The position numbers and the translations under genes were made by a program. A stretch of 64,000 bases of DNA from Flavobacteriales bacterium. GTDB lineage: Bacteria; Bacteroidota; Bacteroidia; Flavobacteriales_F; PHOS-HE28. Positions 1-64,000 of the stretch are shown in pieces (within the stretch, counting starts at the first letter, position 1; every line of letters starts with the position of its first letter). The notes under the pieces were generated by a model, which was not told the origin of the DNA, ran no database searches, and saw nothing but the letters and a program-made list of their open reading frames with translations. The stretch lies in the NCBI GenBank assembly GCA_020852835.1, contig JADZAC010000012.1, positions 58,499-122,498 on the forward strand, given 5' to 3'.

Positions 1-1617
1 GAGCTGCTCTGTGAGGGTAGCGATGGCAGGGGATAATTGGACGATTTCTGCAAGCGTTAGCTGAGGGCGTAGTAGCAAGTTGTTGAGTTTTACCCGTTGT
101 TTGATGGGGTCTGTTCCACGTGGAACGATCACGGGGTTGGCCTCTTCCGGGCTGGTGCTTTCGGTTCGCAGAGCCTTGTGCAGGGTGTTGGAAAGGGTGG
201 CCTTTTGTTCCAAGCGGTGCATGCGGTCATCATCAGCCAGTCCAATTGCATGAGACAGTGGAGTTAGCCGTTGGTCCGCATTGTCCTGGCGGAGCAGTAT
301 TCGGTATTCTGCTCTGCTGGTGAACATCCGATAAGGCTCTTCTGTGCCTTTGGTGATCAGGTCGTCAATGAGCACACCGATGTAAGCTTGGTCACGGCCA
401 AGGACGAAGCTGGGTTTTTCTTGCAGTTTGAGGTGGGCATTGATGCCGGCAATAAGTCCTTGGCACGCAGCCTCCTCGTAACCGGTGGTGCCGTTGATCT
501 GGCCAGCAAAATAGAGTCCTTCTACCTGTTTGGTTTCCAGGGTATGGCGCACTTGGGTGGGGGGGAAGTAGTCGTACTCAACGGCATAGCCCGGACGGAA
601 GATGCGTGCTTGGGCGAAGCCGGGCAACTTGCGCAATGCGGCGGTCTGGACCTCTTCGGGGAGGCTGGTGCTGAATCCGTTGATGTAGGTTTCCACGGTA
701 TTCCAACCCTCTGGTTCAACAAAGATCTGGTGGCTTTCCTTATCGGCGAATCGGTTGATCTTGTCTTCAATGCTGGGACAATACCGCGGCCCTTGGCCTT
801 GGATCCGGCCATTGAACATGGGGCTGCGATCAAAACCGCTCCGAAGCGTGTCATGCACATCAGCACTGGTGTGCGTGATCCAGCAGCTGAGCTGTTTTGT
901 GGGGGGCGCGGTGAGCGGGGAAAAGCTGAACTTGCTCGGCTGGTCATCTCCCGGTTGCTCTTCCAGTTTGCTGTAGTCGATGCTTCGTCCATCCACCCGT
1001 GGTGGAGTACCAGTTTTCATCCTGCCGGATTCAAACCCCAGATCCGTCAGTTGTTCGGTTATTCCGTGGGCTGCCTTTTCACCCGCCCGTCCCCCTCCGA
1101 ACTGTTTCTCCCCGATGTGCATCACCGCACCCAGGAAGGTGCCATTCGTGAGAACCACAGCCTTGCAGGGAATAAAACCGCCCAGGCCGGTTCGCACTCC
1201 GGTGATCCGTTTTATTCCCGAGAACCCGGCTTCTACCCCGATGGCGGTTACCGTGTCTTGTCGGAAATGAACATTGGGGGTTTGTTCCAGTTTTTCACGC
1301 CAGGTTTGTGCGAAGAGTTGCCGATCGTTTTGGCTGCGGGGGCTCCACATTGCCGGTCCCTTACTTCGGTTGAGCATGCGGAACTGCACTGTGCTCAGGT
1401 CGCTGACAATGCCTGAGTACCCCCCGAGGGCATCGATTTCCCGGACGATCTGCCCCTTGCCTACACCGCCCATGGCCGGGTTGCAGCTCATTTGCGCGAT
1501 CACACCCATGTTCATGGTGATCAGCAAGACAGAGCTGCCCATGTTTGCGGCTGCGGCCGCCGATTCGCAGCCGGCGTGGCCACCACCAACTACAATGATG
1601 TCATATTCGTCCCTCAT
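1..1617 (-). CDS. mnmG: tRNA uridine 5-carboxymethylaminomethyl modification enzyme MnmG (GidA), 3' end runs off window start
   Basis: Minus-strand translation from ATG at 1617 gives MRDEYDIIVVGGGHAGCESAAAAANMG...MSCNPAMGG...VREIDALGG, the canonical FAD-binding N-terminus of MnmG. The frame stays open to position 1. The + ORF 271..1416 is its antisense artefact. Confidence 0.9.
   Translation of the reverse strand, partial: MRDEYDIIVVGGGHAGCESAAAAANMGSSVLLITMNMGVIAQMSCNPAMGGVGKGQIVREIDALGGYSGIVSDLSTVQFRMLNRSKGPAMWSPRSQNDRQLFAQTWREKLEQTPNVHFRQDTVTAIGVEAGFSGIKRITGVRTGLGGFIPCKAVVLTNGTFLGAVMHIGEKQFGGGRAGEKAAHGITEQLTDLGFESGRMKTGTPPRVDGRSIDYSKLEEQPGDDQPSKFSFSPLTAPPTKQLSCWITHTSADVHDTLRSGFDRSPMFNGRIQGQGPRYCPSIEDKINRFADKESHQIFVEPEGWNTVETYINGFSTSLPEEVQTAALRKLPGFAQARIFRPGYAVEYDYFPPTQVRHTLETKQVEGLYFAGQINGTTGYEEAACQGLIAGINAHLKLQEKPSFVLGRDQAYIGVLIDDLITKGTEEPYRMFTSRAEYRILLRQDNADQRLTPLSHAIGLADDDRMHRLEQKATLSNTLHKALRTESTSPEEANPVIVPRGTDPIKQRVKLNNLLLRPQLTLAEIVQLSPAIATLTEQL
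113..126. repeat. perfect 14-bp palindrome GTTCCACGTGGAAC (copy 1, inside mnmG coding region)
   Basis: Read directly. Identical 15-mer tGTTCCACGTGGAAC recurs at 1624-1638. Confidence 0.5.
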
Positions 1618-1624
1618 CGGTTTT

Positions 1625-1638
1625 GTTCCACGTGGAAC
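1625..1638. repeat. perfect 14-bp palindrome GTTCCACGTGGAAC (copy 2, 8 nt upstream of the mnmG start, in the divergent intergenic region)
   Basis: Read directly. CACGTG core, self-complementary. Sits in the mnmG / response-regulator divergent promoter region. Confidence 0.5.
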
Positions 1639-2007
1639 ATGCTGGTTAAGCCCTTGGTAATTAAATGTTTGAGCCTGTCGGTATGATGCGCCAAGCGCGA
1701 CCTGGTACTTAGTTCCAGCTCGGTGGTCAGCAAACCGTCAAAGGTAAGGTTGTATTGCCGGGGAAGATGAAGTTTCGCCTGCCCGAGACGTTAGCTCGGG
1801 TACCGCTCAGGGGCAGCAGAATTGGGTATTGCACGATCAGGAGCGAGGAAAAATATTCCCACTTTCGGCGGAAAATGCCCCGCCAACCGCAATCCCTCAG
1901 CGTTCATGAGCCTGGGCCCAGTATTTGCGGGGTTCGTCGAAATGCAACCCACATTTGCCGAACCCTGTGCCAATGGGGCGCATAAGGAGAGCCACTCCCG
2001 GCCGAAT

Positions 2008-2361
2008 ATGAGCGTACTGCTGATCGATGATGAGCCAGAGATTTGTTTCTTGGTCAGGAACGTTTTATTGCGCGAGGGCATTCAATGCCAACTGGCCCAT
2101 TCCATAGCAGAGGGGCGGAAAAAATTGGAGGCTGGCAATTTCCTGGCGGTGTTGTTGGACATCCACCTGCCCGACGGTATGGGGTACCAAATGATCCCCG
2201 AGATCCGTGCCGTTCAGCCCGGTGCCCGGGTGATCGCCATTAGTGCGGTTGACCAAGAACGGGAGAATGCCACCGGCAGGGGGGCTGATCTCTTTATCGC
2301 CAAACCATTTGATAGGAGCAGTATCTTAGGCGGACTTCGGGCGCTGGGTATTACAGCCTGA
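2008..2361 (+). CDS. stand-alone CheY-like response regulator receiver domain protein
   Basis: MSVLLIDDEPEICFLVRNVL...LLDIHLPDGMGY...ISAVDQ has the receiver fold signature (DD pair, phospho-Asp in LLDIHLPD). No output domain. The internal Met at 2008 was chosen over the ORF-track start at 1822. Confidence 0.8.
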   Translation: MSVLLIDDEPEICFLVRNVLLREGIQCQLAHSIAEGRKKLEAGNFLAVLLDIHLPDGMGYQMIPEIRAVQPGARVIAISAVDQERENATGRGADLFIAKPFDRSSILGGLRALGITA

Positions 2362-2377
2362 ACAACGCCCACGCACC

Positions 2378-3751
2378 ATGGCCAGCCCCCACCTGCTCGT
2401 CATCGACGACGATCCGGACATCTGCACACTACTTTCCCGTTTCTTGGGCAAGCAAGGGTATTTGGTGGATTCCGCCCAGCGGGGGGCCACGGCCAAGGAA
2501 CTGTTGAAGAAGAACCGTTACCAATTGGTGCTGTGCGACCACCGCTTGCCCGATACCGATAGCGAGGAGATGCTCCTGCACATCAAATCGGTCTCGCGCG
2601 ATACGGCGGTGATCATCATCACCGGGTATTCCGACGTGCGTACGGCGGTCAACCTCATGCGCAAAGGAGCCTTCGACTATGTGGGCAAGCCGTTGTATCC
2701 GGACGAGATCCTCATGCGGGTGAAGGAAGCCTTGGCATCCGGGTCGCGCCAGCCCCTGCCGCAACCTTCCGCTTCACAGGGCCCCCCGGCCGATTATGTG
2801 CGAGGGGGCGGCCCCCATGCGCAGTTGCTCGCCGAGCACATCACCTTGGTGGCTCCCACGGACATGACCGTGCTGATCACGGGCGAAACCGGCACGGGGA
2901 AGGAATATGTTGCCCGTGAGATCCATCGGCAGAGCAAACGCGCTCAAGCAGTGTTTGTAGCCGTGGATTGCGGCGCTCTCCCCAAGGAATTGGCCGGAAG
3001 TGAACTGTTCGGCCATGTGAAAGGGGCGTTTACCGGTGCATTGGGCGACAAGCGGGGAAGCTTTGAGCAAGCCCATGGGGGAACGCTCTTTTTGGATGAG
3101 GTAGGCAATCTTACCTACGAGAACCAGGTGAAGTTGCTGCGGGTGTTGCAGGAGCGCCGGATCAAGCGCGTGGGTGATGAAAAGGACATTGCGGTGGATG
3201 TGCGCGTGTTGGCGGCCACGAACGAGGATTTGTACGCTGCCGTGGCGGAGGGTCGGTTCCGGGAGGACCTGCTGCACCGTATCAATGAATTCGGCTTGGA
3301 CCTGTTGCCGCTCCGTGATCGCCCGGAGGACATCATGGTCTTTGCACACCATTTCCTGGAACAAGCCAACAAGAGGCTGGGCCGTGGAGTGGAAGGCTTC
3401 GACGAAGCCGTGGAAACACGGCTGAAGCTGCATCCATGGCCGGGCAACCTGCGCGAGCTGGGCAACGTGGTCAAACGGGCGGTGTTGCTTTCCAATGGTG
3501 CCACGGTGCAGCTCAATGCACTCCCGGCCGAGGTGATCAGCGGTACGCCACAGCACCGCCAGCAGGCACAAGCGGCAGCGGGTGCGATCACCTTGGACGG
3601 ATTGAAAAGTGTATCCCACTCTGCGGAAAAACAGGCCATACTCAAAGCACTTGAGCGCAATGGGTTCAATAAATCCCGAACGGCCGAGATGCTGAACATT
3701 GACCGGAAGACGCTTTATAACAAGCTGAAATCCTTCGGCATTGAGATCTGA
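2378..3751 (+). CDS. sigma-54-dependent Fis-family response regulator (NtrC-like)
   Basis: N-terminal receiver (LLVIDDDPDI...LCDHRLPD), AAA+ sigma-54 interaction domain with Walker A GETGTGKE and GAFTGA motif, and a C-terminal Fis-type HTH (SRTAEMLNIDRKTLYNKLK). Confidence 0.9.
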   Translation: MASPHLLVIDDDPDICTLLSRFLGKQGYLVDSAQRGATAKELLKKNRYQLVLCDHRLPDTDSEEMLLHIKSVSRDTAVIIITGYSDVRTAVNLMRKGAFDYVGKPLYPDEILMRVKEALASGSRQPLPQPSASQGPPADYVRGGGPHAQLLAEHITLVAPTDMTVLITGETGTGKEYVAREIHRQSKRAQAVFVAVDCGALPKELAGSELFGHVKGAFTGALGDKRGSFEQAHGGTLFLDEVGNLTYENQVKLLRVLQERRIKRVGDEKDIAVDVRVLAATNEDLYAAVAEGRFREDLLHRINEFGLDLLPLRDRPEDIMVFAHHFLEQANKRLGRGVEGFDEAVETRLKLHPWPGNLRELGNVVKRAVLLSNGATVQLNALPAEVISGTPQHRQQAQAAAGAITLDGLKSVSHSAEKQAILKALERNGFNKSRTAEMLNIDRKTLYNKLKSFGIEI

Positions 3752-5615
3752 TCACAACCCGGCCCCGCCCCATTCCGAAGCAAGCCCCGGTGCAGGGCAT
3801 GCGGAGCCGCAACAACCATCATTGCCAACTCCGGATACCGTTGTTCCTCCGGGTGCCCAGGTCCGGTCCAACCGGAAGGAACGGCGCCTTTTGCGGGCGC
3901 TCTATGCAGGAGCAGTGGTCCTGCTGGTGCTTTTCCTGCTGATCACGATCCGCACCTTTGAGCGTTATTCTTCCGCCAACAAAAGCATTCGCGAAAGCAA
4001 TGCGGTGCTCCAAGCATTGGAGACCATGGTGTCAGGCCTCAAGGATGCCCAGATCGGCGTGCAGGGCTATTTGCTGACCCATGATACTGCCTTTGTCCGC
4101 CCCTTCCGTTTGGCCCAACCCACGGTAGAAGTGAGCATCCGGCAGTTGGATTCCTTGGAACGAGCAGGGGCCACGCACAAAGACCTGGATGAGATCCAGG
4201 AGCTCTCGCGGAAAATGCTCAAGCTCATCCAGGATCAGTTCCTTTCGGAGCGGACCTCGGATGTTGGGGTACAGGGGGGAGAGGCGGAGCAACTGCGTCG
4301 ATCGCGTGAACTCTTGGAGCGGATCCGCGCGGAGCACCGGGAATTGAGCATTGGTATTGAACGCATCCGCCTGCGCAACCTGTCTGCCGAACGGAGCTTG
4401 AAGCCCGACGCACCCCTCATGCTGCTCGTATCATCGGTCCTGGCCATCTTGGCTTCGGCGGCCTTGTTCTGGCGGCTGTTTCGTGCATTGGCCAAAGCGG
4501 AACGGGCCGAAGCCGAGATCCAACGCAAAGTGGAACAGCTCAACCAGGAGGTGCGAACAAGGGAATTCGCGGAACGTTCGTTAAAACGGGTGTTGGACAG
4601 CTCCCCCAGCGCCATCATGGCATTCCGGAGCTTACGCAACGATCTGGGACAGGTGGCCGACTTTGAATGGGTCTTGGCAAACAAGGAGAGCGAGCGCATC
4701 TATTCACGCAGCCAAGATCCGTTGATCGGTAAACAGTTGTTGGTCCAGCTTCCTTGGCTGGTCAACACCAAGCTATATGAAGCTTTCCTTGAGGTTGTGG
4801 AGACCGGTGCGCCCTATGAAAGCGACCTGCAGTCCTTGTTCCGGCCTGATGTGTGGCTGCATGTGCATGCCTTACGGCTGCTGGATGGCTTTGTAGTGAC
4901 CATTACGGATATCTCAGAAACAAGGCGGGCCCAGGAATTGTTGGCCGAAGGGGACCGTTTGGCCATTACCGGGGGCATTGCGAGAACCGTGGCACATGAG
5001 GTCCGAAACCCTTTGACCAACCTGCACATGGCCTTGGAGCAGATGCTGGACGAGCTGGGTCCCGACACCCGGAAGGGGATAGAACCCTACGCGGATATCC
5101 TGCAGCGCAACATGCATCGCATCAGCCGGCTGATCACGGACCTGCTGGAATCCTCCAAGCCCAAGGAGCTGGACAAACGTCCTTGCGAGGTGCCGGCCTT
5201 GCTGCGCGCAGCCATGGCCAGCGTGCAAGACCGGCTGGACCTGTTGGGCATGCATGCGGAAGTGCAGGCAGCACCGGAATTGCATGCCGTGTCGGCAGAC
5301 CCTGAAATGCTGGGCATTGCCCTCACCAATTTGTGCGTCAATGCCATTGAAGCAATGGAAGAGGGCAGGGGAAGGTTATACCTGGGAGCTTCGCTGTATC
5401 AGGGCCATGTTCGCATTAGCATAGCCGACAATGGGAAGGGTATCCAGGAAGAGCATATCCAGCGGCTGTTCCAAGCGTTCTATTCGGGCCGAACGGGCGG
5501 GATGGGGCTTGGGCTCACCAATGCGCGTACCATCCTGAATGCACATGGGGTGCACATGGATGTGAAGAGCGCGGTGGGCGAGGGCACAACTTTCATTCTC
5601 ACTTTTCCGGACTGA
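3741..5615 (+). CDS. sensor histidine kinase with CHASE3 extracytoplasmic domain, PAS region, HisKA and HATPase
   Basis: TM, then CHASE3-like region (NAVLQALETMVSGLKDAQIGVQGYLLTHD), a second TM, H-box AHEVRNPLTNL, and G-box GMGLGLTNARTILNAHG. Overlaps the upstream activator by 11 nt (operon). Confidence 0.85.
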   Translation: MRSDHNPAPPHSEASPGAGHAEPQQPSLPTPDTVVPPGAQVRSNRKERRLLRALYAGAVVLLVLFLLITIRTFERYSSANKSIRESNAVLQALETMVSGLKDAQIGVQGYLLTHDTAFVRPFRLAQPTVEVSIRQLDSLERAGATHKDLDEIQELSRKMLKLIQDQFLSERTSDVGVQGGEAEQLRRSRELLERIRAEHRELSIGIERIRLRNLSAERSLKPDAPLMLLVSSVLAILASAALFWRLFRALAKAERAEAEIQRKVEQLNQEVRTREFAERSLKRVLDSSPSAIMAFRSLRNDLGQVADFEWVLANKESERIYSRSQDPLIGKQLLVQLPWLVNTKLYEAFLEVVETGAPYESDLQSLFRPDVWLHVHALRLLDGFVVTITDISETRRAQELLAEGDRLAITGGIARTVAHEVRNPLTNLHMALEQMLDELGPDTRKGIEPYADILQRNMHRISRLITDLLESSKPKELDKRPCEVPALLRAAMASVQDRLDLLGMHAEVQAAPELHAVSADPEMLGIALTNLCVNAIEAMEEGRGRLYLGASLYQGHVRISIADNGKGIQEEHIQRLFQAFYSGRTGGMGLGLTNARTILNAHGVHMDVKSAVGEGTTFILTFPD

Positions 5616-5681
5616 AATACCACCGTAAATGCGGCATCGCACGTGTTGGCCATCCGGCACAAGCCGTACCGTGGCCACAAA

Positions 5682-7280
5682 TCATGCGGCTTTGTATTTG
5701 CGGTCAGCCTTGTCGTTCACCCGGTCATGGACCATGGCAAGCCACTTTTCCCGAAGAAGGTCTTGAAGGGTTCGTCCTTCAGCCTTGGCCCGGGCCCAGG
5801 CAACGAGGTCGATCTGGTCCAAGGCCGCTGTCTGTCGGGAATTCATGGTGGCCTCTACCAGCGCTGTCCACAGCCGATTCCAGGGTTGGGGATCGGCCGC
5901 TCTGTCTTTGTCCGCCAACAGGTCGTTGGCATGGTCCAGAAGGACCAGCTCCAAAGCGAGGGGAGTACCATGCTGCTTCAGGGTTCGCCGGGTATTGCGC
6001 ACTACGTAATGCACATGGTCCGCCTTGCCAAGTTCCACCAAGCACATAAGGTTCAACATGCGGCCCAAGGCATGCAGTTCCACATGGGCCGAGACCCCCT
6101 TCTCATTCAGCAGGTGGTTGCACCAGTGCAGGGCGCGGCCCGGCATGCCTGCCCCGAGCGCGACATAAGCCATTTGCAGCATCAATTCGGTCCGTCGAAC
6201 AGTACTGATCCGGTCACTGAAGCGGGCCAAGCCCTCCTCCAGCCGGTCCAGTATCTCCATGGCATTGGCGAAATCACCTTGCACGGAACGCACCGCCAGT
6301 TGCAGGCTCCCGTCCAGTACAAAGAGCTTCGCTTCCAAGTCGGGATCGGGCGCCTTGGCCATTTGCCTGGGGATCAGACGAAATTCACGGAAGCCTTCCA
6401 GGGCTTCACGGTGGCGGCCCAAACGCAGCCGTACTTGCGCCAGGTTGCCCAACACGCCTAGCATAAAGCCCGGCTCAAGGGTGAGATGGCGGGCCTCGGC
6501 ACGCAATAGGACAGCACAGGCTTCCAAATGCGTTTCACAGGTTGGCAGGTCGCTTTGGGCGTATGCCAACGCGCTGCGGACATGATGGTGCAGAAAGCGG
6601 GCATGGGGGGTGTGCAAGACCGCGCCCTCTGCCAAAAGTGGATGGGTGGCCAAGGTGGCGAGTTCTTCCTGCTCCCGTGGCCCCGGAGCTTGGCCACAAC
6701 GGTAGAGCACCAGGAAGGTTTCGCTTTTGAGCTGCCACAACCGGTCTACTTCCACCCACTGGTTTACATGTTCCCCGGCTTCCCGGGCATGGTCGGCCAA
6801 GGTAGCCGAGGTAATGCCCGTGTAATTGACCCGCTCGCATATGCGGCGCTCCCATTCGTGTGCTTGTAGAAACAAGGCCTGTTTGTTATGCGCACGGGCC
6901 AGCGCCTGTGCCGCGCGCAAGACCTTGGCGGCATCCGTATGCAGTGCCTTGTGGTGCAGTATTTCCACATGGTGCAACGTGCGACGCAATTGATCATCTA
7001 CGGAGCTGTTGGCGTAAAAGGCGTCCAAGCTCTCCAATACGGTTTCGTACAGTCTCCGTTTCGTAATGGCAAACCGGCGCAGGAACGGCTGGCCCGCAAA
7101 CTGCCTTCGCAAGGCCTCCATATCATAGGCTGGCATGGCGGCAATGGCATCGAAGAGTGCGCGTTGCACGCCCGCACCTGATGATAGGTGCCTGGAAGCA
7201 TAAAGTTTGAAATAGCGCTTCTCGGCACGGGTCATGGCATGCACCAACCGGTGCAAATGATCGGAGTCGCTGTTTTTCAT
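5682..7280 (-). CDS. hypothetical all-alpha (TPR-like) protein, 532 aa
   Basis: Long ORF with consistent codon usage. No domain recognised from sequence. The overlapping + ORFs are antisense artefacts. Confidence 0.55.
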   Translation of the reverse strand: MKNSDSDHLHRLVHAMTRAEKRYFKLYASRHLSSGAGVQRALFDAIAAMPAYDMEALRRQFAGQPFLRRFAITKRRLYETVLESLDAFYANSSVDDQLRRTLHHVEILHHKALHTDAAKVLRAAQALARAHNKQALFLQAHEWERRICERVNYTGITSATLADHAREAGEHVNQWVEVDRLWQLKSETFLVLYRCGQAPGPREQEELATLATHPLLAEGAVLHTPHARFLHHHVRSALAYAQSDLPTCETHLEACAVLLRAEARHLTLEPGFMLGVLGNLAQVRLRLGRHREALEGFREFRLIPRQMAKAPDPDLEAKLFVLDGSLQLAVRSVQGDFANAMEILDRLEEGLARFSDRISTVRRTELMLQMAYVALGAGMPGRALHWCNHLLNEKGVSAHVELHALGRMLNLMCLVELGKADHVHYVVRNTRRTLKQHGTPLALELVLLDHANDLLADKDRAADPQPWNRLWTALVEATMNSRQTAALDQIDLVAWARAKAEGRTLQDLLREKWLAMVHDRVNDKADRKYKAA

Positions 7281-7380
7281 GGCGAGGGGGCTGTTTGTGT
7301 CAAGCTAGCCCTTGGCACACCTTCGCCCCCAACCCGTAGCGGGGAACGGCGGCTTCCGTTTCGGGAACGGTTGTAGGATC

Positions 7381-7405
7381 AAAAATGCCCGGCCATTGGC
7401 CGGGC
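7381..7405 (-). terminator. rho-independent terminator downstream of the small lipoprotein gene
   Basis: On the minus strand: GCCCGGCC-AATG-GCCGGGC hairpin followed by ATTTTT (forward aaaaatgcccggccattggccgggc). Confidence 0.5.
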
Positions 7406-7428
7406 AGCGGAAACTTGCGGATCCAAGC

Positions 7429-7689
7429 TCAATTCTTCGGGCGCTTGGGCCGCTCACCGTCGCCCAGGTCATCGCCATCGTCCGAAATGGGGGATGAACT
7501 TCCGGAGTTGGTTCCTGTGGGTGGAGGGGCAACCGTTCCGCCCGGGGTGGATTTCACCGGGGCTTGAACGGCATGCCCGGCCTGTTGCGGTTCTACCAAT
7601 TCCTCCTTGGTGCAACCCGGTGCCACGAGCAGCAACAGCAATACAAACAGGCTGCTTGGTCCAAGGATTTTATGGTCCACACACTTCAT
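7429..7689 (-). CDS. small low-complexity lipoprotein (86 aa)
   Basis: MKCVDHKILGPSSLFVLLLLLVAPGC has a signal peptide with lipobox. The rest is Pro/Gly/Ser/Asp-rich. The internal Met was chosen. The gene is followed by a terminator. Confidence 0.4.
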   Translation of the reverse strand: MKCVDHKILGPSSLFVLLLLLVAPGCTKEELVEPQQAGHAVQAPVKSTPGGTVAPPPTGTNSGSSSPISDDGDDLGDGERPKRPKN

Positions 7690-7768
7690 GGCGTACCAAA
7701 GGTATGAAAACGGATCAGTAAATGCAACTCGGCACAGGCAAAATGAATATCCCGGGGCCAGCCACGGT

Positions 7769-10700
7769 TCAGGGCAGTTCAACGATGACTTGGGTGCCGG
7801 CGTTGCCCTTGCCGTCGCGAACTTGGTCGGGGCCTTGGATGCGGATGTCGGTCATGTGCAATTTCCTGAGGATGTCGGCGCGTCCCTTGGTGATTTCAAT
7901 GCCTCGGGATATGTGGTCCGCGCTTTCCGCGCTTTTGTGTTCCCTACTGTTGTCGATGCCCACGCCATCGTCAGTAATGCGGATACGGGTGCGGCCTTCT
8001 TCGGTGCGGTCCACGCGGATATCCACTCGGCCGGCGTGCGCCATGGGCAAAATGCCGTGCCAGATACTGTTCTCCACATAGGGTTGCAGCATCATGGCGG
8101 GAATGGATACCCGCTCCGGGTCCACGGCGGGGTCAACGGATATGGCATACATGAATTTGTCCTTGAACCGCATGTGTTCCAGCACCAGATAGAGCTCCAG
8201 GCGCTGGAGTTCCTCCGCCAGGCTGGTGGTGTCCTTTTGGCTGGCGTCCAAATTTTTACGGATCAACTTGGCGAAACTGGTGAGGTACTTGTTCGCCACG
8301 GCACGGTCTTGCCGGTTGATGCTGTATTGGATGCTGTTGAGCGCATTGAAGATGAAATGCCTGTTCATATTGGCGTTAAGGGCTTGTTGCTCCAACTGCA
8401 GCATGCGCGACCGCAGTATGAGCCCTCGGGTTTTTTCCTGTCTTTCACGGCGTAAACTGCGCACCTTGGCCACCAGGAACAGCATTGCCAGCAGCGCCAA
8501 CGCGCATAGCACGAAGAACCACCAACTTAACCAGAACGGTGGGGTAATGGTGAAGCTTACCGCAGCGGCAGGCCCCCATCTGCCGCCCCCCATTGCCTGC
8601 CGATCAGCGGCGCGCACCTCAAACGTATAGCTTCCTTGTGGCAGGTTTGAGTAGCTGGCGAAACGCGCCTCGGTCGGAGGCATCCATTCCTGATCGAAGC
8701 CCTCAAGGCGGTACTGGAACCGTACATGCCGGCCATAGGCTAACGCAATGGCGGTATAGCTGAAGGTGAGGTGGTTCTTTTGGTACGCGATCTCCAAGTG
8801 GGGGGCTGCGCCCATCATCAGGCTATCCGCCCCGGGGATGGGCGAGGAAGGACTGGCGACACCGGTGATCAGCGCCTTGGGGGTTGTCTCTCGGGAGTAT
8901 CGCGAGGGCATCCGGGGGTCGTGCATGACCAAACCTGTGTTGGTGCCGAAAAAGAGCCTTCCCCCCTGATCCTTGAATGCACTGTTCAGGTTGAACTCCA
9001 GCCCACGCAATCCGTCTTCTTCCAGGATGTGCTCTTTGGCCGTTGGATCGGCCAACAAACTATCCGGATGGAAGTGGAACAGGCCGTTGTTGGTGCCGGC
9101 CCAAAGGGAACCGGCATCGTCGAGCACCAACAGGCCTACGTAGTTGGAGCCGAAATCCGTACCCAGGTCGATCCGTTTGAAGCGGCCTTGATCATGGCAG
9201 GTCAGGCCGTCGGATGTGCCCATCCAGAGGCGTCCCTTCTTGTCATGCACCATACAGAACACGGTATTGTGGCTCAGTCCGTTCACGGTGGTGAAGCGGG
9301 TGGCCTTGTTGCCGTCGATCATCACGGCCCCCAGGTCGGTGGCCAACCAGATGTTGCCGTTAGGGCTGCCTTGAATGCTTCGTACACCGCGCAAGGTGAG
9401 GTTGGGGCTGAGCGCGAGGCTTGCGGCCCGTCCGTTGCGCGGGAGGATGAACACACCGTCACGCGTGCCGCACCAAAGCTCCCCGGAGGCGGTTTGATGG
9501 AGCGCCAGCACCCGTTGTCCGGCCAGGGATCGATCGGTCGGCAGGGGTACCACCTTGCCCCTGCTGATCCGGCAAAGGCCATCGCTGGTACCGAACCAAA
9601 GCGAGCCGTCCAAGTCCAGCGTGCTGCTCCAAACGGTGTTGTTGGGCAAGCCGTCCAAGGTGGATATTTGGGCCATGGCATCCATCCGGCATACCCCGCT
9701 GCCATACGTGCCCAACCAGATATCCCCGGACTGGTCGCGGGTGGCGGTCATGACCAGGTCGCTGCAAAGGCCTTCTGTCACGGTGTAAGACACATAGGCA
9801 TCCCCAGCGTACCGTACCACACCCGCACCGTCCGTGCCGATCCACAGGCTGCCGTTGCGATCTTCCAGCAGGCTCCATACGTTGTCGTTGGGCATGCCCT
9901 GGTGCACCGTGAAAGCCCGCAACCGTCCGCGGTCCATCAGATTGACCCCGAATTTGGTGCCTGCCCAAGTCCTGCCCGACCCATCATGCAGCACCGCCCG
10001 CACGTTGTTCTGGAGCAGGCCGTTGTCTTCATCATGAACGAGGGTGCTGCCATCGGGTCGGAGCTCGATCAACCCATCGCCATAAGTGCCCGCCCAAATG
10101 GTGCCTTCGGGCTCCATGGACAGCGAGCTGATGGACGTGGGGAAAGGCAATGCTACCGGGTTCCACGCCCCGGGTTTCCCGCGGAGCAGCCCATTACGCA
10201 GGCCGACAAGTAAACTGCCGTCGGGCAGGGCAAGCAAGGAGCGCACCTGCATCGCACTGTCCCGTGGCCAAGCATCAACCGGCGTGGCCTTTCCACCATG
10301 AACTTGCAGCAGTCCCGCCCCCTCGGTTCCCGCATATACGGTCCCATCCGCTCCCTGGGCCAAGGCGAGCACGCGAAGCTCCTCCGCAGTCACCGGTAGC
10401 TGCAGGGTGTGCATCGACAGGCCGTCGAAATGCACCAAGTATCCACCGCAGCCCAGCCAGACGGTGCCGTCTGTTGCTGCCAGGAGGGCATTGACCTGGG
10501 GGTCGGGCAATCCATTGCGCAGTCCATAGTTGGTGAATTCCAGGCCATCAAACCGGCTGGCCCCTCCCAATGTGCCGAACCAGAGGTATCCGGCCTTGTC
10601 CTGGGCCATGCACCGTACTTGGCTTTGGGCGAGACCATCGCGGGGGGTGAATTGTGTGAATCCGTACTGTTGGGCGTGCAGTGCAAGGGTTAGTCCCAAG

Positions 10701-10777
10701 GCCAGTGCAGTTGCAAACAAGCTCTCGGGGAGTCCTGGTCTCCCGCACGAAAACAAGCCGGCCGATCGGGGCGTCAC
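7769..10777 (-). CDS. LytS/YehU-type sensor histidine kinase with periplasmic two-component-regulator propeller repeats and Y_Y_Y domain
   Basis: Signal peptide, then many WxGTxxGL-type beta-propeller repeats, a Y_Y_Y-like segment, one TM, then His_kinase motif NRHFIFNALNSIQ and HATPase (LQPYVENSIWHG...DDGVGI). GTG start 1 nt after the upstream LytTR stop. Confidence 0.85.
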   Translation of the reverse strand: MTPRSAGLFSCGRPGLPESLFATALALGLTLALHAQQYGFTQFTPRDGLAQSQVRCMAQDKAGYLWFGTLGGASRFDGLEFTNYGLRNGLPDPQVNALLAATDGTVWLGCGGYLVHFDGLSMHTLQLPVTAEELRVLALAQGADGTVYAGTEGAGLLQVHGGKATPVDAWPRDSAMQVRSLLALPDGSLLVGLRNGLLRGKPGAWNPVALPFPTSISSLSMEPEGTIWAGTYGDGLIELRPDGSTLVHDEDNGLLQNNVRAVLHDGSGRTWAGTKFGVNLMDRGRLRAFTVHQGMPNDNVWSLLEDRNGSLWIGTDGAGVVRYAGDAYVSYTVTEGLCSDLVMTATRDQSGDIWLGTYGSGVCRMDAMAQISTLDGLPNNTVWSSTLDLDGSLWFGTSDGLCRISRGKVVPLPTDRSLAGQRVLALHQTASGELWCGTRDGVFILPRNGRAASLALSPNLTLRGVRSIQGSPNGNIWLATDLGAVMIDGNKATRFTTVNGLSHNTVFCMVHDKKGRLWMGTSDGLTCHDQGRFKRIDLGTDFGSNYVGLLVLDDAGSLWAGTNNGLFHFHPDSLLADPTAKEHILEEDGLRGLEFNLNSAFKDQGGRLFFGTNTGLVMHDPRMPSRYSRETTPKALITGVASPSSPIPGADSLMMGAAPHLEIAYQKNHLTFSYTAIALAYGRHVRFQYRLEGFDQEWMPPTEARFASYSNLPQGSYTFEVRAADRQAMGGGRWGPAAAVSFTITPPFWLSWWFFVLCALALLAMLFLVAKVRSLRRERQEKTRGLILRSRMLQLEQQALNANMNRHFIFNALNSIQYSINRQDRAVANKYLTSFAKLIRKNLDASQKDTTSLAEELQRLELYLVLEHMRFKDKFMYAISVDPAVDPERVSIPAMMLQPYVENSIWHGILPMAHAGRVDIRVDRTEEGRTRIRITDDGVGIDNSREHKSAESADHISRGIEITKGRADILRKLHMTDIRIQGPDQVRDGKGNAGTQVIVELP

Positions 10778-10778
10778 G

Positions 10779-11537
10779 CTAAAACGTATTGAGCATGGCC
10801 ATCAGTTCAGGCATGCGCCGTCTGCTTACCGGCACCAACGCTCCATTGTCCAGCACAGCCATATTCCCTTCGGTGCGGCTTAGGCTCACCAAATGTTCCA
10901 AGTTGATGATGAATGACTTGTGGACACGGAAGAATTTGCGCGGGTCCAAGTTGGTTTCGAAAACGCGGATGTGTTTGCTGCTCACCGTGCGTTTGCCATC
11001 GCGGGCATGTACCACGGTGTAGCTGTCCGCGGCCTCCAGGTACAGTATGTCTTCATGGCGCAGCAAGAGCAGGCCGTCCTTTCCGGGCACCGCCAGGCGG
11101 TTGCTCAAGGGTGATGCCGGGTTATTCACCAATGCCTTCAGGTGCTCCTCGTGCCGCAGGGCTTCGGCCGGGTTGCCAATGACTTGCGCAAGTTTGCCCA
11201 CGGCTCGGTCCAATTCATCGGGGTCGATCGGCTTCTCCAAATAATCCAAGGCGTTTTCCTTGAAGGCGCGCAGGGCAAATTCATCATAGGCCGTGGTGAA
11301 TACCACGGGCAAGTGCGGCACAGGCATGGAGCGAAGCAGGGAAAATCCATCTTCACCGGGCATCTTGATGTCGAGGAACAGCGCTTGTGGCGCTTCAGTT
11401 GCCATGAGCATGCGTGCCTCTTGGGCTGAACCCGCCATGCCCACGACCTCGATCTGCGGGCACTGCTCATCGAGCATCAATCGGAGGTTGTGGCGGGCGT
11501 CCGCCTCATCATCCACGATCAGAACGCGTATGGCCAT
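10779..11537 (-). CDS. LytTR-family response regulator
   Basis: Receiver (MAIRVLIVDDEADARHNL...LFLDIKMPGEDG) plus a LytTR DNA-binding domain (YLEAADSYTVVHARDG...FFRVHKSFIINLEHL). Internal Met at 11537 was chosen. Confidence 0.85.
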   Translation of the reverse strand: MAIRVLIVDDEADARHNLRLMLDEQCPQIEVVGMAGSAQEARMLMATEAPQALFLDIKMPGEDGFSLLRSMPVPHLPVVFTTAYDEFALRAFKENALDYLEKPIDPDELDRAVGKLAQVIGNPAEALRHEEHLKALVNNPASPLSNRLAVPGKDGLLLLRHEDILYLEAADSYTVVHARDGKRTVSSKHIRVFETNLDPRKFFRVHKSFIINLEHLVSLSRTEGNMAVLDNGALVPVSRRRMPELMAMLNTF

Positions 11538-11885
11538 GGCTGGAAGTTTCGCCCGGAAGGTAGAACTTGCGGGATCAACGGGATGCACAAAGCAATGAAC
11601 GGTGTTCAACGGGCGGGCTACGGCAAGGGGCGTTGGGCAAGGGCGTGGCCGCAGGGGAGCCGTTGGCTGAGGCGGTCCGGCCGTTGCTCGTTTATGCGTT
11701 TCACCGCGCCGCCGGTGCCATTAGTTTCGGATGCACAACCCCCTCATACCATGTGCTTCATCTACACCATCGCGCCTACTACTGCCCCCTACTGGTTGTT
11801 CAACGACTTGGGCAACTGAACAAGCAGGGAAGTAACCCCCGCCGACCGGACCGCGTATGAGGAGCTCCACCAACGAGCGCTTCGT

Positions 11886-12149
11886 ATGGGAACGAGACTT
11901 CCTTTCACCGAATTGAAGGTACGGATCAACAGGGTAGAACAGCTACTGATGTTCGACTATGAGCCAGGCACCGAAGAGGCGCTGTTCGACCTGTGCACCC
12001 AGGACGGCCAGATCTTGAAGACGGGTGACATAACAGGTCCGGTAACGCAGATCCGGTTGACGGATGTCCAGGACCAAGATCTGGTGCTGATGGTTCTTGA
12101 CGGTGAACACTCCGTTGTGCAACCCGTACAGCTGCGCAAGGCGGTATGA
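11886..12149 (+). CDS. orphan hypothetical small protein (87 aa) in a lower-GC patch
   Basis: Clean ORF with coding-like periodicity in a locally AT-richer stretch. No recognisable family. Confidence 0.3.
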   Translation: MGTRLPFTELKVRINRVEQLLMFDYEPGTEEALFDLCTQDGQILKTGDITGPVTQIRLTDVQDQDLVLMVLDGEHSVVQPVQLRKAV

Positions 12150-12509
12150 TACTCAGCACTTCAGGCCGTGATCCTTCCTTCGGGCAACCCACAGTGGCGC
12201 TGCCGGTATACGCCAGCATCACGGGAGGCGTAGTGAGGTTGCGGTGGGTAGTGAACGCCACATGGTTGTGTCCGGTACATCAAGCGGCCGGCATTCGGGT
12301 GCGCTACGTTGGCAGGCACAGGCGCCATTGAGGTGGATGCCAAGGCGCGAGCCGGGTTCCGACAAGGGTGTTTTGCGGGTTCGGCAGGGTGAACGTTCAA
12401 GTCCCGCATTGATCCATAGCCTTTCCTCACGCATGGTTCAAGGGAAACTCATCCTGGTGCACGGGCAAGTACCGGCCCGTTTGGCAGGCGAGGCCGCACG
12501 ATAGTGCGC

Positions 12510-12893
12510 TCAGAGGGCAACTTTCACCACCACGGTTTCCTCGTTGTCCTGTTCCTCTTCTATACGGATGATGCCTTCGCCGCTGAGTGAATCCTTGGTG
12601 GCCAGGATGTCCAGTACGGCGAAGCCTGCTTGTCCGCGTTTGTAAAACTCGGAGTAGTCGAAGATCACCTTGCCATCGGAACCAGTGGTTCCTTCTTTGG
12701 TCAACCGAGTGAAGTCCGCTTGCAAGGGATCGACCGGATCGGCGTAGAGCTTGACATAGGCGCCATTGACAGCGGCTCCGGCGCTGTCAAGCACGGTTAC
12801 GGTAGCCTTGGTGTCCTTTTCCTTGTTGCAAGACCCGAGCCCGGCGCCCAATACGGTCAACACAACAGGAACAATGAGGGCCTTGCGGGACAT
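12510..12893 (-). CDS. hypothetical lipoprotein (127 aa)
   Basis: MSRKALIVPVVLTVLGAGLGSC is a lipoprotein signal peptide. The remainder is a small beta-rich domain. Confidence 0.5.
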   Translation of the reverse strand: MSRKALIVPVVLTVLGAGLGSCNKEKDTKATVTVLDSAGAAVNGAYVKLYADPVDPLQADFTRLTKEGTTGSDGKVIFDYSEFYKRGQAGFAVLDILATKDSLSGEGIIRIEEEQDNEETVVVKVAL

Positions 12894-12975
12894 GGGAGTA
12901 GGTGTTGGTTACTTTTGGCCACTCGAGCATTTGGCCCGGCGGGCGCGAAAGAAGCCAAAAATAGCAACTGAAGCG

Positions 12976-13686
12976 ATGAACATCCAACTTCGGCTCCGGT
13001 ACTTGGTGCTCCTGCACATGTTTACCGCAGGTGCGCTGGTCGGCCGCGCACAAGCACCAACCAATGGCACCAGGCACTTGGTGGAGATCAATACCACTGC
13101 CGGGCGCATGGTGGTGGAATTATTCAATGAAACGCCGTTGCACCGGGACAATTTCCTGAAGTTGGCCAAGGAGCACTACTACGACAGTACCCTGTTCCAC
13201 CGGGTCATTTCGGGGTTCATGATCCAAGGTGGAGACCCGGACAGCCGTAACGCGGAGGATCGCACCATGCCCTTGGGCAATGGAGGCCCTGACTATACAG
13301 TGCCAGCGGAGTTCCGTGCCGGGCTGTTCCACCGCAAAGGCGCCTTGGCAGCGGCGCGGGAAAGCGACGACGTCAACCCCGAAAAGCGCAGCAGCGGAAG
13401 CCAATTTTACCTTGTGCAAGGGCGAGTATGGCCACCCTCGGACCTGGCGCGCATGGAGGCACGCCAGAACGCTGCCCGGGCGGACAGTTTGGACGTGCAT
13501 TACACACCGGAACAGATCGAAGTGTACCACACCCTGGGAGGCACCCCGCACCTGGACGGGAATTATACCGTATTTGGCCAGCTGGTGGAGGGAATGGAGG
13601 TTTTGGACCGCATTGCGGGCCAAGCATGTGATGACCAAGATCGGCCATTGACCGATGTGCGCATGTGGATGCGCGTGATCCAATGA
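12976..13686 (+). CDS. cyclophilin-type peptidyl-prolyl cis-trans isomerase, secreted
   Basis: Signal peptide, then HRVISGFMIQGGDP...FGQLVEGMEVLDRI cyclophilin signature. The internal Met at 12976 was chosen over the ORF-track start 12766, which is antisense to the neighbouring gene. Confidence 0.9.
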   Translation: MNIQLRLRYLVLLHMFTAGALVGRAQAPTNGTRHLVEINTTAGRMVVELFNETPLHRDNFLKLAKEHYYDSTLFHRVISGFMIQGGDPDSRNAEDRTMPLGNGGPDYTVPAEFRAGLFHRKGALAAARESDDVNPEKRSSGSQFYLVQGRVWPPSDLARMEARQNAARADSLDVHYTPEQIEVYHTLGGTPHLDGNYTVFGQLVEGMEVLDRIAGQACDDQDRPLTDVRMWMRVIQ

Positions 13687-14738
13687 ACCTGAACGAACGT
13701 GTGCTGGCCGTGGAGGCTGAGATCGCGGCCGCGTCGGCCGTTGGTGCCGATGCGGCGGAATCCTTCCGGGTGACCATGCTGGGCCGCAATGGCAAGGTTA
13801 CCGTGCTATTGGATGAGCTGAAGCAAGTGCCCCCGGAGGAGAAACGGATCTGGGGCCAACGGTTGAACCAGCTGAAGCATGCGGCCCGCCTGCGCTGGGA
13901 AGAATTGAAGGCCACCGTGGAGGCCCTACCACCGGTGCCGACCGGTACCGTTGACCTGACACGCCCTGCATTGCGGGAACCCGTCGGCAGCCTGCACCCG
14001 ATCAGTCTCGTCAGGCAGCGCATCACAGGGATCTTCTCCCGCTTGGGCTATACCGTAAGCCAAGGGCCCGAAGTGGAGGATGATCACCACAACTTCGGTG
14101 CGTTGAACTTTCCGCCGGACCATCCGGCGCGTGATATGCAGGATACTTTTTTCGTGCAGGGCATTGAAGGTCCGGGCGCGGGTGATGGCTGGGCGTTGCG
14201 CACCCATACCAGCAGCGTACAAGTGCGGGTGATGGAACAGGGCAAGCCGCCCATACGCACCATCAGCCCCGGCCGCGTATACCGCAATGAGGCCATCAGC
14301 GCCAGGGCCCACTGCATGTTCCACCAAGTGGAAGGCCTTTATGTGGACAAGGATGTGAGTTTTGCAGAGTTGAAAGGCACGCTGGACCACTTTGTTAAAA
14401 CGCTCTTTGGCCCTGGATCGGCGATCCGCCTGCGCCCCAGTTACTTTCCCTTTACCGAACCCAGTGCAGAGGTGGATATGAGCTGCACTTTGTGCAATGG
14501 CGAAGGGTGCACGGTTTGCAAGCACAGTGGCTGGGTGGAGATCATGGGCTGCGGCATGGTGGACCCGGCCGTGCTCGGCAATTGCGGCATTGATCCGGCA
14601 GTGTACAGTGGCTTTGCCTTCGGCATGGGCGTGGAGCGCATCGCGCAATTGATCTACCGGGTACCGGACCTGCGGTTGTACTGGGAAAATGATGTACGTT
14701 TCCTGGAGCAATTCGCCGACGGTGCTTTCCGCAGTTGA
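13683..14738 (+). CDS. pheS: phenylalanine--tRNA ligase alpha subunit
   Basis: Class II aaRS motifs (HPARDMQDTFF, FPFTEPSAEVD, GMGVERIAQL). The ATG overlaps the PPIase stop (ATGA). Confidence 0.9.
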   Translation: MNLNERVLAVEAEIAAASAVGADAAESFRVTMLGRNGKVTVLLDELKQVPPEEKRIWGQRLNQLKHAARLRWEELKATVEALPPVPTGTVDLTRPALREPVGSLHPISLVRQRITGIFSRLGYTVSQGPEVEDDHHNFGALNFPPDHPARDMQDTFFVQGIEGPGAGDGWALRTHTSSVQVRVMEQGKPPIRTISPGRVYRNEAISARAHCMFHQVEGLYVDKDVSFAELKGTLDHFVKTLFGPGSAIRLRPSYFPFTEPSAEVDMSCTLCNGEGCTVCKHSGWVEIMGCGMVDPAVLGNCGIDPAVYSGFAFGMGVERIAQLIYRVPDLRLYWENDVRFLEQFADGAFRS

Positions 14739-14874
14739 ACGAAACCGGAGGCCGTGGCCGGCGCCAACTGATGGGTGGCAGGTTGTTTGCAGGCCCGTCA
14801 ATCGGAAAGCCCCATTAGCGGGGATCGCGAAGGCAAGGGTGATGCAAACTCTGGGATTGGCACAATGGTGCCGA

Positions 14875-16014
14875 TCATGTTTTCACAATGCGTACGACAT
14901 CCGATCCCTTGGAGGATCGGACCAACAGCAAATAGGTTCCGGCAGCGAGTTCGCCTCCTTGGATGAGCAACGTACCTTGATGCGGCTGGACCCCGGCCAA
15001 TCGCCTGCGTCCCACAAGGTCGAGCACTTCCCATGTTGCGCCAGCAGGCACGTGGTCAACCATCAGCTCCGTACCAAAGGGCATGGGATGGGCGACCAAC
15101 CCGGTTGGTGATGCCGGCCCGGATATTCCCGCAGCGATGTATGTAGACACCGTAGTGCAGGTTGTGGCGGTGCAGGTATCAGTGGCCAACGGCCCCCAAC
15201 TGTTCACCGTGGCGCAGATCTCGTAAACTCCGTCTTCACCGTACAGGTGCAGTATGGGGTTTCCCTCGTTGCTGGTGCCGTCGCCGAGGTCCCACACAAT
15301 GGAGTGTTCCATGCCGGAAGTGATGCTGTGGTCAAAACCGGCGATGCCACGCCCCAACTGAACAATATGGATGTTCGCCTGCAGCACATTTTCACAAGGG
15401 ACATCGGCGGGTCCGAGGTAGATCCAATTGCAGGCGGTGGCTGTGCAAGAGGCGCTGGCAACAGTGAGGCAGGCTTCGTAAGGCCCGTAGCCGGCATAGG
15501 CGTGCATGGGCGAACCCTCGGTGGAGCTTGTTCCATCGCCAAAGTCCCACAGTACGCTGTTCAGCGATGAACCGGATACGGTCTGGTTGATGAAGTTCAG
15601 GGAATCCCCGGCCAACGCGATGTTGAACCCCGGAACCAGTCCGGCACAAAGCGAATCCACCGGCAAGTGGATCAACTGGCAATCGGCGGACAGGCAGGCG
15701 CCTTGCTGGAGGTCCTGTACGGTGGAAAGCAAACAGACGAGATAATCCCCTGGCCCGGGAAAGGCGTAGGCTACTTGCATGCCCCAGTCAGTAGCTTGGA
15801 AATCCTCCCCTGCAAACCCCCAATCTGCGGAATAGACAGCGGTTCCGGACGGCGGAACGCCAGCGGAGAACACCGTGGTGTATTCGGCTTCGCCTTGCCA
15901 GGTGAAGTTGACGGTGTGCAGGCTATCGCACGGTGGTTGGCCCGCAGCGGACCACCAAGCGCAGACCAAGGCCAAGGCAAGACCGGAGCGCGGGAAATAG
16001 TGCCGGGCAGACAT
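14875..16014 (-). CDS. PKD-domain secreted protein with T9SS C-terminal sorting domain
   Basis: Signal peptide (MSARHYFPRSGLALALVCAWWSAAGQ), two PKD-like WDFGDGT / WDLGDGTS repeats, and a C-terminal Por-secretion tail (GTYLLLVRSSKGSDVVRIVKT). Start overlaps the upstream gene stop by 1 nt (TAATG). Confidence 0.8.
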   Translation of the reverse strand: MSARHYFPRSGLALALVCAWWSAAGQPPCDSLHTVNFTWQGEAEYTTVFSAGVPPSGTAVYSADWGFAGEDFQATDWGMQVAYAFPGPGDYLVCLLSTVQDLQQGACLSADCQLIHLPVDSLCAGLVPGFNIALAGDSLNFINQTVSGSSLNSVLWDFGDGTSSTEGSPMHAYAGYGPYEACLTVASASCTATACNWIYLGPADVPCENVLQANIHIVQLGRGIAGFDHSITSGMEHSIVWDLGDGTSNEGNPILHLYGEDGVYEICATVNSWGPLATDTCTATTCTTVSTYIAAGISGPASPTGLVAHPMPFGTELMVDHVPAGATWEVLDLVGRRRLAGVQPHQGTLLIQGGELAAGTYLLLVRSSKGSDVVRIVKT

Positions 16015-17486
16015 TAGCGTGCGGGTTTGAAGTTGTAGCCCAAGCGGATGCGTACACCCATGCGTTGGGGCAGTGTGAAAGGATGCTCGTTGGTTTGGGC
16101 CACTGCAACCAGGCCGGTGGTGTACGAGGGGGAGGCCCAAAGCACCCAACGCTCATTTATCGTGTAGCCCAGATCGGCAGCCAAGGTTCCGGCCACGATC
16201 AAGGTCCTGCGGTTGTGCGCATCTTCCGCGCGCTCACTGCGGATGCCCCCGTTGACATAGGCCAAGGTGGCTCCCGATCTGATGGTATTCAGTTCCATGG
16301 CCAAGCCGGTGCGTGCGCCAAACCGGAATCGCCGATAAGGGGTGTGCCAACCCAGCTCAAAGGGAATCCGCAGGGAGGCCACCCGGTTGACCGCCGCCAC
16401 CCGTTCTTGCACATCGCTCAAGATGCTCACCGTGTCGGTGTAGCTGGAGAGCACTTGGGAGTTGAAGGTGACCACGAATGTTACAAGCGAGTCTTGCCGG
16501 GTGGTGAACCGATCCATGTGATCGAAATCAAAACGAGATGCACTGTACTCCACACCGGAAGAAAGGCTCCAGCCCCCCCGGCTTTGGCGGCCGACCAGCA
16601 CACCAAAGGAAGTAACGGGGTGCATGACCTCGGTATTCTGAAGCGCCATCGCCAGTTCAGCATCATCGGATTTCCATGTCCGTCCTTCGCTGTACAGGCC
16701 TGCGGTGCCGGCCACCCACCACACTCGGTGCGGAGCCCGGAACACCGTATGAGCGGGGAACGCGGGTACGGGCGCGGTACAGGGAGCGGCTTGGGGAAGA
16801 CGCACATTCAAGAGCACGGGCTGGCCTGTGCTGCCCGGAAGCATAGCCGAAATGACCTCCCCGGGAATTCCAACCGTTCCTGTTTTGGCTTGTGCATGCC
16901 AACCAGCAGGAATCAGGAAAACACTGGAGCCGTCGGTTACCATGCTGTCGGGCGAAGGCCCCGGTTCAGGTTGTGGCAAAACTGTTTGCAGCGGAGCAAG
17001 CACCTTTTGCCGATCCAATGTCCTATCGGATGTGCGCACATTTGCCGCGCTGGCAGCATGCCGGGTGCCCGGGGGAGGTGAGCCCGGGAGAAGGGCTACT
17101 TGTACCGGTATTGGTTTTTTACCGGAATTTTTCTCGTTCGTGCTACCCTTTATGCTTGGCGAAGCCTCCTGGTTGCCGCCCGGCTCATGTACCTGTTCCG
17201 GTGGAGGCAATATCGGGTTTACCGCAGCGACAGGTTGCTGCGTGCCATAGAGGGAATCCGCAGCTGCGGCCCCAGGCTTTTCACGGCCGTGAAGATCGGC
17301 CAACAACCATACGGCAGAACCACCGGCCAGCAGCACCAAGGACAGCCAGCCCCCAATGCCCAGCTTTCCGTTGCGTCCACGCCCCTTGTTCCGGGCAATG
17401 GTCTGCCAAACCTGCGGAGGCGGAGGCACCTCGGCATCCCTCAGGACGCGGGCGAAGAGGTCATCGATCGGATGTTTCTCCTTCAT
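16014..17486 (-). CDS. anti-sigma-factor-like membrane protein with Pro-rich linker and C-terminal outer-membrane beta-barrel-like domain
   Basis: N-terminus MKEKHPIDDLFARVLRDAEVPPPPQVWQTI resembles the Bacteroidota anti-sigma N-terminal segment that follows ECF sigma genes. One TM, a long P/A/G-rich linker, then amphipathic beta-strand pattern ending LGYNFKPAR. Overlaps the sigma gene by 26 nt. Confidence 0.55.
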   Translation of the reverse strand: MKEKHPIDDLFARVLRDAEVPPPPQVWQTIARNKGRGRNGKLGIGGWLSLVLLAGGSAVWLLADLHGREKPGAAAADSLYGTQQPVAAVNPILPPPEQVHEPGGNQEASPSIKGSTNEKNSGKKPIPVQVALLPGSPPPGTRHAASAANVRTSDRTLDRQKVLAPLQTVLPQPEPGPSPDSMVTDGSSVFLIPAGWHAQAKTGTVGIPGEVISAMLPGSTGQPVLLNVRLPQAAPCTAPVPAFPAHTVFRAPHRVWWVAGTAGLYSEGRTWKSDDAELAMALQNTEVMHPVTSFGVLVGRQSRGGWSLSSGVEYSASRFDFDHMDRFTTRQDSLVTFVVTFNSQVLSSYTDTVSILSDVQERVAAVNRVASLRIPFELGWHTPYRRFRFGARTGLAMELNTIRSGATLAYVNGGIRSERAEDAHNRRTLIVAGTLAADLGYTINERWVLWASPSYTTGLVAVAQTNEHPFTLPQRMGVRIRLGYNFKPAR

Positions 17487-18078
17487 GTTTTTTCCGGCGG
17501 TTCAGTAGTTCCATTCCTTGTTGCAATGCACGCCGTGCCTTGGCGAGCTGACTGCGCGAGGTGCCTTCATTGCACCCCAGCAGCGAGGCGATTTCCGCAT
17601 GTTCATAACCCTCGATGGCGAACAAGTTGAACACCATCCGATAGCCGTCTGGCAGTTGTTGCACCAGGGTCATCAGTTCAGCGTGGCCCAAATTGGCCAA
17701 GGCAACCGGTGCAACTGTGCCCTCGTTGGCCCGGTCCGTACCCAGGACCTCCCCGCGCACCCAGCGTTGGCGTAGATGGTTGATGCAGGTGTGCACCATG
17801 ATGCGCCGGATCCATCCTTCCAAAGAACCCTCCATGCGGAAGCTGGGAAGCTTCTCAAAGACCCGGATAAATCCTTCCTGAAGCAGGTCCTCCGCTTCCG
17901 CCCGATGGCGGGCATAACGCAGGCATACGGCGAACATGCGCGATGCGTGCAGCGTGTAGAGCGCCTCCTGTGCGCGCGTGTCACCTTGCATGCATCGGCG
18001 AGCCAGCTCGTATGGGTCCAGCTCCCGCACCAGTGGGAATTGATCTGTATCCATGGGCAAGACACCGCCCCGCGACAA
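17461..18078 (-). CDS. RNA polymerase ECF-type sigma-70 factor
   Basis: Region 2 (LLQEGFIRVFEK) and region 4 (YRMVFNLFAIEGYEHAEIASLLGCNEGTSRSQLAKARRAL) of sigma-70 group 4. Confidence 0.85.
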   Translation of the reverse strand: MSRGGVLPMDTDQFPLVRELDPYELARRCMQGDTRAQEALYTLHASRMFAVCLRYARHRAEAEDLLQEGFIRVFEKLPSFRMEGSLEGWIRRIMVHTCINHLRQRWVRGEVLGTDRANEGTVAPVALANLGHAELMTLVQQLPDGYRMVFNLFAIEGYEHAEIASLLGCNEGTSRSQLAKARRALQQGMELLNRRKKHEGETSDR

Positions 18079-18550
18079 AGCGCTGCCTGAGGTCTGGATT
18101 TTTGAAAGATACTGCCAATCGGGACAGCCCTGGCCGCATGTGGCGACTGGCCTAAACTGGTGCGGTACTGATCGGATGAATACCGCTCGCAGGAGGATGT
18201 GTGCCTTCCCCCTTTCACCGGTGTTCTGGTGTCGCCAAGCCCGACCGCACCGCCAAGGAAAAGTTCGAGATCCTCACAATAGCCTCGAAACGACGAGATC
18301 AGCACTGTTCCACGGCAAAGGGACGAGGGGCTACCCTAACTCCCAGCCTAGATAGCGAAACGGACCATAACACACTGGCGAGCAACCGCATACTGCCTTG
18401 TAATGGCATCCAACAAACGGATGCAAACGGCTATGAACGATTACAAATGCAAGATCAACCGGATCCGCGAAAAGTTGATCGGAATGTTTGCCAAGGCGAC
18501 TGACAACCAGCCGCCAAGCAAATCGGAGCAACACACCAACACCCAACAAG

Positions 18551-18922
18551 ATGAGAACGCAGAACAACCATGTACGCTTGATCGGCAACCTTGGCTTTGA
18601 CCCGGAAGTGCGCGAGGTGGCGCCCGGCCGCAGGGTGGCCCGCATGAGCTTGGCCACAAGTGAAAATTACCTCAATGCCGAGGGGGAGCGCGTAACGGAT
18701 ACCCAATGGCACACGGTGGTGGCCTGGGGGCGTATTGCAGACCAAGTGAGGCAGCTCTTGGCCAAAGGCACGCCGGTGATGGTGGAAGGCCGTTTGGTGC
18801 ACCGCAGCTATCCGGGCAAGGATGGCATCAAGCGCCACGTGACCGAGGTGGTACTGAATGATTTCAAGGTGATCCAGTTCGCCAAGCGGGACCGGTCCAC
18901 CAGCAGCATGGCGGCAGCCTGA
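18551..18922 (+). CDS. ssb: single-stranded DNA-binding protein
   Basis: MRTQNNHVRLIGNLGFDPEVREV...TQWHTVVAWGRIAD...VEGRLVHRSY is an OB-fold SSB signature. The internal Met at 18551 was chosen. Confidence 0.85.
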   Translation: MRTQNNHVRLIGNLGFDPEVREVAPGRRVARMSLATSENYLNAEGERVTDTQWHTVVAWGRIADQVRQLLAKGTPVMVEGRLVHRSYPGKDGIKRHVTEVVLNDFKVIQFAKRDRSTSSMAAA

Positions 18923-18944
18923 GCCAGTGGCCGGAGCGGATAAG

Positions 18945-18968
18945 AGGGGCGCGGATTTCCGCGCCCCT
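18945..18968. terminator. bidirectional GC-rich terminator hairpin between convergent ssb and glycoside hydrolase genes
   Basis: AGGGGCGCGG-ATTT-CCGCGCCCCT, a perfect 10-bp stem, followed by CTTGCGTTATTG. Confidence 0.55.
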
Positions 18969-19037
18969 CTTGCGTTATTGCGGTTTCGGGAAGACGATCG
19001 CGGGCCTGTTGCCGCGCACACGGATCGCCCGAAAGCG

Positions 19038-22000
19038 CTAAGGATACAGGCGAATGCCCTTGATAGTCATCAAGGCGGTGCCTTGGCCTCCGTTCGGTTT
19101 GCCGATCAGGGAGGGGATGGCAATGGGCTGGGTGTATTCCAGCACCAGCTCGGAGTAGTATTGCCCGGCTTGTACCGTGGCCAACAGTTGCCCCGTGTTC
19201 GGGTCTTTGATCTGGCCGGATGCCCCCATGAACTTGGCTCGGCCATTCACCCATTTGCCGGTTTGGATGGATTGGAAGGTGACCCCCTCCAACACGATCC
19301 GCTTGGCTTGAATGTTCGACGGGAATGAAGAGGCCGAGTTGGTGATGATCTTACCGCCACCGATATCGGCGCAACGTCCGGTAATGGTTTGCACCAAGTC
19401 CGTACCGGCGGTGGCTACCAGGCGGCAATCATCCTGGCCCATGAATGAGCTGGCCCAAACCGGAGTTGGTTCGGGCGGTGTTGCATCCCAGCTGATGTGC
19501 ACCACGCTGTAAGCGGGCAACTGCACCGACCGGATATCGGCCACTATCTGGGAGGTGGTTTCCACGGCACCATTGGGCCTGGCTGCATTGGGGCCGGTGC
19601 CGCTGGCCAAGTCATCCCCACCGAGCGTAAGCACATTCACGTTCGCCCCGTCACCAACGAAGGTCGCCAGATCCTTGGTGGTTCCGGAGCGGTTGATCAC
19701 GTACAGGTGCTGGGTTTGCTGATCGGCCGAAAGGAAGGCAATGGCACGCAGACCATCCACTTGGTTCAATGCGCAGGGTTGGGCCAGGTTGCCGGGCATC
19801 ATCAACGGGGCCATCAGTCGACTGGCGTGATAGTTGATCTGCGGGGAATATCCCGGCCAGATCTTTCTGATCACGTTGTAACCGGCGTCCATGGAGAGCA
19901 GGTTGTGCACGGCGCTCACGGTAACCCGCGGGTGCTCGGCCATGGTAAAAGCCATGTCGGCATAGAACAGGGCCTGCGACAGGGAATTTCCGTAATGGGA
20001 ATAGTCTCCGTCGATGTTCCATTCGGTGATCCAGATGTCCCTGGGGCCAACCGAGGTCAGTTCATCCAAGGCCTGGTCCATTTTTTCACGGGCATAGATC
20101 CGGCTGAAATCGGCGCCACAGTTGAAGTTGGGGAGCACCGAAGGCTGTGTGCAATCACTGGGGCGGGAGTAGCAATGGATCACCACGGCATCACCGAAGG
20201 TGGCGTTGGAAACGGCAACGTTCCAATCGTGGGCCCGCTGGGTACCCGCAGGCCCGAGGTCCTTGAGCACTCCCGGAGGATAGCCATTGAGACCGATCTT
20301 GAGGTTGGGATACGCATTGCTGATGGCTTGCGCATACGGCGCCGCCACGGCGAGGTAGTTGTCGTGGGTGCCGAACCGGGATTCATACGCCCGCAGGTGG
20401 CTTTCATTGCCCAGTTCCACGCCGGCCAATTGCACCCCGGCATTGGCCAAGGTGTTCAGGGAGGTCATCATTTCCTGAACTGTACCACTGAACAGGTTGG
20501 CCACGAACATGACGGGCTGGTTGGTAGTGGTGGCCAGATCGATCACATCCTGGAGGTAGTTGCGCGTGATCTGCCCGGCACCTACGGAAGCCTGCTCCCC
20601 TTCATACATGCCCAGTACCGTGTTGTGCACATCCGTGCCCTCAACGGGCACTAAGTCCGAGGCCCGCATGCCGTACCCCAGGCCGGTGGGATGGGTGAAG
20701 TTGGCCAAGGTGCCGCCGGGAAAACGAAGGATTCCCGGGGCCAAATGCACGATGCTGTTCTGCAAGGCCGAATCGGTGCCGGTGGTGATGGAGAACAGGC
20801 TGCTGCAATTGTATCCCCAATCCACGTGCGCCAGGGTCTCCCCTGAAAGGTTGCCGATCGTATTGGTGCTTTCGCCGGACTTAACCCCCCCGTGCGCCTC
20901 GGCAGGCATGCGGTATTGGGCTTCCACAGGTTCGTCGCAATAATCCGGCAGTTCGCTTCCGGTTTGGCCGTGATCCCAGCAGAAGCCGAAGGACCTTGCA
21001 TCCTCCGGATACGCACGGTAAAAGGACCGGTCTTGGGTAACGTCGTGAACGAGCCGGTTCAGCCTGCCCTCCACCTGTAATTCTTGTACGCCAATGGATG
21101 ACCCGCTGGTGCTGTTGCGCACTTGGCACAGGCTGGCCGGAACCACCCTATTGATCAGCACCTGTACACGCACGAACCGGGCGGATACCGGCCCGTCGGC
21201 CACGATCAAACGATCGGTGCCGGCCGGGGTGTCTGAATAAAGGCCCGAGGCCAGTTGGATGTCTTCCCCTTGGATCTGGCAAGTTGAGGCCAATGCAGCC
21301 CATGGGCCTGTCCGGAACCGGGTACCATTGTCGCTGCCGGTGATACGGGTGAAGTGGTGCCGTGCACCGGAGCATCCCAACAGGGCGATGCCTGTGCCGT
21401 TGGCCTCCAGCACCACATTATTGGCTTGCGATCCCGCAACACCTGCGAGAACCACGCCTGTTCCAGGGAAACTACGGATGGTTACGCCATCAAGCGCCAC
21501 CCTTCCATCGGGACCTTCCACACGGATGCCTTCATGGGGAGCGTGCGCGCCGCCCTCGCCGAAGTTGCCTTCAAGACCAATGTTGCTCAAAGAGAGCGTA
21601 CGCCCGGCCATGGCCGAGCAGCCCCATGGCGCAAGATGGAGCAGGGCCTCGCCCGGGCTGCCGGACCACTTATCCCGATCTACGACCAAGGTTGTTGTTG
21701 CGCCGTTCCCGTGAAAGGAGCCAGGCATGAGCAGGAGAGGGTGGTTCACGACAAAAACGCCTGCAGGAAGCAGAAACTCAATAGGTGCCACACGGGGTTG
21801 GGACAGTTCTTTTCCAGCCCTCAGCACGGCGTCATTCCACGCACACACCAGCAAGGAAAGGTCGAGCATGGAATCCATGTCCCGCCCTGAGGCCTGCCAA
21901 TGCGCGGACCACGCGGGGAACCGGTCCGCCACCATCGATGGGCCCGGGTACACCGACCCTACAGGCTCAGAACCGTTGGAAGCGGTGATCTGATACGCCG

Positions 22001-22121
22001 TGGCCAAGTCCACGCTTGTCCCTTGTGCAGACGGGCTTGCTTGTGCGTTCAGGGCAAAGGGAATGGAACAGACGGTGCCAAGCAGCGTGAGTCGGGTCAT
22101 TCTCGAAAAGATCATCATCAT
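19038..22121 (-). CDS. secreted multi-domain glycoside hydrolase (clan GH-A-like catalytic domain) with N-terminal right-handed beta-helix region and F5/8 type C (discoidin) domain
   Basis: Signal peptide. Discoidin-like ARFVRVQVL...IGVQELQVEG. Catalytic-like GVELGNE (acid/base NE) and IWITEWN (nucleophile E) motifs, then C-terminal beta-sandwich. Family assignment is by motif only. Confidence 0.7.
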   Translation of the reverse strand: MMMIFSRMTRLTLLGTVCSIPFALNAQASPSAQGTSVDLATAYQITASNGSEPVGSVYPGPSMVADRFPAWSAHWQASGRDMDSMLDLSLLVCAWNDAVLRAGKELSQPRVAPIEFLLPAGVFVVNHPLLLMPGSFHGNGATTTLVVDRDKWSGSPGEALLHLAPWGCSAMAGRTLSLSNIGLEGNFGEGGAHAPHEGIRVEGPDGRVALDGVTIRSFPGTGVVLAGVAGSQANNVVLEANGTGIALLGCSGARHHFTRITGSDNGTRFRTGPWAALASTCQIQGEDIQLASGLYSDTPAGTDRLIVADGPVSARFVRVQVLINRVVPASLCQVRNSTSGSSIGVQELQVEGRLNRLVHDVTQDRSFYRAYPEDARSFGFCWDHGQTGSELPDYCDEPVEAQYRMPAEAHGGVKSGESTNTIGNLSGETLAHVDWGYNCSSLFSITTGTDSALQNSIVHLAPGILRFPGGTLANFTHPTGLGYGMRASDLVPVEGTDVHNTVLGMYEGEQASVGAGQITRNYLQDVIDLATTTNQPVMFVANLFSGTVQEMMTSLNTLANAGVQLAGVELGNESHLRAYESRFGTHDNYLAVAAPYAQAISNAYPNLKIGLNGYPPGVLKDLGPAGTQRAHDWNVAVSNATFGDAVVIHCYSRPSDCTQPSVLPNFNCGADFSRIYAREKMDQALDELTSVGPRDIWITEWNIDGDYSHYGNSLSQALFYADMAFTMAEHPRVTVSAVHNLLSMDAGYNVIRKIWPGYSPQINYHASRLMAPLMMPGNLAQPCALNQVDGLRAIAFLSADQQTQHLYVINRSGTTKDLATFVGDGANVNVLTLGGDDLASGTGPNAARPNGAVETTSQIVADIRSVQLPAYSVVHISWDATPPEPTPVWASSFMGQDDCRLVATAGTDLVQTITGRCADIGGGKIITNSASSFPSNIQAKRIVLEGVTFQSIQTGKWVNGRAKFMGASGQIKDPNTGQLLATVQAGQYYSELVLEYTQPIAIPSLIGKPNGGQGTALMTIKGIRLYP

Positions 22122-22477
22122 GGATCAATTCCGTCACAAAAGAGGGTTACCGGCATTTCCATGCGCCCGGATCGCGCACAAAAGGTTGGCGAAGCTATCC
22201 CGCAAGGCAAGGGCGCTGTAGAAATTCGACGGGCTGCGATCGGCGGCCGACAAGCCCTTGAAAGCCGGTGGGTAAACGGGCAGTGGTATTGGGCAAACCG
22301 CAGGGCCGGGTTGCTGCGAAGTGGCCGGTCATCGGGCAGGCAATGGATCCGCCCGTGCGGAAAATGATCGCTGGTGCAACCGGATCATGTTGCGCCCGAG
22401 TTCATGTGCAGCATGACTTGTGCCATCGTGAAAAGCACCGCAACAGTTGGATCCGCATTCGGTACCACCTTTGCGCC

Positions 22478-22945
22478 ATGTCAAAAGAAGCTGCCGTTCC
22501 AACTTTGGAAACAGCCGTGCGGGTGATCAACAAGGGCCGCCATCCGCTGCCGGCTTATGCAACTCCGCATAGCGCCGGGCTGGACCTGCGGGCACTGGTG
22601 GATGCCCCGGTGGTATTGGAACCCGGAGAAAGCCGCCTGATCCCCACGGGGCTGTATTTGGAACTGCCCGAAGGGATGGAAGGCCAAGTGCGCCCGCGCA
22701 GTGGCTTGGCGTTCAAGCACGGCGTGACCGTACTGAACGCGCCGGGCACCATTGATGCGGACTACCGGGGCGAGGTTGGCGTGCTGCTGATCAACCATGG
22801 CCGCGCGCCGTTCGTGATAGCCGATGGGGAGCGCGTGGCACAATTGGTGGTGGCCCGATACGAACGGATACGGTTCGTGGAAAACACGGACCTTCGCACC
22901 ACGGAAAGAGGAACCGGAGGCTTTGGCCATACCGGCAAACAATGA
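22478..22945 (+). CDS. dut: dUTP diphosphatase
   Basis: [12 protein letters not shown]...[10 protein letters not shown]...[10 protein letters not shown]...ERVAQL are trimeric dUTPase motifs. The internal Met was chosen. Confidence 0.9.
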
Positions 22946-22961
22946 CCCCAGAACCCAGAAC

Positions 22962-23969
22962 ATGAAGATCATCGTACCGATGGCCGGCATGGGCAAGCGG
23001 ATGCGCCCGCACACCCATACCACGGCCAAACCACTGTTGCCTATCGCCGGGAAGCCGATAGTGCAGCGGTTGGTGGAGGATTTGGCGAAAGTGGCCGGCG
23101 AACCGGTAGAGGAGGTAGCCTATGTTACCAACCCGTTATTCGGCCCGGAAGTGGAACAGCAGTTGATGGACATAGCCCGCTCGGTGGGCGCCAAGGGCTC
23201 CATTCACCATCAATCGGTCGCCCTGGGCACGGCCCATGCCATCCTATGCGCGGACGCGGCGCTCAGCGGGCGCGTGATCGTGGCCTTTGCCGACACGTTG
23301 TTCCGTGCGGACATGAAGTTGGACACGGATTGCGACGGGGTGATCTGGGTGAACAAAGTGGAGGATCCACGGGCCTTTGGCGTGGTGAAGCTCGATGGAC
23401 AAGGGATCATCCAGGAGTTTATTGAAAAACCGGCGGAATTCGTCAGCGACCTGGCCATCATCGGCATCTACTATTTTGCGGACGGGGCGCGGTTGCGGCA
23501 AGAGATGCAATACCTCATTGACCATGACATCCGTGACAAGGGTGAGTACCAGCTTACCAATGCCATGGAGAACATGAAGCAGAAGGGGGCGCGTTTCAAG
23601 GCGGGCACCGTGGATGCGTGGATGGATTGCGGGAACAAGAACGCGATGGTGGATACCAACGCCAAGGTGCTCGAGTTCATCAAGGGCGAAGAGGAACTGG
23701 TAAGCCCCAAGGCACGGATCGCCCAGAGCGTGGTGATCCCACCGTGTTACATTGCAGCGGACGTTACCTTGGAGCATGCCGTGGTGGGACCGCATGTGTC
23801 GGTGGAAAGCGGCAGCGTGATCCGCGGCAGTGTGGTGCGCAATTCCATTGTCCGCCCCAAAGTGACCATCGCCAACGCGGTGATCGCGAACAGCATGTTC
23901 GGCGCCCGTTCCGCGGTCCAAGGCCAAGCCATGGACCTGAGCGTGGGCGATGATTGCACCATTGGATAA
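22962..23969 (+). CDS. sugar-phosphate nucleotidyltransferase family protein with C-terminal left-handed beta-helix
   Basis: MKIIVPMAGMGKRMRP...KPLLPIAGKPIV is an NTP-transferase G-rich loop. C-terminal hexapeptide-like repeats. Confidence 0.8.
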   Translation: MKIIVPMAGMGKRMRPHTHTTAKPLLPIAGKPIVQRLVEDLAKVAGEPVEEVAYVTNPLFGPEVEQQLMDIARSVGAKGSIHHQSVALGTAHAILCADAALSGRVIVAFADTLFRADMKLDTDCDGVIWVNKVEDPRAFGVVKLDGQGIIQEFIEKPAEFVSDLAIIGIYYFADGARLRQEMQYLIDHDIRDKGEYQLTNAMENMKQKGARFKAGTVDAWMDCGNKNAMVDTNAKVLEFIKGEEELVSPKARIAQSVVIPPCYIAADVTLEHAVVGPHVSVESGSVIRGSVVRNSIVRPKVTIANAVIANSMFGARSAVQGQAMDLSVGDDCTIG

Positions 23970-23975
23970 CGGATC

Positions 23976-25730
23976 ATGAGGCACCTGCTCACCCGCCTAC
24001 TGGCGCCGTTGCTGCTGACCTATGGTTGTGCGGTGCCGCGGACCGCCGGGAGCGGCGGTCCTGCACGGGAGGATGGCGGGGGCACGGTGAAGGACTCCCG
24101 CGCACGGGTGATGCAACTGTATGTGGACGCCACATCGGCCAGGCTGCAGGGCAATCCTGCCAAGGCCATGCAGCTGTACAGCAGCGTATTGCAACATGAC
24201 CCTGGCAACGCCGCCGCGATGTTCGAGCTGGCCAAGCTCTACCACGGCGCCCAGCGCGGCGGCGAAGCACTGGCAATGGCCCGAAAGGCCGTGGATACGG
24301 ACAAGGAGAACATCTGGTACCGGTTCCTGTTGGCCGACCTGAGCACCCAACTGGGCGATCTGCAGGGGGCCACCAAAACCTACCAAGGCATACTGAACAA
24401 GTGGCCGGACCGATATGAGATCAGGTTCAGTTTGGCGGAACTGCTGGCCATGCAGGGCAAAGTGGACGAGGCACAAGCCGTGTACCGCGACTTGGAAAAG
24501 CAGCTGGGCATCAATGAGGAGATCGTGATGCGCGAATATGAGATGCTCGTTGGCGCCGGGGAGCTCGAAAAAGCACGGATCCTGTTGGAGCAGGCCATCG
24601 CCCGGCAACCGGGCGACACGCGCTTTTATGGCATGCTTGCGGAATTGTACATGGAGCTCGGCCAGCAGGACAAGGCCATGGAGTTGTACCAGCAGGCCCT
24701 GGCGGCAGACCCCGATGACAGCATGACACGGATCTCCGTGGCGCAGTACCTGTACGACGCCGGGGAACTGGACAAGGGATTCGACCAATTGCGGGAAGCA
24801 TTTGCCGACCCCGACCTGGACATCGACCCGAAGATGCAGTTGCTATTGGGCTTTTACCGGATCACGGAAGGCGGACAAGCAGACAGCATCCAAGACAAGC
24901 TGCTACGGCAGAGCCATACGTTGATCGAGGTGATGAAAAAGGCCCACCCGCAATCGGGCAAGCCCAGCTCGTTGGAAGGCGACTTCCTGCTTCGGGAAGG
25001 CAAGGCCGGGGAAGCCCGAGCGGCATTCCGCGAAGCCTTGCTGCATGAGCAGGATAAATTCCCCATTTGGGCGGCATTGCTTCAGTTGGACCTGCAGTTG
25101 CAGGACTGGAGAGCACTTCATGTTGACGCGGGAAAGGCCATTGACCTGTTTCCTGCCCAACCGGACCTTTTCCTGTACAACGGCATGGCCCTTTACCAGT
25201 TGAAGCAGATGGCGGAGGCGGTTGACGCCCTCAAGGAAGGCCTGTCCTTGGTAGTGGACAACGAGCCGCTGGAAGCCCAGTTCCTGGGATTGCTCGGTGA
25301 TGCCTACAACGAGCAGAAGCAATACTCGTTGAGCGATGAAGCCTATGGCCGTGCATTGGCGCTCAACGAAGAGGATGCCGGGGTGTTGAACAACTGGGCG
25401 TACTACCTCAGCGAACGGGGGGAGCAACTGGACAAGGCCGAGCAAATGAGCCGCAGGAGCAACGAGCTGCAACCCGGTACGGCCACCTACATGGACACCT
25501 ATGCGTGGATCCTCTACAAGCAGGGCAAGTATGCCGAAGCGCTCCAATGGCAGCAGAAAGCGGTGCAGGCATCGGGAAGCGAGGGCGTATTGCTGGAACA
25601 CTACGGCGACATCCTGTACAAGCTCAATGACAAGGCCGGGGCCTTGGAACAGTGGAAGAAAGCCCAGGCGGCAGGCGGTGCGAGCGATCTGATCGACAAG
25701 AAGGTGGGCGATGGAATCCTGATCGAATGA
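23976..25730 (+). CDS. tetratricopeptide-repeat lipoprotein
   Basis: LLLTYGCA lipobox, then many 34-residue TPR-like repeats (AxxYxxAL...P patterns). Confidence 0.8.
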   Translation: MRHLLTRLLAPLLLTYGCAVPRTAGSGGPAREDGGGTVKDSRARVMQLYVDATSARLQGNPAKAMQLYSSVLQHDPGNAAAMFELAKLYHGAQRGGEALAMARKAVDTDKENIWYRFLLADLSTQLGDLQGATKTYQGILNKWPDRYEIRFSLAELLAMQGKVDEAQAVYRDLEKQLGINEEIVMREYEMLVGAGELEKARILLEQAIARQPGDTRFYGMLAELYMELGQQDKAMELYQQALAADPDDSMTRISVAQYLYDAGELDKGFDQLREAFADPDLDIDPKMQLLLGFYRITEGGQADSIQDKLLRQSHTLIEVMKKAHPQSGKPSSLEGDFLLREGKAGEARAAFREALLHEQDKFPIWAALLQLDLQLQDWRALHVDAGKAIDLFPAQPDLFLYNGMALYQLKQMAEAVDALKEGLSLVVDNEPLEAQFLGLLGDAYNEQKQYSLSDEAYGRALALNEEDAGVLNNWAYYLSERGEQLDKAEQMSRRSNELQPGTATYMDTYAWILYKQGKYAEALQWQQKAVQASGSEGVLLEHYGDILYKLNDKAGALEQWKKAQAAGGASDLIDKKVGDGILIE

Positions 25731-26617
25731 AAGTTCCCGCAGCGGCCCTCGTGCTGGCCCTGCTGTTGGGGGCCTGCAGCAGTACCAAGCCCGTTGCGGA
25801 GCAGCGGCACAGTGCATCGCATCCGCCCACCACGGCCGAGATCTTCGACCTGCTTGCGGCAGAGATGAACAAGCGCCCCGGCTATTTGAGCGCCAGGGCC
25901 GAGGTGTCCTTGGATGCAGGCAAGGGGAACCGCAGCTTCAAGGCCCACCTGCGCGTGGTGCACGATAGTGCCATCTGGATCAGTGTCACTCCGGCCTTGG
26001 GCATTGAGGTGGCGCGGGCCCTGCTCACCCATGATTCCCTGATGATCATGGACAAGCTCAATGACCAGTACTGGCGGGGCACCCATGATCAGGCCCAAGC
26101 CCGTTTCGGCGTGCGCCCCAACTTGGCGCTCCTGCAGGATGCCTTCATGGGTTTGCCCATCGGCCTGGATTCGACGGAGCGTTACCGCAGCAGCCGGGAG
26201 GACAGCATGTACACCTTGGCCTCCAAAGAGCGGCGCAGGTTTATCCGGGCAGCTGAGGATATTATGCCCGGCGACACCCTGGAGGGGGGGCGGGAACTGC
26301 GTGAACGCCGCCTGGAGCGGATCCTGCGGCAAGCCGAACGCAAGGAGATGCTGGTATACAAGTATTGGATCGATCCGGACAGCCTGTGCCTGCAGCGGGT
26401 ATTGATCACCGATCTTGCACGCGATCAACAGGCGGATGTGCGTTATATGATGCGCAAAGCGGTCAAAGGATATCGCATGCCAACGGGCATCGCCCTTACT
26501 TTGTCCGCGCCTGGCCAAACGGCCAGCGGCGGCCTGCGCTTGGAGCGCATCGAGATCAATGAGCCCCTCACCCTGCCCTTCCGCATACCGGAAAAATTCA
26601 CGCCTATGGAGCCTTAG
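25727..26617 (+). CDS. DUF4292-like lipoprotein
   Basis: MKVPAAALVLALLLGACSS signal/lipobox. The TPR-protein / this gene / M23 peptidase order is the conserved Bacteroidota triad. ATG overlaps upstream stop (ATGA). Internal Met at 25727 was chosen. Confidence 0.6.
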   Translation: MKVPAAALVLALLLGACSSTKPVAEQRHSASHPPTTAEIFDLLAAEMNKRPGYLSARAEVSLDAGKGNRSFKAHLRVVHDSAIWISVTPALGIEVARALLTHDSLMIMDKLNDQYWRGTHDQAQARFGVRPNLALLQDAFMGLPIGLDSTERYRSSREDSMYTLASKERRRFIRAAEDIMPGDTLEGGRELRERRLERILRQAERKEMLVYKYWIDPDSLCLQRVLITDLARDQQADVRYMMRKAVKGYRMPTGIALTLSAPGQTASGGLRLERIEINEPLTLPFRIPEKFTPMEP

Positions 26618-27836
26618 GTGGCTTGTGGTGCCCGTAGTGTTATTGTGCCTGCTACCGGCCCGGGGCCAGGGGCGGAAGGAGCTGGAGAAGCGGCGCGATG
26701 CGCTGGATGCCAAGATCAAGCAGACCAACGAGCTGCTGAGCCGATCGCGCAATGAGCAGCGCACCACGCAGCAACAGGTGCAATTGCTGGAAGCCCGTAT
26801 CGGGCAACGGCAGGAACTGATCCAGACCATGGGCAGCGAGCTGGCGCGGATGGACCAGGACATCCAGGACGGGCGCGACAGTATCCGGCAAATGGAAAGG
26901 GGCCTGGAGACGCTCAAGGAGGAGTATGCCCGCATGGTGCAGTTCGCCTACATGAACCGAAGGGCCTACGACCGCTTGAGCTACATCTTTGCCGCCGAAA
27001 GCTTTGCACAGGCTTTTCGGCGGTCGCGATACCTGGATCAATTGGCGCAGCAACGGAGCCAACAGGCCGTGTTGATCCAATCGACCAAGGAGGTGCTGGC
27101 GGTGCGGATGGAGGACCTGCAGGCCCGGCGCGATGAGAAAGCGGCCCTGTTGGGCCGCCAGCAGGAAGAATCAGTGCAGCTGGCCAAGGACAGGAACGAA
27201 CAACAACAGGCCCTGCAAGGCTTGCGCAGCGAAGAGGGGCGCCTGAAGAAAACCCTGTCGCAGCAGGAACGGCAGCGGCAGGAACTGGCGGCGGCCATTC
27301 GCAAGGCCATCGAAGCCGAGATTGCGCGAAGCAAGGCCACTGCGGTGAAAGCCACGGGCCCAGGTCCGGCGGGCAAGGTGGAGTTCGCGCTCACCCCGGA
27401 GGCCAAGGTGCTGAATGCCGATTTTGAGAAGAACCGGGGCAATCTGCCTTGGCCGGTGGAGAAAGGCACGGTCACCAGCCGGTTCGGCAAGCAGCCCCAC
27501 CCGGTGCTCAAGGGCATACAGGTTGAAAACAACGGACTGGACATCGGCTGCGCGCCCGGCTCTCCGGTGCGTGCCATTTTCAGGGGCGAAGTGAGCAGCG
27601 TGATCGTGATCCCGGGTGCCGGGAAAGCCGTGATGGTGAGCCATGGGGCCTACCGCACCGTGTACAGCAACCTACGGGATGTGGCCGTGAACAAAGGCGA
27701 CAAGGTGGAAACCAAGCAAGTGGTGGGCACGGTGATGACCGAGGAGGGCGCCAGCACGGCCCATATTGAGATCTGGAAGATCGCCAGCGACGGGCAGTTG
27801 CAGAAAGTGGACCCGGCAGCCTGGATCCTGCAGTGA
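26559..27836 (+). CDS. M23-family peptidoglycan DD-metalloendopeptidase with N-terminal coiled coil (EnvC-like)
   Basis: Signal peptide, long Q/R/E-rich coiled coil, and C-terminal LytM/M23 domain (GLDIGCAPGSPVRAIFRGEV...HIEIW). Start uncertain: the ATG at 26559 overlaps the upstream gene by 59 nt. In-frame GTG/TTG starts just after the upstream stop are alternatives. Confidence 0.8.
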   Translation: MSPSPCPSAYRKNSRLWSLRWLVVPVVLLCLLPARGQGRKELEKRRDALDAKIKQTNELLSRSRNEQRTTQQQVQLLEARIGQRQELIQTMGSELARMDQDIQDGRDSIRQMERGLETLKEEYARMVQFAYMNRRAYDRLSYIFAAESFAQAFRRSRYLDQLAQQRSQQAVLIQSTKEVLAVRMEDLQARRDEKAALLGRQQEESVQLAKDRNEQQQALQGLRSEEGRLKKTLSQQERQRQELAAAIRKAIEAEIARSKATAVKATGPGPAGKVEFALTPEAKVLNADFEKNRGNLPWPVEKGTVTSRFGKQPHPVLKGIQVENNGLDIGCAPGSPVRAIFRGEVSSVIVIPGAGKAVMVSHGAYRTVYSNLRDVAVNKGDKVETKQVVGTVMTEEGASTAHIEIWKIASDGQLQKVDPAAWILQ

Positions 27837-27908
27837 TCGCCCCGGTTCACCTGCGCACTACCTTTGCCGACCCGGTCGGCCCGCCCAAGCAAGGGCTGCT
27901 GGTGTACC

Positions 27909-28070
27909 ATGGGAAGAATCGGCCCAACGGAGATCATCCTCATCATTGCCCTGCTGCTGCTCTTGTTCGGCGGCAAGAAGATCCCTGAGCTCATGAGGGG
28001 CTTGGGCAGAGGCATGCGGGAATTCAAGGACGCGCAAAAGGACGATCCGGCGCCCACTGATAAGCCTTGA
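27909..28070 (+). CDS. tatA: twin-arginine translocase TatA/E family protein
   Basis: [40 protein letters not shown] is the canonical TatA TM plus amphipathic helix. Confidence 0.8.
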
Positions 28071-28087
28071 TCCCGTCCGGTAGCACG

Positions 28088-29494
28088 ATGGACATGCCCC
28101 GTACTTTTCACGAGGCCAAGGCCGCTTTGGCTTCCGGTGCCACTACGGTCACGGCCATGACGATGACAGCCTTGGCCTCGGCCAAGGCGAAGGCCGGATT
28201 GAACATTTTCGTGGAGCTCTTCGAAGAAAGCGCCCTGGCCCAGGCGGCGGCGGTTGATGCCAAGCTTTCACGGGGCGAGGCAGGCCCATTGGCCGGGGCG
28301 ATCATCAGCATCAAAGACAACCTCTGCTATGCCGGGCACCGGGTGTCGGCGGCCTCACGGATGCTTGAGGGATATGTGAGCCCGTTCAGTGCAACGGCCG
28401 TGCAGCGGATGCTGGCGGCGGATGCGGTGATCATGGGCCGCACCAATTGCGATGAATTCGCCATGGGCAGCAGCAATGAGACCAGTGCTTACGGTGCCGT
28501 GGCCAATCCGCTTAGCCCCTCCCGGGTGCCCGGGGGCAGCAGTGGAGGGGCGGCCGCCTCAGTGGCGGCGGGCCTTTGCCACATCGCCTTGGCCAGTGAT
28601 ACCGGGGGATCGATCCGGCAGCCTGCCTCCTTTTGCGGGGTGGCAGGGTTCAAGCCCACCTACGGGAGGATCAGCCGCTACGGGCTGATCGCATTTGCCA
28701 GTTCGTTCGATCAGATCGGGCCCATGGCCCACGACGTGAGGGACGTTGAGGCCGCCTATGCGGTGATGGCCGGGCCGGATGAACGGGACAACACCACCAG
28801 CCACCATCCTGCGGCGGATGCCGCGGTGCCGGCACGGTTGAAAGTGGGATACTACACCGCATGCATGGAGCACCCGGGCTTGGACCCCGAGGTGAAGGCC
28901 CAAGTGGCAGGATGGTTGGACCGGTTGCGCGGGGAAGGCCACACGATCGTGCCGCTGGACATGGCCATGGCCGACCTGTTCGTGCCTACCTACTACATCC
29001 TTTCCACCGCGGAGGCCAGCAGCAACTTGGCCAGATTCGACGGGGTGCGCTATGGTCACCGGGCCCCAATGGCCGAAGGGGTGGATGAGGTGTACCGCAA
29101 AAGCCGGTCAGAGGGATTCGGCAGTGAAGTCAAACGCCGGATCCTGCTTGGCACCTTCGTGCTCAGCGCCGGTTACTACGATGCTTATTACGGGCAAGGC
29201 ATGCGGGTGCGCCGCTTGATCCGGGACAATACCCTGCGTTCATTGTCGTCCGTGGACGTACTGCTTACCCCGACGTGCCCCGCCACAGCGTTCGAAAAGG
29301 GGCACATCAGCGATCCCGTGGCAATGTATCTGCAGGATATATTCACCGTACAGGCCAACTTGGCCGGGATACCGGCCATTTCCATCTCCGCCGGCCGGCA
29401 CAGCAATGGCCTTCCGTTCGGGTTGCAGCTGATGGCCAAGCCGTTTGAGGACGAGCGGCTGCTGGCCATCGCACGCGAGGTCTTCGCGGCTTGA
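28088..29494 (+). CDS. gatA: Asp-tRNA(Asn)/Glu-tRNA(Gln) amidotransferase subunit A
   Basis: Amidase signature GGSSGGAAASVAAG plus ...DTGGSIRQPASFCGV. Confidence 0.9.
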   Translation: MDMPRTFHEAKAALASGATTVTAMTMTALASAKAKAGLNIFVELFEESALAQAAAVDAKLSRGEAGPLAGAIISIKDNLCYAGHRVSAASRMLEGYVSPFSATAVQRMLAADAVIMGRTNCDEFAMGSSNETSAYGAVANPLSPSRVPGGSSGGAAASVAAGLCHIALASDTGGSIRQPASFCGVAGFKPTYGRISRYGLIAFASSFDQIGPMAHDVRDVEAAYAVMAGPDERDNTTSHHPAADAAVPARLKVGYYTACMEHPGLDPEVKAQVAGWLDRLRGEGHTIVPLDMAMADLFVPTYYILSTAEASSNLARFDGVRYGHRAPMAEGVDEVYRKSRSEGFGSEVKRRILLGTFVLSAGYYDAYYGQGMRVRRLIRDNTLRSLSSVDVLLTPTCPATAFEKGHISDPVAMYLQDIFTVQANLAGIPAISISAGRHSNGLPFGLQLMAKPFEDERLLAIAREVFAA

Positions 29495-29600
29495 ACAGCC
29501 CGGACACCGGGCTTTGCGGACGGTCTTCACGATCGATCGTGCGCAAGGCAGGGCAACATCCGGAAAAATCGTGCGTATCAACCTCGATATTCGCCTCCCC

Positions 29601-31058
29601 ATGCGTTTGCGTTACCTGTTTCCTGTGCTGCTGCTGGCCCCCCTGGGCCTCGTTGGCCAAGACCCCACTACGGCGCCCGACCCCGTTCTGGAACGGATAG
29701 ACGAGCTGAGCCGGTTGCCCTGGCTGAAGAACGATCCATTCACCACGGACGTGGCCGAATTGAACGTGCACGGGTTCGCCCCGGGCCAGGTGCCGGTGTA
29801 CCATGAAGACGTGTACCGCAAGCGTTTGCTGGCCTTGGATGAAAGGACCCCGTTCAAGCTCACCTACAACGAGCCGGTGCGGGCCTATATCGACATGTAT
29901 GCCCAGCGCAAACAGGAGCAAACGGCCCGCATGCTCGGCTTGGCGCAGCTCTATTTCCCGGTGTTCGAGCAGGCACTTGACCGTTACGGGCTTCCGCAGG
30001 AGCTGAAATACCTCGCCGTGGTGGAAAGTGCCTTGTACCCTGGCGCCAGATCGCGGGCGGCGGCGGTGGGCTTGTGGCAGTTCATCATCGGCACGGGCAA
30101 GCTCTACGGCTTGCGCGTGGACAGCTATGTGGATGAGCGGTGCGACATTTACAAGAGCACCGATGCCGCTTGCCGCTACCTGCGGGACCTGCATGAGGTT
30201 TTCGGGGATTGGGAACTGGCCCTGGCCGCGTACAACTGCGGGCCGGGGAACGTGAACAAGGCGGTGCGCCGGGCAGGGGGAGTGTTGGATTACTGGAAGA
30301 TCTATGACCACCTGCCACGCGAAACCAGGGGATACGTGCCGGCCTTCATTGCGGCCAACTACATCTTCAACTACGCGGCGGACCATAACGTGTATCCGGT
30401 CATCCCCAACTATTGCGCCTACGAAGTGGATACTGTCCATGTGCGCTACCCGCTGGAATTGGACCAACTGGCCGCACTGATCGGGGCTCCCGCCCAAGAG
30501 GTGCGCGACCTGAACCCCGTGTTCAAGGCGGGCGTTGTGCCGAATATGGCCTGGCCTGCAACCGTGTACATTCCCGCGACCTATGTCACGGCCTTCATCC
30601 AGCAGGAAGACAGCATCTCCCGCTCCTACCGTCCGGATGTAAGCGCACCCGCCCCAAGCACTGCCGTTGCACGGGTGGAGCAGCCATCCACCAGGACGGT
30701 AACACACACGGTGCGCGGGGGGGAATCCCTGGGGACGATCGCGCGCAGGCACAGCGTGAGCGTACAGGACCTGCGCCGCTGGAACCACCTCAAAGGAGAC
30801 CAGATCCGGGCAGGCCAGCGGCTGGTGCTGCATCCTTCCGCAGCACGTGCAGAAGAGCCGGCCCAGGCAGCGGCCAAGCCGGGGGACGGCAAGAAAGAGT
30901 ACATCTACCACACCATTCAGCCTGGCGATACGTTGTGGGAGATCGCCAAGAACTATCCCGGGGTAAGCGTGGATGACATCAAACGGCTCAACGGACACAT
31001 GAACACCCGCAATTTGGTGGTGGGCAAGAAGATCCGCGTGGGGGTGGAGAAGGGATAG
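29601..31058 (+). CDS. membrane-bound lytic murein transglycosylase D-like protein (SLT domain plus two LysM domains)
   Basis: Signal peptide, SLT motif ESALYPGARSRAAAVGLWQFIIGTG, and two LysM repeats (HTVRGGESLGTIARRH...; HTIQPGDTLWEIAKNY...). Confidence 0.85.
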   Translation: MRLRYLFPVLLLAPLGLVGQDPTTAPDPVLERIDELSRLPWLKNDPFTTDVAELNVHGFAPGQVPVYHEDVYRKRLLALDERTPFKLTYNEPVRAYIDMYAQRKQEQTARMLGLAQLYFPVFEQALDRYGLPQELKYLAVVESALYPGARSRAAAVGLWQFIIGTGKLYGLRVDSYVDERCDIYKSTDAACRYLRDLHEVFGDWELALAAYNCGPGNVNKAVRRAGGVLDYWKIYDHLPRETRGYVPAFIAANYIFNYAADHNVYPVIPNYCAYEVDTVHVRYPLELDQLAALIGAPAQEVRDLNPVFKAGVVPNMAWPATVYIPATYVTAFIQQEDSISRSYRPDVSAPAPSTAVARVEQPSTRTVTHTVRGGESLGTIARRHSVSVQDLRRWNHLKGDQIRAGQRLVLHPSAARAEEPAQAAAKPGDGKKEYIYHTIQPGDTLWEIAKNYPGVSVDDIKRLNGHMNTRNLVVGKKIRVGVEKG

Positions 31059-31161
31059 CCGAGGCGGCACGTGCCAGCCGGGTTATCAACGATCAGCGAG
31101 GCCTTGTTGATGTTTTTCCGGGGCCTGTGGGCTGGAGCCCCGCTAATTTCGGTGCAACGCT

Positions 31162-31398
31162 TTGATCATGGGCTTGCCCGATATCCGCACGTTCTTGCAT
31201 ACACGTTGCCGGTTCCGCCTCCGGGGTGGCAAGGAGGTGTTTGGTGTGGTGTGGGAAAGCGGCACACAAGCGGACCAACCACTCTGTTTCGCTTCCATCG
31301 GGGAATATGAACGTGCGCTGCGGGAACCCCAACGACCGATCAACACCATAGCCATGCCGGCCGAGGAGATCTTGATGGCGGAACGCCTGGTGGATTGA
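31162..31398 (+). CDS. orphan hypothetical small protein (78 aa)
   Basis: Clean ORF between convergent mltD-like and ptrB genes. No recognisable family. Confidence 0.3.
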   Translation: MIMGLPDIRTFLHTRCRFRLRGGKEVFGVVWESGTQADQPLCFASIGEYERALREPQRPINTIAMPAEEILMAERLVD

Positions 31399-31417
31399 CC
31401 AGGACCGATGGTCCGGA

Positions 31418-33553
31418 TCAGGGCAGGGGCGTGTTCCGCAGGGCTCGGCCTAGCAGGAAGGCATAGGCCCGCGCCACCTCTTGTAAACGTTCAAATCGGC
31501 CGGTGGCTCCTCCGTGGCCGGCTTCCATGTTTGTCCAGAGCAGCAGCGGCTCGCTGCCCCGTTGGTGCTCTCTAAGGCGGGCCACCCACTTGGCGGGCTC
31601 CCAGTATTGCACTTGGCTGTCGTGGAAACCCGTGGTGGCCAGTAATGCCGGGTAGCGCGCATCATGGACATTTTCATAGGGTGCGTAAGCCAAGATCCGG
31701 TGGAATGCCCCGGCTTCACGCGGGTCTCCCCATTCCTCATATTCACCGGTGGTCAGCGGAAGGTCGGCATCCAGCATGGTGTTCACCACGTCCACGAACG
31801 GCACCTCGGCGACCACGCCATCCCAAAGGTCGGGCCGCAGGTTCATCACGGCGCCTACGAGCAGACCTCCGGCACTTCCGCCCATGCAGTAGATACGGGA
31901 AGGGTCGGCATGGCCATCGGCCTTGAGCTGTTCGGCGCAGGCGATGAAGTCGGTGAAGGTGTTCATCTTATGCTCCATCCGGCCTTGTTCGTACCAGGCC
32001 CGCCCGAGCTCTTCACCGCCGCGCACATGGGCGATGGCCAACACGAATCCGCGGTCAAGCAAGCTCAGGCGCGCGCTGCTGAATACGGGCTCGAGGTTGA
32101 TGCCGTAGGCCCCGTACCCGTACAAAAGCAATGGGGCGTGGCCGTCCATGGGCAGGTCGCAGCGGTGCACCAAGCTGATCGGAATGCGCGTCCCGTCATT
32201 GGCAACGGCCCATATACGCTCACTGACAAAGCGGGCCGGATCAAAATCACCAACAACCTCCTGCTGCTTCAGCAGTTTCTCCTGGCCGGTGACCAAATCG
32301 TGCTCATACACCGAGTCGGGGGTGGTGAGCGAGCTGTATCCGTATCGGAATTTGGTGCTGTCCCAGTTGGGGTTCACCCCGCTGTAGGCCACATAGGCGG
32401 GATCGTGGAAGTGGATGGCGCGCTCATTCCCGTTGTCAAGCTGCCGGATGCTAAGCTGCACCAGCCCGTTGGTTCTTTCGGTGAGCACCAAGTGGTTGCG
32501 GAACACGTCCACATCCTCGAGCAGCACATCGGGCCGGTGGGGAACCACTTCCTTCCAATTCGATTTGGCGGTGAGGTGCTCCGGGCATTCCATCAGGCGA
32601 AAGTTCCGGGCCTTCCAATTGGTAAGGATGTAGAACTTGCCGGGTTCATCCCCATGTGCGCCGCCGGGCACATGCATGATGCTTAGTTCATGCCTTCTTT
32701 CCCTGGGGAACATGGCTTGAAAGGAGCCGAGGGGGTCGGTAACGGGCAGCAAGCGGTGCTCGCTGCTCAGGGTGCTTTCACTGGTGATGACCACAAAACG
32801 ATCGGACCGGCTGCGGTATACCTCGCAACTGAACGCCCTGTTGCGTTCGTGGAAGACGAGCTGGTCGGTGGCCGGATCGGTGCCCAGGATGTGGCGGAAC
32901 ACGCGGGCGTTTCGCAGGCTGCGGTCCTTGCGCACATAAAAGAAGGTCTGGTCGTCAGCAAAGGCGCCGCCGTCCCCCGCGTGGGTGATCACGTCGGGCA
33001 GGTCCAACCCGGTGTTCAGGTCGCGGAAGCGGATCTCGTAGCGGCGCCTGCCCACCGTATCCACGCTGTAGGCCATGAGGCGATTGCCGGGAGCGACCTC
33101 AAGATCGGCCAGATCGAAATAGTCATGTGCGGCCGCCATGGCATTCTCGTCCAGGAAGTCGGTGAAACTCCCGGGCACCTGCTCGGGGTCTGCCAAGGCC
33201 GGTGCCCGCATGTGCACGGGATATTCCGCGCCGGGATCATAGCGAAAGCGGTACCAGTAGCCATTCTCCCTGTAAGGCACGCTGATGTCCCCTTCCTTGA
33301 TCCGCCCTTTCATTTCATTGAAAAGGGTGGTGCGCAACCCGGCCAACGGGGCCATCACCTGTTCGGTATAGGCGTTTTCCTGTTCCAAGTAACCGGTAAC
33401 GCGCCGGGCATGTGCATCGGGCACCTTGGCCGATCGCTGGGCCTCGGAAAGGCGCATCCAAGCGTATTCATCGACCTGGGTGCGCCCATGCACGCTGTAT
33501 CGGTGTTCTTGCTTTTCGGCACGCGGAGGTACGGGTGGCGCGGTGACCTTCAT
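31418..33553 (-). CDS. ptrB: S9-family serine peptidase, oligopeptidase B-like
   Basis: N-terminal beta-propeller, C-terminal alpha/beta hydrolase with GGSAGG catalytic-Ser motif, and LLLYGYGAYG segment typical of oligopeptidase B. Confidence 0.8.
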   Translation of the reverse strand: MKVTAPPVPPRAEKQEHRYSVHGRTQVDEYAWMRLSEAQRSAKVPDAHARRVTGYLEQENAYTEQVMAPLAGLRTTLFNEMKGRIKEGDISVPYRENGYWYRFRYDPGAEYPVHMRAPALADPEQVPGSFTDFLDENAMAAAHDYFDLADLEVAPGNRLMAYSVDTVGRRRYEIRFRDLNTGLDLPDVITHAGDGGAFADDQTFFYVRKDRSLRNARVFRHILGTDPATDQLVFHERNRAFSCEVYRSRSDRFVVITSESTLSSEHRLLPVTDPLGSFQAMFPRERRHELSIMHVPGGAHGDEPGKFYILTNWKARNFRLMECPEHLTAKSNWKEVVPHRPDVLLEDVDVFRNHLVLTERTNGLVQLSIRQLDNGNERAIHFHDPAYVAYSGVNPNWDSTKFRYGYSSLTTPDSVYEHDLVTGQEKLLKQQEVVGDFDPARFVSERIWAVANDGTRIPISLVHRCDLPMDGHAPLLLYGYGAYGINLEPVFSSARLSLLDRGFVLAIAHVRGGEELGRAWYEQGRMEHKMNTFTDFIACAEQLKADGHADPSRIYCMGGSAGGLLVGAVMNLRPDLWDGVVAEVPFVDVVNTMLDADLPLTTGEYEEWGDPREAGAFHRILAYAPYENVHDARYPALLATTGFHDSQVQYWEPAKWVARLREHQRGSEPLLLWTNMEAGHGGATGRFERLQEVARAYAFLLGRALRNTPLP

Positions 33554-33615
33554 GGGCGCAGTGTTCCAATGGCTGGAAAGCCGTGGCGGGCGAAATTAGC
33601 CTGCGGGGCTTCGGT

Positions 33616-34320
33616 TTATTGAAGCAGCTCGTGGAGCACTTCCGGGGATCGCAGCTCACCAAAGCCCTCAACGTGGAACCGGAAGAACAAGAGCAGGTGC
33701 CCCAGAAGTGAACGGCGTACCGGGGCGGATAGGCGCGGGGGCGGTTGCACGTTGCACAGCAGGAGCGCAAATGCTGCGGCATCGGCCGGTTCCATGCAGA
33801 ATGCGTGGCAGGCCGGGCCATGGAAGAAGCGGCCCTCCTGCAGATCGAACCGGTCTTCACCGGGCGCGGGCGGCTCCGGCAGAAAGCCGAGTTGCCCGGC
33901 CAACCCGATGAGCAGGTCCAGGGGCACCTGTCCCAAAGTGATGCCGGTGTCAATGGTGTCGAGCACTTGCAGCACGAACCGGAACAGGGCGGGATCCGGC
34001 GCGCCTTCGTGCAGGGTGCGGTAGAAGACCTCCTGGGCAAACAACAGCAGCATGGCCCGGCGGGGGTCGTGGGCAATGCCCAAGTAAGGTTGAAAGATCC
34101 GGGCTTCCCGCACCAGCTGAAGGTCGCGCTCGCGATTTTCGGCCACCACCAGTTCCAGGCGGGCCAAGGGCTGCAGCACGGCCGGGAGCACGGCGCCGCG
34201 CTTGCCGGTACGCACCATGTAAGAGCGAGCGCCGAAGGCTTCGGTGTAGGCCTTAAGCACGGTGGTGCGGTCGCCGTGCCTGAAGGTCCGCAGCGCGATG
34301 GCACGCGTAGTGTGCAGCAT
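33616..34320 (-). CDS. recO: DNA repair protein RecO
   Basis: N-terminal OB-fold (AIALRTFRHGDRTTVLKAYTE) plus typical RecO length and Cys/His-containing C-terminal region. Confidence 0.8.
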   Translation of the reverse strand: MLHTTRAIALRTFRHGDRTTVLKAYTEAFGARSYMVRTGKRGAVLPAVLQPLARLELVVAENRERDLQLVREARIFQPYLGIAHDPRRAMLLLFAQEVFYRTLHEGAPDPALFRFVLQVLDTIDTGITLGQVPLDLLIGLAGQLGFLPEPPAPGEDRFDLQEGRFFHGPACHAFCMEPADAAAFALLLCNVQPPPRLSAPVRRSLLGHLLLFFRFHVEGFGELRSPEVLHELLQ

Positions 34321-34332
34321 GCGAAGCCGGGA

Positions 34333-36702
34333 TCACCTCACCACGGCCACCTTGGTGTTGCACTTGCTCTTGCCTTCAGGATCCATGACCAGCACCAGGT
34401 ACACACCGGTGCTTACCCGTTGGCCCTGCATGTCGGTGGCGGGCCAAGTGGCCTGCCCGCCCTTGGAGATGGCGTGGTACACCAGGTTGCCGGCCACATC
34501 GGTGATGCGCACATCGCTACCGCGCACCAAACCGGTGATGGCCACCGGCCCGGTGTAGGATTCGCGCACAGGGTTGGGGAACACGGTGGCGCAGTCGGAC
34601 TTGACGGAACCTTCGGTGGCATCGCTGCGGTAGCTCATGATTCCTTGGTCGGTACCGATAAAGAGCTCGCCCGTGCGGCCGTCCATGGCCATGCACAGGA
34701 TGTTGTTGCTGGGCAGGGGGCTGTTTTCGGCGGTAAAGTGGGCGAGCTGCTCGGTTCCGTCGGCGCTCACCAGGTAAACACCGCTGCTTTGGGTGCCGAG
34801 CCATTTGCGGTTGGCGCCATCCACCACGATGGCGCTCACGGCTTCGGTTTCCAGCAGGATCTGCCAGTTGCCGTCCTGCTCGATGAGGATCTGCTGGGCA
34901 TCGAAGTTTTCGTTGGTGAACACCAGATCGGGGTTGTAGAATACGGCAATGCCCTTTCCGGTGCCCACCCAGATCTGTTCATCGAGGTCTTCGGCAATGC
35001 AGAACACGTCCATGGAAGGCAGTTTGCCTTGGCCTTCGAAGGTGTTGATGACCTTGGCCAGGTCATCCCCGGGTTCAGAAGGGGTGCCATTATCGGAAAA
35101 GACAAAGAGGCCGGAGCTTCGAGGACGCACTGCCCATTTGAGGCCGTTCTTGGCGGCGATGATGTCCGACAGCAGCGTGTTGTTGGCCAGGACGCCTCCG
35201 GTGTTCATGGCATACCAAGTGCCGCTTTCCATGCGCACGCTCAGGGGGTTGGTGCAGTTGCTGTTGGTGGCCCACAGGTTACCGCTTTCATCGTAGGCCA
35301 AGCCCGCCACTTGGGTGGGGATGTCGTCCGTGGTGCCGTTCTGGAACCGCTGCAGGGTGCTGTTGTTTGCATCGAAGAAACCGATGCCGTGCCCATCGCG
35401 CATTTCGAGGATGCCATCGTCCCAGCTGGAAACAAATACGTGGGAGCCGTCCTTCGGATCCACCTGAACGGCCAGCACATCGTTCAATGCAGCGGCATAG
35501 TCATTTCCGCCCGAGGCGAAGAGGGGGTCGTTGAGCATGTTGGTGGTATGCCACCGGCCGTCCACCAAGTAGTGCACCCCTTCCTTGCGGTACATGTAGG
35601 ACCAGTTGCCTGCGGTGGCGCCGGTGGTGACGTAGAGCGCGCCATCGGCGCAGGACATGCGGTAGCAGGTATTGGTGGCCGGGCCGTTGGGCGCCACCAC
35701 GTCAAAGTCATTCGCCCAGCGGTAACCAACCAGCCCCAGGCCATTGGTTGCTATCCAGATCGTGGTGGGGCCGGTCCGCACCGCATCGCGCGGTTTGAGC
35801 TCTGCGGCCCCGGCATGGTCGATGTAGGTGACTTCTTCGAGCGCCTGGTTGAACTCCCTGATCCGGCTCCTGCCCGTTACGGTGAGCACTTGCCCGTCAT
35901 TGGATACGGTGATGTTGCGGTTAAAGTCATGCACGGCTGCGGTAAGCACGTGCCAACCGGCATTGTAGTAGTAGATGGTGTCTTTTTCCTGCTCTTCGAT
36001 CTCGCTTACCCGCCGGTTCACGAGCAGCATGTTGTTGAAGGTGAGCACCTCGGTAAACGGGCCGTTGGCACCGGGCAGGTCCATGCGTTTGTGCCAAGTG
36101 GTATAGGCGGCCAGGTTGGCGGCATCCTGCCACGCTGCGAACACGCCGGCCTGGGTGGCCGCGTAAATGGAATCCTGGTGGAAAACAATGTCGTTTACCT
36201 GCAGAGTGGAGGCGTTCGGGCCGATCAGCCAAGTGTCCTTTACCTCTTTGCGTACAAGATCCACCACGACAATGCCGAAGCCGCATCCCAGGTAGGCGAG
36301 GTCGCCATGGGTAACGATGCAGTGAACACCCTTGTCACCGACCATGGTGCTGCGCTTGATATCGGGCATATTGGTGATGCCATTGGGGCCCAGCAGGTCC
36401 AAGTTGCCGTTTTTATAGCCGATCAGCAGGGTGTTATGGGAGGTATTCCAGCCCATGGAGAGGATGTTCACGTCGCTCAGGCTGTTCACCTTGGTGTAGC
36501 GTTGGGTCTCACCGCTCGAGGTACTGTACTTGAACACGGCGGTGCCGGTGGCGCAATACAGCTGGTCGTTGCCCTGCACCACGGCCACGGTCTGTTGGTA
36601 TTGGAAATGGTCGCGCCAATGGCCTATGGCGGGTTGGGCGGAGCTGTTGGCAGCGTGGATGCACAGGAATGCTGCGAGCAGCAGCGCGGAGATAGTTCGC
36701 AT
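34333..36702 (-). CDS. beta-propeller (two-component regulator propeller-like) secreted protein with T9SS C-terminal sorting domain
   Basis: Signal peptide (MRTISALLLAAFLCIHAANSSAQ), repeated propeller blades, and C-terminal Por-secretion tail (GVYLVLVMDPEGKSKCNTKVAVVR). The ORF-track start at 36951 is an artefactual extension that runs over the tRNA. Confidence 0.75.
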   Translation of the reverse strand: MRTISALLLAAFLCIHAANSSAQPAIGHWRDHFQYQQTVAVVQGNDQLYCATGTAVFKYSTSSGETQRYTKVNSLSDVNILSMGWNTSHNTLLIGYKNGNLDLLGPNGITNMPDIKRSTMVGDKGVHCIVTHGDLAYLGCGFGIVVVDLVRKEVKDTWLIGPNASTLQVNDIVFHQDSIYAATQAGVFAAWQDAANLAAYTTWHKRMDLPGANGPFTEVLTFNNMLLVNRRVSEIEEQEKDTIYYYNAGWHVLTAAVHDFNRNITVSNDGQVLTVTGRSRIREFNQALEEVTYIDHAGAAELKPRDAVRTGPTTIWIATNGLGLVGYRWANDFDVVAPNGPATNTCYRMSCADGALYVTTGATAGNWSYMYRKEGVHYLVDGRWHTTNMLNDPLFASGGNDYAAALNDVLAVQVDPKDGSHVFVSSWDDGILEMRDGHGIGFFDANNSTLQRFQNGTTDDIPTQVAGLAYDESGNLWATNSNCTNPLSVRMESGTWYAMNTGGVLANNTLLSDIIAAKNGLKWAVRPRSSGLFVFSDNGTPSEPGDDLAKVINTFEGQGKLPSMDVFCIAEDLDEQIWVGTGKGIAVFYNPDLVFTNENFDAQQILIEQDGNWQILLETEAVSAIVVDGANRKWLGTQSSGVYLVSADGTEQLAHFTAENSPLPSNNILCMAMDGRTGELFIGTDQGIMSYRSDATEGSVKSDCATVFPNPVRESYTGPVAITGLVRGSDVRITDVAGNLVYHAISKGGQATWPATDMQGQRVSTGVYLVLVMDPEGKSKCNTKVAVVR

Positions 36703-36765
36703 ACGGACGGGTGCTACATGGCCACAACGCGGAACCGGCGTGATCGGTATGGGGACGGCAAAGGT

Positions 36766-36797
36766 GCAAAAACGCCAAACGCCCCGGTAAGGGGGCG
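36766..36797 (-). terminator. rho-independent terminator immediately downstream of tRNA-Cys
   Basis: On the minus strand: CGCCCC-loop-GGGGCG hairpin followed by TTTGGCGTTTTTGC. Confidence 0.5.
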
Positions 36798-36805
36798 CCT
36801 GGTTG

Positions 36806-36876
36806 AGGTCGCGTGCGGATTCGAACCGCAGTAGCAGCTTTTGCAGAGCTGTGCCTAGCCACTCGGCCACGCGACC
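36806..36876 (-). tRNA. tRNA-Cys (anticodon GCA)
   Basis: The 71-nt minus-strand sequence GGTCGCGUGGCCGAGUGGCUAGGCACAGCUCUGCAAAAGCUGCUACUGCGGUUCGAAUCCGCACGCGACCU folds into a cloverleaf: 7-bp acceptor stem, D-arm, anticodon loop CUGCAAA (U33-GCA-A37), T-loop UUCGAAU, discriminator U. CCA not encoded. Confidence 0.85.
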
Positions 36877-36947
36877 AGGAAGTGATCCCTGGAGGGCCGT
36901 ACCGGGGGCGCGGTCATGCAGGGGGCCGCGAAGATAACCGGTTGCGA

Positions 36948-37298
36948 TCAACCTTCCACGGTATAGACCACACTATCCACTGCACCCGGGATCGGGGGGT
37001 GTTCTTTCTCCAGGCGGATGCGCCAGCGGAATCCATGGGGCCATTCCTTGTGCAGGGCGGCCAGGATCCGCGCTCCCACATGCTCGATCAGCTTGGAGCG
37101 GACGGCCATTTGTTCCACGACGATCGCCGTGACCCGGCTGTAGTCGATGGTGTCGGCCAACTTGTCGGTTCGTTCGGCCCGGATAAAATCGCCTTCCACG
37201 GCCACGTCCACGCGGTAGTGCCCTCCGATCCGCCCTTCTTCGGAAAGGCAACCATGGTAGGCGTAGACTTTGATGCCCTTGACCTCGATCAGCCCCAT
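36948..37298 (-). CDS. folB: dihydroneopterin aldolase
   Basis: MGLIEVKGIKVYAYHGCLSEEGRIGGHYRVDVAV is the FolB N-terminal signature. Internal Met chosen. Confidence 0.85.
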   Translation of the reverse strand: MGLIEVKGIKVYAYHGCLSEEGRIGGHYRVDVAVEGDFIRAERTDKLADTIDYSRVTAIVVEQMAVRSKLIEHVGARILAALHKEWPHGFRWRIRLEKEHPPIPGAVDSVVYTVEG

Positions 37299-38824
37299 GC
37301 GGCACCGGTTTTCAAGCCTGCCTCCAGGCGGGTGAGCACTTCGGTGCGGCCGAGAATTGCGCTGACATCGAACATGCCCGGTCCTTGCATGCGCCCGGCC
37401 ACGCACAGGCGGTACACCGGCATGAGCTGGCCCATCTTCAGGCCGTGTTCCTGCAAGGCCAGGTTGAAGGCTTGTTCGAAATCCGCGGCTTCGGCGGCGG
37501 CCATGGCGCCCACCTGGGCGATGAAGCTGGCCAAGGCGGCGGCGGTACCCGGCTTCCAGCGTTTTTGCAGTTCAGCCATGGCCTCTTCGTTGTTCAGCAA
37601 GGGCGAACCCTGTGTGAAGAGGTATTCCCCCTCGAGCATGTCCACGGGGAAGGTGGCACGCTCCTTCAACAAAGCCGCTGCGGCGGTGGCCTTATCGGCC
37701 GTGGAGGCCACGCCCATGCCGGCCAGGAGCTGGCGGAGCTGGGCGCCCAATGCGGCATCGGGCTGCTGGCGCAGGTATTGCTGGTTGAACCAGCGTGCTT
37801 TTTCGGGATCGAAGCGGGCGCCGCCCTTGTGCACCCGTTCCAGGTCGAAGAGGGCGGCAAGCTCGTCCATGGTCATGATCTCCTGGTCGGTTCCCGGGTT
37901 CCAGCCCAGCAGGGCGAGCATGTTGATGAAGGCTTCCGGGTAGTAGCCGCGTTCGCGGTAGCCGCTGCTGCGTTCGCCGCTGGCGGGGTCCACCCAGTCC
38001 AAGGGAAACACGGGGAACCCGAGGCGGTCGCCATCGCGTTTGCTCAGCTTGCCGTTTCCGTCGGGCTTGAGGATCAATGGCAGGTGGGCGAAAGCGGGCC
38101 GTTCCCAGCCGAACGCCTCGTAGATGAGCACATGGAGCGGTGCGCTGGGCAGCCATTCTTCACCGCGGATCACATGGGTGATGGCCATGAGGTGGTCATC
38201 AACGATGTTGGCCAGGTGGTAGGTGGGCATGCCATCGCTCTTGTAGAGCACCTTGTCGTCGATGTTGCTGGTGTGCACATTGACCCAACCGCGGATGAGG
38301 TCCTCAAAGCGCACTTCGGCCTGCCGCGGCACTTTGAGCCGCACCACATGTTCATCACCCCTGGCCAGCCGCTCCCGGGTTTCGGCCGTGCTGAGGGTGA
38401 GGCTGTTGCGCATGTGCTCACGGGTAACGGCATTGTAGGCCGGGGCGGCCACCCCTGCGGCCTTGAGGCGTTCGCGCATGGCCTCCAATTCTTCGGCGGT
38501 GTCGAAGGCGTAATAGGCTTTGTCCTCGTGCACGAGCCGTTCCGCGTATTCGCGGTAGAGGTGCTTGCGTTCGCTTTGGCGGTAGGGCCCGTGGGGTCCG
38601 CCCTGCCAGGGGTCTTCCACCGTCTTCAGGCCGCACCAGGCAAGGGATTGGCGGATGTAGTCCTCGGCACCGGGCACAAAGCGGGCCTGGTCGGTATCCT
38701 CGATGCGCAGCAGGAACTGCCCGCCGTGCTTGCGCGCGAAGAGGTAGTTGTACAAGGCGGTGCGGACACCGCCCATGTGGAGCGGGCCTGTGGGGCTGGG
38801 AGCAAAACGTACACGAACGGACAT
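37289..38824 (-). CDS. gltX: glutamate--tRNA ligase
   Basis: MSVRVRFAPSPTGPLHMGG (HIGH-type motif), KLSKRDG (KMSKS-type motif), and bacterial GluRS length and architecture. Confidence 0.9.
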   Translation of the reverse strand: MSVRVRFAPSPTGPLHMGGVRTALYNYLFARKHGGQFLLRIEDTDQARFVPGAEDYIRQSLAWCGLKTVEDPWQGGPHGPYRQSERKHLYREYAERLVHEDKAYYAFDTAEELEAMRERLKAAGVAAPAYNAVTREHMRNSLTLSTAETRERLARGDEHVVRLKVPRQAEVRFEDLIRGWVNVHTSNIDDKVLYKSDGMPTYHLANIVDDHLMAITHVIRGEEWLPSAPLHVLIYEAFGWERPAFAHLPLILKPDGNGKLSKRDGDRLGFPVFPLDWVDPASGERSSGYRERGYYPEAFINMLALLGWNPGTDQEIMTMDELAALFDLERVHKGGARFDPEKARWFNQQYLRQQPDAALGAQLRQLLAGMGVASTADKATAAAALLKERATFPVDMLEGEYLFTQGSPLLNNEEAMAELQKRWKPGTAAALASFIAQVGAMAAAEAADFEQAFNLALQEHGLKMGQLMPVYRLCVAGRMQGPGMFDVSAILGRTEVLTRLEAGLKTGAAWG

Positions 38825-38901
38825 GCGGCAAGGTGTGAGGGCCCGCCCGGCGAAGGCCGCCGGGTTGGCAATGGCCGCGAAATTAGGCGTACCGGGGCCG
38901 A

Positions 38902-39204
38902 TCACACCTCCACGCCCTTCTCCACGATGCGCTTCCACTCGGGATGCTTGCGCAGGTGGTCGGTAACGAAGGCGCACATAGGGACCAACTTGAGGTTGTT
39001 TGCTTCGATATAGCTGAACACGCGTTCCACGATGATCGTCCCAATGCCCCGGCTCTCCAAGGACTTGGGCACCTTGGCGTGGGTGAGGAACATTTTGGTG
39101 CCGTTGAGCTCATACTCCACTTTGGCCATCCGGCCTTCAACTTCCATTTCAAACTGGCGGGAACTCGTGTCGTTGATCAGGGGAATTTGGTAGAGGTCGT
39201 TCAT
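38902..39204 (-). CDS. small GNAT-family N-acetyltransferase-like protein (100 aa)
   Basis: FLTHAKVPKSLESRGIGTIIVERVFSYIEANNLKLVPMCAFV is an acetyl-CoA binding R/Q-x-x-G-x-G/A-like segment. Confidence 0.65.
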   Translation of the reverse strand: MNDLYQIPLINDTSSRQFEMEVEGRMAKVEYELNGTKMFLTHAKVPKSLESRGIGTIIVERVFSYIEANNLKLVPMCAFVTDHLRKHPEWKRIVEKGVEV

Positions 39205-39330
39205 AGCGTATTGATCGGTTCCTTACGGGTTGAACTAGCGCGAAGCGATAGGGGTGCACAAAGATAAGGATGTATGCAGGCCCGAGGGGTGCGGCCGCGC
39301 AGCCGCCTGCGTGGCTAGCGTTTCCGGGTG

Positions 39331-39361
39331 TTGGAAACAATTATTGTACAAAACGTTTCCA
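39331..39361. promoter_or_regulatory. candidate TetR operator: inverted repeat TTGGAAAC-N15-GTTTCCAA enclosing the palindromes TTGTACAA and AAACGTTT, overlapping a TAnnTTTG-type -7 box (TATTTTTG at 39378-39385)
   Basis: Read directly. Located 35-65 nt upstream of the TetR start codon. A second TGTACAA half-site lies at 39363-39369. Confidence 0.4.
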
Positions 39362-39395
39362 ATGTACAAGTTGTTTCTATTTTTGCGCCCCGGAA

Positions 39396-40058
39396 ATGGA
39401 ACTTACGGACGAAAGACCGAAGGATGAACGCGGCGTACGCCTCCTGGAGGAGGCGGCGAAGGTGTTCATGTCCTGCGGCATCAAGGGCGTTACCATGGAC
39501 GACATGGCCACGCGGCTCGGGATCAGCAAGAAGACACTGTACCAGCATGTGAAGGACAAGAACGACCTGGTGGAGAAGGTGCTCACGCAGTTCAGTGAGC
39601 ACAACCGCTGCAAGATCACCAGCTTGTTGGGGAAGGGCGACAACGCGATCGATGAGCTGTTCGACATCCATACCAGCCTGGCCGTCCAGCTACGGGGCAT
39701 CCATCCCTCCATCCACTTCGACCTGGAGAAGTACCACCCCGAGGCGTTCCGGCGGTGGATGGACAGCCAGCGGGCGGAGATCTATACCTGCCAGGCCCAG
39801 AACCTGGAGCGCGGCATCCGGGAGGGGCTGTACCGGGAGGGGATCCACATTCCCATCATCGCCACCATCTACATCGCCCGCTTCGATATGATCTTCGACG
39901 GCACCCTGTTCCCTCCGGAGCGTTTTGCCTTGAATGAAGTGCTCTGGGAGCTGTACCGTTACCACGTGCGAGGCATCGCCAGCCCCAAGGGGATCAAATA
40001 CCTGGAGAAAAAAGTGGCGCGCGAGATGCGGCCTTCACCAACCATTGCACGCAAGTAA
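39396..40058 (+). CDS. TetR/AcrR-family transcriptional regulator
   Basis: N-terminal HTH (GIKGVTMDDMATRLGISKKTLYQHVKDKNDLV). First gene of the efflux operon. Internal Met at 39396 chosen. Confidence 0.85.
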   Translation: MELTDERPKDERGVRLLEEAAKVFMSCGIKGVTMDDMATRLGISKKTLYQHVKDKNDLVEKVLTQFSEHNRCKITSLLGKGDNAIDELFDIHTSLAVQLRGIHPSIHFDLEKYHPEAFRRWMDSQRAEIYTCQAQNLERGIREGLYREGIHIPIIATIYIARFDMIFDGTLFPPERFALNEVLWELYRYHVRGIASPKGIKYLEKKVAREMRPSPTIARK

Positions 40059-40068
40059 AGCGAACAAC

Positions 40069-41388
40069 ATGAGGCGATCCATCATCGCGGCATTCATCCT
40101 GCTGGCAGGCGCGCTGGCGGCCCAAGGGCCGGTGAGCCTGTCCCTGCAACAGGCCATGGACCAGGCTGCCACGCAGAGCTACTCCGTGCAGTACAGTACC
40201 CTGGAGGCTGAAAAGGCCGAAGCCAAGATCAAGGAGATCTTGGGTGTCGGTCTTCCCCAGGTGGCGGCATCCGCGGGGTTGAACAACTACCTGAAGGTGC
40301 CCACCCAGGTGATCCCCAACTTCTTCGGCAATGACCCGCCCACCATGGAGATCCAGTTGGGTGTGCCCTGGATGCTGAACGGCGGCGTGCAATTGAACCA
40401 GCTGCTCTTTGATGGCAGCTACCTCGTGGGGCTTCAGGCCACCCGGGAGCTCAAGGAGAAGGCGGGCATGGACCTGGAGAAAGCACGGCATGATGCGCGT
40501 GCACAAGCCGCCAAGGCCTACTACGCGGTACTTGCCGCGGAGGAAGGTGTGCGGCTGCTGGGGGAAAGCCTGCCCCTGCTGGAGAAGAGCACCAATGACG
40601 CGCAGGCCATGGTGCAGCAGGGCTTTATGGAAAGCACCGATGTGGACCGGCTCACCATACAGCTTGCCGATACACGAAACCGCCAAAGCAACCTGAAGCA
40701 GCAGGCCAACGTGGCCCGTGCCTACCTGGCCTTGGTGCTGGGCCTGCCCGGCGGCACACCGATCACCCTCACCGACCCGCTGGACCATTTGATGGGCGAT
40801 GCCGTCGAAAAGGCATTGGCGGCGCAACCCTTCGATGCGGCGCAGCACATCGACCAGCAACTGGCCGCTTCCCAAGTGCGCCTGGCCGGTATGGAAGTGC
40901 GCCACCAACAGGCCGGCTACCTGCCGCAATTGGCCGGGTTCATCAACTACCAGCAGCAGTTCAACAGCACGGAGTTCAACCCGGGTGAGGGGCCCTGGTT
41001 CCCATCCTCCATGTGGGGCCTCTCGCTGAACGTGCCGATCTTCAGCAGCGGCATGCGGCACAACCGCGTGAAACAGGCGCGCATCACCATGCGGGAAGCC
41101 GAGGTGAACAGCACTGCCACCGAGCAGCGGCTGCGCACCGAACACTTGCAGCAGCTAGCCGTGCTCACCGCGGCTGAGGACAGCTACCAAACGGCCAAGG
41201 CCAACATGGCGCTTGCAGGCACCATTTTCCAACGCACCACCGTGAAGTTCAACGAAGGCATGGGCAGCAGCTTCGAGCTCACCCAGGAGCACGCCAACTA
41301 CCTCACGGCACAACAGCACTACATACAGGCCATGCTGGACCTTCTGCAGTCCCGCACGGACATGCGCAAGGCACTGGACCTGTATTGA
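40069..41388 (+). CDS. TolC-family outer membrane efflux protein
   Basis: Signal peptide plus a duplicated alpha-helical/beta-barrel OEP repeat architecture. Follows the TetR gene by 10 nt. Confidence 0.85.
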   Translation: MRRSIIAAFILLAGALAAQGPVSLSLQQAMDQAATQSYSVQYSTLEAEKAEAKIKEILGVGLPQVAASAGLNNYLKVPTQVIPNFFGNDPPTMEIQLGVPWMLNGGVQLNQLLFDGSYLVGLQATRELKEKAGMDLEKARHDARAQAAKAYYAVLAAEEGVRLLGESLPLLEKSTNDAQAMVQQGFMESTDVDRLTIQLADTRNRQSNLKQQANVARAYLALVLGLPGGTPITLTDPLDHLMGDAVEKALAAQPFDAAQHIDQQLAASQVRLAGMEVRHQQAGYLPQLAGFINYQQQFNSTEFNPGEGPWFPSSMWGLSLNVPIFSSGMRHNRVKQARITMREAEVNSTATEQRLRTEHLQQLAVLTAAEDSYQTAKANMALAGTIFQRTTVKFNEGMGSSFELTQEHANYLTAQQHYIQAMLDLLQSRTDMRKALDLY

Positions 41389-41467
41389 TCCGCCAACCGA
41401 TAAGCAAATCAGCCCAAGCACCATCCGCCAGGACAGCGATGAAGGCGGACCGACACCACGAAAACCG

Positions 41468-42634
41468 ATGACACCAACGATCAAACGAGCATGGCCCCTG
41501 ATCCCCGTACTGGTGCTGCTCCAAGCATGCGGCGGCGGGCATGCCGACGGGGAGGTGGCCCGAAAACGGGCGGAACGCGACTCGCTGAAAGCGGCCTACG
41601 AACAGGTGGGCAAGCAGCTCAAGGCCGTGGAGGAATGGCTTGTGGAGAACGACAGCACCGTGCACCGCAACCTTCCGGTGATCACTGCGGCGGCCGTGGC
41701 CAACGAACCCTTCGCCCACTATGTGGACGTGCACGGCAACGTGCGTGCGGACAAGGCTGCCGCCCTGTACAGCAACGGCGGCCGGGTGCGCAAGATCCAT
41801 GTGGCGCCCGGCGACCGGGTGGCCGCAGGCCAGCTGATCATCACCATCGACAACGACCTGGCCGCGGAACAGATCCAACAGGCCGAGGCCGCCGTGGACC
41901 TGGCCCGCACCGCCTTCCAGAAGCAGGAGCGCCTGTGGCAGCAGAAGATCGGCAGCGAAATGCAATACCTGCAGGCCAAGAGCCAGAAGGAGCAGGCCGA
42001 GGCCGGCCTGGCCACCCTGCGCGAGCAGCAACGCCTCACCAACATCACCGCACCGTTCAACGGCACGGTGGATGAGATCATGGTGCGCATGGGCGACATG
42101 ACGAGCCCCATGCAGCCGGCGGCCCGCGTGGTGGACCTCAGCGGAGTGCAGCTGGAAGCGGATGTGCCCGAGAGCTACCTGCGCACGATCAAGACCGGCG
42201 CACCGGTGGTGGTCACCTTTCCTTCAGTGGGCGACACCTTCCAAGCCAAGCTGGACCATGTGGGCCAGTTCATCGACCCCGCCAACCGCACGTTCAAAGT
42301 CACCGTGCGGGTGCCCCAAGGCGAGCGCCTGATGCGCCCCAACCTGCTCAGCGACATCAGCATCCAGGACCACCGCAGCGACAGTGCCCTGGTGGTGCCC
42401 GCCCGGGCCGTGCTGCAGGACGTGAAGGGCAACAACTACGTGTACGTGCTGGACACCACCAACGGTGGTGATGAGGCCAAGGCGCGCAAAGTGATGGTGC
42501 AGCGCATCAGCGAATACAAAGGCCGCGTGCAGGTGGCACCGGTGGACAACGGCGCGCTCAAGGGCGGCGACCGCATCGTGAACGAAGGTGCCAAGAACGT
42601 GACCGACGGATTGGCCGTGCGCGTGGCGAATTGA
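41468..42634 (+). CDS. efflux RND transporter periplasmic adaptor subunit (MFP, lipoprotein)
   Basis: Lipobox LLQAC, coiled-coil hairpin, biotinyl/lipoyl-like and beta-barrel domains typical of HlyD/AcrA. Confidence 0.85.
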   Translation: MTPTIKRAWPLIPVLVLLQACGGGHADGEVARKRAERDSLKAAYEQVGKQLKAVEEWLVENDSTVHRNLPVITAAAVANEPFAHYVDVHGNVRADKAAALYSNGGRVRKIHVAPGDRVAAGQLIITIDNDLAAEQIQQAEAAVDLARTAFQKQERLWQQKIGSEMQYLQAKSQKEQAEAGLATLREQQRLTNITAPFNGTVDEIMVRMGDMTSPMQPAARVVDLSGVQLEADVPESYLRTIKTGAPVVVTFPSVGDTFQAKLDHVGQFIDPANRTFKVTVRVPQGERLMRPNLLSDISIQDHRSDSALVVPARAVLQDVKGNNYVYVLDTTNGGDEAKARKVMVQRISEYKGRVQVAPVDNGALKGGDRIVNEGAKNVTDGLAVRVAN

Positions 42635-42650
42635 AAAGGCGGAAGGGGTT

Positions 42651-42754
42651 CACCACAGAGGCACAGAGGACACAGAGAAAGACCACATGAAGCGGCAAGG
42701 AGCGGATCAGCGAGTGCGAGTTGCATTCCTCTGTGTCTCCGCGCCTCTGTGGTG
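42651..42754. repeat. imperfect long inverted repeat with tandem CACAGAG units in the adaptor-pump intergenic spacer
   Basis: Left arm caccacagaggcacagaggacacagag (CACAGAG x3, 42651-42677), a 51-nt loop, and right arm ctctgtgtctccgcgcctctgtggtg (42729-42754). The outer 11 bp and inner 9 bp are perfectly complementary. Confidence 0.5.
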
Positions 42755-42768
42755 AAAAGCATTCCAGC

Positions 42769-45700
42769 ATGAGCTCACACGACATCGAAAAAGACCTGCA
42801 CGGCCCCGAGCGCCAATTCGCCATCACCAGCTGGGCGGTGAAGAACCGCACCACGGTGATCGTGCTCACCCTGCTCATCTGCGTGATGGGCATCCGGGCC
42901 TACTTCGTAATGCCCAAGGTGAGCTTCCCCGAGGTGGTGACCCCCGAGGTGTTCATCGGCACCCCGTACAACAGCAGCTCGGTGGTGGACATCGAGAAGC
43001 TCATCACCAAGCCCATCGAGAAGGAGCTCAACACCATCAGTGGCGTGGATGAGATCAAGAGCACCAGCGTGCCCAACTTCAGCTCCATCCACATCAAGTT
43101 CGACTACAACGTAACCCCCACCGAGGCCTTGCGCAAGGTGAAGGATGCCGTGGACAAGGCGCGCGGCGATGCCGATTTCCCCCGGGACCTTCCTGCGGAG
43201 CCCAACGTGTTCGAGATGAACTTCTCGGAGCTGATCCCGGTGATGAACATCAACCTCAGCGGCGACTACCCCATGGAACAGCTCCATGAGTATGCGCGGC
43301 ACCTGGAGGACCGCATCGAAGACCTGGCCGAGATCAACAAGGTGGAGATCCGCGGGGTGCCGGAACGCGAAGTGAAGGTGAGCGTGGACCTGGCACAACT
43401 GGAAGCCCTGCAACTGAACTTCGACGACATTGCCAATGCGCTGCGATCGGAGAACCTCACCCTCAGCGGCGGCGAGATCCTTACCCAGGACCAGCGGCGC
43501 AGTGTGCGCGTGATCGGTGAATTCACCGGCATGGAACAGGTCCGCAACATCGTGGTGAAAAACGAGAACCAGCGCGAGGTGCGCCTGCGCGATGTGGCCG
43601 ATGTCACCTTCGGCTTCAAGGAACCGGAGAGCTTCGCACGGGAGTACGGCAAGAGCGTGGTGATGCTTGACGTGATCAAGCGGGCCGGCGAAAACCTGCT
43701 GGATGCAAGCGACAAGATCAACGCCATCATCAAGGAAGACCACGGCACCGTGCTGCCCAAGGACCTGGTGATCACCCTCACCGGCGACCAGAGCGACCAG
43801 ACCCGCGTGAGCGTGGATGAGCTGATGAACCACATCGTACTGGGCGTGATCCTGGTGGTGGGCGTGCTCATGCTCTTCCTGGGCCTGCGCAACGCCGTGT
43901 TCGTGGGCTTGGCCATCCCCATGTCCATGTTCATCTCCTTCACCCTGCTCAATGCCTTCGGAGTGACCCTGAACATGATGGTGCTCTTCGCCCTGATCCT
44001 GGCCCTTGGCCGCCTGGTGGACGACGGCATCGTGATCGTGGAGAACATCCACCGCCACATGACCAATGGCGAACCCGCCCTGAAGGCCACCCGGCTGGCC
44101 GTGGGCGAGGTGACCATGCCCATCATCGCCGCCACCACCGCCACGGTGATGGTGTTCGTGCCGCTGCTCTTCTGGCCCGGCATGATGGGCGAGTTCATGA
44201 AGTACCTGCCCATCACCTTCATGATCGCGCTGGCCAGCTCGCTCTTCGTGGCGCTGGTGGTGAACCCGGCGCTGGCATCCAAGTTCATGCGGGTGGAAGA
44301 GGACCATATGCCCACCCGCAAGATGTGGCGCTGGGCCCTCATCCTCAGCGTGGCGGGGGCGGTGGTCGGTGCGCTGGGGGCCGGCATGCAGAGCAACGGT
44401 GTCTTCGGTATCGGCATGCTCATTATCTTCTTCGGCCTCATGGGTATTGCCAATGAAAAGCTTTTCGTGCCCGCCGCCCATTGGTTCCAATACTCCTGGC
44501 TGCCCCGATTGGAGGCGCGCTACGAGCAGTTCCTCCGTTATGCCTTGGCCAAGCACCACCCGCGCACCTTCCTCCTGGGCACGGTGGGCTTGCTCATTCT
44601 GGCATTCATGCTCTTTGGCCTGTTCCCGCCCCAAACCGTGTTCTTCCCCACCAACCAGCCCCAGTTCATCAACGTCTTCATTGAGGCGCCGATCGGTACG
44701 GACATTCTGCGCACCGACAGCATAACGCGGCTGGTGGAAAAGCAAGTGATGAAGGTGATCGACGTGCCGCAATTCCGGGAGGTGCGCGAGATCAAGGATG
44801 ACCAGGGCAACGTGACGGGCACCGACACGGTGAACTTCCTGGTGAACTCGGTGATCGCGCAGGTGGGCGAGGGCACCAGTGACCCCGGCACGGGCGAAGT
44901 GGAGCTGAGCGCCACCCCGCACAAGGCCCGGATCCAGGTGAACTTCGTGAAGTTCGCCGACCGCCACGGGGTGAACACCAACGATGTGCTGGCCAGCCTG
45001 CAAAAGGGCGTGGCCGGTTATCCGGGCGTGGTGACCACCGTGGTGAAGAATGCCGACGGCCCGCCTACGGGCAAGCCGATCAACATCGAGATCCGCGGCA
45101 AGGACATCAACGGCTTGCTGGACGAGGCCGAAAAGGTCAAAGCGTTCATCGAGAGCAAGAACGTGCCTGGCGTGGAGGCTTTGCGCATCGATATTGACCG
45201 CGCCAAGCCCGAGATGCCCATTGTGATCGACCGCGAAAAGGCGCGCCGCCTGAACGTGAGCACCTACCAGGTGGCCGATGCCATCCGCACGGCACTCTTC
45301 GGGAGGGAGGTGAGCACCTACCGCATCGAGGGGGACGATGATGACTACGAGATCAACGTGCGCCTGAAGGACGCGTACCGGTACGATACCCAGCGCCTGA
45401 TGGACATGAAGATCACCTTCCGCGACATGCTCAACGGCCAGATCAGGCAAGTGCCCATCAGCGCCGTGGCCAAGGAAGAGTACAAGACCACCTTCAGCGC
45501 CATCAAGCGCAAGGACCTCGACCGCGTGGTAACGGTGAGCAGCAACGTGGTGGCCCCTTACAACAACAACGAAGTGGTGCAGCACATCAAGGACGAGATG
45601 GCCACTGGCTACCACGTGGACGACCGCTTCAACCTGCGTTTCACCGGTGAGCAGGAGGATCAGGCCAAGGACATGGGCTTCCTGATGACCGCCTTCCTGG

Positions 45701-46314
45701 TGGCCATCTTCGTGGTGTTCCTCATCATTGTGGCGCAGTTCAACAGCATCAGTTACCCCATGATCGTGATGAGCACGGTGGTGTTCAGCACCATCGGAGT
45801 ATTCCTGGGCTTGATCGTTTTCCGCATGGATTTCGTGATCTTGATGACCATGCTGGGCATCATCTCGCTGATCGGCGTGGTGGTGAACAATGCGATCGTG
45901 CTCATGGATTTCGCCCGGCTGCTTTTCGCCCGCGCACAGCGCAAGCTGGGCTTGGCCGAAGACACCGTCATCCCCATTGAAGAAAGCCGCGAGGCCTTGG
46001 TGCTGGCCGGCCGTACGCGTTTGCGGCCCGTGCTGCTCACTGCCGTAACGGCGGTGCTCGGTCTACTACCGCTGGCCATCGGCCTCAACTTCAACTTCTT
46101 CACCCTCTTCAGCGAATTGGACCCCCACATCCACATGGGCGGCGACAATGTGGTGTTCTGGGGGCCGTTGAGCTGGGCAGTGATCTACGGGCTCATCTTC
46201 GCCACCTTCCTCACGCTGATCATGGTGCCGGTGATGCTGCTGATCGTGCAGAAGATCAAGCACCGCAGGCAGTGGAAGCACCAGTTGCACGAAGCTGGAA
46301 AGGCAGCCGCTTAG
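42769..46314 (+). CDS. efflux RND transporter permease subunit (AcrB/HAE1-like)
   Basis: 12-TM RND architecture. TM4 motif LVDDGIVIVEN with an AcrB-like DD pair. 1181 aa. The ORF-track start 42721 runs through the hairpin, so the Met at 42769 was chosen. Confidence 0.9.
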   Translation: MSSHDIEKDLHGPERQFAITSWAVKNRTTVIVLTLLICVMGIRAYFVMPKVSFPEVVTPEVFIGTPYNSSSVVDIEKLITKPIEKELNTISGVDEIKSTSVPNFSSIHIKFDYNVTPTEALRKVKDAVDKARGDADFPRDLPAEPNVFEMNFSELIPVMNINLSGDYPMEQLHEYARHLEDRIEDLAEINKVEIRGVPEREVKVSVDLAQLEALQLNFDDIANALRSENLTLSGGEILTQDQRRSVRVIGEFTGMEQVRNIVVKNENQREVRLRDVADVTFGFKEPESFAREYGKSVVMLDVIKRAGENLLDASDKINAIIKEDHGTVLPKDLVITLTGDQSDQTRVSVDELMNHIVLGVILVVGVLMLFLGLRNAVFVGLAIPMSMFISFTLLNAFGVTLNMMVLFALILALGRLVDDGIVIVENIHRHMTNGEPALKATRLAVGEVTMPIIAATTATVMVFVPLLFWPGMMGEFMKYLPITFMIALASSLFVALVVNPALASKFMRVEEDHMPTRKMWRWALILSVAGAVVGALGAGMQSNGVFGIGMLIIFFGLMGIANEKLFVPAAHWFQYSWLPRLEARYEQFLRYALAKHHPRTFLLGTVGLLILAFMLFGLFPPQTVFFPTNQPQFINVFIEAPIGTDILRTDSITRLVEKQVMKVIDVPQFREVREIKDDQGNVTGTDTVNFLVNSVIAQVGEGTSDPGTGEVELSATPHKARIQVNFVKFADRHGVNTNDVLASLQKGVAGYPGVVTTVVKNADGPPTGKPINIEIRGKDINGLLDEAEKVKAFIESKNVPGVEALRIDIDRAKPEMPIVIDREKARRLNVSTYQVADAIRTALFGREVSTYRIEGDDDDYEINVRLKDAYRYDTQRLMDMKITFRDMLNGQIRQVPISAVAKEEYKTTFSAIKRKDLDRVVTVSSNVVAPYNNNEVVQHIKDEMATGYHVDDRFNLRFTGEQEDQAKDMGFLMTAFLVAIFVVFLIIVAQFNSISYPMIVMSTVVFSTIGVFLGLIVFRMDFVILMTMLGIISLIGVVVNNAIVLMDFARLLFARAQRKLGLAEDTVIPIEESREALVLAGRTRLRPVLLTAVTAVLGLLPLAIGLNFNFFTLFSELDPHIHMGGDNVVFWGPLSWAVIYGLIFATFLTLIMVPVMLLIVQKIKHRRQWKHQLHEAGKAAA

Positions 46315-46342
46315 GATAACATGTTGGTGGACGCCGCGAGGA

Positions 46343-46366
46343 GGGGCGCGGCGGAAACTGCGCCCC
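46343..46366. terminator. GC-rich hairpin between convergent RND pump and small hypothetical gene
   Basis: GGGGCGC-GGCGGAAACT-GCGCCCC. No T-tract on either side. Confidence 0.35.
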
Positions 46367-46392
46367 CCCGTTGCGGCGCAAGGCCGCTTCTG

Positions 46393-46659
46393 TCAGCGCC
46401 AATAGTTGTTGGCGGCAGCCACCGTCTGGAAGTTGATGGCGATCACCTGCGATGCCGCTGTGAGGCTGTCCGCATTGTTGGCGTAATCGCCGCGCAACTT
46501 GTCGCGCACCTCGGCCGAAGGCTGGGTGTACTTCACGCCCATGCGCGAAAGTTTGATGGCCAGTTCATAGCCTTCTTGCGGTGTTGCAGTGATCAGGGAG
46601 GTAAGCCAAATATCCGCCATGGTCATGGGAAGTTTGTACCTGGCGAACTTAGGGTACAT
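46393..46659 (-). CDS. hypothetical small protein (88 aa)
   Basis: MYPKFARYKLPMTMADIWLTSLITATPQEGYELAIKL... has coding-like composition in a locally lower-GC stretch. Internal Met chosen. Confidence 0.45.
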   Translation of the reverse strand: MYPKFARYKLPMTMADIWLTSLITATPQEGYELAIKLSRMGVKYTQPSAEVRDKLRGDYANNADSLTAASQVIAINFQTVAAANNYWR

Positions 46660-46763
46660 CCTTATAACAAGTGCGGCCCAAGCCTCGCGATCGTTAAAAC
46701 ATCCCTTGGAATTCCCGGGAACCAATTCCGCAACGCACCTTGGTGGAACACAACACGGCCGCC

Positions 46764-47141
46764 ATGGTTTCCCTGAATACGAGCACACTGCTGGCATGCA
46801 TCTCCCTGTCCGCTTGCACGCCGTCAGGACAAGGTTTGCCGCCCGCCGGAGGGCAAGCCCCCGCACAAGCCGGTGCGCCGATCCACGGCGGCCAGGACCA
46901 TGGTGATCCATTGGCGGCATTTGACATTCTCCAGCACACTTGTGCGCTGTATGTGGCCCTGCATTCCCGGGCACTGGATGAGCGCATTTCCTTCGGCCGC
47001 AACCTCAGTGACGCCCAGGTCCACTGGAACATGTGCCCGGGAGGAACCATGGTGGCCTGTGCCACGGCGCCCGCACCGCATGGAGGGGAACCGGTCCGGG
47101 CAGGTATTCCTTGGCCCTATGCGCCGCCTGCTTCCCGCTGA
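46764..47141 (+). CDS. candidate Cys/His-rich small lipoprotein (125 aa), uncertain
   Basis: MVSLNTSTLLACISLSAC is a lipoprotein-type signal. Contains HGGQDHGD, HTC, NMC and VAC motifs. GC3 is lower than in core genes. Overlapped by an antisense ORF, so the call is tentative. Confidence 0.25.
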   Translation: MVSLNTSTLLACISLSACTPSGQGLPPAGGQAPAQAGAPIHGGQDHGDPLAAFDILQHTCALYVALHSRALDERISFGRNLSDAQVHWNMCPGGTMVACATAPAPHGGEPVRAGIPWPYAPPASR

Positions 47142-47163
47142 TGCCGGTTGTAGCGCGGATACA

Positions 47164-47565
47164 TCACGGTCCTAAGCTCACGTGCCTGAGGAAGCGCCAG
47201 CTTGTACCCCCGGTGGCCAGCAGGAATTCGTCGCCGGTGGTCCAGTGCAGCACGGCCGTATCGCTGGCCACGATCAGCAAGGAATCGTGCAGTTTGTACT
47301 TCCAGTGGTGCTCCTGCAGTCCCTCCGGGCCGAAGATGGCGTATTCCGATCCGGTGAACCGGTGCTGGTGGCCGGTGCTGCCGTCGGCATAGATCACGGA
47401 TAAGCCGGCCGGGACCGCCCCGAGCTCGCTTGTGGAGACGTCCGGGCCTACCGGGGCACATTGCCAAACGCCTTCCAGCCCGGTGCTCTTTTGGAGCTGC
47501 GGCCCGTGTTGGCAGGCCGACAAGAGGGCCAGCGCAACAAGGGTTGGCAGGCGGGGGCGGCGCAT
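47164..47565 (-). CDS. hypothetical lipoprotein (133 aa)
   Basis: MRRPRLPTLVALALLSAC is a signal peptide with lipobox. Small beta-rich domain. Confidence 0.5.
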   Translation of the reverse strand: MRRPRLPTLVALALLSACQHGPQLQKSTGLEGVWQCAPVGPDVSTSELGAVPAGLSVIYADGSTGHQHRFTGSEYAIFGPEGLQEHHWKYKLHDSLLIVASDTAVLHWTTGDEFLLATGGTSWRFLRHVSLGP

Positions 47566-47634
47566 GGTTTTGTCCGGGATCGAATGCCAGTGCCTTGCGG
47601 CTCCCTTGCGCGGGCTGTTGGCGGCCCTTGCGAA

Positions 47635-48063
47635 CTAGTTGAGCAGGGCCAGGTACTTGTCTTCGATGCCTCGCATGGCCGTGCGCTTGGCGGCACTCTT
47701 GTCGCTATGGCCCAACAGGTGCAACAGGCCGTGCACCATTACCCGGTGCAGTTCTTCCCGGGCGCTGACGCCAAATGTGGCGGCATTGTCGCGGATGCGG
47801 TCATAGCTCATCAGGATATCCCCGGAGATCCCGTTGCCCGTCTGCAGGTCGAAGGTGATCACATCCGTGTACTCGTCGTGGCCGAGGTAACGCTGGTTGT
47901 AGGGCAGCAGGCCTTTGTCGCTCAGGAGCACAAAAGTGAGTTCACCTACCGAGTGGCCATGATCGGAAGCCACTGCCCGCAACCATTTGCGCAGTTTATC
48001 ACGTTCGCGGAACGCATTGGGTACATCAAAGGCCTTGAACGCGATGATGCCGCCCGGTGCCAT
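47635..48063 (-). CDS. ybeY: rRNA maturation endoribonuclease YbeY
   Basis: HRVMVHGLLHLLGHSD is the metal-binding H3xH5xH motif. Confidence 0.9.
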   Translation of the reverse strand: MAPGGIIAFKAFDVPNAFRERDKLRKWLRAVASDHGHSVGELTFVLLSDKGLLPYNQRYLGHDEYTDVITFDLQTGNGISGDILMSYDRIRDNAATFGVSAREELHRVMVHGLLHLLGHSDKSAAKRTAMRGIEDKYLALLN

Positions 48064-48066
48064 GCG

Positions 48067-48504
48067 TTATTCGTTGACGGGCTTGAGGCTGAAGGTGAGG
48101 GTTACCGAGGCCCCGTTGTCGCTGAAGGCCACGGAATCCGAGAGGGCGCGCATGAGGAAAACGCCTCGGCCGTGGGGCTTTTCAATGTTCTGCGGGTCGG
48201 TGGGGTCGGGCAGGTGGTCGAAATCGAAACCAGGGCCTTCATCGCTTACCCGGAAGGACACCTTGTCGCCCTGGACGGTATAACCGAATTCGACCTTTTT
48301 CCCGGGATCCAGGGCATTGCCGTGATGGATGGCATTGTTGACGGCCTCGGTGAGGGCGATCAAGATGTTGCCATAAAGGGATTCGGGCACGTTGTGTTTG
48401 GTGCAGACCTCGTCGATGAGCTTTTCGGCCACTGCGATGTTCTCCGCCTGGGCGGGAAATTCAATGCGCTGGATGAAGTTGATGTTCTCGGTAAGGGATC
48501 CCAT
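48067..48504 (-). CDS. orphan HATPase-fold anti-sigma regulatory factor-like protein (RsbW/SpoIIAB superfamily)
   Basis: NILIALTEAVNNAIHHGN (N-box), DEGPGFD (G1) and GRGVFLMRAL (G2) in a 145-aa protein. No STAS partner adjacent. Confidence 0.65.
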   Translation of the reverse strand: MGSLTENINFIQRIEFPAQAENIAVAEKLIDEVCTKHNVPESLYGNILIALTEAVNNAIHHGNALDPGKKVEFGYTVQGDKVSFRVSDEGPGFDFDHLPDPTDPQNIEKPHGRGVFLMRALSDSVAFSDNGASVTLTFSLKPVNE

Positions 48505-48513
48505 GTTCAGTGG

Positions 48514-51500
48514 TCAGGGTCGGTCAAAAGTATCGAAATACTGATCCACCCGGGTTTTGTAGTAGGGTTTAAGGCCCGGCGGTACGGTGCGCAGCAATTC
48601 AGCCTCGCGCATTTTATCGCGCTGGTAGTTGAAGAAGCGGGCCGGATCGGGGTGGTCGCGGTCCTGGCCGGAAGTGCTTTCCCGCTTGGGGTCCAGTTCG
48701 CGTTCGCGCTCGGCCTTTTCAGCCTCCAGGAGGCGGGTCATGATGTCCTGCTGCCTGCGGACGGATTCCTGCGTGAGGTTCCTGTTCACGATGTCTTTTT
48801 CGTTCTGCTCCATTTGGTCGGCCAATTTTTGCAGACCGTTCCCGGCGCCCGACCCGTCTTTGTTGAGTTCCTGGGCGATGCGTTGCATCTCCTGGCGCAG
48901 GGCGGCTTGCTGTGCGGCCAGTTGGGCCAGTTGCCGGCTCATGCCCGGGCCGGTGCCGCCCGGGTTCTTGTCGCCGGGCTTTTCACCCGGTTTCTTGCCC
49001 TTTTCCAGGGCTTTGCGCATTTCTTCCAACTGTTTGGAAAGCGCCTCCTGCTGGCTGCGGACCTGCTGCATTTTTTTGCTTTGCCCGGGGTTGTTGCCCG
49101 CTCCGCCGGGCTTGTTGCAGCTGCCTTTGCCGGGCATTCCGCTGGCCTGTTGCTGCATTTGCTGCAAGGCTTCGTCCAGCATCAGGGCCAAGTTGTTCAG
49201 GGAGGTCATGGCCCGCTGCTGCTTATCGGCGGCATGTGGCCGTTCGCTGGCATTGGCCCTGGCCTCGGCCAGGTGCGCCAAGGCCTGGTCCATGTTTTCG
49301 TTCACCAGGTTCATTTCCCGGTTCACCAGGGCCTGCAGCTGGGGTACCCGCTTGCTGAGGGCGAACAGGGAGTCTTCCACGATGCGGGCGTCATCGCGCA
49401 GCTTCTTCTGCTGCCGCCCGATGTCCACCAAGCGCGGGTCGCGCACAGCAGTGGCCTCCAAGGTGTTCATGTTGGCTTCCTGGTCGAAGCTCAACTGCAG
49501 GATGTTCTCCAGCAATTGGCGCAGGGCATCCATGTCCTCCTCGCTTTGCTCCTGTTGGCCCTGCTGCATGCTGTTGCGCATGTCCATGGCCAGCTGCTGC
49601 ATCTGTTCGCCGGCTTGTTGCTGGCTGTCGCTGGCTTTCTTGTTCTGTTTCTTCTCCAGCTGCTCGCTGCTTTGCTGTTGCTGCTCGCTGATCTGCTGCT
49701 CCTGCTCCCCGGTCTTGGGCAGGTCCAAGGGGCGTTCGAGCGCCGCGTTCTTCTTGGCGAGTGAATCCAGCTGGTTGCGCACCTCCTTGAATTCCTTGTT
49801 CAGCTCGTCCTGTTTTTGCTTCAAGGCATCCTGCGGGCCGTGGCCTTGCTTGGTTTCTTCGCTGAGCTGTTGCTGTTCACCGGCAAGCTTTTCCAGTTGG
49901 TCGGCAATGTCCTCGGCCTTCTGTTCCACCTCCATCTGCTTGAACTGCTCCAGAGCGCGGTCCAGCTCTTTTTCCATGTCCTCTTGGCTGAGCTTCATGT
50001 CCTGCATGTGTTCCTGCAGTTGCTCCTTGTTGATCTTTTCCAGCATTTCCTGCACTTGCCGGTAAAGCTCCTTCATCTGTTCGCTCAGCACGTTCTCGAA
50101 GAGCTCCTGTACCTGTTGCTGCTTGAGCAGGATCCGCTCGTCCGTTTGCTTGTAGCCCTGTTGTTCCTGCTGTGCCTGCTTCAACTGCTCGGTGGCATTT
50201 TCCACCTGTTTCTGCAGCTGTTGCTGGCGGTCCAGGATGTCCTGCACCTTCTGCTTGTCCTGCCAGTTGATGTCCTTCTTGTCCTGCAGGCCGCGCCGCA
50301 TCTTCTCCAGGTCGCGTTGCAGTTCCTGCGCCTGCCGGATGCTTTCGCGGAGCTCATCCTTGATGGCTTCTCCTTGGCGGTCTTGCTTTGCAGCGAGCTC
50401 TTTCAGGGTGGGCGCCTCGAAGGCGCGTACTGCGCTGCGGGTGCTCTTGCTGCCGTTCACGCCGTCGTTGTCCCATACCTCAAACCAGTATTCCAACCGG
50501 TCCCCGGGCAAGAGGCGCAATTCGCCGAGGTCTTCGAAGTGGAAGAAGCCTTGGCGGGTGGTGCCGGGCTGGATGCTGAGGTCGCGGATGCGTTCGCGCA
50601 GGTCTGCGGGCACGCTGTCGCCGCCACTGGTGAACCGGTACCGGAAGGCCAGCCGGTTGAAACCGTGATCGTCGCCGATGTCGCCCTTGAAGTAGAGGTG
50701 CCGCGGGGAAAGGCTGTCGGCTTTTTCTTCAACGGCAATGGTGGGGTAGAGGTCGGGCACCACCTCTACATGGTATTGCACCGGTGCTTCGGCGCGCAGT
50801 TCGCCCTTGGAAGGCACCAAGGAATAGGTGGCGCCCCGCAGAAATCGGCGGCTGGCCGAGAAGCGCTGTGCGCCGGGCTGTACGGGCCGCAAGTGGAAAG
50901 TGGTGTCTTCAAAGGCCAGGTCCAAGCGGTCGGTGCTGCGTGTTTCGGCGGTCCAGGTGATGCGTGTGCCGGCGGGCACGGTGATGTCGCCGGTGTTGTT
51001 GGTCACGGTGTTCTTCAGGCCCAGGTAAGGTGGATAGGCCATGGCCACGGTGAGCCCGAGCAGTGCGGGGTTGGCCTCGGTGGCCAAATGGAGCGGACCG
51101 CTGTGGAACCCGTCGGCGCCCAAGCGGAAATCCACGGGCAGCTGCACATTGCGGAAGCGGTGGATGAAGCGGGAGGCATCTTGGCGCACCAAGGGGATGC
51201 GCTGGCCGTCGGATTCAAGGAATACTTGTTGGGGCAGTTCGGTGCCCTGCAGCTCCACCAGCAGCTCGAAGTCCTCGTTCTCGGGTACGATGAGCTGTTT
51301 ATTGAGCACCACGAAGCGGAACGGGGCTTCCGGGAGGAATTCGGTGCCATGGGCCAGCAACCGTTTGGTGGGTGCGGTAATGGTGCTCGGCGCGGCGAAA
51401 AGCAAAAGCAGCAATACCCCCACCGGCGGCAACGCGTAGCGCAGGTAGCGGCGGTTGTTCCGCAGGTCGATGGCCTGGGCGAACGGGATGGGCGAGAGTT

Positions 51501-51915
51501 CCCGGCTGCGTTGGGCAATGCTGGCCTCGATCAGCGCCCGTTGCGCGGGATCCTCCGAGGCCTGGCCGCGCAGCTGCAAGGTGTTGAGCAGTTTGTCCTT
51601 CACCTGGGCAAAGTGGTTGCCCACGATCGCTGCGGCCTGCTCATGGCTGATCACCCGGCCCATGCGGAAGAGCTTCACCAATGGGAGTGCGATCAAGCGC
51701 ACCAGCACCACGGCACTGGCCAAGGCCAAGGCCCAGAACATGGCGGTGCGCACGCCGGTGCCGAACCGGCCGAAGTATTCGCCCAGCGAGGCCGCCAGAA
51801 AGAAGAGGACCACCAACCCGGTGCTGTACAGGGCGCCGCGGAGCAGGCGGTCCTTGTAGTACTTGCGGATGAAGCCATCCAGCTTGTCGATCAGCAGGTC
51901 GTAGTCCGAGGCCAT
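48514..51915 (-). CDS. DUF4175-like giant envelope protein: two N-terminal TM helices, beta-rich region, very long Gln/Glu/Lys-rich coiled coil, conserved C-terminus
   Basis: 1133 aa. N-terminal TMs (GLVVLFFLAASLGEYF; AMFWALALASAVVLV). Residues ~560-1050 are low-complexity Q/E/K coiled coil. C-terminal LKPYYKTRVDQYF. The family call is from memory of this architecture. Confidence 0.6.
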   Translation of the reverse strand: MASDYDLLIDKLDGFIRKYYKDRLLRGALYSTGLVVLFFLAASLGEYFGRFGTGVRTAMFWALALASAVVLVRLIALPLVKLFRMGRVISHEQAAAIVGNHFAQVKDKLLNTLQLRGQASEDPAQRALIEASIAQRSRELSPIPFAQAIDLRNNRRYLRYALPPVGVLLLLLFAAPSTITAPTKRLLAHGTEFLPEAPFRFVVLNKQLIVPENEDFELLVELQGTELPQQVFLESDGQRIPLVRQDASRFIHRFRNVQLPVDFRLGADGFHSGPLHLATEANPALLGLTVAMAYPPYLGLKNTVTNNTGDITVPAGTRITWTAETRSTDRLDLAFEDTTFHLRPVQPGAQRFSASRRFLRGATYSLVPSKGELRAEAPVQYHVEVVPDLYPTIAVEEKADSLSPRHLYFKGDIGDDHGFNRLAFRYRFTSGGDSVPADLRERIRDLSIQPGTTRQGFFHFEDLGELRLLPGDRLEYWFEVWDNDGVNGSKSTRSAVRAFEAPTLKELAAKQDRQGEAIKDELRESIRQAQELQRDLEKMRRGLQDKKDINWQDKQKVQDILDRQQQLQKQVENATEQLKQAQQEQQGYKQTDERILLKQQQVQELFENVLSEQMKELYRQVQEMLEKINKEQLQEHMQDMKLSQEDMEKELDRALEQFKQMEVEQKAEDIADQLEKLAGEQQQLSEETKQGHGPQDALKQKQDELNKEFKEVRNQLDSLAKKNAALERPLDLPKTGEQEQQISEQQQQSSEQLEKKQNKKASDSQQQAGEQMQQLAMDMRNSMQQGQQEQSEEDMDALRQLLENILQLSFDQEANMNTLEATAVRDPRLVDIGRQQKKLRDDARIVEDSLFALSKRVPQLQALVNREMNLVNENMDQALAHLAEARANASERPHAADKQQRAMTSLNNLALMLDEALQQMQQQASGMPGKGSCNKPGGAGNNPGQSKKMQQVRSQQEALSKQLEEMRKALEKGKKPGEKPGDKNPGGTGPGMSRQLAQLAAQQAALRQEMQRIAQELNKDGSGAGNGLQKLADQMEQNEKDIVNRNLTQESVRRQQDIMTRLLEAEKAERERELDPKRESTSGQDRDHPDPARFFNYQRDKMREAELLRTVPPGLKPYYKTRVDQYFDTFDRP

Positions 51916-52084
51916 GGAGCATCCGGGTGCGCATGGTTGAACGTTGGCGGCCCCGGGGGAATTGTCCGAAAGTTACTTCAACGCTGCATACGCCATGCCG
52001 GATACGCGGTGGCGGCGCCCGGAACGCACGATGGCCGGGCCCTCCATTTGCCGGGACCGGCGGGCCGTGGCCACATTTGCACCC

Positions 52085-54358
52085 ATGGCTTCGGATCGAC
52101 CCCCCCGGCGGGCATGGGGCAAACGGCGCATGGTGCTGGTGGCGGGTGCCGTGGTACTGCTGCTGCTGGGCGGGGTGGCGTTCTTGCTGCCGTATCTGTT
52201 GAAGCGCTACATCGAACAGCACAGTGTGGCATGGATCGGCAGGCAGGTGCACATCGACCGGATCGTGCTCAACCCCTTTACCCTCACCTATGGCGTGGAA
52301 GGGGCTGAGTGCTTGGAGCCGGAAGGGAGCGAGGTGTTCGTGTCCTGGAGATCCATTTCGGTAAAGGCTGATCTGTGGAGCGGCTTCCGGGAGGGGCGAT
52401 GGCGTTTCAGGCAGCTCCGGATAACCGACCCTTACGTGCACGTCGTGCAAAAAGGCGACCGGTTCAATTTCAGCGACCTGTTGGCGCTGGGCGGCGAGGA
52501 CACGGCCGGCACCGGCGCCAGTGCGGTGCTGTTCAGCATGGAAGGCATCCAGCTCACCGGCGGCAGGGTGCGCTATGCCAGCGATATCCTCAAGGCCCCG
52601 ATCGGCATCTCGGGCCTGATGGCCAACTGCACCCGCATCACCTCGGAGAGTGCACGGATGGATTTCGACCTGCACTTTACCATCGATGGAGGCGGCGAAG
52701 CGGGTGGTCGGTTCATGATCGATACCGACCGCAGCCGGTATGCCGTGCATGCCGACATCCGGTCCTTCGCCTTGGCGCCGCTGTTGCCCTACCTCCAGGA
52801 TTTCCTCCACACCACCGCGCTGCGCGGCGATCTGGACCTGGCCCTGGACCTGGAAGACAGCTGGGCCGATACTGCGGCCTTTGCCGCCAAGGGCAGCTTG
52901 GTGCTCAACCAGCTGGCCATCACCGATGGTGCGGGCAACAGCCTGATCGGACTGCAGCAAGGCCGGCTGGTTCTGGATACGCTCAACGCCAGGGACCAGC
53001 TGTTCAAGCTGGGCCACCTGCGCATGGACGGATTCTCCACGCGCTACCAACAATGGGCGGACGGCAGCAACACGTGGAGCAAGGGACTGAAGCTGGACAC
53101 CACCACCACGGCCGAAGGTACCACCACCACGCTGGATGCCGAACCCGGCAACATCTTCCTGCTGTTGGCGGACTACATCCGCATGTTGGGCCAGGAGTTC
53201 GTGGCCAACCAATACTCGGCGGACAGCCTTTCCGTGGTGAACGCCAGCATCGCGTTCGAGGACTTCACCCCGGAGCAACCCGTCCGTTTCCGGTTGGACC
53301 AACTGGCCATCCGAAGCAGCCGCATCTCCACCGCCACCGGCACGGCGGACTTCACGCTATCCACCCGGCTCAACGAAAGAGGCAGCCTCAACAGCACCTT
53401 CCGCTTCGACCCGAAGGACTTCCACAACGTGGTGGCCGATGCCACGGTGAAGGACCTGTACCTGCCCCACTTGGATGGCTACAGCCGCTGGTACGCCGCG
53501 CATCCGTTAACATCAGGCATCCTCAGGTACACGGGCACCACCAGCATCCAGCAGGGGCGGATCGACAGCCGGAACCACCTGTCGGTGGACAACCTGCGCT
53601 TCGGCAAGCAGACCGCCGTGCACGACAGCGGCATCTACGTGCTGCCCCTGCGCCTGGGAACCGCACTGCTGCGCGACGTGCATGGGATGATCGACCTGGA
53701 CATCCCCGTGAAGGGCGATCTGAACGACCCTGAGTTCAAGCCGTGGCCCATTGTGTGGCAAGTGCTGAAGAATCTGGTGGTGAAAGCAGCGGCCGCACCG
53801 GTGCGGCTGGTTGGTGGCATGCTCGGTGGCAACGGGGAGGGCGGCGCGCAGGAGGTCCGGTTTCCCAGCCTTGCCACCGCGCTGGACAAGGACCAGCGCC
53901 GGGCCTTGGATGCACTGGCCGCGCTGCTGAAGGAGAAGGCCGAGCTGCGCGTAGCCATGGTCCCACTTGTGGACCTGCAGCAGGAAACGGAGAACTGGGC
54001 GGCCCGGGAGATGAAACAGGCCTACCTGGGCCTGCAAACCCCGTTGACCACCACGGACAGCCTGCGCGTGGAGGAACTCAGCTTGCGCGACAGCAGCTTC
54101 ACCGCCTTCCTGGATGCCAAGGTGCCGAGCACCGGTGGCGCTTCCGAACGTGAACGATGCCTCCTGGCCGTAGGCGCGGAAGCGGCCCGCCAGGCCGTGG
54201 GTGCGTTGGAGGAGCATCGGCAACAAGCTGTGCGCGCGTACTTGGTACGGGCCGGGGTGCCCGAGGACCGGATGACCTTCCGGCCCGGAACGGTGGAGGA
54301 GCTTGCCGGCCATGCCGGAGCGCCCGGGTTCCGGTTCGTGGTGGACGTGGCGGGGTAG
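52085..54358 (+). CDS. DUF748/AsmA-like large envelope protein
   Basis: N-terminal TM (MVLVAGAVVLLLLGGVAFLL), then a long repetitive beta-rich region typical of the AsmA/DUF748 family. Divergent from the DUF4175 gene. Start chosen at the Met preceding the TM. Confidence 0.6.
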   Translation: MASDRPPRRAWGKRRMVLVAGAVVLLLLGGVAFLLPYLLKRYIEQHSVAWIGRQVHIDRIVLNPFTLTYGVEGAECLEPEGSEVFVSWRSISVKADLWSGFREGRWRFRQLRITDPYVHVVQKGDRFNFSDLLALGGEDTAGTGASAVLFSMEGIQLTGGRVRYASDILKAPIGISGLMANCTRITSESARMDFDLHFTIDGGGEAGGRFMIDTDRSRYAVHADIRSFALAPLLPYLQDFLHTTALRGDLDLALDLEDSWADTAAFAAKGSLVLNQLAITDGAGNSLIGLQQGRLVLDTLNARDQLFKLGHLRMDGFSTRYQQWADGSNTWSKGLKLDTTTTAEGTTTTLDAEPGNIFLLLADYIRMLGQEFVANQYSADSLSVVNASIAFEDFTPEQPVRFRLDQLAIRSSRISTATGTADFTLSTRLNERGSLNSTFRFDPKDFHNVVADATVKDLYLPHLDGYSRWYAAHPLTSGILRYTGTTSIQQGRIDSRNHLSVDNLRFGKQTAVHDSGIYVLPLRLGTALLRDVHGMIDLDIPVKGDLNDPEFKPWPIVWQVLKNLVVKAAAAPVRLVGGMLGGNGEGGAQEVRFPSLATALDKDQRRALDALAALLKEKAELRVAMVPLVDLQQETENWAAREMKQAYLGLQTPLTTTDSLRVEELSLRDSSFTAFLDAKVPSTGGASERERCLLAVGAEAARQAVGALEEHRQQAVRAYLVRAGVPEDRMTFRPGTVEELAGHAGAPGFRFVVDVAG

Positions 54359-54408
54359 TGCACAGGCACGCTCCGGCACACGTCGTCATCCCGATCGGTC
54401 GGCGGGGG

Positions 54409-55899
54409 TCATCGCTGGCGATCGGCCACCATGGCGGAGCGCTCCAGTCTCCAGGCCGTAGCCAGGAAACCCAGCAACGCCACCGCACGTATGGCATACT
54501 TCAGCGCGCCTTCCAGGAGCAATTGCTCGCAACCCCACCACAGGAACACGCCTGCGGCCATGTAGCCCAGCACGCGTTGCACGTTGTAGGGCACCGGGTA
54601 GTGCTTCTGGCCCCACAGGTAGCTGATCGCGGCCATGGCCGCATAGCAGATGAAGGTGGCCCAAGCCGCGCCCAGGTAGCCGAACAAGGGGATCCACCAG
54701 CACAGCAGCACCAGGGTGATCACCGCGCCGATGATGGAAATGGTGCTGCCCGCCCGCGTACGGTCGCTCAGCTTGTACCACACGCTCTGGTTGTAATAGA
54801 TGCCCAGGAACACGTTGGCCATCATCAAAATGGGCACCACCACCAGGCCGGGCCAGTAGGCCGGGTTGGGAATGAACCATTTGAACAGGTCCAGGAAGAG
54901 CATCACCAGCAGGAAGGCGCCCATGCACACGGCCACGAAGATGTTCATGATCCGCGCGAAGGTTTCCCGGCTGTCCCGCTCCTTGGCGTGGCTGAAGAAG
55001 AACGGTTCCGCAGCGAAGCGGAACGCTTGGATAAAGAGCGTGATGAGGATGGCCAACTTGTAGGATGCGCCGTAGATGCCGATCTGCGCATCGGCCACAT
55101 CGGCGGGCAGCAGATGCTTCATCAGCACGCGGTCGGCCGTTTCATTGGTCATGCCCGCCAGCCCGGCCACCAGCAACGGCAGGCCGAAGGCCAGCATGGG
55201 GCGCAGCAGCTTGGTGTCGAAGCCCGCAGGCCCGCCGAAGCGCGGCATGGGCCATTCGGGCAGCAACAGCAGGAACTTCACCCCGGTGCTGACCAAGTTG
55301 ATCAGGAACACGTAGCCCACTCCCAAGGCCGGGTCGTACACCGCATTGATCAGGGCATTGCCGCTGCCGGCATCGAAGCGCGGCTTGCAGTAGAGGAAGA
55401 TGAAGAGGTTGAGGGCCACGTTCACCACCACGCTCAGCACGTTGATCAGCGCGAACTTCCACGGGCGCTCCCGCAGCCGCAAACCGGCCATGGGCACGGC
55501 ACAGGCGGCTTCAATGCCGATGATGGCGATGAGCATGCGCACGGAGAACACATGCTCCGGATAGTCAATGCCGTTGGCGATGGCCTGTGCGAGCACCAGC
55601 CCCAGCACCATGAACAGCGCACTGGTGCCCGCCAGCAGCCAAGCGATGGTGGTGTACACCCGCCTGTTGTCCGTGTGCTTGTTCGCAAAGCGGAAGTAGG
55701 TGGTCTCCATTCCGTAGGTGAGCACCACGTTCAGGAAGGCGGTCCACGCGTAGAGCGAGGTGACCACCCCGAAGGCGGCCGGCGCGAACACGCCCCGGCT
55801 GGTGTACAAGGGCGTGAGCAGGTAGTTGAGGAAGCGCGCAACAATGCTGCTCAGCCCATAGATGGCCGTTTGGCCGGCGAGTTTGCGGAGGACGCTCAT
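54409..55899 (-). CDS. oligosaccharide flippase / polysaccharide biosynthesis protein (Wzx/MOP superfamily)
   Basis: 496 aa, about 14 predicted TM helices. N-terminal AGQTAIYGLSSIVARFLNYLLTPLYT is the characteristic start of this family. Confidence 0.8.
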   Translation of the reverse strand: MSVLRKLAGQTAIYGLSSIVARFLNYLLTPLYTSRGVFAPAAFGVVTSLYAWTAFLNVVLTYGMETTYFRFANKHTDNRRVYTTIAWLLAGTSALFMVLGLVLAQAIANGIDYPEHVFSVRMLIAIIGIEAACAVPMAGLRLRERPWKFALINVLSVVVNVALNLFIFLYCKPRFDAGSGNALINAVYDPALGVGYVFLINLVSTGVKFLLLLPEWPMPRFGGPAGFDTKLLRPMLAFGLPLLVAGLAGMTNETADRVLMKHLLPADVADAQIGIYGASYKLAILITLFIQAFRFAAEPFFFSHAKERDSRETFARIMNIFVAVCMGAFLLVMLFLDLFKWFIPNPAYWPGLVVVPILMMANVFLGIYYNQSVWYKLSDRTRAGSTISIIGAVITLVLLCWWIPLFGYLGAAWATFICYAAMAAISYLWGQKHYPVPYNVQRVLGYMAAGVFLWWGCEQLLLEGALKYAIRAVALLGFLATAWRLERSAMVADRQR

Positions 55900-56384
55900 C
55901 CCTTCAGTGGCCCGCCCTTTATTGTTCCTCCAACATCATGAATGCCGGCTTGACCAAGAACCTCTCTTATGTGTTGGACGGAATGGAGATTGCCATTTGA
56001 CAGCGTGATGCGCTTGCCGTTGTTCAGGTGCAGGATCAGGCCTTCAAAGGAAGACCTGCCTCCATGCCAGAAAGATCTTGGCTGCATTCCGCGCACTGCG
56101 CTGAAAGGTAACGAAGTAGCATGGCCAATGATCGTGGTCGTGGTGATGATCTGGTGGTCGGTGTCAACGGCGCACCTGACAGGCCACAGAAATAATCCAC
56201 GTAATGGGGGAATCAGTAGGAGAAGAAGGATGGTCAGGCTCAGGATCGCCACGATGATCCGATCTCCCATCGGCGCATGCTCGCCGACATGATGAAGCAA
56301 ATAGATCATCGTCACGGCCAAACCTATGCACGCGATACGGACTGTGATCGGGAAATAGTTGGGTCCGGCCGCTACAATGCCCAT
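55896..56384 (-). CDS. hypothetical membrane protein, possibly bacterial PH-domain (bPH_2-like)
   Basis: Two N-terminal TM helices, then a small beta-rich domain (GLILHLNNGKRITLSNGNLHSVQHIREVL). 4-nt overlap with the flippase gene. Confidence 0.4.
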   Translation of the reverse strand: MGIVAAGPNYFPITVRIACIGLAVTMIYLLHHVGEHAPMGDRIIVAILSLTILLLLLIPPLRGLFLWPVRCAVDTDHQIITTTTIIGHATSLPFSAVRGMQPRSFWHGGRSSFEGLILHLNNGKRITLSNGNLHSVQHIREVLGQAGIHDVGGTIKGGPLKG

Positions 56385-56385
56385 T

Positions 56386-57168
56386 TCACATCCCCGTGAA
56401 ACTGGCCTTGCGTTTCTCCATGAACGCCTTGGTGCCTTCCTCGAAATCCGCCGTGCCGAAACACTTGCCGAACTCCTCGATCTCCCGCTGCATGCCGTTC
56501 ATGCCTGCCTCGAAACCTGCATTCACCGTGCGGATGGCCGCGGCCAGGGCCGTGGGGCTGTTCTTCATGATCGCGGTGGCCAGTTCGTTGCACTTGGTCA
56601 AGAGCTGCTCTTGGGGAACCACGTGGTTCACCAGGCCCCATTGCAGGGCTTCTTCGGCCTTGATCATGCCGGCGGTGAAGATCATCTCCATGGCCTTGCC
56701 CTGGCCCACCAGACGGGGGAGGCGTTGCGTGCCGCCGTAGCCGGGGATCACGCCCAGGCTGGTTTCCGGCAAGCCCATTCGGGCATTGTCGCTGGCCACG
56801 CGCAGATGGCAGCTCATGGCCAATTCCAGCCCGCCGCCCAGCGCAAAGCCGTTCACGGCGGCGATCACCGGCTTGCCAAGCTGTTCCACATGATCAAAGA
56901 GCTGCTTGTGGCCTTCGGCGCTGAGCAGCTTGCCTTGTTCCACGCTGAAGTGCGCGAACTCCTTGATGTCGGCGCCGGCCACGAAGGCCTTGGGCCCGCT
57001 GCCGGTGATGATGACCACGCGGACGCTGCCGTCGGCTTCGGCCTCCGAGAGGGCCTGGTCCAGTTCGGCGATGGTGGCGCGGTTCAGCGCGTTGAGCTGC
57101 TCGGGCCGGTGAATGGTGATGGTGCGCACGCCGTTGGTATCGGCGGTCAGGAGATTGGAAAAGGTCAT
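56386..57168 (-). CDS. enoyl-CoA hydratase/isomerase (crotonase) family protein
   Basis: AAVNGFALGGGLELAMSCH is the crotonase oxyanion-hole signature. 260 aa. Internal Met chosen. Confidence 0.85.
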   Translation of the reverse strand: MTFSNLLTADTNGVRTITIHRPEQLNALNRATIAELDQALSEAEADGSVRVVIITGSGPKAFVAGADIKEFAHFSVEQGKLLSAEGHKQLFDHVEQLGKPVIAAVNGFALGGGLELAMSCHLRVASDNARMGLPETSLGVIPGYGGTQRLPRLVGQGKAMEMIFTAGMIKAEEALQWGLVNHVVPQEQLLTKCNELATAIMKNSPTALAAAIRTVNAGFEAGMNGMQREIEEFGKCFGTADFEEGTKAFMEKRKASFTGM

Positions 57169-57224
57169 GGTAGGCGGGATCGTTCTTGGGCAAATGTACC
57201 CGGCCCGGCTGCGCGGATCGGCGG

Positions 57225-60200
57225 TCAGGGCAGATCCGGACTTTCCAGGGGCAATGCCACAAAGAAGCTGCTGCCTTTGCCCTCTTCCGTGGTGAACCAC
57301 ACCCGGCCACCGGCATTCTCCACCATGCGCTGCACCATGGCCAGGCCCAGGCCCATGCCGCTGCTCTTGGTGGTGAAGTTGGGTTGGAAGATGCTGCCTC
57401 GGTCCGCCTCGGCGATGCCGGTGCCGTTGTCGCGCACCTCCACTACGGCGTTGTTCTGCTCCCGGCGCATCCGGATCCCCACTTCGCCGGGTACGCCTTC
57501 GGGAATGGCCTGCAGGGCATTCTTGATGAGGTTGTTGAAGACGCGCAGCAGGTGCTCGCGATCGGCATGCACCATCAGGGAGGGGCCGGGGTGCAGGGTT
57601 ACGCGGGCTTCGGGCTGACCGGCGAAGAGGGCTGCCGCGGCAGCGGCCAATTCCCGCAGGTCGAGCGGCCCGGCTTGCGCGCGGGGCATCCGGGCGAAAT
57701 CCGAAAATTCACCGGCGATGCGGCCCAGCGCGTCGATCTGCTCCACCAGCCCGTTGCTGAAGCGCTCCAGGCGCTCCTTGGAGCCGGGCAGGTCGGGCCT
57801 CCAGGTGCGCTGGAAATGCTGGATGTTCAGCTTCATCGGGGTAAGGGGATTCTTGATCTCGTGGGCCACCTGCTTGGCCATTTCGCGCCAAGCGTGTTCG
57901 CGTTCGCTGCGCGCCAGTTTCACCGCGCTCTCGCGCAATTCCGCCACTTTGCGGTTGTATACCCGCACCAGTTGGCCCAGTTCATCGTTGCCGCGGTAGG
58001 GGATGGGTTCATTGCCGGCGCCCAGGCCGATGCGTTCCAGTCCGCGCCGCAGCAGTTCCAAGGGGCGGGTGGTCCAATGGGTGATCAGCGCGGCGGCCAC
58101 CACGCTCAGCAGGAACAACAAGGTGAAAAGGTTCACCAGGGCCACCAGCGTCATGGCCCGCTCCTGGTCCACCTCGGCCTGCCGGGCGAAATAGGGCAGG
58201 GCCAAATAGGCCAGCACCTTGCCCCGTTCGTTTCGGAAGGGCATGTAGGCGGTGCTGAAGGAAGCCGTACCGATGTGCTCGCGATGGATGAAGGAGGAGG
58301 CTCCTGTCACCGCCAGGCGGTGGAAGGCGCGGGGATCCATGCGCCGGCCCAGCAGTCCGGCAGTGAACACCTGCTCGCGGGAGGAGGCCAGCATCATGCC
58401 GTCGGGACCGTACAAGGTGAGGTCGGTGAAGAAGACATTGCTGAATTTCACCAGCAAGTGCTCGAGGTAGGGCGCCAAGGATGGCGACAAGGACTCTTCT
58501 CCGCGCAGGTTCTGCCGCAATTCGGCCAGCACCCCGCGGGTGCGCTCGTGCATGGTACGGGCGCTGCTTTGTTCTTGGCGAACGTTCACCATGCGGTGCA
58601 TCCCAAAGGTGAAGAGCATCAGTCCGGCCATGGCGAAGCCGGCCACTCCCAGGCGAACCTGGCCCCCCACGCCCATGGAAGCCAGCTGTTCCCTGCGGAT
58701 AAGCAGCCCCATGCCTGCGGCCATGCCCGCCAGCAGGCAGTAGCACAGGAACAGGTAGGAGAAGGTGGTCAGATGGTCCCACCAGGTGGGGATCCTGCTG
58801 CCCAGAACCAGCAAGGAGCCCTTGGGATCGCCCCGGGCCAGCAGGTCATAGCCGCCATCGGTCCAGTGCAAGCCCTGTGGGGGCACGGGCCTGTTCCAGG
58901 TGATGGGAAAGACGTACGGGCCGGAAGCGGAGCTAAGCGCGCCGCGTTCAAAGCGGGCCTGAACAAAGCGGCCGGGCTTGAAGGGGGGGGGCCGCTGCCC
59001 GGCAAGCAAGAGTTCCGGAAATCCCAACCCATCGGCCACGGGATTCTGTCGCAGCTCCACGAACAGTTGGGCGCTGTCCAGTGCAATGCGGCCCATGTAC
59101 AAGGCATCTTCGCCGGGCCGGTCGGTGATCCGCAGATCATCATGGTGGCCTACGGGCACTCCTTGTTCAAACCGCTCCAATGCGCCGAGAGCCGTTGTTG
59201 CGGCATCGGGGGAGGTGGAACAGCGCGTACGGCCTGCAAGGTCCTCCAAGTGCAGACGCAGGTCGTAGCGGTCCCAATAGCCGGTGAAGTAGGGTTGGCG
59301 CACCAAACGGTCCAGGTCGGCCGAGCTGCAGGGCGCACCGCTGCGCAACCATTGGGCCAAGGCGCGATCGGCGGCCATCAGGCGCCGGGCTTCATCAAAA
59401 AGGAGTTCGATCACGGGGTCCTCGCGCATGGTTGCTGTTTCGGCGATCGCCGCCCGCTCCACATCCAGCCGCTTGAATGTCTGCCGGTTCAGCACATGCG
59501 CGGTGAAGCCGGCAACAACGGCAATGAGCAACAGCACCTGCAAGGTGCCCGGCTTGCGGCGCATCAGTTCAAGCAAGCCCAGCACGGGCAATGGCCACAA
59601 GGCCATCACCAGGTCATATTGGCCGCGCCAATGGTCCGCCAGGATCGCAGCACCGAAACCAACGGCCAGCAAGGGCAAGGCCCGGCGCACGGTGAGCCGG
59701 GGGCCCAGCAGGCGTACCCAGGCATCGGCGAACAAGCTCCAAGCGGACAACAGCAGGCCAATGGCCAGCAAGGCCGCCACGCTGTAGCCGTTCAGGTCCT
59801 GTATGCGGAACAGGTCAAGGCTCACGCTGCTGTCATGCACCAATGCGATCATCACCCCGCCCAAACCGGCAGCACTGGCCAATAGGATCGCCAGGGCTGC
59901 GATGCTTGCCTGCCAAGGAATAGCGGCCGGTCGGAAAGCGCTGATGGACTGCCGGAAGTAGGCCACGGCCACCAGCAGCACCACGCCGTTGATGAGCAGG
60001 TCGCCCAAGGAGGGCATGAAGAAGGAAGAGGCGAACAAAGAGGGGTCGAACAGCGGAAATCCAGCCAGCGCCGGGATGCTTCCGCGGGCCAGCAAGGCCA
60101 GGCGCAGCCCGATAAGCACCACCGGGAAGAGCATCAAGGCGAGCCATCGGGGGCGTATGCGCAGGGACAGAAGCCACAGCAGGGCAATACCGCACGCCAA

Positions 60201-60794
60201 AGCCGCCAATGCCAAGCCGATGGACACCACCGAGCGCAAGCCCGGCACGGCGGTACCATCAGCCCATTGCAAATGGAACATGACCGCGCCATCGTTGTCG
60301 CGCACCACGGGCCCCGGGCCTTGAGCGGCCTGTATCCCCTGTTCCACGTGAAAACCGGGATCGAACTGCCGGTGCAGGAAGGCGTTTTCGAACGGTGGCA
60401 AGAACCAGATCCGTTGTACGGCATGTACGCTGCGGGTCCCATCGCGGGCCTGGGCATGGAGGTAGGTCCCGTCCGGCAGGACCAGGTGCGCGCCACGGGC
60501 GGTGTCCAGATCGGTATCGGCGATCGGTGCATGGTCCGTCCAAGCCGCAACGCCATGGCCGCGGTAGAGGCGCAGGCCGCCTTCGCCCGTTGCGTGCGCC
60601 GATCCCATGGGCAGCGTATCCAGTGCCAGCACGGCGGCGGCACGGCGTTCCAATGCTTTGGTGGCCTTGTCCACCCGGGCTTGCAAGGAACTGGCCGCAG
60701 CGGCCAAGCGCTCGTTGGGCGGGCGCTCCCCGGCCAGCTCGGCCATCAGCCAGCAGGCCAAGGCGCACAGCAAGAGGATCAACGGGCGGCGCAT
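57225..60794 (-). CDS. large multi-pass membrane sensor histidine kinase (7TM-receptor-type sensor region plus HisKA and HATPase), no receiver domain
   Basis: 1189 aa. Signal/TM, large extracytoplasmic domain, and a block of about 7 TM helices. H-box AHEIKNPLTPM. G-boxes RDNGTGI and GMGLGLAMVQRMVENAGG. Confidence 0.8.
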   Translation of the reverse strand: MRRPLILLLCALACWLMAELAGERPPNERLAAAASSLQARVDKATKALERRAAAVLALDTLPMGSAHATGEGGLRLYRGHGVAAWTDHAPIADTDLDTARGAHLVLPDGTYLHAQARDGTRSVHAVQRIWFLPPFENAFLHRQFDPGFHVEQGIQAAQGPGPVVRDNDGAVMFHLQWADGTAVPGLRSVVSIGLALAALACGIALLWLLSLRIRPRWLALMLFPVVLIGLRLALLARGSIPALAGFPLFDPSLFASSFFMPSLGDLLINGVVLLVAVAYFRQSISAFRPAAIPWQASIAALAILLASAAGLGGVMIALVHDSSVSLDLFRIQDLNGYSVAALLAIGLLLSAWSLFADAWVRLLGPRLTVRRALPLLAVGFGAAILADHWRGQYDLVMALWPLPVLGLLELMRRKPGTLQVLLLIAVVAGFTAHVLNRQTFKRLDVERAAIAETATMREDPVIELLFDEARRLMAADRALAQWLRSGAPCSSADLDRLVRQPYFTGYWDRYDLRLHLEDLAGRTRCSTSPDAATTALGALERFEQGVPVGHHDDLRITDRPGEDALYMGRIALDSAQLFVELRQNPVADGLGFPELLLAGQRPPPFKPGRFVQARFERGALSSASGPYVFPITWNRPVPPQGLHWTDGGYDLLARGDPKGSLLVLGSRIPTWWDHLTTFSYLFLCYCLLAGMAAGMGLLIRREQLASMGVGGQVRLGVAGFAMAGLMLFTFGMHRMVNVRQEQSSARTMHERTRGVLAELRQNLRGEESLSPSLAPYLEHLLVKFSNVFFTDLTLYGPDGMMLASSREQVFTAGLLGRRMDPRAFHRLAVTGASSFIHREHIGTASFSTAYMPFRNERGKVLAYLALPYFARQAEVDQERAMTLVALVNLFTLLFLLSVVAAALITHWTTRPLELLRRGLERIGLGAGNEPIPYRGNDELGQLVRVYNRKVAELRESAVKLARSEREHAWREMAKQVAHEIKNPLTPMKLNIQHFQRTWRPDLPGSKERLERFSNGLVEQIDALGRIAGEFSDFARMPRAQAGPLDLRELAAAAAALFAGQPEARVTLHPGPSLMVHADREHLLRVFNNLIKNALQAIPEGVPGEVGIRMRREQNNAVVEVRDNGTGIAEADRGSIFQPNFTTKSSGMGLGLAMVQRMVENAGGRVWFTTEEGKGSSFFVALPLESPDLP

Positions 60795-61007
60795 GCGATC
60801 GGTATGCCAACAAGCCACGGGCCAAGGTAGCGGGTGCGGCACCAAACCAGCTGTTGGCGGGCTTGGTGACCTTTCTCACCAAGCGCACGGCCACCCTTGG
60901 CGCCGCAGGCCGAGCAGCCTACCTTTCGGCCCAAGGCCCGCAACCCAAACCTCCCCGGCCGGAACTGTTCCATGCATGGCGCATCCGGCCCGAATGCATC
61001 CGCAACC

Positions 61008-61460
61008 ATGAGCAGAACTGCCTCTTCCCTTCTCGCCTTGGCGGTGATCAGCATGATCGCTTTCGCCTGCCAGGCATTTTCCTCCGATCAAGGCCAAGAC
61101 CCTTGGACCGCAAAGCAACTGATGCCACCGGCGGAGCTGGCCCGGCAGATCAACGAAGGCAACGGCGCCGAATTCCATGTGTTCAACATCGGCCCATCTG
61201 GCGCCATCAAGGGTTCGCTGGAGATCGGCGAGGGCCGTGATCCGGCCAACATCGCCAAGCTCCAAGCGGCATTGAACAAATTGCCCAAGGATGCCAACGT
61301 GGTGGTCTACTGCGGCTGTTGCCCCTTCAAGAACTGCCCCAACGTGCGCCCGGCCATGAAGCTGCTCAACGACATGCAGTTCACCAACGGGAAGCTGCTG
61401 GACCTGGGTGAAAACCTCAAAGTGGATTGGATCGACAAAGGCTATCCCATGGCCGATTAG
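61008..61460 (+). CDS. secreted rhodanese-like domain protein
   Basis: Signal peptide. Cys-containing active-site-like loop VVVYCGCCPFKNCPN within a rhodanese-sized domain. Internal Met chosen. Confidence 0.65.
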   Translation: MSRTASSLLALAVISMIAFACQAFSSDQGQDPWTAKQLMPPAELARQINEGNGAEFHVFNIGPSGAIKGSLEIGEGRDPANIAKLQAALNKLPKDANVVVYCGCCPFKNCPNVRPAMKLLNDMQFTNGKLLDLGENLKVDWIDKGYPMAD

Positions 61461-61514
61461 TCGCCGGCGTTCGGCGAACAAACCTGTGGTCCGCCACTGT
61501 GGGCGCCTTGGAGA

Positions 61515-62171
61515 TCAGCTGCCGAACACCCCCCCGGCGGAAACCGTCACCGGTTGCATTACAGGCATGCCGTTCACCACGGCTTGCACATAGTACGTGC
61601 CGGGCTCCAACCCCTCGCTCCGCACCCATACCGAGGCTTCGCCGAAGTTCAGTTCCATGGGCATGAACTGCCCGCGGTTGTTCAGCAGCTGCACCTGTGT
61701 GATGGCCCCGGTTCCTTCCACGGTAAAGCGGCCCGGTGCCTGATCGCCGTAGATCCGGATCACCGGCTCGGGGTGGTACTCCACCGCAAAATCGTCCGAT
61801 ACTTCCAGCATGCGGCCATCGGCCCACGCGGACAGGCGGTAGTAGGAGATCCCGGGCACGGGCTCAAGGTCCACGAAGGCATAGGCCGCGTACCCCTCCC
61901 CGGCGCCCTCGCCGTCATAGCGGAAGGCAGGCCGCCAGTTCATCCGGTCGGCCGAACGCTCCACCAGGAATTGTGTGCCTGCCGGCTCCATCCCTGTGCT
62001 CCACTGCAGTTGCACGCCCTCGCTTTTACCGGGAGATGCTACAAAGGAGATCAATTCATACGCCGGAACCTCCGCGCTTGAGGCGGCGATGCCTGCCCAA
62101 GCTACATCGCCGGGTTGTGCAAGCAGGCTGAGCCAACAGCAAGCCGCCGCGATCGAAAGGTGATTTCGCAT
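61515..62171 (-). CDS. secreted FN3-like protein with T9SS C-terminal sorting domain
   Basis: Signal peptide, fibronectin-III-like VQLQWST...GTQFLVERS, and C-terminal tail GTYYVQAVVNGMPVMQPVTVSAGG. Confidence 0.6.
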   Translation of the reverse strand: MRNHLSIAAACCWLSLLAQPGDVAWAGIAASSAEVPAYELISFVASPGKSEGVQLQWSTGMEPAGTQFLVERSADRMNWRPAFRYDGEGAGEGYAAYAFVDLEPVPGISYYRLSAWADGRMLEVSDDFAVEYHPEPVIRIYGDQAPGRFTVEGTGAITQVQLLNNRGQFMPMELNFGEASVWVRSEGLEPGTYYVQAVVNGMPVMQPVTVSAGGVFGS

Positions 62172-62231
62172 GGTCCGTCGATTGAAACGGACCACTCAAC
62201 GAAATGGCGGGGTGCAAGGTTACCCGGCTCC

Positions 62232-63491
62232 TTACGGCACGGCAAGCGATCGCACGGACCGGGTGGCACCGGCTGTAAACAAAAGGGTGTAAAGGCCTTG
62301 GGCCAAATTTCCGGGAAGCTCCAGCGCTACGGGTTCCTTGCCCAGCACCAGGAAATATTCACCGCACAGACCGGACCGGGCATCGAAGAGCTGCAGCAAT
62401 GCAGGCCCGGTTGCATCGGCTTGCACCAAGAGGCGGCGCCCTACGGCGGGATTGGGCCAAACCCGCAATTCGGCGGCACGGGGCCATGCCGCAACAGAGG
62501 TGGGCAGCAAGCCGGCGCAGGTACAACTATCGGTGATCAGGTCGTCGATCGTTCCGGGGTTGCCGTCGTCGCAGGGATCGCCGATGCGGCCCGGCAGGTG
62601 GGCGCAGTTATCGCTGCTGTCCGCCACTGTTCCGGGCGGCTGCACGCAACCCGGGACCCAGGCAGCGGGGTTGCCGTAGCCATCACCATCCTCGTCGGTG
62701 TACCAAGGCAAAAGCGGGGCTTCATCCACGGTAACGAATACTTGGCATCCGTTGAGCTCATAGCGGAAGGTGCCCGAGGAATCGCTGTTGGGATCGTAGA
62801 TCTCCGGGTGCGGCATGAAGCCGAGGAAGACCACGCGATACCAGTTGCCCCCGCCCTGGGCGCCGGGATCCAAGGCCGACAACAGGGGGAACGGGGCGTC
62901 GCCTTCACACACCTCGATCGAACTGTTCCCGCCCAAGGCGGTTTCCGTGACCGTGATGGCCGCGCAAGGCGATGTGCCCGGGCAGGTGGCCGGAAAGGGC
63001 GCGGTGTACAGGTAGATCCCCGGCAGGTCCGTTCCCGGCACATAGGTTCCCGTGTGCGGTATCCCATTGTGCGTCCATGTGCCCCCCTCGGCATGGAAAC
63101 CCAGCGCAGCACCGAGATCAAGCGGTGGTGCCCCGCTGCAAACATGCAGGGTGCTGTCCTGCCCGGCACCCGCCCCTTGGGCCGTGATGTTGACCAATGC
63201 GGTGTCCGTGCCGCAAGGTCCATATACCACCACCGCGTAGGTGCCCAAGGCGGGCTGTGCAAAGCTGTACCAAGGCTCCACGGTGAAGTATTTCGGGGTG
63301 TTGGGCCCTTGCCAGAAATGCCCGAGCACATCACCTTCGGTGATCACGGAGAGTTGAAGGGTATCACCGGGACAGAGCGGCGCATTGCTCACCACCTCCA
63401 CGATCACTGCGGGTTCACAGCCGCCTTGCGCCATTGCCCTTGTGCAAGGCGCAAGCAGGGCGATCCCCCATAACAACGGAACCAGGTTCAT
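62232..63491 (-). CDS. secreted protein with T9SS C-terminal sorting domain (Por_Secre_tail)
   Basis: Signal peptide, Cys/Gly/Pro-rich repeats, and C-terminal LRVWPNPAVGRRLLVQ...GLYTLLFTAGATRSVRSLAV typical of the T9SS CTD. Confidence 0.7.
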   Translation of the reverse strand: MNLVPLLWGIALLAPCTRAMAQGGCEPAVIVEVVSNAPLCPGDTLQLSVITEGDVLGHFWQGPNTPKYFTVEPWYSFAQPALGTYAVVVYGPCGTDTALVNITAQGAGAGQDSTLHVCSGAPPLDLGAALGFHAEGGTWTHNGIPHTGTYVPGTDLPGIYLYTAPFPATCPGTSPCAAITVTETALGGNSSIEVCEGDAPFPLLSALDPGAQGGGNWYRVVFLGFMPHPEIYDPNSDSSGTFRYELNGCQVFVTVDEAPLLPWYTDEDGDGYGNPAAWVPGCVQPPGTVADSSDNCAHLPGRIGDPCDDGNPGTIDDLITDSCTCAGLLPTSVAAWPRAAELRVWPNPAVGRRLLVQADATGPALLQLFDARSGLCGEYFLVLGKEPVALELPGNLAQGLYTLLFTAGATRSVRSLAVP

Positions 63492-63633
63492 CTTTTGGGG
63501 CATTCCGGCGGCGATCCATCGAAGGTAAGGCCGGCCTGCCCTTGTTGTTCATGGGCACGGTGTGATGCACCGGCGGCATGCAACAGGTGGCGCACCATTG
63601 CCGAGGTCCTGTGCAATAGTTTCGGGCCCTCAA

Positions 63634-64000
63634 ATGGCCAGCAGGGACCACCTCAACGTAGTAGAGCTGTTCGCCGGTGTCGGGGGCTTCCGGATCGGCT
63701 TGGAACGGGCCTCGGACAAATTCCGTGTAGTGTGGAGCAACCAGTGGGAACCTGGGCGCAAGAAGCAGGACGCCTCGGAGATCTACGCCGCCCGTTTTGG
63801 GCTCCAGGGTCATTCCAACCAGGACATCGCCACCGTGGCCACCCGCGACATTCCAGACCACGACCTGCTGGTGGGCGGCTTTCCCTGCCAGGATTATTCC
63901 GTGGCGCGCACCTTGAACCAAGCTGCGGGACTTACTGGCAGAAAAGGCGTACTGTGGTGGGAGATCCACCGCATACTCAAGGAGAAGCGGAACAAGCCGG
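63634..64000 (+). CDS. DNA (cytosine-5)-methyltransferase, N-terminal part (runs off the window end)
   Basis: Translation MASRDHLNVVELFAGVGGFRIGL...LLVGGFPCQDYSVARTLNQAAG shows C5-MTase motif I (FAGVGG) and motif IV (GFPCQ). Not in the ORF track because no stop occurs inside the window. Confidence 0.8.
   Translation, partial: MASRDHLNVVELFAGVGGFRIGLERASDKFRVVWSNQWEPGRKKQDASEIYAARFGLQGHSNQDIATVATRDIPDHDLLVGGFPCQDYSVARTLNQAAGLTGRKGVLWWEIHRILKEKRNKP

Follow-up and report, generated by a model that had tools for sequence, protein, structure and literature searches.

Gene organization of the locus

An ECF sigma factor, a 490-aa protein and a predicted secreted PKD-domain protein are encoded by three successive genes, all on the minus strand of the window (the whole analysed stretch of 64,000 nucleotides from a Flavobacteriales bacterium). 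The ORFs read from the sequence lie where the sequence-only reading had placed them, namely at 17461-18078 for the sigma factor (counted from the farthest TTG), 16014-17486 for the 490-aa protein, and 14875-16014 for the PKD protein (counted from its ATG). The sigma and PKD genes and the element downstream of them are as follows:

17461..18030, minus strand: ECF sigma factor, 189 aa; conserved GTG start at 18030, alternative starts ATG at 18054 and TTG at 18078
14875..16014, minus strand: predicted secreted PKD protein, 379 aa; putative signal peptide, PKD domains (two), putative T9SS type-A domain at the C-terminus
14881-15087, minus strand: putative T9SS type-A sorting domain of the PKD protein (residues 310-378; TIGR04183)
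14855..14876, no strand assigned: 9-bp GC-rich hairpin from the terminator scan, directly past the PKD stop, between the convergent operon and pheS

The sigma gene and the 490-aa gene are translationally coupled and overlap by 26 nt (sigma stop at 17461, next start at 17486), an overlap that was also found in three relatives (L001, L007 and L009). The 490-aa gene ends with the stop codon 16014-16016, and in the TAATG at 16016-16012 this stop and the PKD start share one base. All three genes stay together even in relatives whose middle protein is only 29-37% identical. The promoter and terminator scans revealed no promoter-like or terminator-like sites inside the operon. These data support the proposed co-transcription of the three genes. 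The hairpin at 14855..14876 is a possible shared terminator of the operon and pheS; its T-run is only on the plus (pheS) side, which makes it uncertain what the hairpin does for the minus-strand operon. The Rfam search gave no match within 14700-18600.

The sigma factor matched PF04542 (63.1 bits), PF08281 (59.5 bits) and TIGR02937 (84.4 bits, cut-off 42.9). According to the Pfam and NCBIfam profiles it has the ECF (group 4) layout, with sigma-70 regions 2 and 4 in about 190 aa and no match to region 3 or region 1. The best Bacteroidota-specific model was NF058625 (80 bits, cut-off 130), and the relatives are 60-79% identical. The start had been placed at 18078, but the GTG at 18030 (189 aa) is the most likely start as judged by sequence comparison: the corresponding codon is GTG or TTG in 23 of the 23 relatives examined, and among the relatives compared the DNA upstream of it is conserved irrespective of the reading frame. 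The gene callers also gave 189 aa for the sigma factors of L001 and L009.

The PKD protein is identical to MCC6839012.1, a 'PKD domain-containing protein' of a Flavobacteriales bacterium. Its signal-like N-terminus covers about residues 1-25 and ends in WWSAAG/Q (MSARHYFPRSGLALALVCAWWSAAG/Q). The PKD assignment was confirmed by PF18911, which matched two stretches above the gathering score (75.3 bits, cut-off 27), and by PF00801 (49.5 bits). The claimed type IX secretion tail was recovered in part: the window protein itself scored 17.7 bits on TIGR04183, below the cut-off of 23, but this cut-off was passed in 4 of 10 orthologues (L007, L014, L016 and L019; 24.0-29.2 bits), and two more scored 20-21.5 bits. 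The protein is predicted to be Sec-exported and T9SS-sorted, and is thus probably a surface-exposed or secreted product that is co-regulated with the other two genes and particular to this Flavobacteriales clade. That it would be the dedicated surface output of the system, as had been proposed, is suggested by its operon position only.

Three conserved boxes were found upstream of the sigma gene:

18103..18111, minus strand: TATCTTTCA box; the GCAGC of the -35-like box lies 25-32 nt downstream
18081..18088, minus strand: -35-like box AGGCAGCG, part of the candidate autoregulated ECF promoter
18056..18065, minus strand: -10-like box GTGTCTTGCC, part of the candidate ECF promoter

The ECF-type promoter that had been anticipated here has a candidate. 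Across 26 distinct loci, the sequence (A/G)(A/G)GCAGC(G/A) is retained and precedes GTCT(T/A) by 18-19 nt in every case; the spacer is variable in sequence (15-16 nt), and the -10-like box is conserved at the DNA level whatever the reading frame. The bipartite element occurs once per locus and always upstream of the sigma gene, and it was the only pattern match within 14800-18300. A second match at window position 1554 (minus strand) was rejected as a regulon member; it lies inside ORFs and is expected by chance. Transcription is predicted to start at about 18050-18055, as judged from the -10-like box. The Cytophagales relatives have TGCAACC-N14/15-TGCATCT at the same place, and the candidate promoter co-varies with the sigma clade. 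The scan with the sigma-70 consensus, which does not cover Bacteroidota, found nothing. The TATCTTTCA box is similar to the housekeeping -7 element of Bacteroidota (TAnnTTTG), and no other relaxed match was found on the minus strand between 14800 and 18300. A TA-C-TT box is present at the corresponding distance in 20 of 23 loci, and the box may be a basal promoter.

Structure and distribution of the 490-aa protein

The 490-aa protein was divided into four predicted parts:

17358..17486, minus strand: residues 1-43, cytoplasmic N-terminal module MKEKHPIDDLFARVLRDAEVPPPPQVW... (conservation, AlphaFold2)
17289..17357, minus strand: residues 44-66, single inner-membrane helix (hydropathy, AlphaFold2)
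16737..17288, minus strand: residues 67-250, Pro/Ala-rich disordered tether (composition, pLDDT)
16017..16736, minus strand: residues 251-490, C-terminal outer-membrane beta-barrel, a distant relative of OMP_b-brl_2

The AlphaFold2 model was built from an alignment of 134 sequences; a run with 7 sequences gave a pLDDT of 43.8 and was uninformative. Across the 134 sequences the N-terminal module and the barrel are the two conserved parts of the family, and conservation reaches at least 90% at P6, D8, F11, L15, P22 and P23. The module was modelled with helices at 6-17 and 24-34 (pLDDT 77-80). According to Pfam it is not a class-I anti-sigma domain. It is predicted to bind the sigma factor. The single membrane segment that had been described was recovered as a lone hydropathy maximum spanning residues 44-66 (Kyte-Doolittle 1.81), which matches the modelled helix at 44-64, and a K/R-rich stretch just N-terminal of it fits an N-in topology. 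The Pro/Ala/Gly-rich spacer was likewise confirmed, since residues 69-255 contain P30, A23, V17 and G16 of 187. The tether itself (184 residues, 16% Pro, 12% Ala) is disordered from about 65 to 250 in the model, mostly at pLDDT 41-56 and without secondary structure. It is unalignable among the homologues, is variable in length, and would cross the periplasm.

The C-terminal domain was modelled at pLDDT 93-98, and its best superpositions were eight-stranded barrels, in agreement with the barrel suspected from the sequence, whereas DSSP assigned ten long beta segments and a short hairpin to the model, a mismatch that was counted against the overall interpretation of the protein. The domain is therefore predicted by the model to be a beta-barrel of the outer-membrane OmpA/NspA/PorT kind. 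Of the C-terminus ...RIRLGYNFKPAR, the LGYNF that had been read as the end of the protein does close the last strand, but a 4-residue tail (KPAR) comes after it. The chain thus does not end on the terminal aromatic residue, which was also counted against the overall interpretation.

No sequence match of the 490-aa protein was found in Pfam, NCBIfam or the PDB, and its barrel did not match PF13568 even at E<=10; therefore the link to OMP_b-brl_2 is indirect. Candidate PDB hits to glycoprotein B and TonB, obtained with the single protein and with the profile, were rejected because they reflect only the composition of the tether and the TM helix. Distant family members scored 18.9 and 20.6 bits on PF13568, below the cut-off of 27. 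The Lewinellaceae homologue, which NCBI names 'outer membrane beta-barrel protein', scored 26.2 bits against the same cut-off, and it aligned with the window family by hhalign at 99.1% probability over 229 columns.

The profile search found 1987 proteins, including 154 representatives at E<=1e-30, most of which span the whole length and match at either end; the fusion persists in more than 130 full-length cluster representatives. From the word-index searches came close relatives only (7, 6 and 3 proteins), and the low-complexity tether probably swamps the candidates. Most members of the subfamily are named 'hypothetical protein' or are mis-called as truncated genes. A genome scan with the 7-sequence alignment yielded 36 loci, all from Bacteroidota (Flavobacteriales, unclassified Bacteroidetes MAGs, Lewinellaceae or Cytophagales), and in 36 of the 36 the sigma gene immediately precedes the anti-sigma gene. 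In about 25 Flavobacteriales loci the PKD gene comes next, and further multi-PKD genes lie downstream at L021-L025 and L031-L035. Larkinella rosea has a sigma gene of the same family that precedes the gene of a 281-aa protein with the family N-terminal motif and no barrel (hhalign 95.8%), and after this comes a separate PF13568 barrel gene (32.2 bits). The two parts can therefore occur as separate polypeptides. Simple gene fission was rejected as the origin of the separate barrel, since its homology to the window-family barrel was not detectable (hhalign 0.1%).

Relationship to the known Dma systems

Taken together, the architecture and the models make it likely that the three genes form a signalling operon of the Dma (dual membrane-spanning anti-sigma) type, built on a sigma/anti-sigma pair. 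The interpretation of the 490-aa protein as a single-polypeptide trans-envelope anti-sigma device is thus supported by the architecture, the barrel model, the synteny and the promoter element. The system can no longer be called uncharacterised, because its architecture class has been published as Dma (PMC10927553, PMC9308784, PMC13088901); the 490-aa protein is probably a new, unannotated member of the Dma family, likened to Dma1 and Reo by architecture. A cognate sigma factor from ECF group 21 also counts among the criteria for the family. The four defining parts of Dma proteins have been listed (PMC13088901), and the family was reported to be restricted to Bacteroidota (PMC10927553).

The Dma1/Das1 system also comes from Bacteroidota and also has an ECF sigma gene, immediately followed by the anti-sigma gene and then by a co-oriented third gene. 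Dma1 and the window protein are both about 50-55 kDa in total, and both comprise an N-terminus of ~40 aa, one TM helix, a long disordered tether and a small C-terminal barrel of the OMP_b-brl_2 kind, to which the window barrel is linked indirectly. However, the Dma1 barrel is annotated as PF13568 with eight strands, whereas the window barrel has no PF13568 match and is about 60 residues longer than the model. The third gene encodes a PKD/T9SS protein in the window and a NigD-like lipoprotein in the Dma1 system, and the window organism is an environmental high-GC Flavobacteriales MAG, unlike the Bacteroides host of Dma1. Residues 1-40 of Dma1 are sufficient for Das1 binding, and Dma1(1-40) pulls down Das1 (PMC10927553). 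Full-length Dma1 with tags at both ends was detected in membranes; C-terminal fragments of 17-20 kDa also accumulate, and C-terminal fragments occur in outer-membrane vesicles (PMC10927553).

The sigma/anti-sigma architecture of the locus is also shared by Reo/EcfO of Bacteroides fragilis and M0N98_03760/61 of Phocaeicola vulgatus (PMC9308784; cited in PMC10927553). The P. vulgatus system is induced by envelope stress, and its sigma gene is autoinduced 33-fold (PMC9308784); this strong autoinduction matches the autoregulatory promoter proposed for the locus. The outputs of these systems are oxidative-stress tolerance or O-antigen length and toxin protection, to which nothing links the locus. 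Dma2/Das2 of B. thetaiotaomicron (BT_1557-1559) resembles the locus in its three-gene operon of sigma factor, Dma and a protein whose function is unknown, and this operon is its own main target; however, Dma2 is confined to Bacteroides and its third gene is not of the PKD/T9SS type (PMC13088901).

Among other systems, FecA/FecR/FecI also relays a surface signal through an outer-membrane barrel, an inner-membrane anti-sigma factor and an ECF sigma factor. FecA, however, is a 22-strand TonB-dependent transducer on a separate polypeptide, whereas the receptor and the anti-sigma factor of the locus would form one chain with a small barrel. The small PorT/OMP_b-brl_2 (PF13568) barrels of Bacteroidota belong to the same fold class as the window domain, and the window-family members score weakly on PF13568; but those that stand alone carry a signal peptide that is cleaved and lack an anti-sigma module.

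Proposed mechanism and alternative explanations

By analogy with Dma1/Das1, Reo/EcfO and M0N98_03760/61, the N-terminal module would sequester the sigma factor at the inner membrane. As in the Bacteroides members, the barrel would be placed in the outer membrane with the tether across the periplasm, and envelope damage or a surface signal might lead to proteolysis of the tether and the membrane segment. The freed sigma factor would then bring RNA polymerase to its own promoter, for which AGGCAGCG-N15-GTGTCTTGCC, about 25 nt upstream of the GTG, is the candidate. This would raise transcription of the operon as a whole, the third gene included.

That the protein is a conventional single-pass anti-sigma factor, with a beta-barrel sensor that is soluble in the periplasm (like lipocalin, YceI or avidin) in place of a membrane barrel, is highly improbable. 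Another explanation is that the fusion is a precursor cut soon after export, so that the barrel is an independent PorT/OmpA-like protein, the stub is a short anti-sigma factor, and the tether passes no signal. The separate genes of Larkinella rosea and the accumulating Dma1 fragments (PMC10927553) are consistent with this; however, full-length Dma1 is present in membranes (PMC10927553), more than 130 full-length representatives retain the fusion, and the Larkinella barrel is not a product of simple fission, which leaves the precursor explanation quite unlikely. The PKD protein might also be a sensor partner rather than an output, namely a surface protein, anchored via T9SS, that would bind the stimulus and offer it to the loops of the barrel. 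Both products are predicted at the cell surface, and in Flavobacteriales this Dma subfamily is strictly accompanied by the PKD gene, even where PKD identity drops to 24-33%; the gene is absent from the loci of the Lewinellaceae and Cytophagales relatives. Such a role is nevertheless improbable, since the Bacteroides third genes NigD2 and BT_1557 act as regulon members and are dispensable for the signalling phenotypes (PMC10927553, PMC13088901), and the extra multi-PKD genes downstream look more like cargo.

Since the two promoter boxes are partly self-complementary, AGGCAGCG...GTGTCTTGCC might instead form a stem-loop, either as 5'-UTR RNA or as a DNA operator, within a transcript that begins further upstream at the TATCTTTCA box, which is kept at a distance of 25-32 nt. 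The boxes can pair (AGGCA/TGCCT, and GCG/TGT with G-U pairs), many spacers contain an inner stem with apparently compensatory changes (CGCTTT/AAAGCG in L010; GCC/GGC in L025 versus GGC/GCC in L033), and the real spacers fold slightly better than the shuffled ones (mean z -0.88; 12 of 26 below -1). However, the pairing register varies among the loci, z is above 0 in six (+1.67 in Lewinellaceae), and owing to the high GC content even the shuffled spacers fold at -6 to -15 kcal/mol. Moreover, the Cytophagales TGCAACC/TGCATCT is a canonical ECF-like -35/-10 pair with the spacing kept and a different complementarity register, Rfam gave no match, and a U-tract is absent after the element. The stem-loop is therefore unlikely. 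Another unlikely but more far-reaching combination is that the Dma barrel and the T9SS-anchored PKD protein form one surface sensor, in which the PKD protein captures the ligand and hands it to the barrel loops, while the promoter element doubles as a regulatory hairpin. If true, this would be a three-part self-amplifying trans-envelope receptor tying type IX secretion to ECF signalling. We know of no Dma system for which such a link has been described.

To our knowledge, the Dma systems have been studied so far only in gut Bacteroidales. With the Dma reading of the locus, the architecture reaches environmental Flavobacteriales, Lewinellaceae and, in split form, Cytophagales, where the subfamily comprises more than 150 clusters at 50% identity that are missed by Pfam and NCBIfam. 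The clade-covarying candidate promoter of the associated sigma factors could serve for regulon prediction in metagenomes, and the split Larkinella locus, with a short anti-sigma factor and a separate barrel gene, is useful for the question of the origin of the fusion. The T9SS/PKD third gene here, compared with the NigD lipoprotein, suggests that the same device is wired to surface functions that differ between lineages. The Dma concept itself is unchanged; it is broadened, and the annotation of its members is improved.

Operon layout and domain content

Three consecutive ORFs are located on the minus strand at 14875-18078:

17461-18078, minus strand: sigma-like ORF, read from the farthest TTG
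16014-17486, minus strand: 490-aa ORF
14875-16014, minus strand: PKD ORF, read from its ATG

The three-gene operon with overlaps of 26 nt and 1 nt, as proposed in the sequence-only reading, was confirmed by reading the sequence directly: the sigma stop codon lies 26 nt within the 490-aa gene, and the TAATG junction (16016-16012) has one base common to the stop of the 490-aa gene and the start of the PKD gene. Scans for a separate PKD promoter and terminator, which the same reading had named as evidence against the operon, revealed no ECF-like site, no terminator-like site and no site like TATCTTTCA (a conserved box ahead of the sigma gene) between the PKD gene and the upstream pair.

The Pfam scan of protein 1 gave 63.1 bits for sigma-70 region 2 and 59.5 bits for region 4_2, and the protein was above the cut-off of the general ECF model TIGR02937 (84.4 vs 42.9 bits). 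Protein 3, identical to MCC6839012.1, has two PKD stretches (PF18911, 75.3 bits). The sigma and PKD labels assigned earlier are supported by these scores, with the T9SS type-A tail of protein 3 sub-threshold at 17.7 bits (TIGR04183, curated cut-off 23). This cut-off was passed by 4/10 of the PKD orthologues, and two more were just under it; the tail of the window protein probably holds by orthology. Protein 2, the 490-aa product, had no match in Pfam, NCBIfam or PDB sequences, and its residues 69-255 are rich in proline and alanine (P30 and A23 of 187).

The C-terminal barrel and the Dma family

A word-index search with the 490-aa protein returned seven homologues only, and the AlphaFold2 model built from those was poor (pLDDT 43.8). 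An exhaustive profile search of the Dma-like family (Dma, dual membrane-spanning anti-sigma) gave 154 cluster representatives at E<=1e-30 and 1987 at E<=1e-3; most matches were full length, covering both query ends. The second AlphaFold2 model (alignment A2), based on 134 of these sequences, has helices at 6-17 and 24-34 (pLDDT 77-80), a further helix at 44-64, an unstructured stretch up to about residue 250, and an all-antiparallel beta domain at 254-485 (pLDDT 93-98). The helix at 44-64 agrees with the single hydropathy peak at 44-66, as anticipated for one transmembrane segment.

The best 50 Foldseek matches against the PDB were all outer-membrane barrels, including OmpA, Ail, Pla/OmpT, OmpW, NspA, OpcA, FadL and autotransporters. 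DSSP assigned ten long beta segments and a short hairpin, and the best superpositions were with eight-stranded barrels.

Superposition of the modelled domain on known barrels (score; residues matched; distance)
Legionella porin III: 18.6; 166/224; 2.3 Å
NspA: 18.6; 150/155; 2.4 Å
OprF N-domain: 17.5; 129/135; 1.7 Å
OmpA: 16.9; 133/137; 2.0 Å
PagL: 16.3; 132/146; 2.3 Å
OmpW: 15.1; 151/183; 3.1 Å

The C-terminal domain in the window had no Pfam match even at E<=10; distant family members gave sub-threshold matches to PF13568 (OMP_b-brl_2) of 18.9 and 20.6 bits. The Lewinellaceae homologue L029 (441 aa), named 'outer membrane beta-barrel protein' by NCBI, shares its N-terminal motif, transmembrane helix and tether with the window protein; it scored 26.2 bits on PF13568 (cut-off 27) and aligned with the window family at an hhalign probability of 99.1% over 229 columns. 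According to the model, the C-terminal domain of the 490-aa protein is an outer-membrane-type barrel, as had been suggested from the raw sequence.

This sigma/anti-sigma/barrel architecture is one already described, and partly proven, for the Dma proteins. Dma1 carries an OMP_b-brl_2 annotation; a pulldown with its residues 1-40 recovered Das1, the cognate ECF21 sigma factor, and full-length protein tagged at each end was detected in membranes, C-terminal fragments being the only form seen in outer-membrane vesicles (Pardue et al., PMC10927553). The family was reported in Bacteroidota only (PMC10927553). The dma2 operon has three genes and is mainly self-regulating (PMC13088901), and the same layout was noted earlier in Phocaeicola vulgatus, where envelope stress induces it and the sigma gene is up 33-fold (PMC9308784). 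The window protein shows the neighbouring co-oriented ECF sigma gene, the single inner-membrane helix, the long disordered tether and the C-terminal barrel of the Dma architecture, and its two-helix N-terminal module is predicted to bind the sigma factor. By architecture the locus is assigned to the Dma family, as a divergent member that lacks annotation, and is not a new kind of system. The structural interpretation in the sequence-only reading was right, and the computational checks it had proposed spoke for it, but the system it called uncharacterised is of a kind already published. The locus has a third gene specific to its lineage and a candidate promoter that is newly defined here.

Relatives and gene neighbourhood

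All 36 relative loci, collected from species-representative genomes, belong to Bacteroidota (Flavobacteriales MAGs, unclassified Bacteroidetes MAGs, Lewinellaceae and Cytophagales). The phylogenetic profiling that had been suggested for the trio showed that about 25 Flavobacteriales loci preserve the gene order sigma, Dma-like, PKD; in these, sigma identity is 60-79% and middle-protein identity falls to about 25-30%. In Lewinellaceae the sigma factor and the fused protein are present and the PKD gene is absent. Larkinella rosea (L043 3427-5870, NZ_RQJO01000015.1) has a split version: a sigma factor of the same family (47% identity), a 281-aa anti-sigma protein with the HPIDDLF motif (hhalign 95.8%) and no barrel, and a separate PF13568 barrel gene (32.2 bits, with signal peptide), whose product had no homology to the window barrel detectable by hhalign. 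As judged from these comparisons, what always accompanies this sigma lineage is the N-terminal motif (H-P-I-D-D-L-F...P-P..V-W). The barrel may belong to the same chain or be encoded by its own gene, and the PKD gene is an addition specific to the clade.

Several relatives (L021-L025 and L031-L035) carry extra long genes with many PKD repeats immediately 3' of the first PKD gene, which suggests that the PKD cargo cluster there is expandable and governed by the same sigma factor. Public gene calls for Dma-like homologues (L010, JAGPDT010000007.1; NCBI proteins MBP9079117.1 and MBP8822774.1) are cut to 316 aa ('hypothetical protein'), leaving out the anti-sigma module at the N-terminus as well as the transmembrane helix. 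In relatives, two ssb paralogues flank the trio, one per side (L001, 4830-5201 and 8781-9140; L004, 4867-5229 and 8741-9094; L007, 4781-5152 and 8766-9158). The window has an SSB gene at 18488-18922 (+; PF00436, 95.7 bits), divergent from the sigma operon, and its downstream copy is replaced by pheS. Just past the SSB gene, a 1027-aa ORF (19038-22121, minus) has a signal-peptide-like N-terminus and no Pfam match at E<=0.001. Two genes unrelated to the operon resemble, by eye, a stand-alone receiver-like ORF (1822-2361, +) and, after it, a sigma-54-dependent response regulator (receiver, AAA+, Fis-type HTH; 2378-3751, +).

Candidate promoter and proposed mechanism

Alignment of the regions 5' of the sigma gene showed DNA conservation irrespective of reading frame:

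18088-18081, minus strand: -35-like box, conserved in the loci alignment
18065-18056, minus strand: -10-like box, conserved in the loci alignment
18030, minus strand: conserved GTG, likely sigma start

The candidate for the ECF promoter that had been sought is a bipartite element found once per locus, (A/G)(A/G)GCAGC(G/A), a variable 15-16 nt spacer, then (G/A/T)(T/C)GTCT(T/A)gcc, 28-33 nt ahead of a codon reading GTG or TTG in 23/23 loci. Gene callers in relatives use the equivalent codon, giving a 189-aa sigma factor. TTG 18078 and ATG 18054 are probably unused, and both of these farther starts overlap the conserved element; a leaderless start at ATG 18054 may occur. The conserved TATCTTTCA at 18111-18103 is similar to the housekeeping -7 element of Bacteroidota. 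The pattern GCAGC-N17-19-GTCT(T/A) matched a second time at 1526-1554 (minus), inside overlapping ORFs and not ahead of a gene start; chance alone predicts roughly one such match, and it was rejected as a regulon member.

Cytophagales relatives have TGCAACC-N14/15-TGCATCT at the equivalent place. These boxes differ with the same spacing, and therefore the boxes co-vary with the sigma clade, the behaviour expected of an autoregulated ECF promoter; the candidate has a -35 box GCA(A/G)C and a -10 box (G/A)TCT. The same element (18056-18088, minus; 26 loci) might instead be read as a hairpin, since the two boxes are partly complementary (AGGCA/TGCCT) and in many spacers an inner stem can form, with changes that look compensatory. 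However, spacer shuffling gave a weak signal only (mean z -0.88), the pairing register varies between loci, and z is positive in some of them, so the hairpin is kept as a minor rival of the promoter reading. The element region had no Rfam match.

The proposed mechanism starts from what was observed, namely how the genes are ordered and coupled, how the domains are laid out, the fold class of the barrel, the conserved promoter-like element and the probable secretion signals on the third protein, and borrows its steps by analogy from the Bacteroides work. The N-terminal 43 residues would retain the sigma factor at the inner membrane, with the barrel embedded in the outer membrane and the periplasm bridged by the 184-residue tether. 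Envelope or surface perturbation might lead to proteolysis and sigma release; the sigma factor would then switch on its own operon, yielding more PKD protein, which would be exported via Sec and type IX secretion. The conceptual interest of the locus is moderate to low, and its practical value is in annotation, regulon prediction and the comparative study of how the fusion originated.

Follow-up and report, generated by a model that had tools for sequence, protein, structure and literature searches.

A 108-nt imperfect hairpin built from CACAGAG heptamers lies between the adaptor and pump genes of an RND efflux operon in a Flavobacteriales genome (GCA_020852835.1, contig JADZAC010000012.1). 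It is probably an inserted member of a dispersed family of palindromic repeats whose effects on RNA are incidental. The arm of the hairpin is repeated over hundreds of genomes and within the same samples, which bears out the suggestion of the first-pass annotation that the structure could be a small repetitive extragenic element. Small palindromic intergenic repeats are a known kind of element; the distinctive features here are the identity of the arm across phyla and the candidate nuclease partner. The hairpin would accordingly be an accessory insertion and not a conserved part of RND-pump regulation, and should still perturb the coupling of adaptor and pump in this genome. The wider interest lies in an identical arm shared across phyla, a constant architecture, a high copy number in some isolates, and a physical linkage to the GxxExxY family.

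Structure of the hairpin

The hairpin occupies positions 42649-42756 of the window, that is, of the whole 64-kb stretch of DNA that was analysed, and is its only copy there. It starts 14 nt past the adaptor stop and ends 12 nt short of the pump ATG (Table 1). The description in the first-pass annotation, with three CACAGAG units on the left, two complementary units on the right and a 51-nt loop in a 134-nt spacer, is correct. CACAGAG is found on the forward strand at 42654, 42662 and 42671, and its complement CTCTGTG at 42729-42735 and 42745-42751. Only one further CACAGAG occurs in the whole 64 kb, and the heptamer total of the window is not above chance (6 against 7.9 expected). The non-random feature is the clustering of five heptamers within 100 nt in a mirror arrangement. 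The inverted arms TTCACCACAGAGGCACAGAG (42649-42668) and CTCCGCGCCTCTGTGGTGAA (42737-42756) are 20 nt long and 90% complementary, and inner registers pair in addition.

The spacer RNA (134 nt, 42635-42768) has a minimum free energy of -59.9 kcal/mol, against -39.3 +/- 3.4 kcal/mol in 200 dinucleotide shuffles. This corresponds to z = -6.16, and none of the 200 shuffles folds as well. The stem is imperfect, comprises about 28 bp and closes the 51-nt loop. The middle unit of the right arm has diverged, which leaves two A.C mismatches in the sense RNA. Independently assembled contigs of this genome, namely JGI contig L128 and the Logan contigs L127 and L129, likewise contain the complete hairpin.

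Table 1. Parts of the adaptor-pump spacer and the two genes that border it
Feature	Position	Strand	Description
RND periplasmic adaptor (MFP)	41468..42634	+	Pfam HlyD_D23/HlyD_3; identical to MCC6839033.1
Left flank, AAAGGCGGAAGGGG	42635..42648	+	14 nt, purine-rich, T-less, from adaptor stop to stem base
Left arm module	42649..42677	+	TTCAC + CACAGAG-G-CACAGAG-GA-CACAGAG
Loop X	42678..42728	+	51 nt; 5' two thirds T-poor; contains a GCGAGTGCGAG stretch; GTTGCATTCC abuts the right arm
Right arm module	42729..42756	+	CTCTGTG-T-CTCCGCG-C-CTCTGTG + GTGAA; within an A-less run, 42726-42754
Right flank, AAGCATTCCAGC	42757..42768	+	12 nt, ahead of the pump ATG
RND permease, AcrB family	42769..46314	+	Pfam ACR_tran; identical to MCC6839034.1

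The left arm lies inside a 37-nt T-less run (42651-42687). The left flank does not align to the 6-11-nt spacers of insert-free relatives. In the right flank, CATTCCAGCATGAGC is common to the window and to the relative L131, though the hairpin of L131 differs. The repeated TGAAAAG (42632 and 42753) shares bases with the stem, and no clear target-site duplication was found. GCATTCC at 42723-42729 recurs just past the right arm, at 42759-42765. The motif TTGC(R)CATT(Y)C stands directly 5' of the right arm in the window (42721-42729), in L131, L142, L249 and L133, and in Planctomycete copies, and thus crosses both arm-unit types and phyla.

Efflux operon and gene starts

The gene order is TetR, OMF, MFP, hairpin, RND, and the adaptor ends with TGA at 42632-42634. 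The first-pass annotation noted that translation from the listed start of the pump gene would run through the hairpin. The listed ORF, from TTG 42721, does read through the stop-free arm, which accounts for that start in the list. Judged by Pfam coverage and by the N-terminus MSSHDIEKDL, which is kept in relatives, the true pump start is ATG 42769, so the hairpin is not translated as part of the pump. The listed starts of the TetR gene (39270-40058) and the OMF gene (39934-41388) overlap by 125 nt, whereas the public gene calls give proteins of 220 aa (TetR) and 439 aa (OMF).

A Bacteroidetes-type -7 motif, TATTTTTG, occurs at 39378-39385 and is the sole such motif in the operon region. It lies upstream of TetR and may be the operon promoter. 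Near the hairpin the search for Bacteroidetes -7 motifs gives none, and a sigma-70 scan finds nothing at the hairpin. As the nearest -7 motif is the one upstream of TetR, the hairpin is expected to lie within a polycistronic transcript. A tRNA gene is located about 2.4 kb upstream of the operon, at 36806-36876 on the reverse strand (Rfam, 60 bits).

Distribution of the arm

The first-pass annotation had proposed a search for other copies of the arm, and this search is positive. A scan of one genome per species (596 Gb) locates the exact 24-mer CACAGAGGCACAGAGGACACAGAG (42654-42677) in at least 120 genome stretches, which belong to more than 12 phyla, whereas about 0.004 occurrences are expected by chance. 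By label, the carriers include Planctomycetota, Verrucomicrobiota, Acidobacteriota, Gemmatimonadota, Chloroflexota, Cyanobacteriota, Myxococcota, Thermodesulfobacteriota, alpha-, beta- and gamma-Proteobacteria, Bacteroidota, Hydrogenedentota, Armatimonadota, and one Methanocellaceae MAG. MAGs make up the majority of the carriers, and those labelled as archaeal or as 'Klebsiella' owe the label to binning alone. The taxon labels look doubtful, or depend on binning, for L050 and L064 (CALQJI02..., 'Klebsiella pneumoniae' MAG) and for L040 (the Methanocellaceae MAG). Isolates with the 24-mer include three Sorangium strains, Lyngbya CCY1209, Baaleninema PCC 7105, and Reyranella. It is also found in 29 viral contigs, and on replicons of Bacteroides finegoldii, Anabaena cylindrica PCC 7122, Nostoc, and Sphaerospermopsis. 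Such an identical 24-base arm across phyla and phages is hard to explain without horizontal spread.

A mirror arm is found within 300 nt in 111 of the 168 arm occurrences, and the loops between them are mostly 10-150 nt long. Loops are unrelated between lineages and common within a genome, as in six loci of one Gemmatimonadaceae MAG and in a Gemmataceae/Singulisphaera set. The loop of the window was found in the same genome and in L133, and nowhere else in the sampled loci or viral sequence. Logan short-read contigs of the window's genome, drawn from several runs, end or begin within the left arm and overlap there by 31 nt, which indicates that the arm is multi-copy in those samples. High copy number is evident in a cultured isolate: the sister CGCAGAG hairpin occurs at no fewer than 40 places on each of the two plasmids of about 1 Mb of Gemmatirosa kalamazoonensis (NZ_CP007129.1 and NZ_CP007130.1).

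Module anatomy and gene context

The architecture is constant and consists of TTnACC, tandem C-R-C-R-R-A-G units, a variable loop, and then the mirror arm. Each arm module comprises a TTnACC-like tip and two to five tandem 7-9-mers of the consensus C-R-C-R-R-A-G with a purine-rich tail. The sister units CGCAGAG, CACGAAG, CGCGAAG, CACGGAG, CGCAAAG, and CACAAAG occur in the same loci. The 5' arm is T-less and the 3' arm A-less, whichever strand is read. The arms therefore contain no stop codons, ATG codons or -10-like boxes, and ORF callers run through them because they are free of stop codons. For the same reason of composition, a single arm cannot fold on itself, and only the two arms together can pair.

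Six bases outside the 24-mer vary (TTCAC, TTAAC, TGAAC, TTTGC, and others) and stay complementary across the stem. At this stem base 4.08 of the 6 positions pair on average, against 2.70 +/- 0.11 with shuffled partners. The stem tips were also considered as parS half-sites or tRNA T-loops, and this idea was dropped because the tips vary yet remain complementary.

All copies examined are intergenic. Their flanking genes are co-directional in 35 cases, convergent in 14, and divergent in 10. An in-frame coding insertion was rejected, as the 12 apparent 'in-ORF' cases are spurious ORFs or upstream read-through. Within 700 nt of the arms, at about 150 loci, the only families that recur are those of one phage lineage and a generic ATPase. 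Neither a transposase recurring near the arms nor a long element with these ends that carries one was found, and distant arm pairs are rare.

Same-orientation arm arrays are present in L037 (186-400), L058 (6440-6850), and L024 (6727-6990). The L037 array consists of five 34-nt copies followed by one right arm. The L058 array comprises about 430 nt of T-poor modules of the flavours CGCAGAG, CACAGAG, and CGCCAAG, has no right arms, and lies upstream of a ychF-like gene. Phage L212 has hairpins of differing flavours at 910-1048, 1986-2106, and 2580-2832, in three successive structural-gene spacers, and a 91-nt loop segment of this phage recurs elsewhere in it at 88-89% identity. The contigs L212, L216, L220, L227, L230, and L232 represent one phage and are 99.9-100% identical, so a fine-scale phage comparison is not possible.

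The adaptor-pump spacer in relatives

The first-pass annotation had also proposed a comparison of the same spacer in related genomes. One relative has the same element, several have other hairpins of the same superfamily, and most have a short spacer. The spacer is 1-36 nt long in 58 of the 66 relatives with a measurable adaptor-pump spacer, and long spacers of 108-170 nt occur only in the group of GC-rich Flavobacteriales to which the window belongs, where different superfamily members fill them. The window's sister on the adaptor tree, L130 (82% aa identity), has an insert-free spacer of 11 nt. Insert-free spacers are likewise found in L132, L137, L139, L140, and L141 (66-76% aa; 6-11 nt) and in P0005, P0006, and P0010 (76-78% aa; 10-11 nt).

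The element of the window recurs in L133. Here 103 of 108 positions are identical (95%), including all 51 of the loop, whereas the 3' end of the adjoining adaptor gene is 77% identical at the nucleotide level. L131, the sister of L133 (91% aa to L133), has a GCGAGRG-type hairpin. A ACCGCGACG-type hairpin is present in L142 and L136 (75-80% aa) and in the closest relative, L249, whose flanks are 86-90% identical in nucleotides. The occupancy and type of the hairpin at this spacer, as judged from the adaptor sequences, are incongruent with the host (adaptor) tree. This incongruence, and an element far better conserved than its neighbours, point to turnover at a hot spot and not to vertical descent. 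The five differences between the window and L133 are all in the right arm, a pattern that simple recent common descent does not explain. Three differing hairpins at one spacer in close relatives could also mean that a hairpin is selected there. Insert-bearing spacers cannot be aligned to insert-free ones, and no exact insertion boundary is definable; the protein database contains no relative closer than 89% aa, which keeps the boundaries from being placed precisely.

GxxExxY genes and other cargo

Some of the hairpins enclose a gene. In L046 and L067 the CACAGAG hairpins enclose a complete ORF of 129-130 aa that matches TIGR04256 GxxExxY / PF13366 PDDEXK_3 (E = 1e-41). L007 has a GxxExxY gene remnant enclosed by the arms, and L024 has a GxxExxY gene flanked by hairpins. 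All four GxxExxY genes at the arm-selected loci thus adjoin such arms.

An independent sample comprises eight GxxExxY genes picked by protein similarity only, with tblastn on plasmids. Three of the eight are arm-enclosed and one more has a hairpin directly adjacent. The enclosed genes have C-R-C-R-R-A-G arms and are those of B. finegoldii (L241, at radA and an FAD-dependent protein), Bernardetia (L243, at ade and a manC-like gene), and Sphingomonas (L244, at fabD and fabG). The gene of Gemmatirosa (L242, record not annotated) has a C-R-C-R-R-A-G hairpin directly downstream. The Treponema gene (L245), upstream of a Fic-family gene, has a different inverted repeat, and those of Fusobacteria (L248) and Prevotella (L247), between annotated genes, have direct repeats. 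Nothing is evident at the Persicobacter gene (L246, record not annotated). The annotated GxxExxY cases are all co-directional with their neighbours and sit in very tight spacers, and in this their sites resemble that of the window hairpin.

In L244 (Sphingomonas parapaucimobilis NZ_CP155749.1), CGCGAAG-type arms surround the GxxExxY cassette at 357-822, which lies between fabD and fabG, and the annotated CDS of 142 aa reads on through the A-less right arm, which inflates the protein annotation. The direct repeats around the GxxExxY gene in L247 (Prevotella nigrescens) and L248 (Fusobacteria bacterium ZRK30) are about 20-30 nt long and may represent a duplicated target or a different type of cassette. 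In the viral contigs L223 (4186-4540) and L226 (1445-1800), an ORF of 88 aa (MTRPDSHQSDLPDRRCETCRH...) that matches nothing in Pfam or NCBIfam lies between CACAGAG arms, and hence cargo other than GxxExxY exists. An alignment search of the viral contigs for GxxExxY finds nothing, and PF13366 has no sequence match in the PDB. Multiple inter-division transfers of PF13366 have been reported (PMC3424549).

A GxxExxY gene or remnant is found in only three of about 111 hairpins. As most loops have no trace of GxxExxY, the nuclease genes may have entered pre-existing hairpins. The hairpins may derive from the cassettes, or the nuclease genes may home into hairpins.

RNA-level properties

At -54.5 kcal/mol, the sense fold of the window hairpin is 8.6 kcal/mol weaker than the antisense fold (-63.1 kcal/mol). 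Under selection on the sense RNA, transition mismatches should appear as G.U in the sense strand, and those of the window appear as A.C. Of 31 copies flanked by co-directional genes, 17 fold more stably as sense RNA and 14 as antisense RNA, with 131 and 140 G.U pairs on the two strands. These 31 oriented copies therefore have no sense-strand bias in stability or in G.U pairs. With no sign of selection on mRNA structure, the palindrome is a property of the DNA.

The sense strand has no T/U run after the stem (GGTGAAAAGCATTCC), and a terminator scan at the hairpin gives only a weak 5-bp motif in the loop on the opposite strand. Rfam 15, at gathering and permissive thresholds, gives only plant miRNA hairpin models at 20-30 bits, against gathering thresholds of 62-85 bits.

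A physical effect on the mRNA is likely, but would be incidental. By analogy, the hairpin probably breaks translational coupling in the polycistronic mRNA, as it opens a gap of 134 nt. The stem is expected to start about where the footprint of a terminating ribosome ends, and a duplex of about 28 bp would be a typical RNase III substrate. It may thus act as an RNase III substrate or as a 3'-exonuclease barrier, as a side effect only. The 28-bp IVS stem of Coxiella is an RNase III substrate (PMC4990558).

Alternative explanations

Selection for an RNA function would give the hairpin a different standing. It would then be an RNase III site or a 3'-exonuclease barrier that lifts the output of the adaptor, and of the OMF, over that of the pump. 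The REP between malE and malF of E. coli raises the output of its upstream gene in a comparable way. This explanation is unlikely. The very stable stem just past the stop codon, in an operon without internal promoter motif, agrees with it, and so does the covariation at the stem base; the two A.C mismatches that weaken the sense fold and the lack of sense bias in the 31 copies do not. Several close relatives have some long hairpin at exactly the same spacer, with differing sequences, yet the great majority, the sister lineage of the window included, have short spacers. One phage has such hairpins in three consecutive structural-gene spacers, but in the whole set the copies stand equally at convergent and divergent spacers. 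Between the window and L133, moreover, the loop is invariant and the stem has decayed, the opposite of what is expected of a structure-constrained RNA. The first-pass annotation had considered a determinant of adaptor and pump stoichiometry on the mRNA, and as a selected function this idea is not supported.

The other explanations have less in their favour than the insertion of a dispersed repeat. A protein-binding DNA site, with the tandem 8-9-bp mirrored units as operators for a regulator (the TetR of the operon, for example) or for a nucleoid protein, is very improbable. Multimeric DNA binders typically have mirrored periodic repeats as their sites, and the operon begins with a TetR gene. 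In opposition to this, the hairpin is 3.3 kb downstream of the likely promoter, and the same arms are found in unrelated gene contexts in many phyla. On this ground the protein-binding site named at first pass is unlikely to be one dedicated to the operon. The units also swap by transitions (CACAGAG, CGCAGAG, CACGAAG, CGCGAAG, and others) within one genome or phage, and a sequence-specific binder would not tolerate such swaps. That the hairpin serves as an intrinsic terminator or attenuator ahead of the pump gene is scarcely credible either: the strong GC-containing stem lies directly downstream of a stop codon, but there is no U-run, the scan makes no prediction at the stem, and a 51-nt loop is atypical. 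Chance or an assembly artefact is effectively refuted by the independent assemblies, since the NCBI MAG, L128, L127, and L129 all contain the complete hairpin. The unremarkable heptamer count of the whole window and the breaks of short-read assemblies at the element could have raised this suspicion, against which the fold z of -6.2, the homologous copy in L133, and the hundreds of copies elsewhere also speak.

Proposed mechanism and significance

The insertion of a dispersed repeat remains the preferred explanation. The hairpin would be a small non-autonomous palindromic repeat of the REP/MITE/IVS-like kind, inserted at the DNA level, with two modules mirrored around a variable loop. The repeat would spread, or take the place of hairpins already there, through a process based on a nuclease or on recombination, for which the GxxExxY protein would be the best candidate enzyme. 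For the window copy, which has no ORF, the enzyme could be supplied in trans, or the copy could be a relic. Since neither stop or ATG codons nor -10-like boxes can arise from the arms, insertion in operon spacers should be tolerable.

Mobilisation of the hairpin family by GxxExxY proteins is a tentative proposal and is more doubtful than the insertion itself. It is possible, though we would not expect it, that the C-R-C-R-R-A-G hairpins form a pan-bacterial class of mobile cassettes, in which the inverted arms frame either nothing or cargo, typically a GxxExxY protein of the PD-(D/E)XK type. The nuclease would then recognise hairpin or cruciform targets and would cause the resident hairpins of operon spacers to be inserted into or replaced. 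The hot spot at the spacer and the function of an orphan nuclease family would both be accounted for in this way. If the family is mobile, it represents a class of repeats spanning phyla, at which short-read assemblies break and through which spurious ORFs arise and annotated ORFs are lengthened. It would further provide a testable function for PF13366 proteins and a testable origin for IVS-like hairpins.

Comparison with known elements

In the running text of the openly accessible literature, figures aside, neither ten arm sequences nor the bare heptamer nor the concepts of REP, heptamer and hairpin lead to a relevant paper. The family is apparently undescribed and unnamed.

REP/BIME/REPIN: These elements of Proteobacteria are short extragenic palindromic units that occur singly, in inverted pairs forming hairpins, or in arrays. 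REP elements can reach a high copy number, often lie in operons after stop codons, and can stabilise the upstream mRNA or stall terminating ribosomes. The REP unit is itself palindromic, carries a conserved GTAG/CGTC tetranucleotide as its 5' head, is specific to a lineage, and goes together with RAYT (Y1) transposases. In contrast, the CACAGAG arm has no T and is not self-palindromic, consists of tandem heptamers, and is identical over more than 12 phyla. No RAYT recurs within 700 nt of the CACAGAG arms at about 150 loci.

MITEs: The Neisseria Correia elements, the cyanobacterial Nezha elements, and other small dispersed repeats are 100-250 bp long, have terminal inverted repeats, and occur in many intergenic copies. 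They are co-transcribed with their neighbours, their copies within a genome share internal sequence, and nested insertion is known in cyanobacteria. The hairpins are similar in having inverted arms of 25-30 nt, element lengths of 60-250 nt, and several copies per genome with common loops. They differ in that neither a target-site duplication nor a transposase-bearing parent was found for them, only GxxExxY-bearing versions. Their arms are conserved across phyla, whereas their interiors are unrelated between lineages.

Rickettsia palindromic elements: RPEs resemble the hairpins in being palindromic selfish DNA that avoids stop codons, so that insertion is tolerated. RPEs, however, insert in frame within genes, whereas the copies examined here are intergenic and the pump start lies downstream of the hairpin.

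Homing-endonuclease cassettes: Free-standing cassettes such as T4 seg/mob resemble the GxxExxY copies in having a small nuclease gene co-directional between conserved genes, with a patchy and phylogeny-incongruent presence at the same intergenic site. They are not framed by long inverted arms of heptamer repeats, and the endonuclease role of GxxExxY is putative.

Intrinsic terminators: The hairpin differs from these in its 51-nt loop and in the lack of a T run after the stem.

Intervening sequences of rRNA: The 23S rRNA IVSs of Coxiella, Leptospira, and Salmonella have a terminal stem of about 28 bp and a variable loop with a possible small ORF (PMC4990558). The stem is cut mid-way by RNase III, and the IVSs are regarded as selfish and possibly mobile (PMC4990558). 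The hairpins resemble them in their long stem and in a loop that may carry a small ORF, as in the copies with a 125-aa GxxExxY ORF in L046, L067, L241, L243, and L244. IVSs are located in helices 9, 25 or 45 of 23S rRNA, whereas the window copy is in an mRNA spacer and none of the loci examined has a copy in an rRNA context. The ORF of the hairpins encodes a PD-(D/E)XK GxxExxY protein and not S23p. If the reading as mobile cassettes is true, the hairpins are the mRNA-spacer counterpart of the rRNA intervening sequences.
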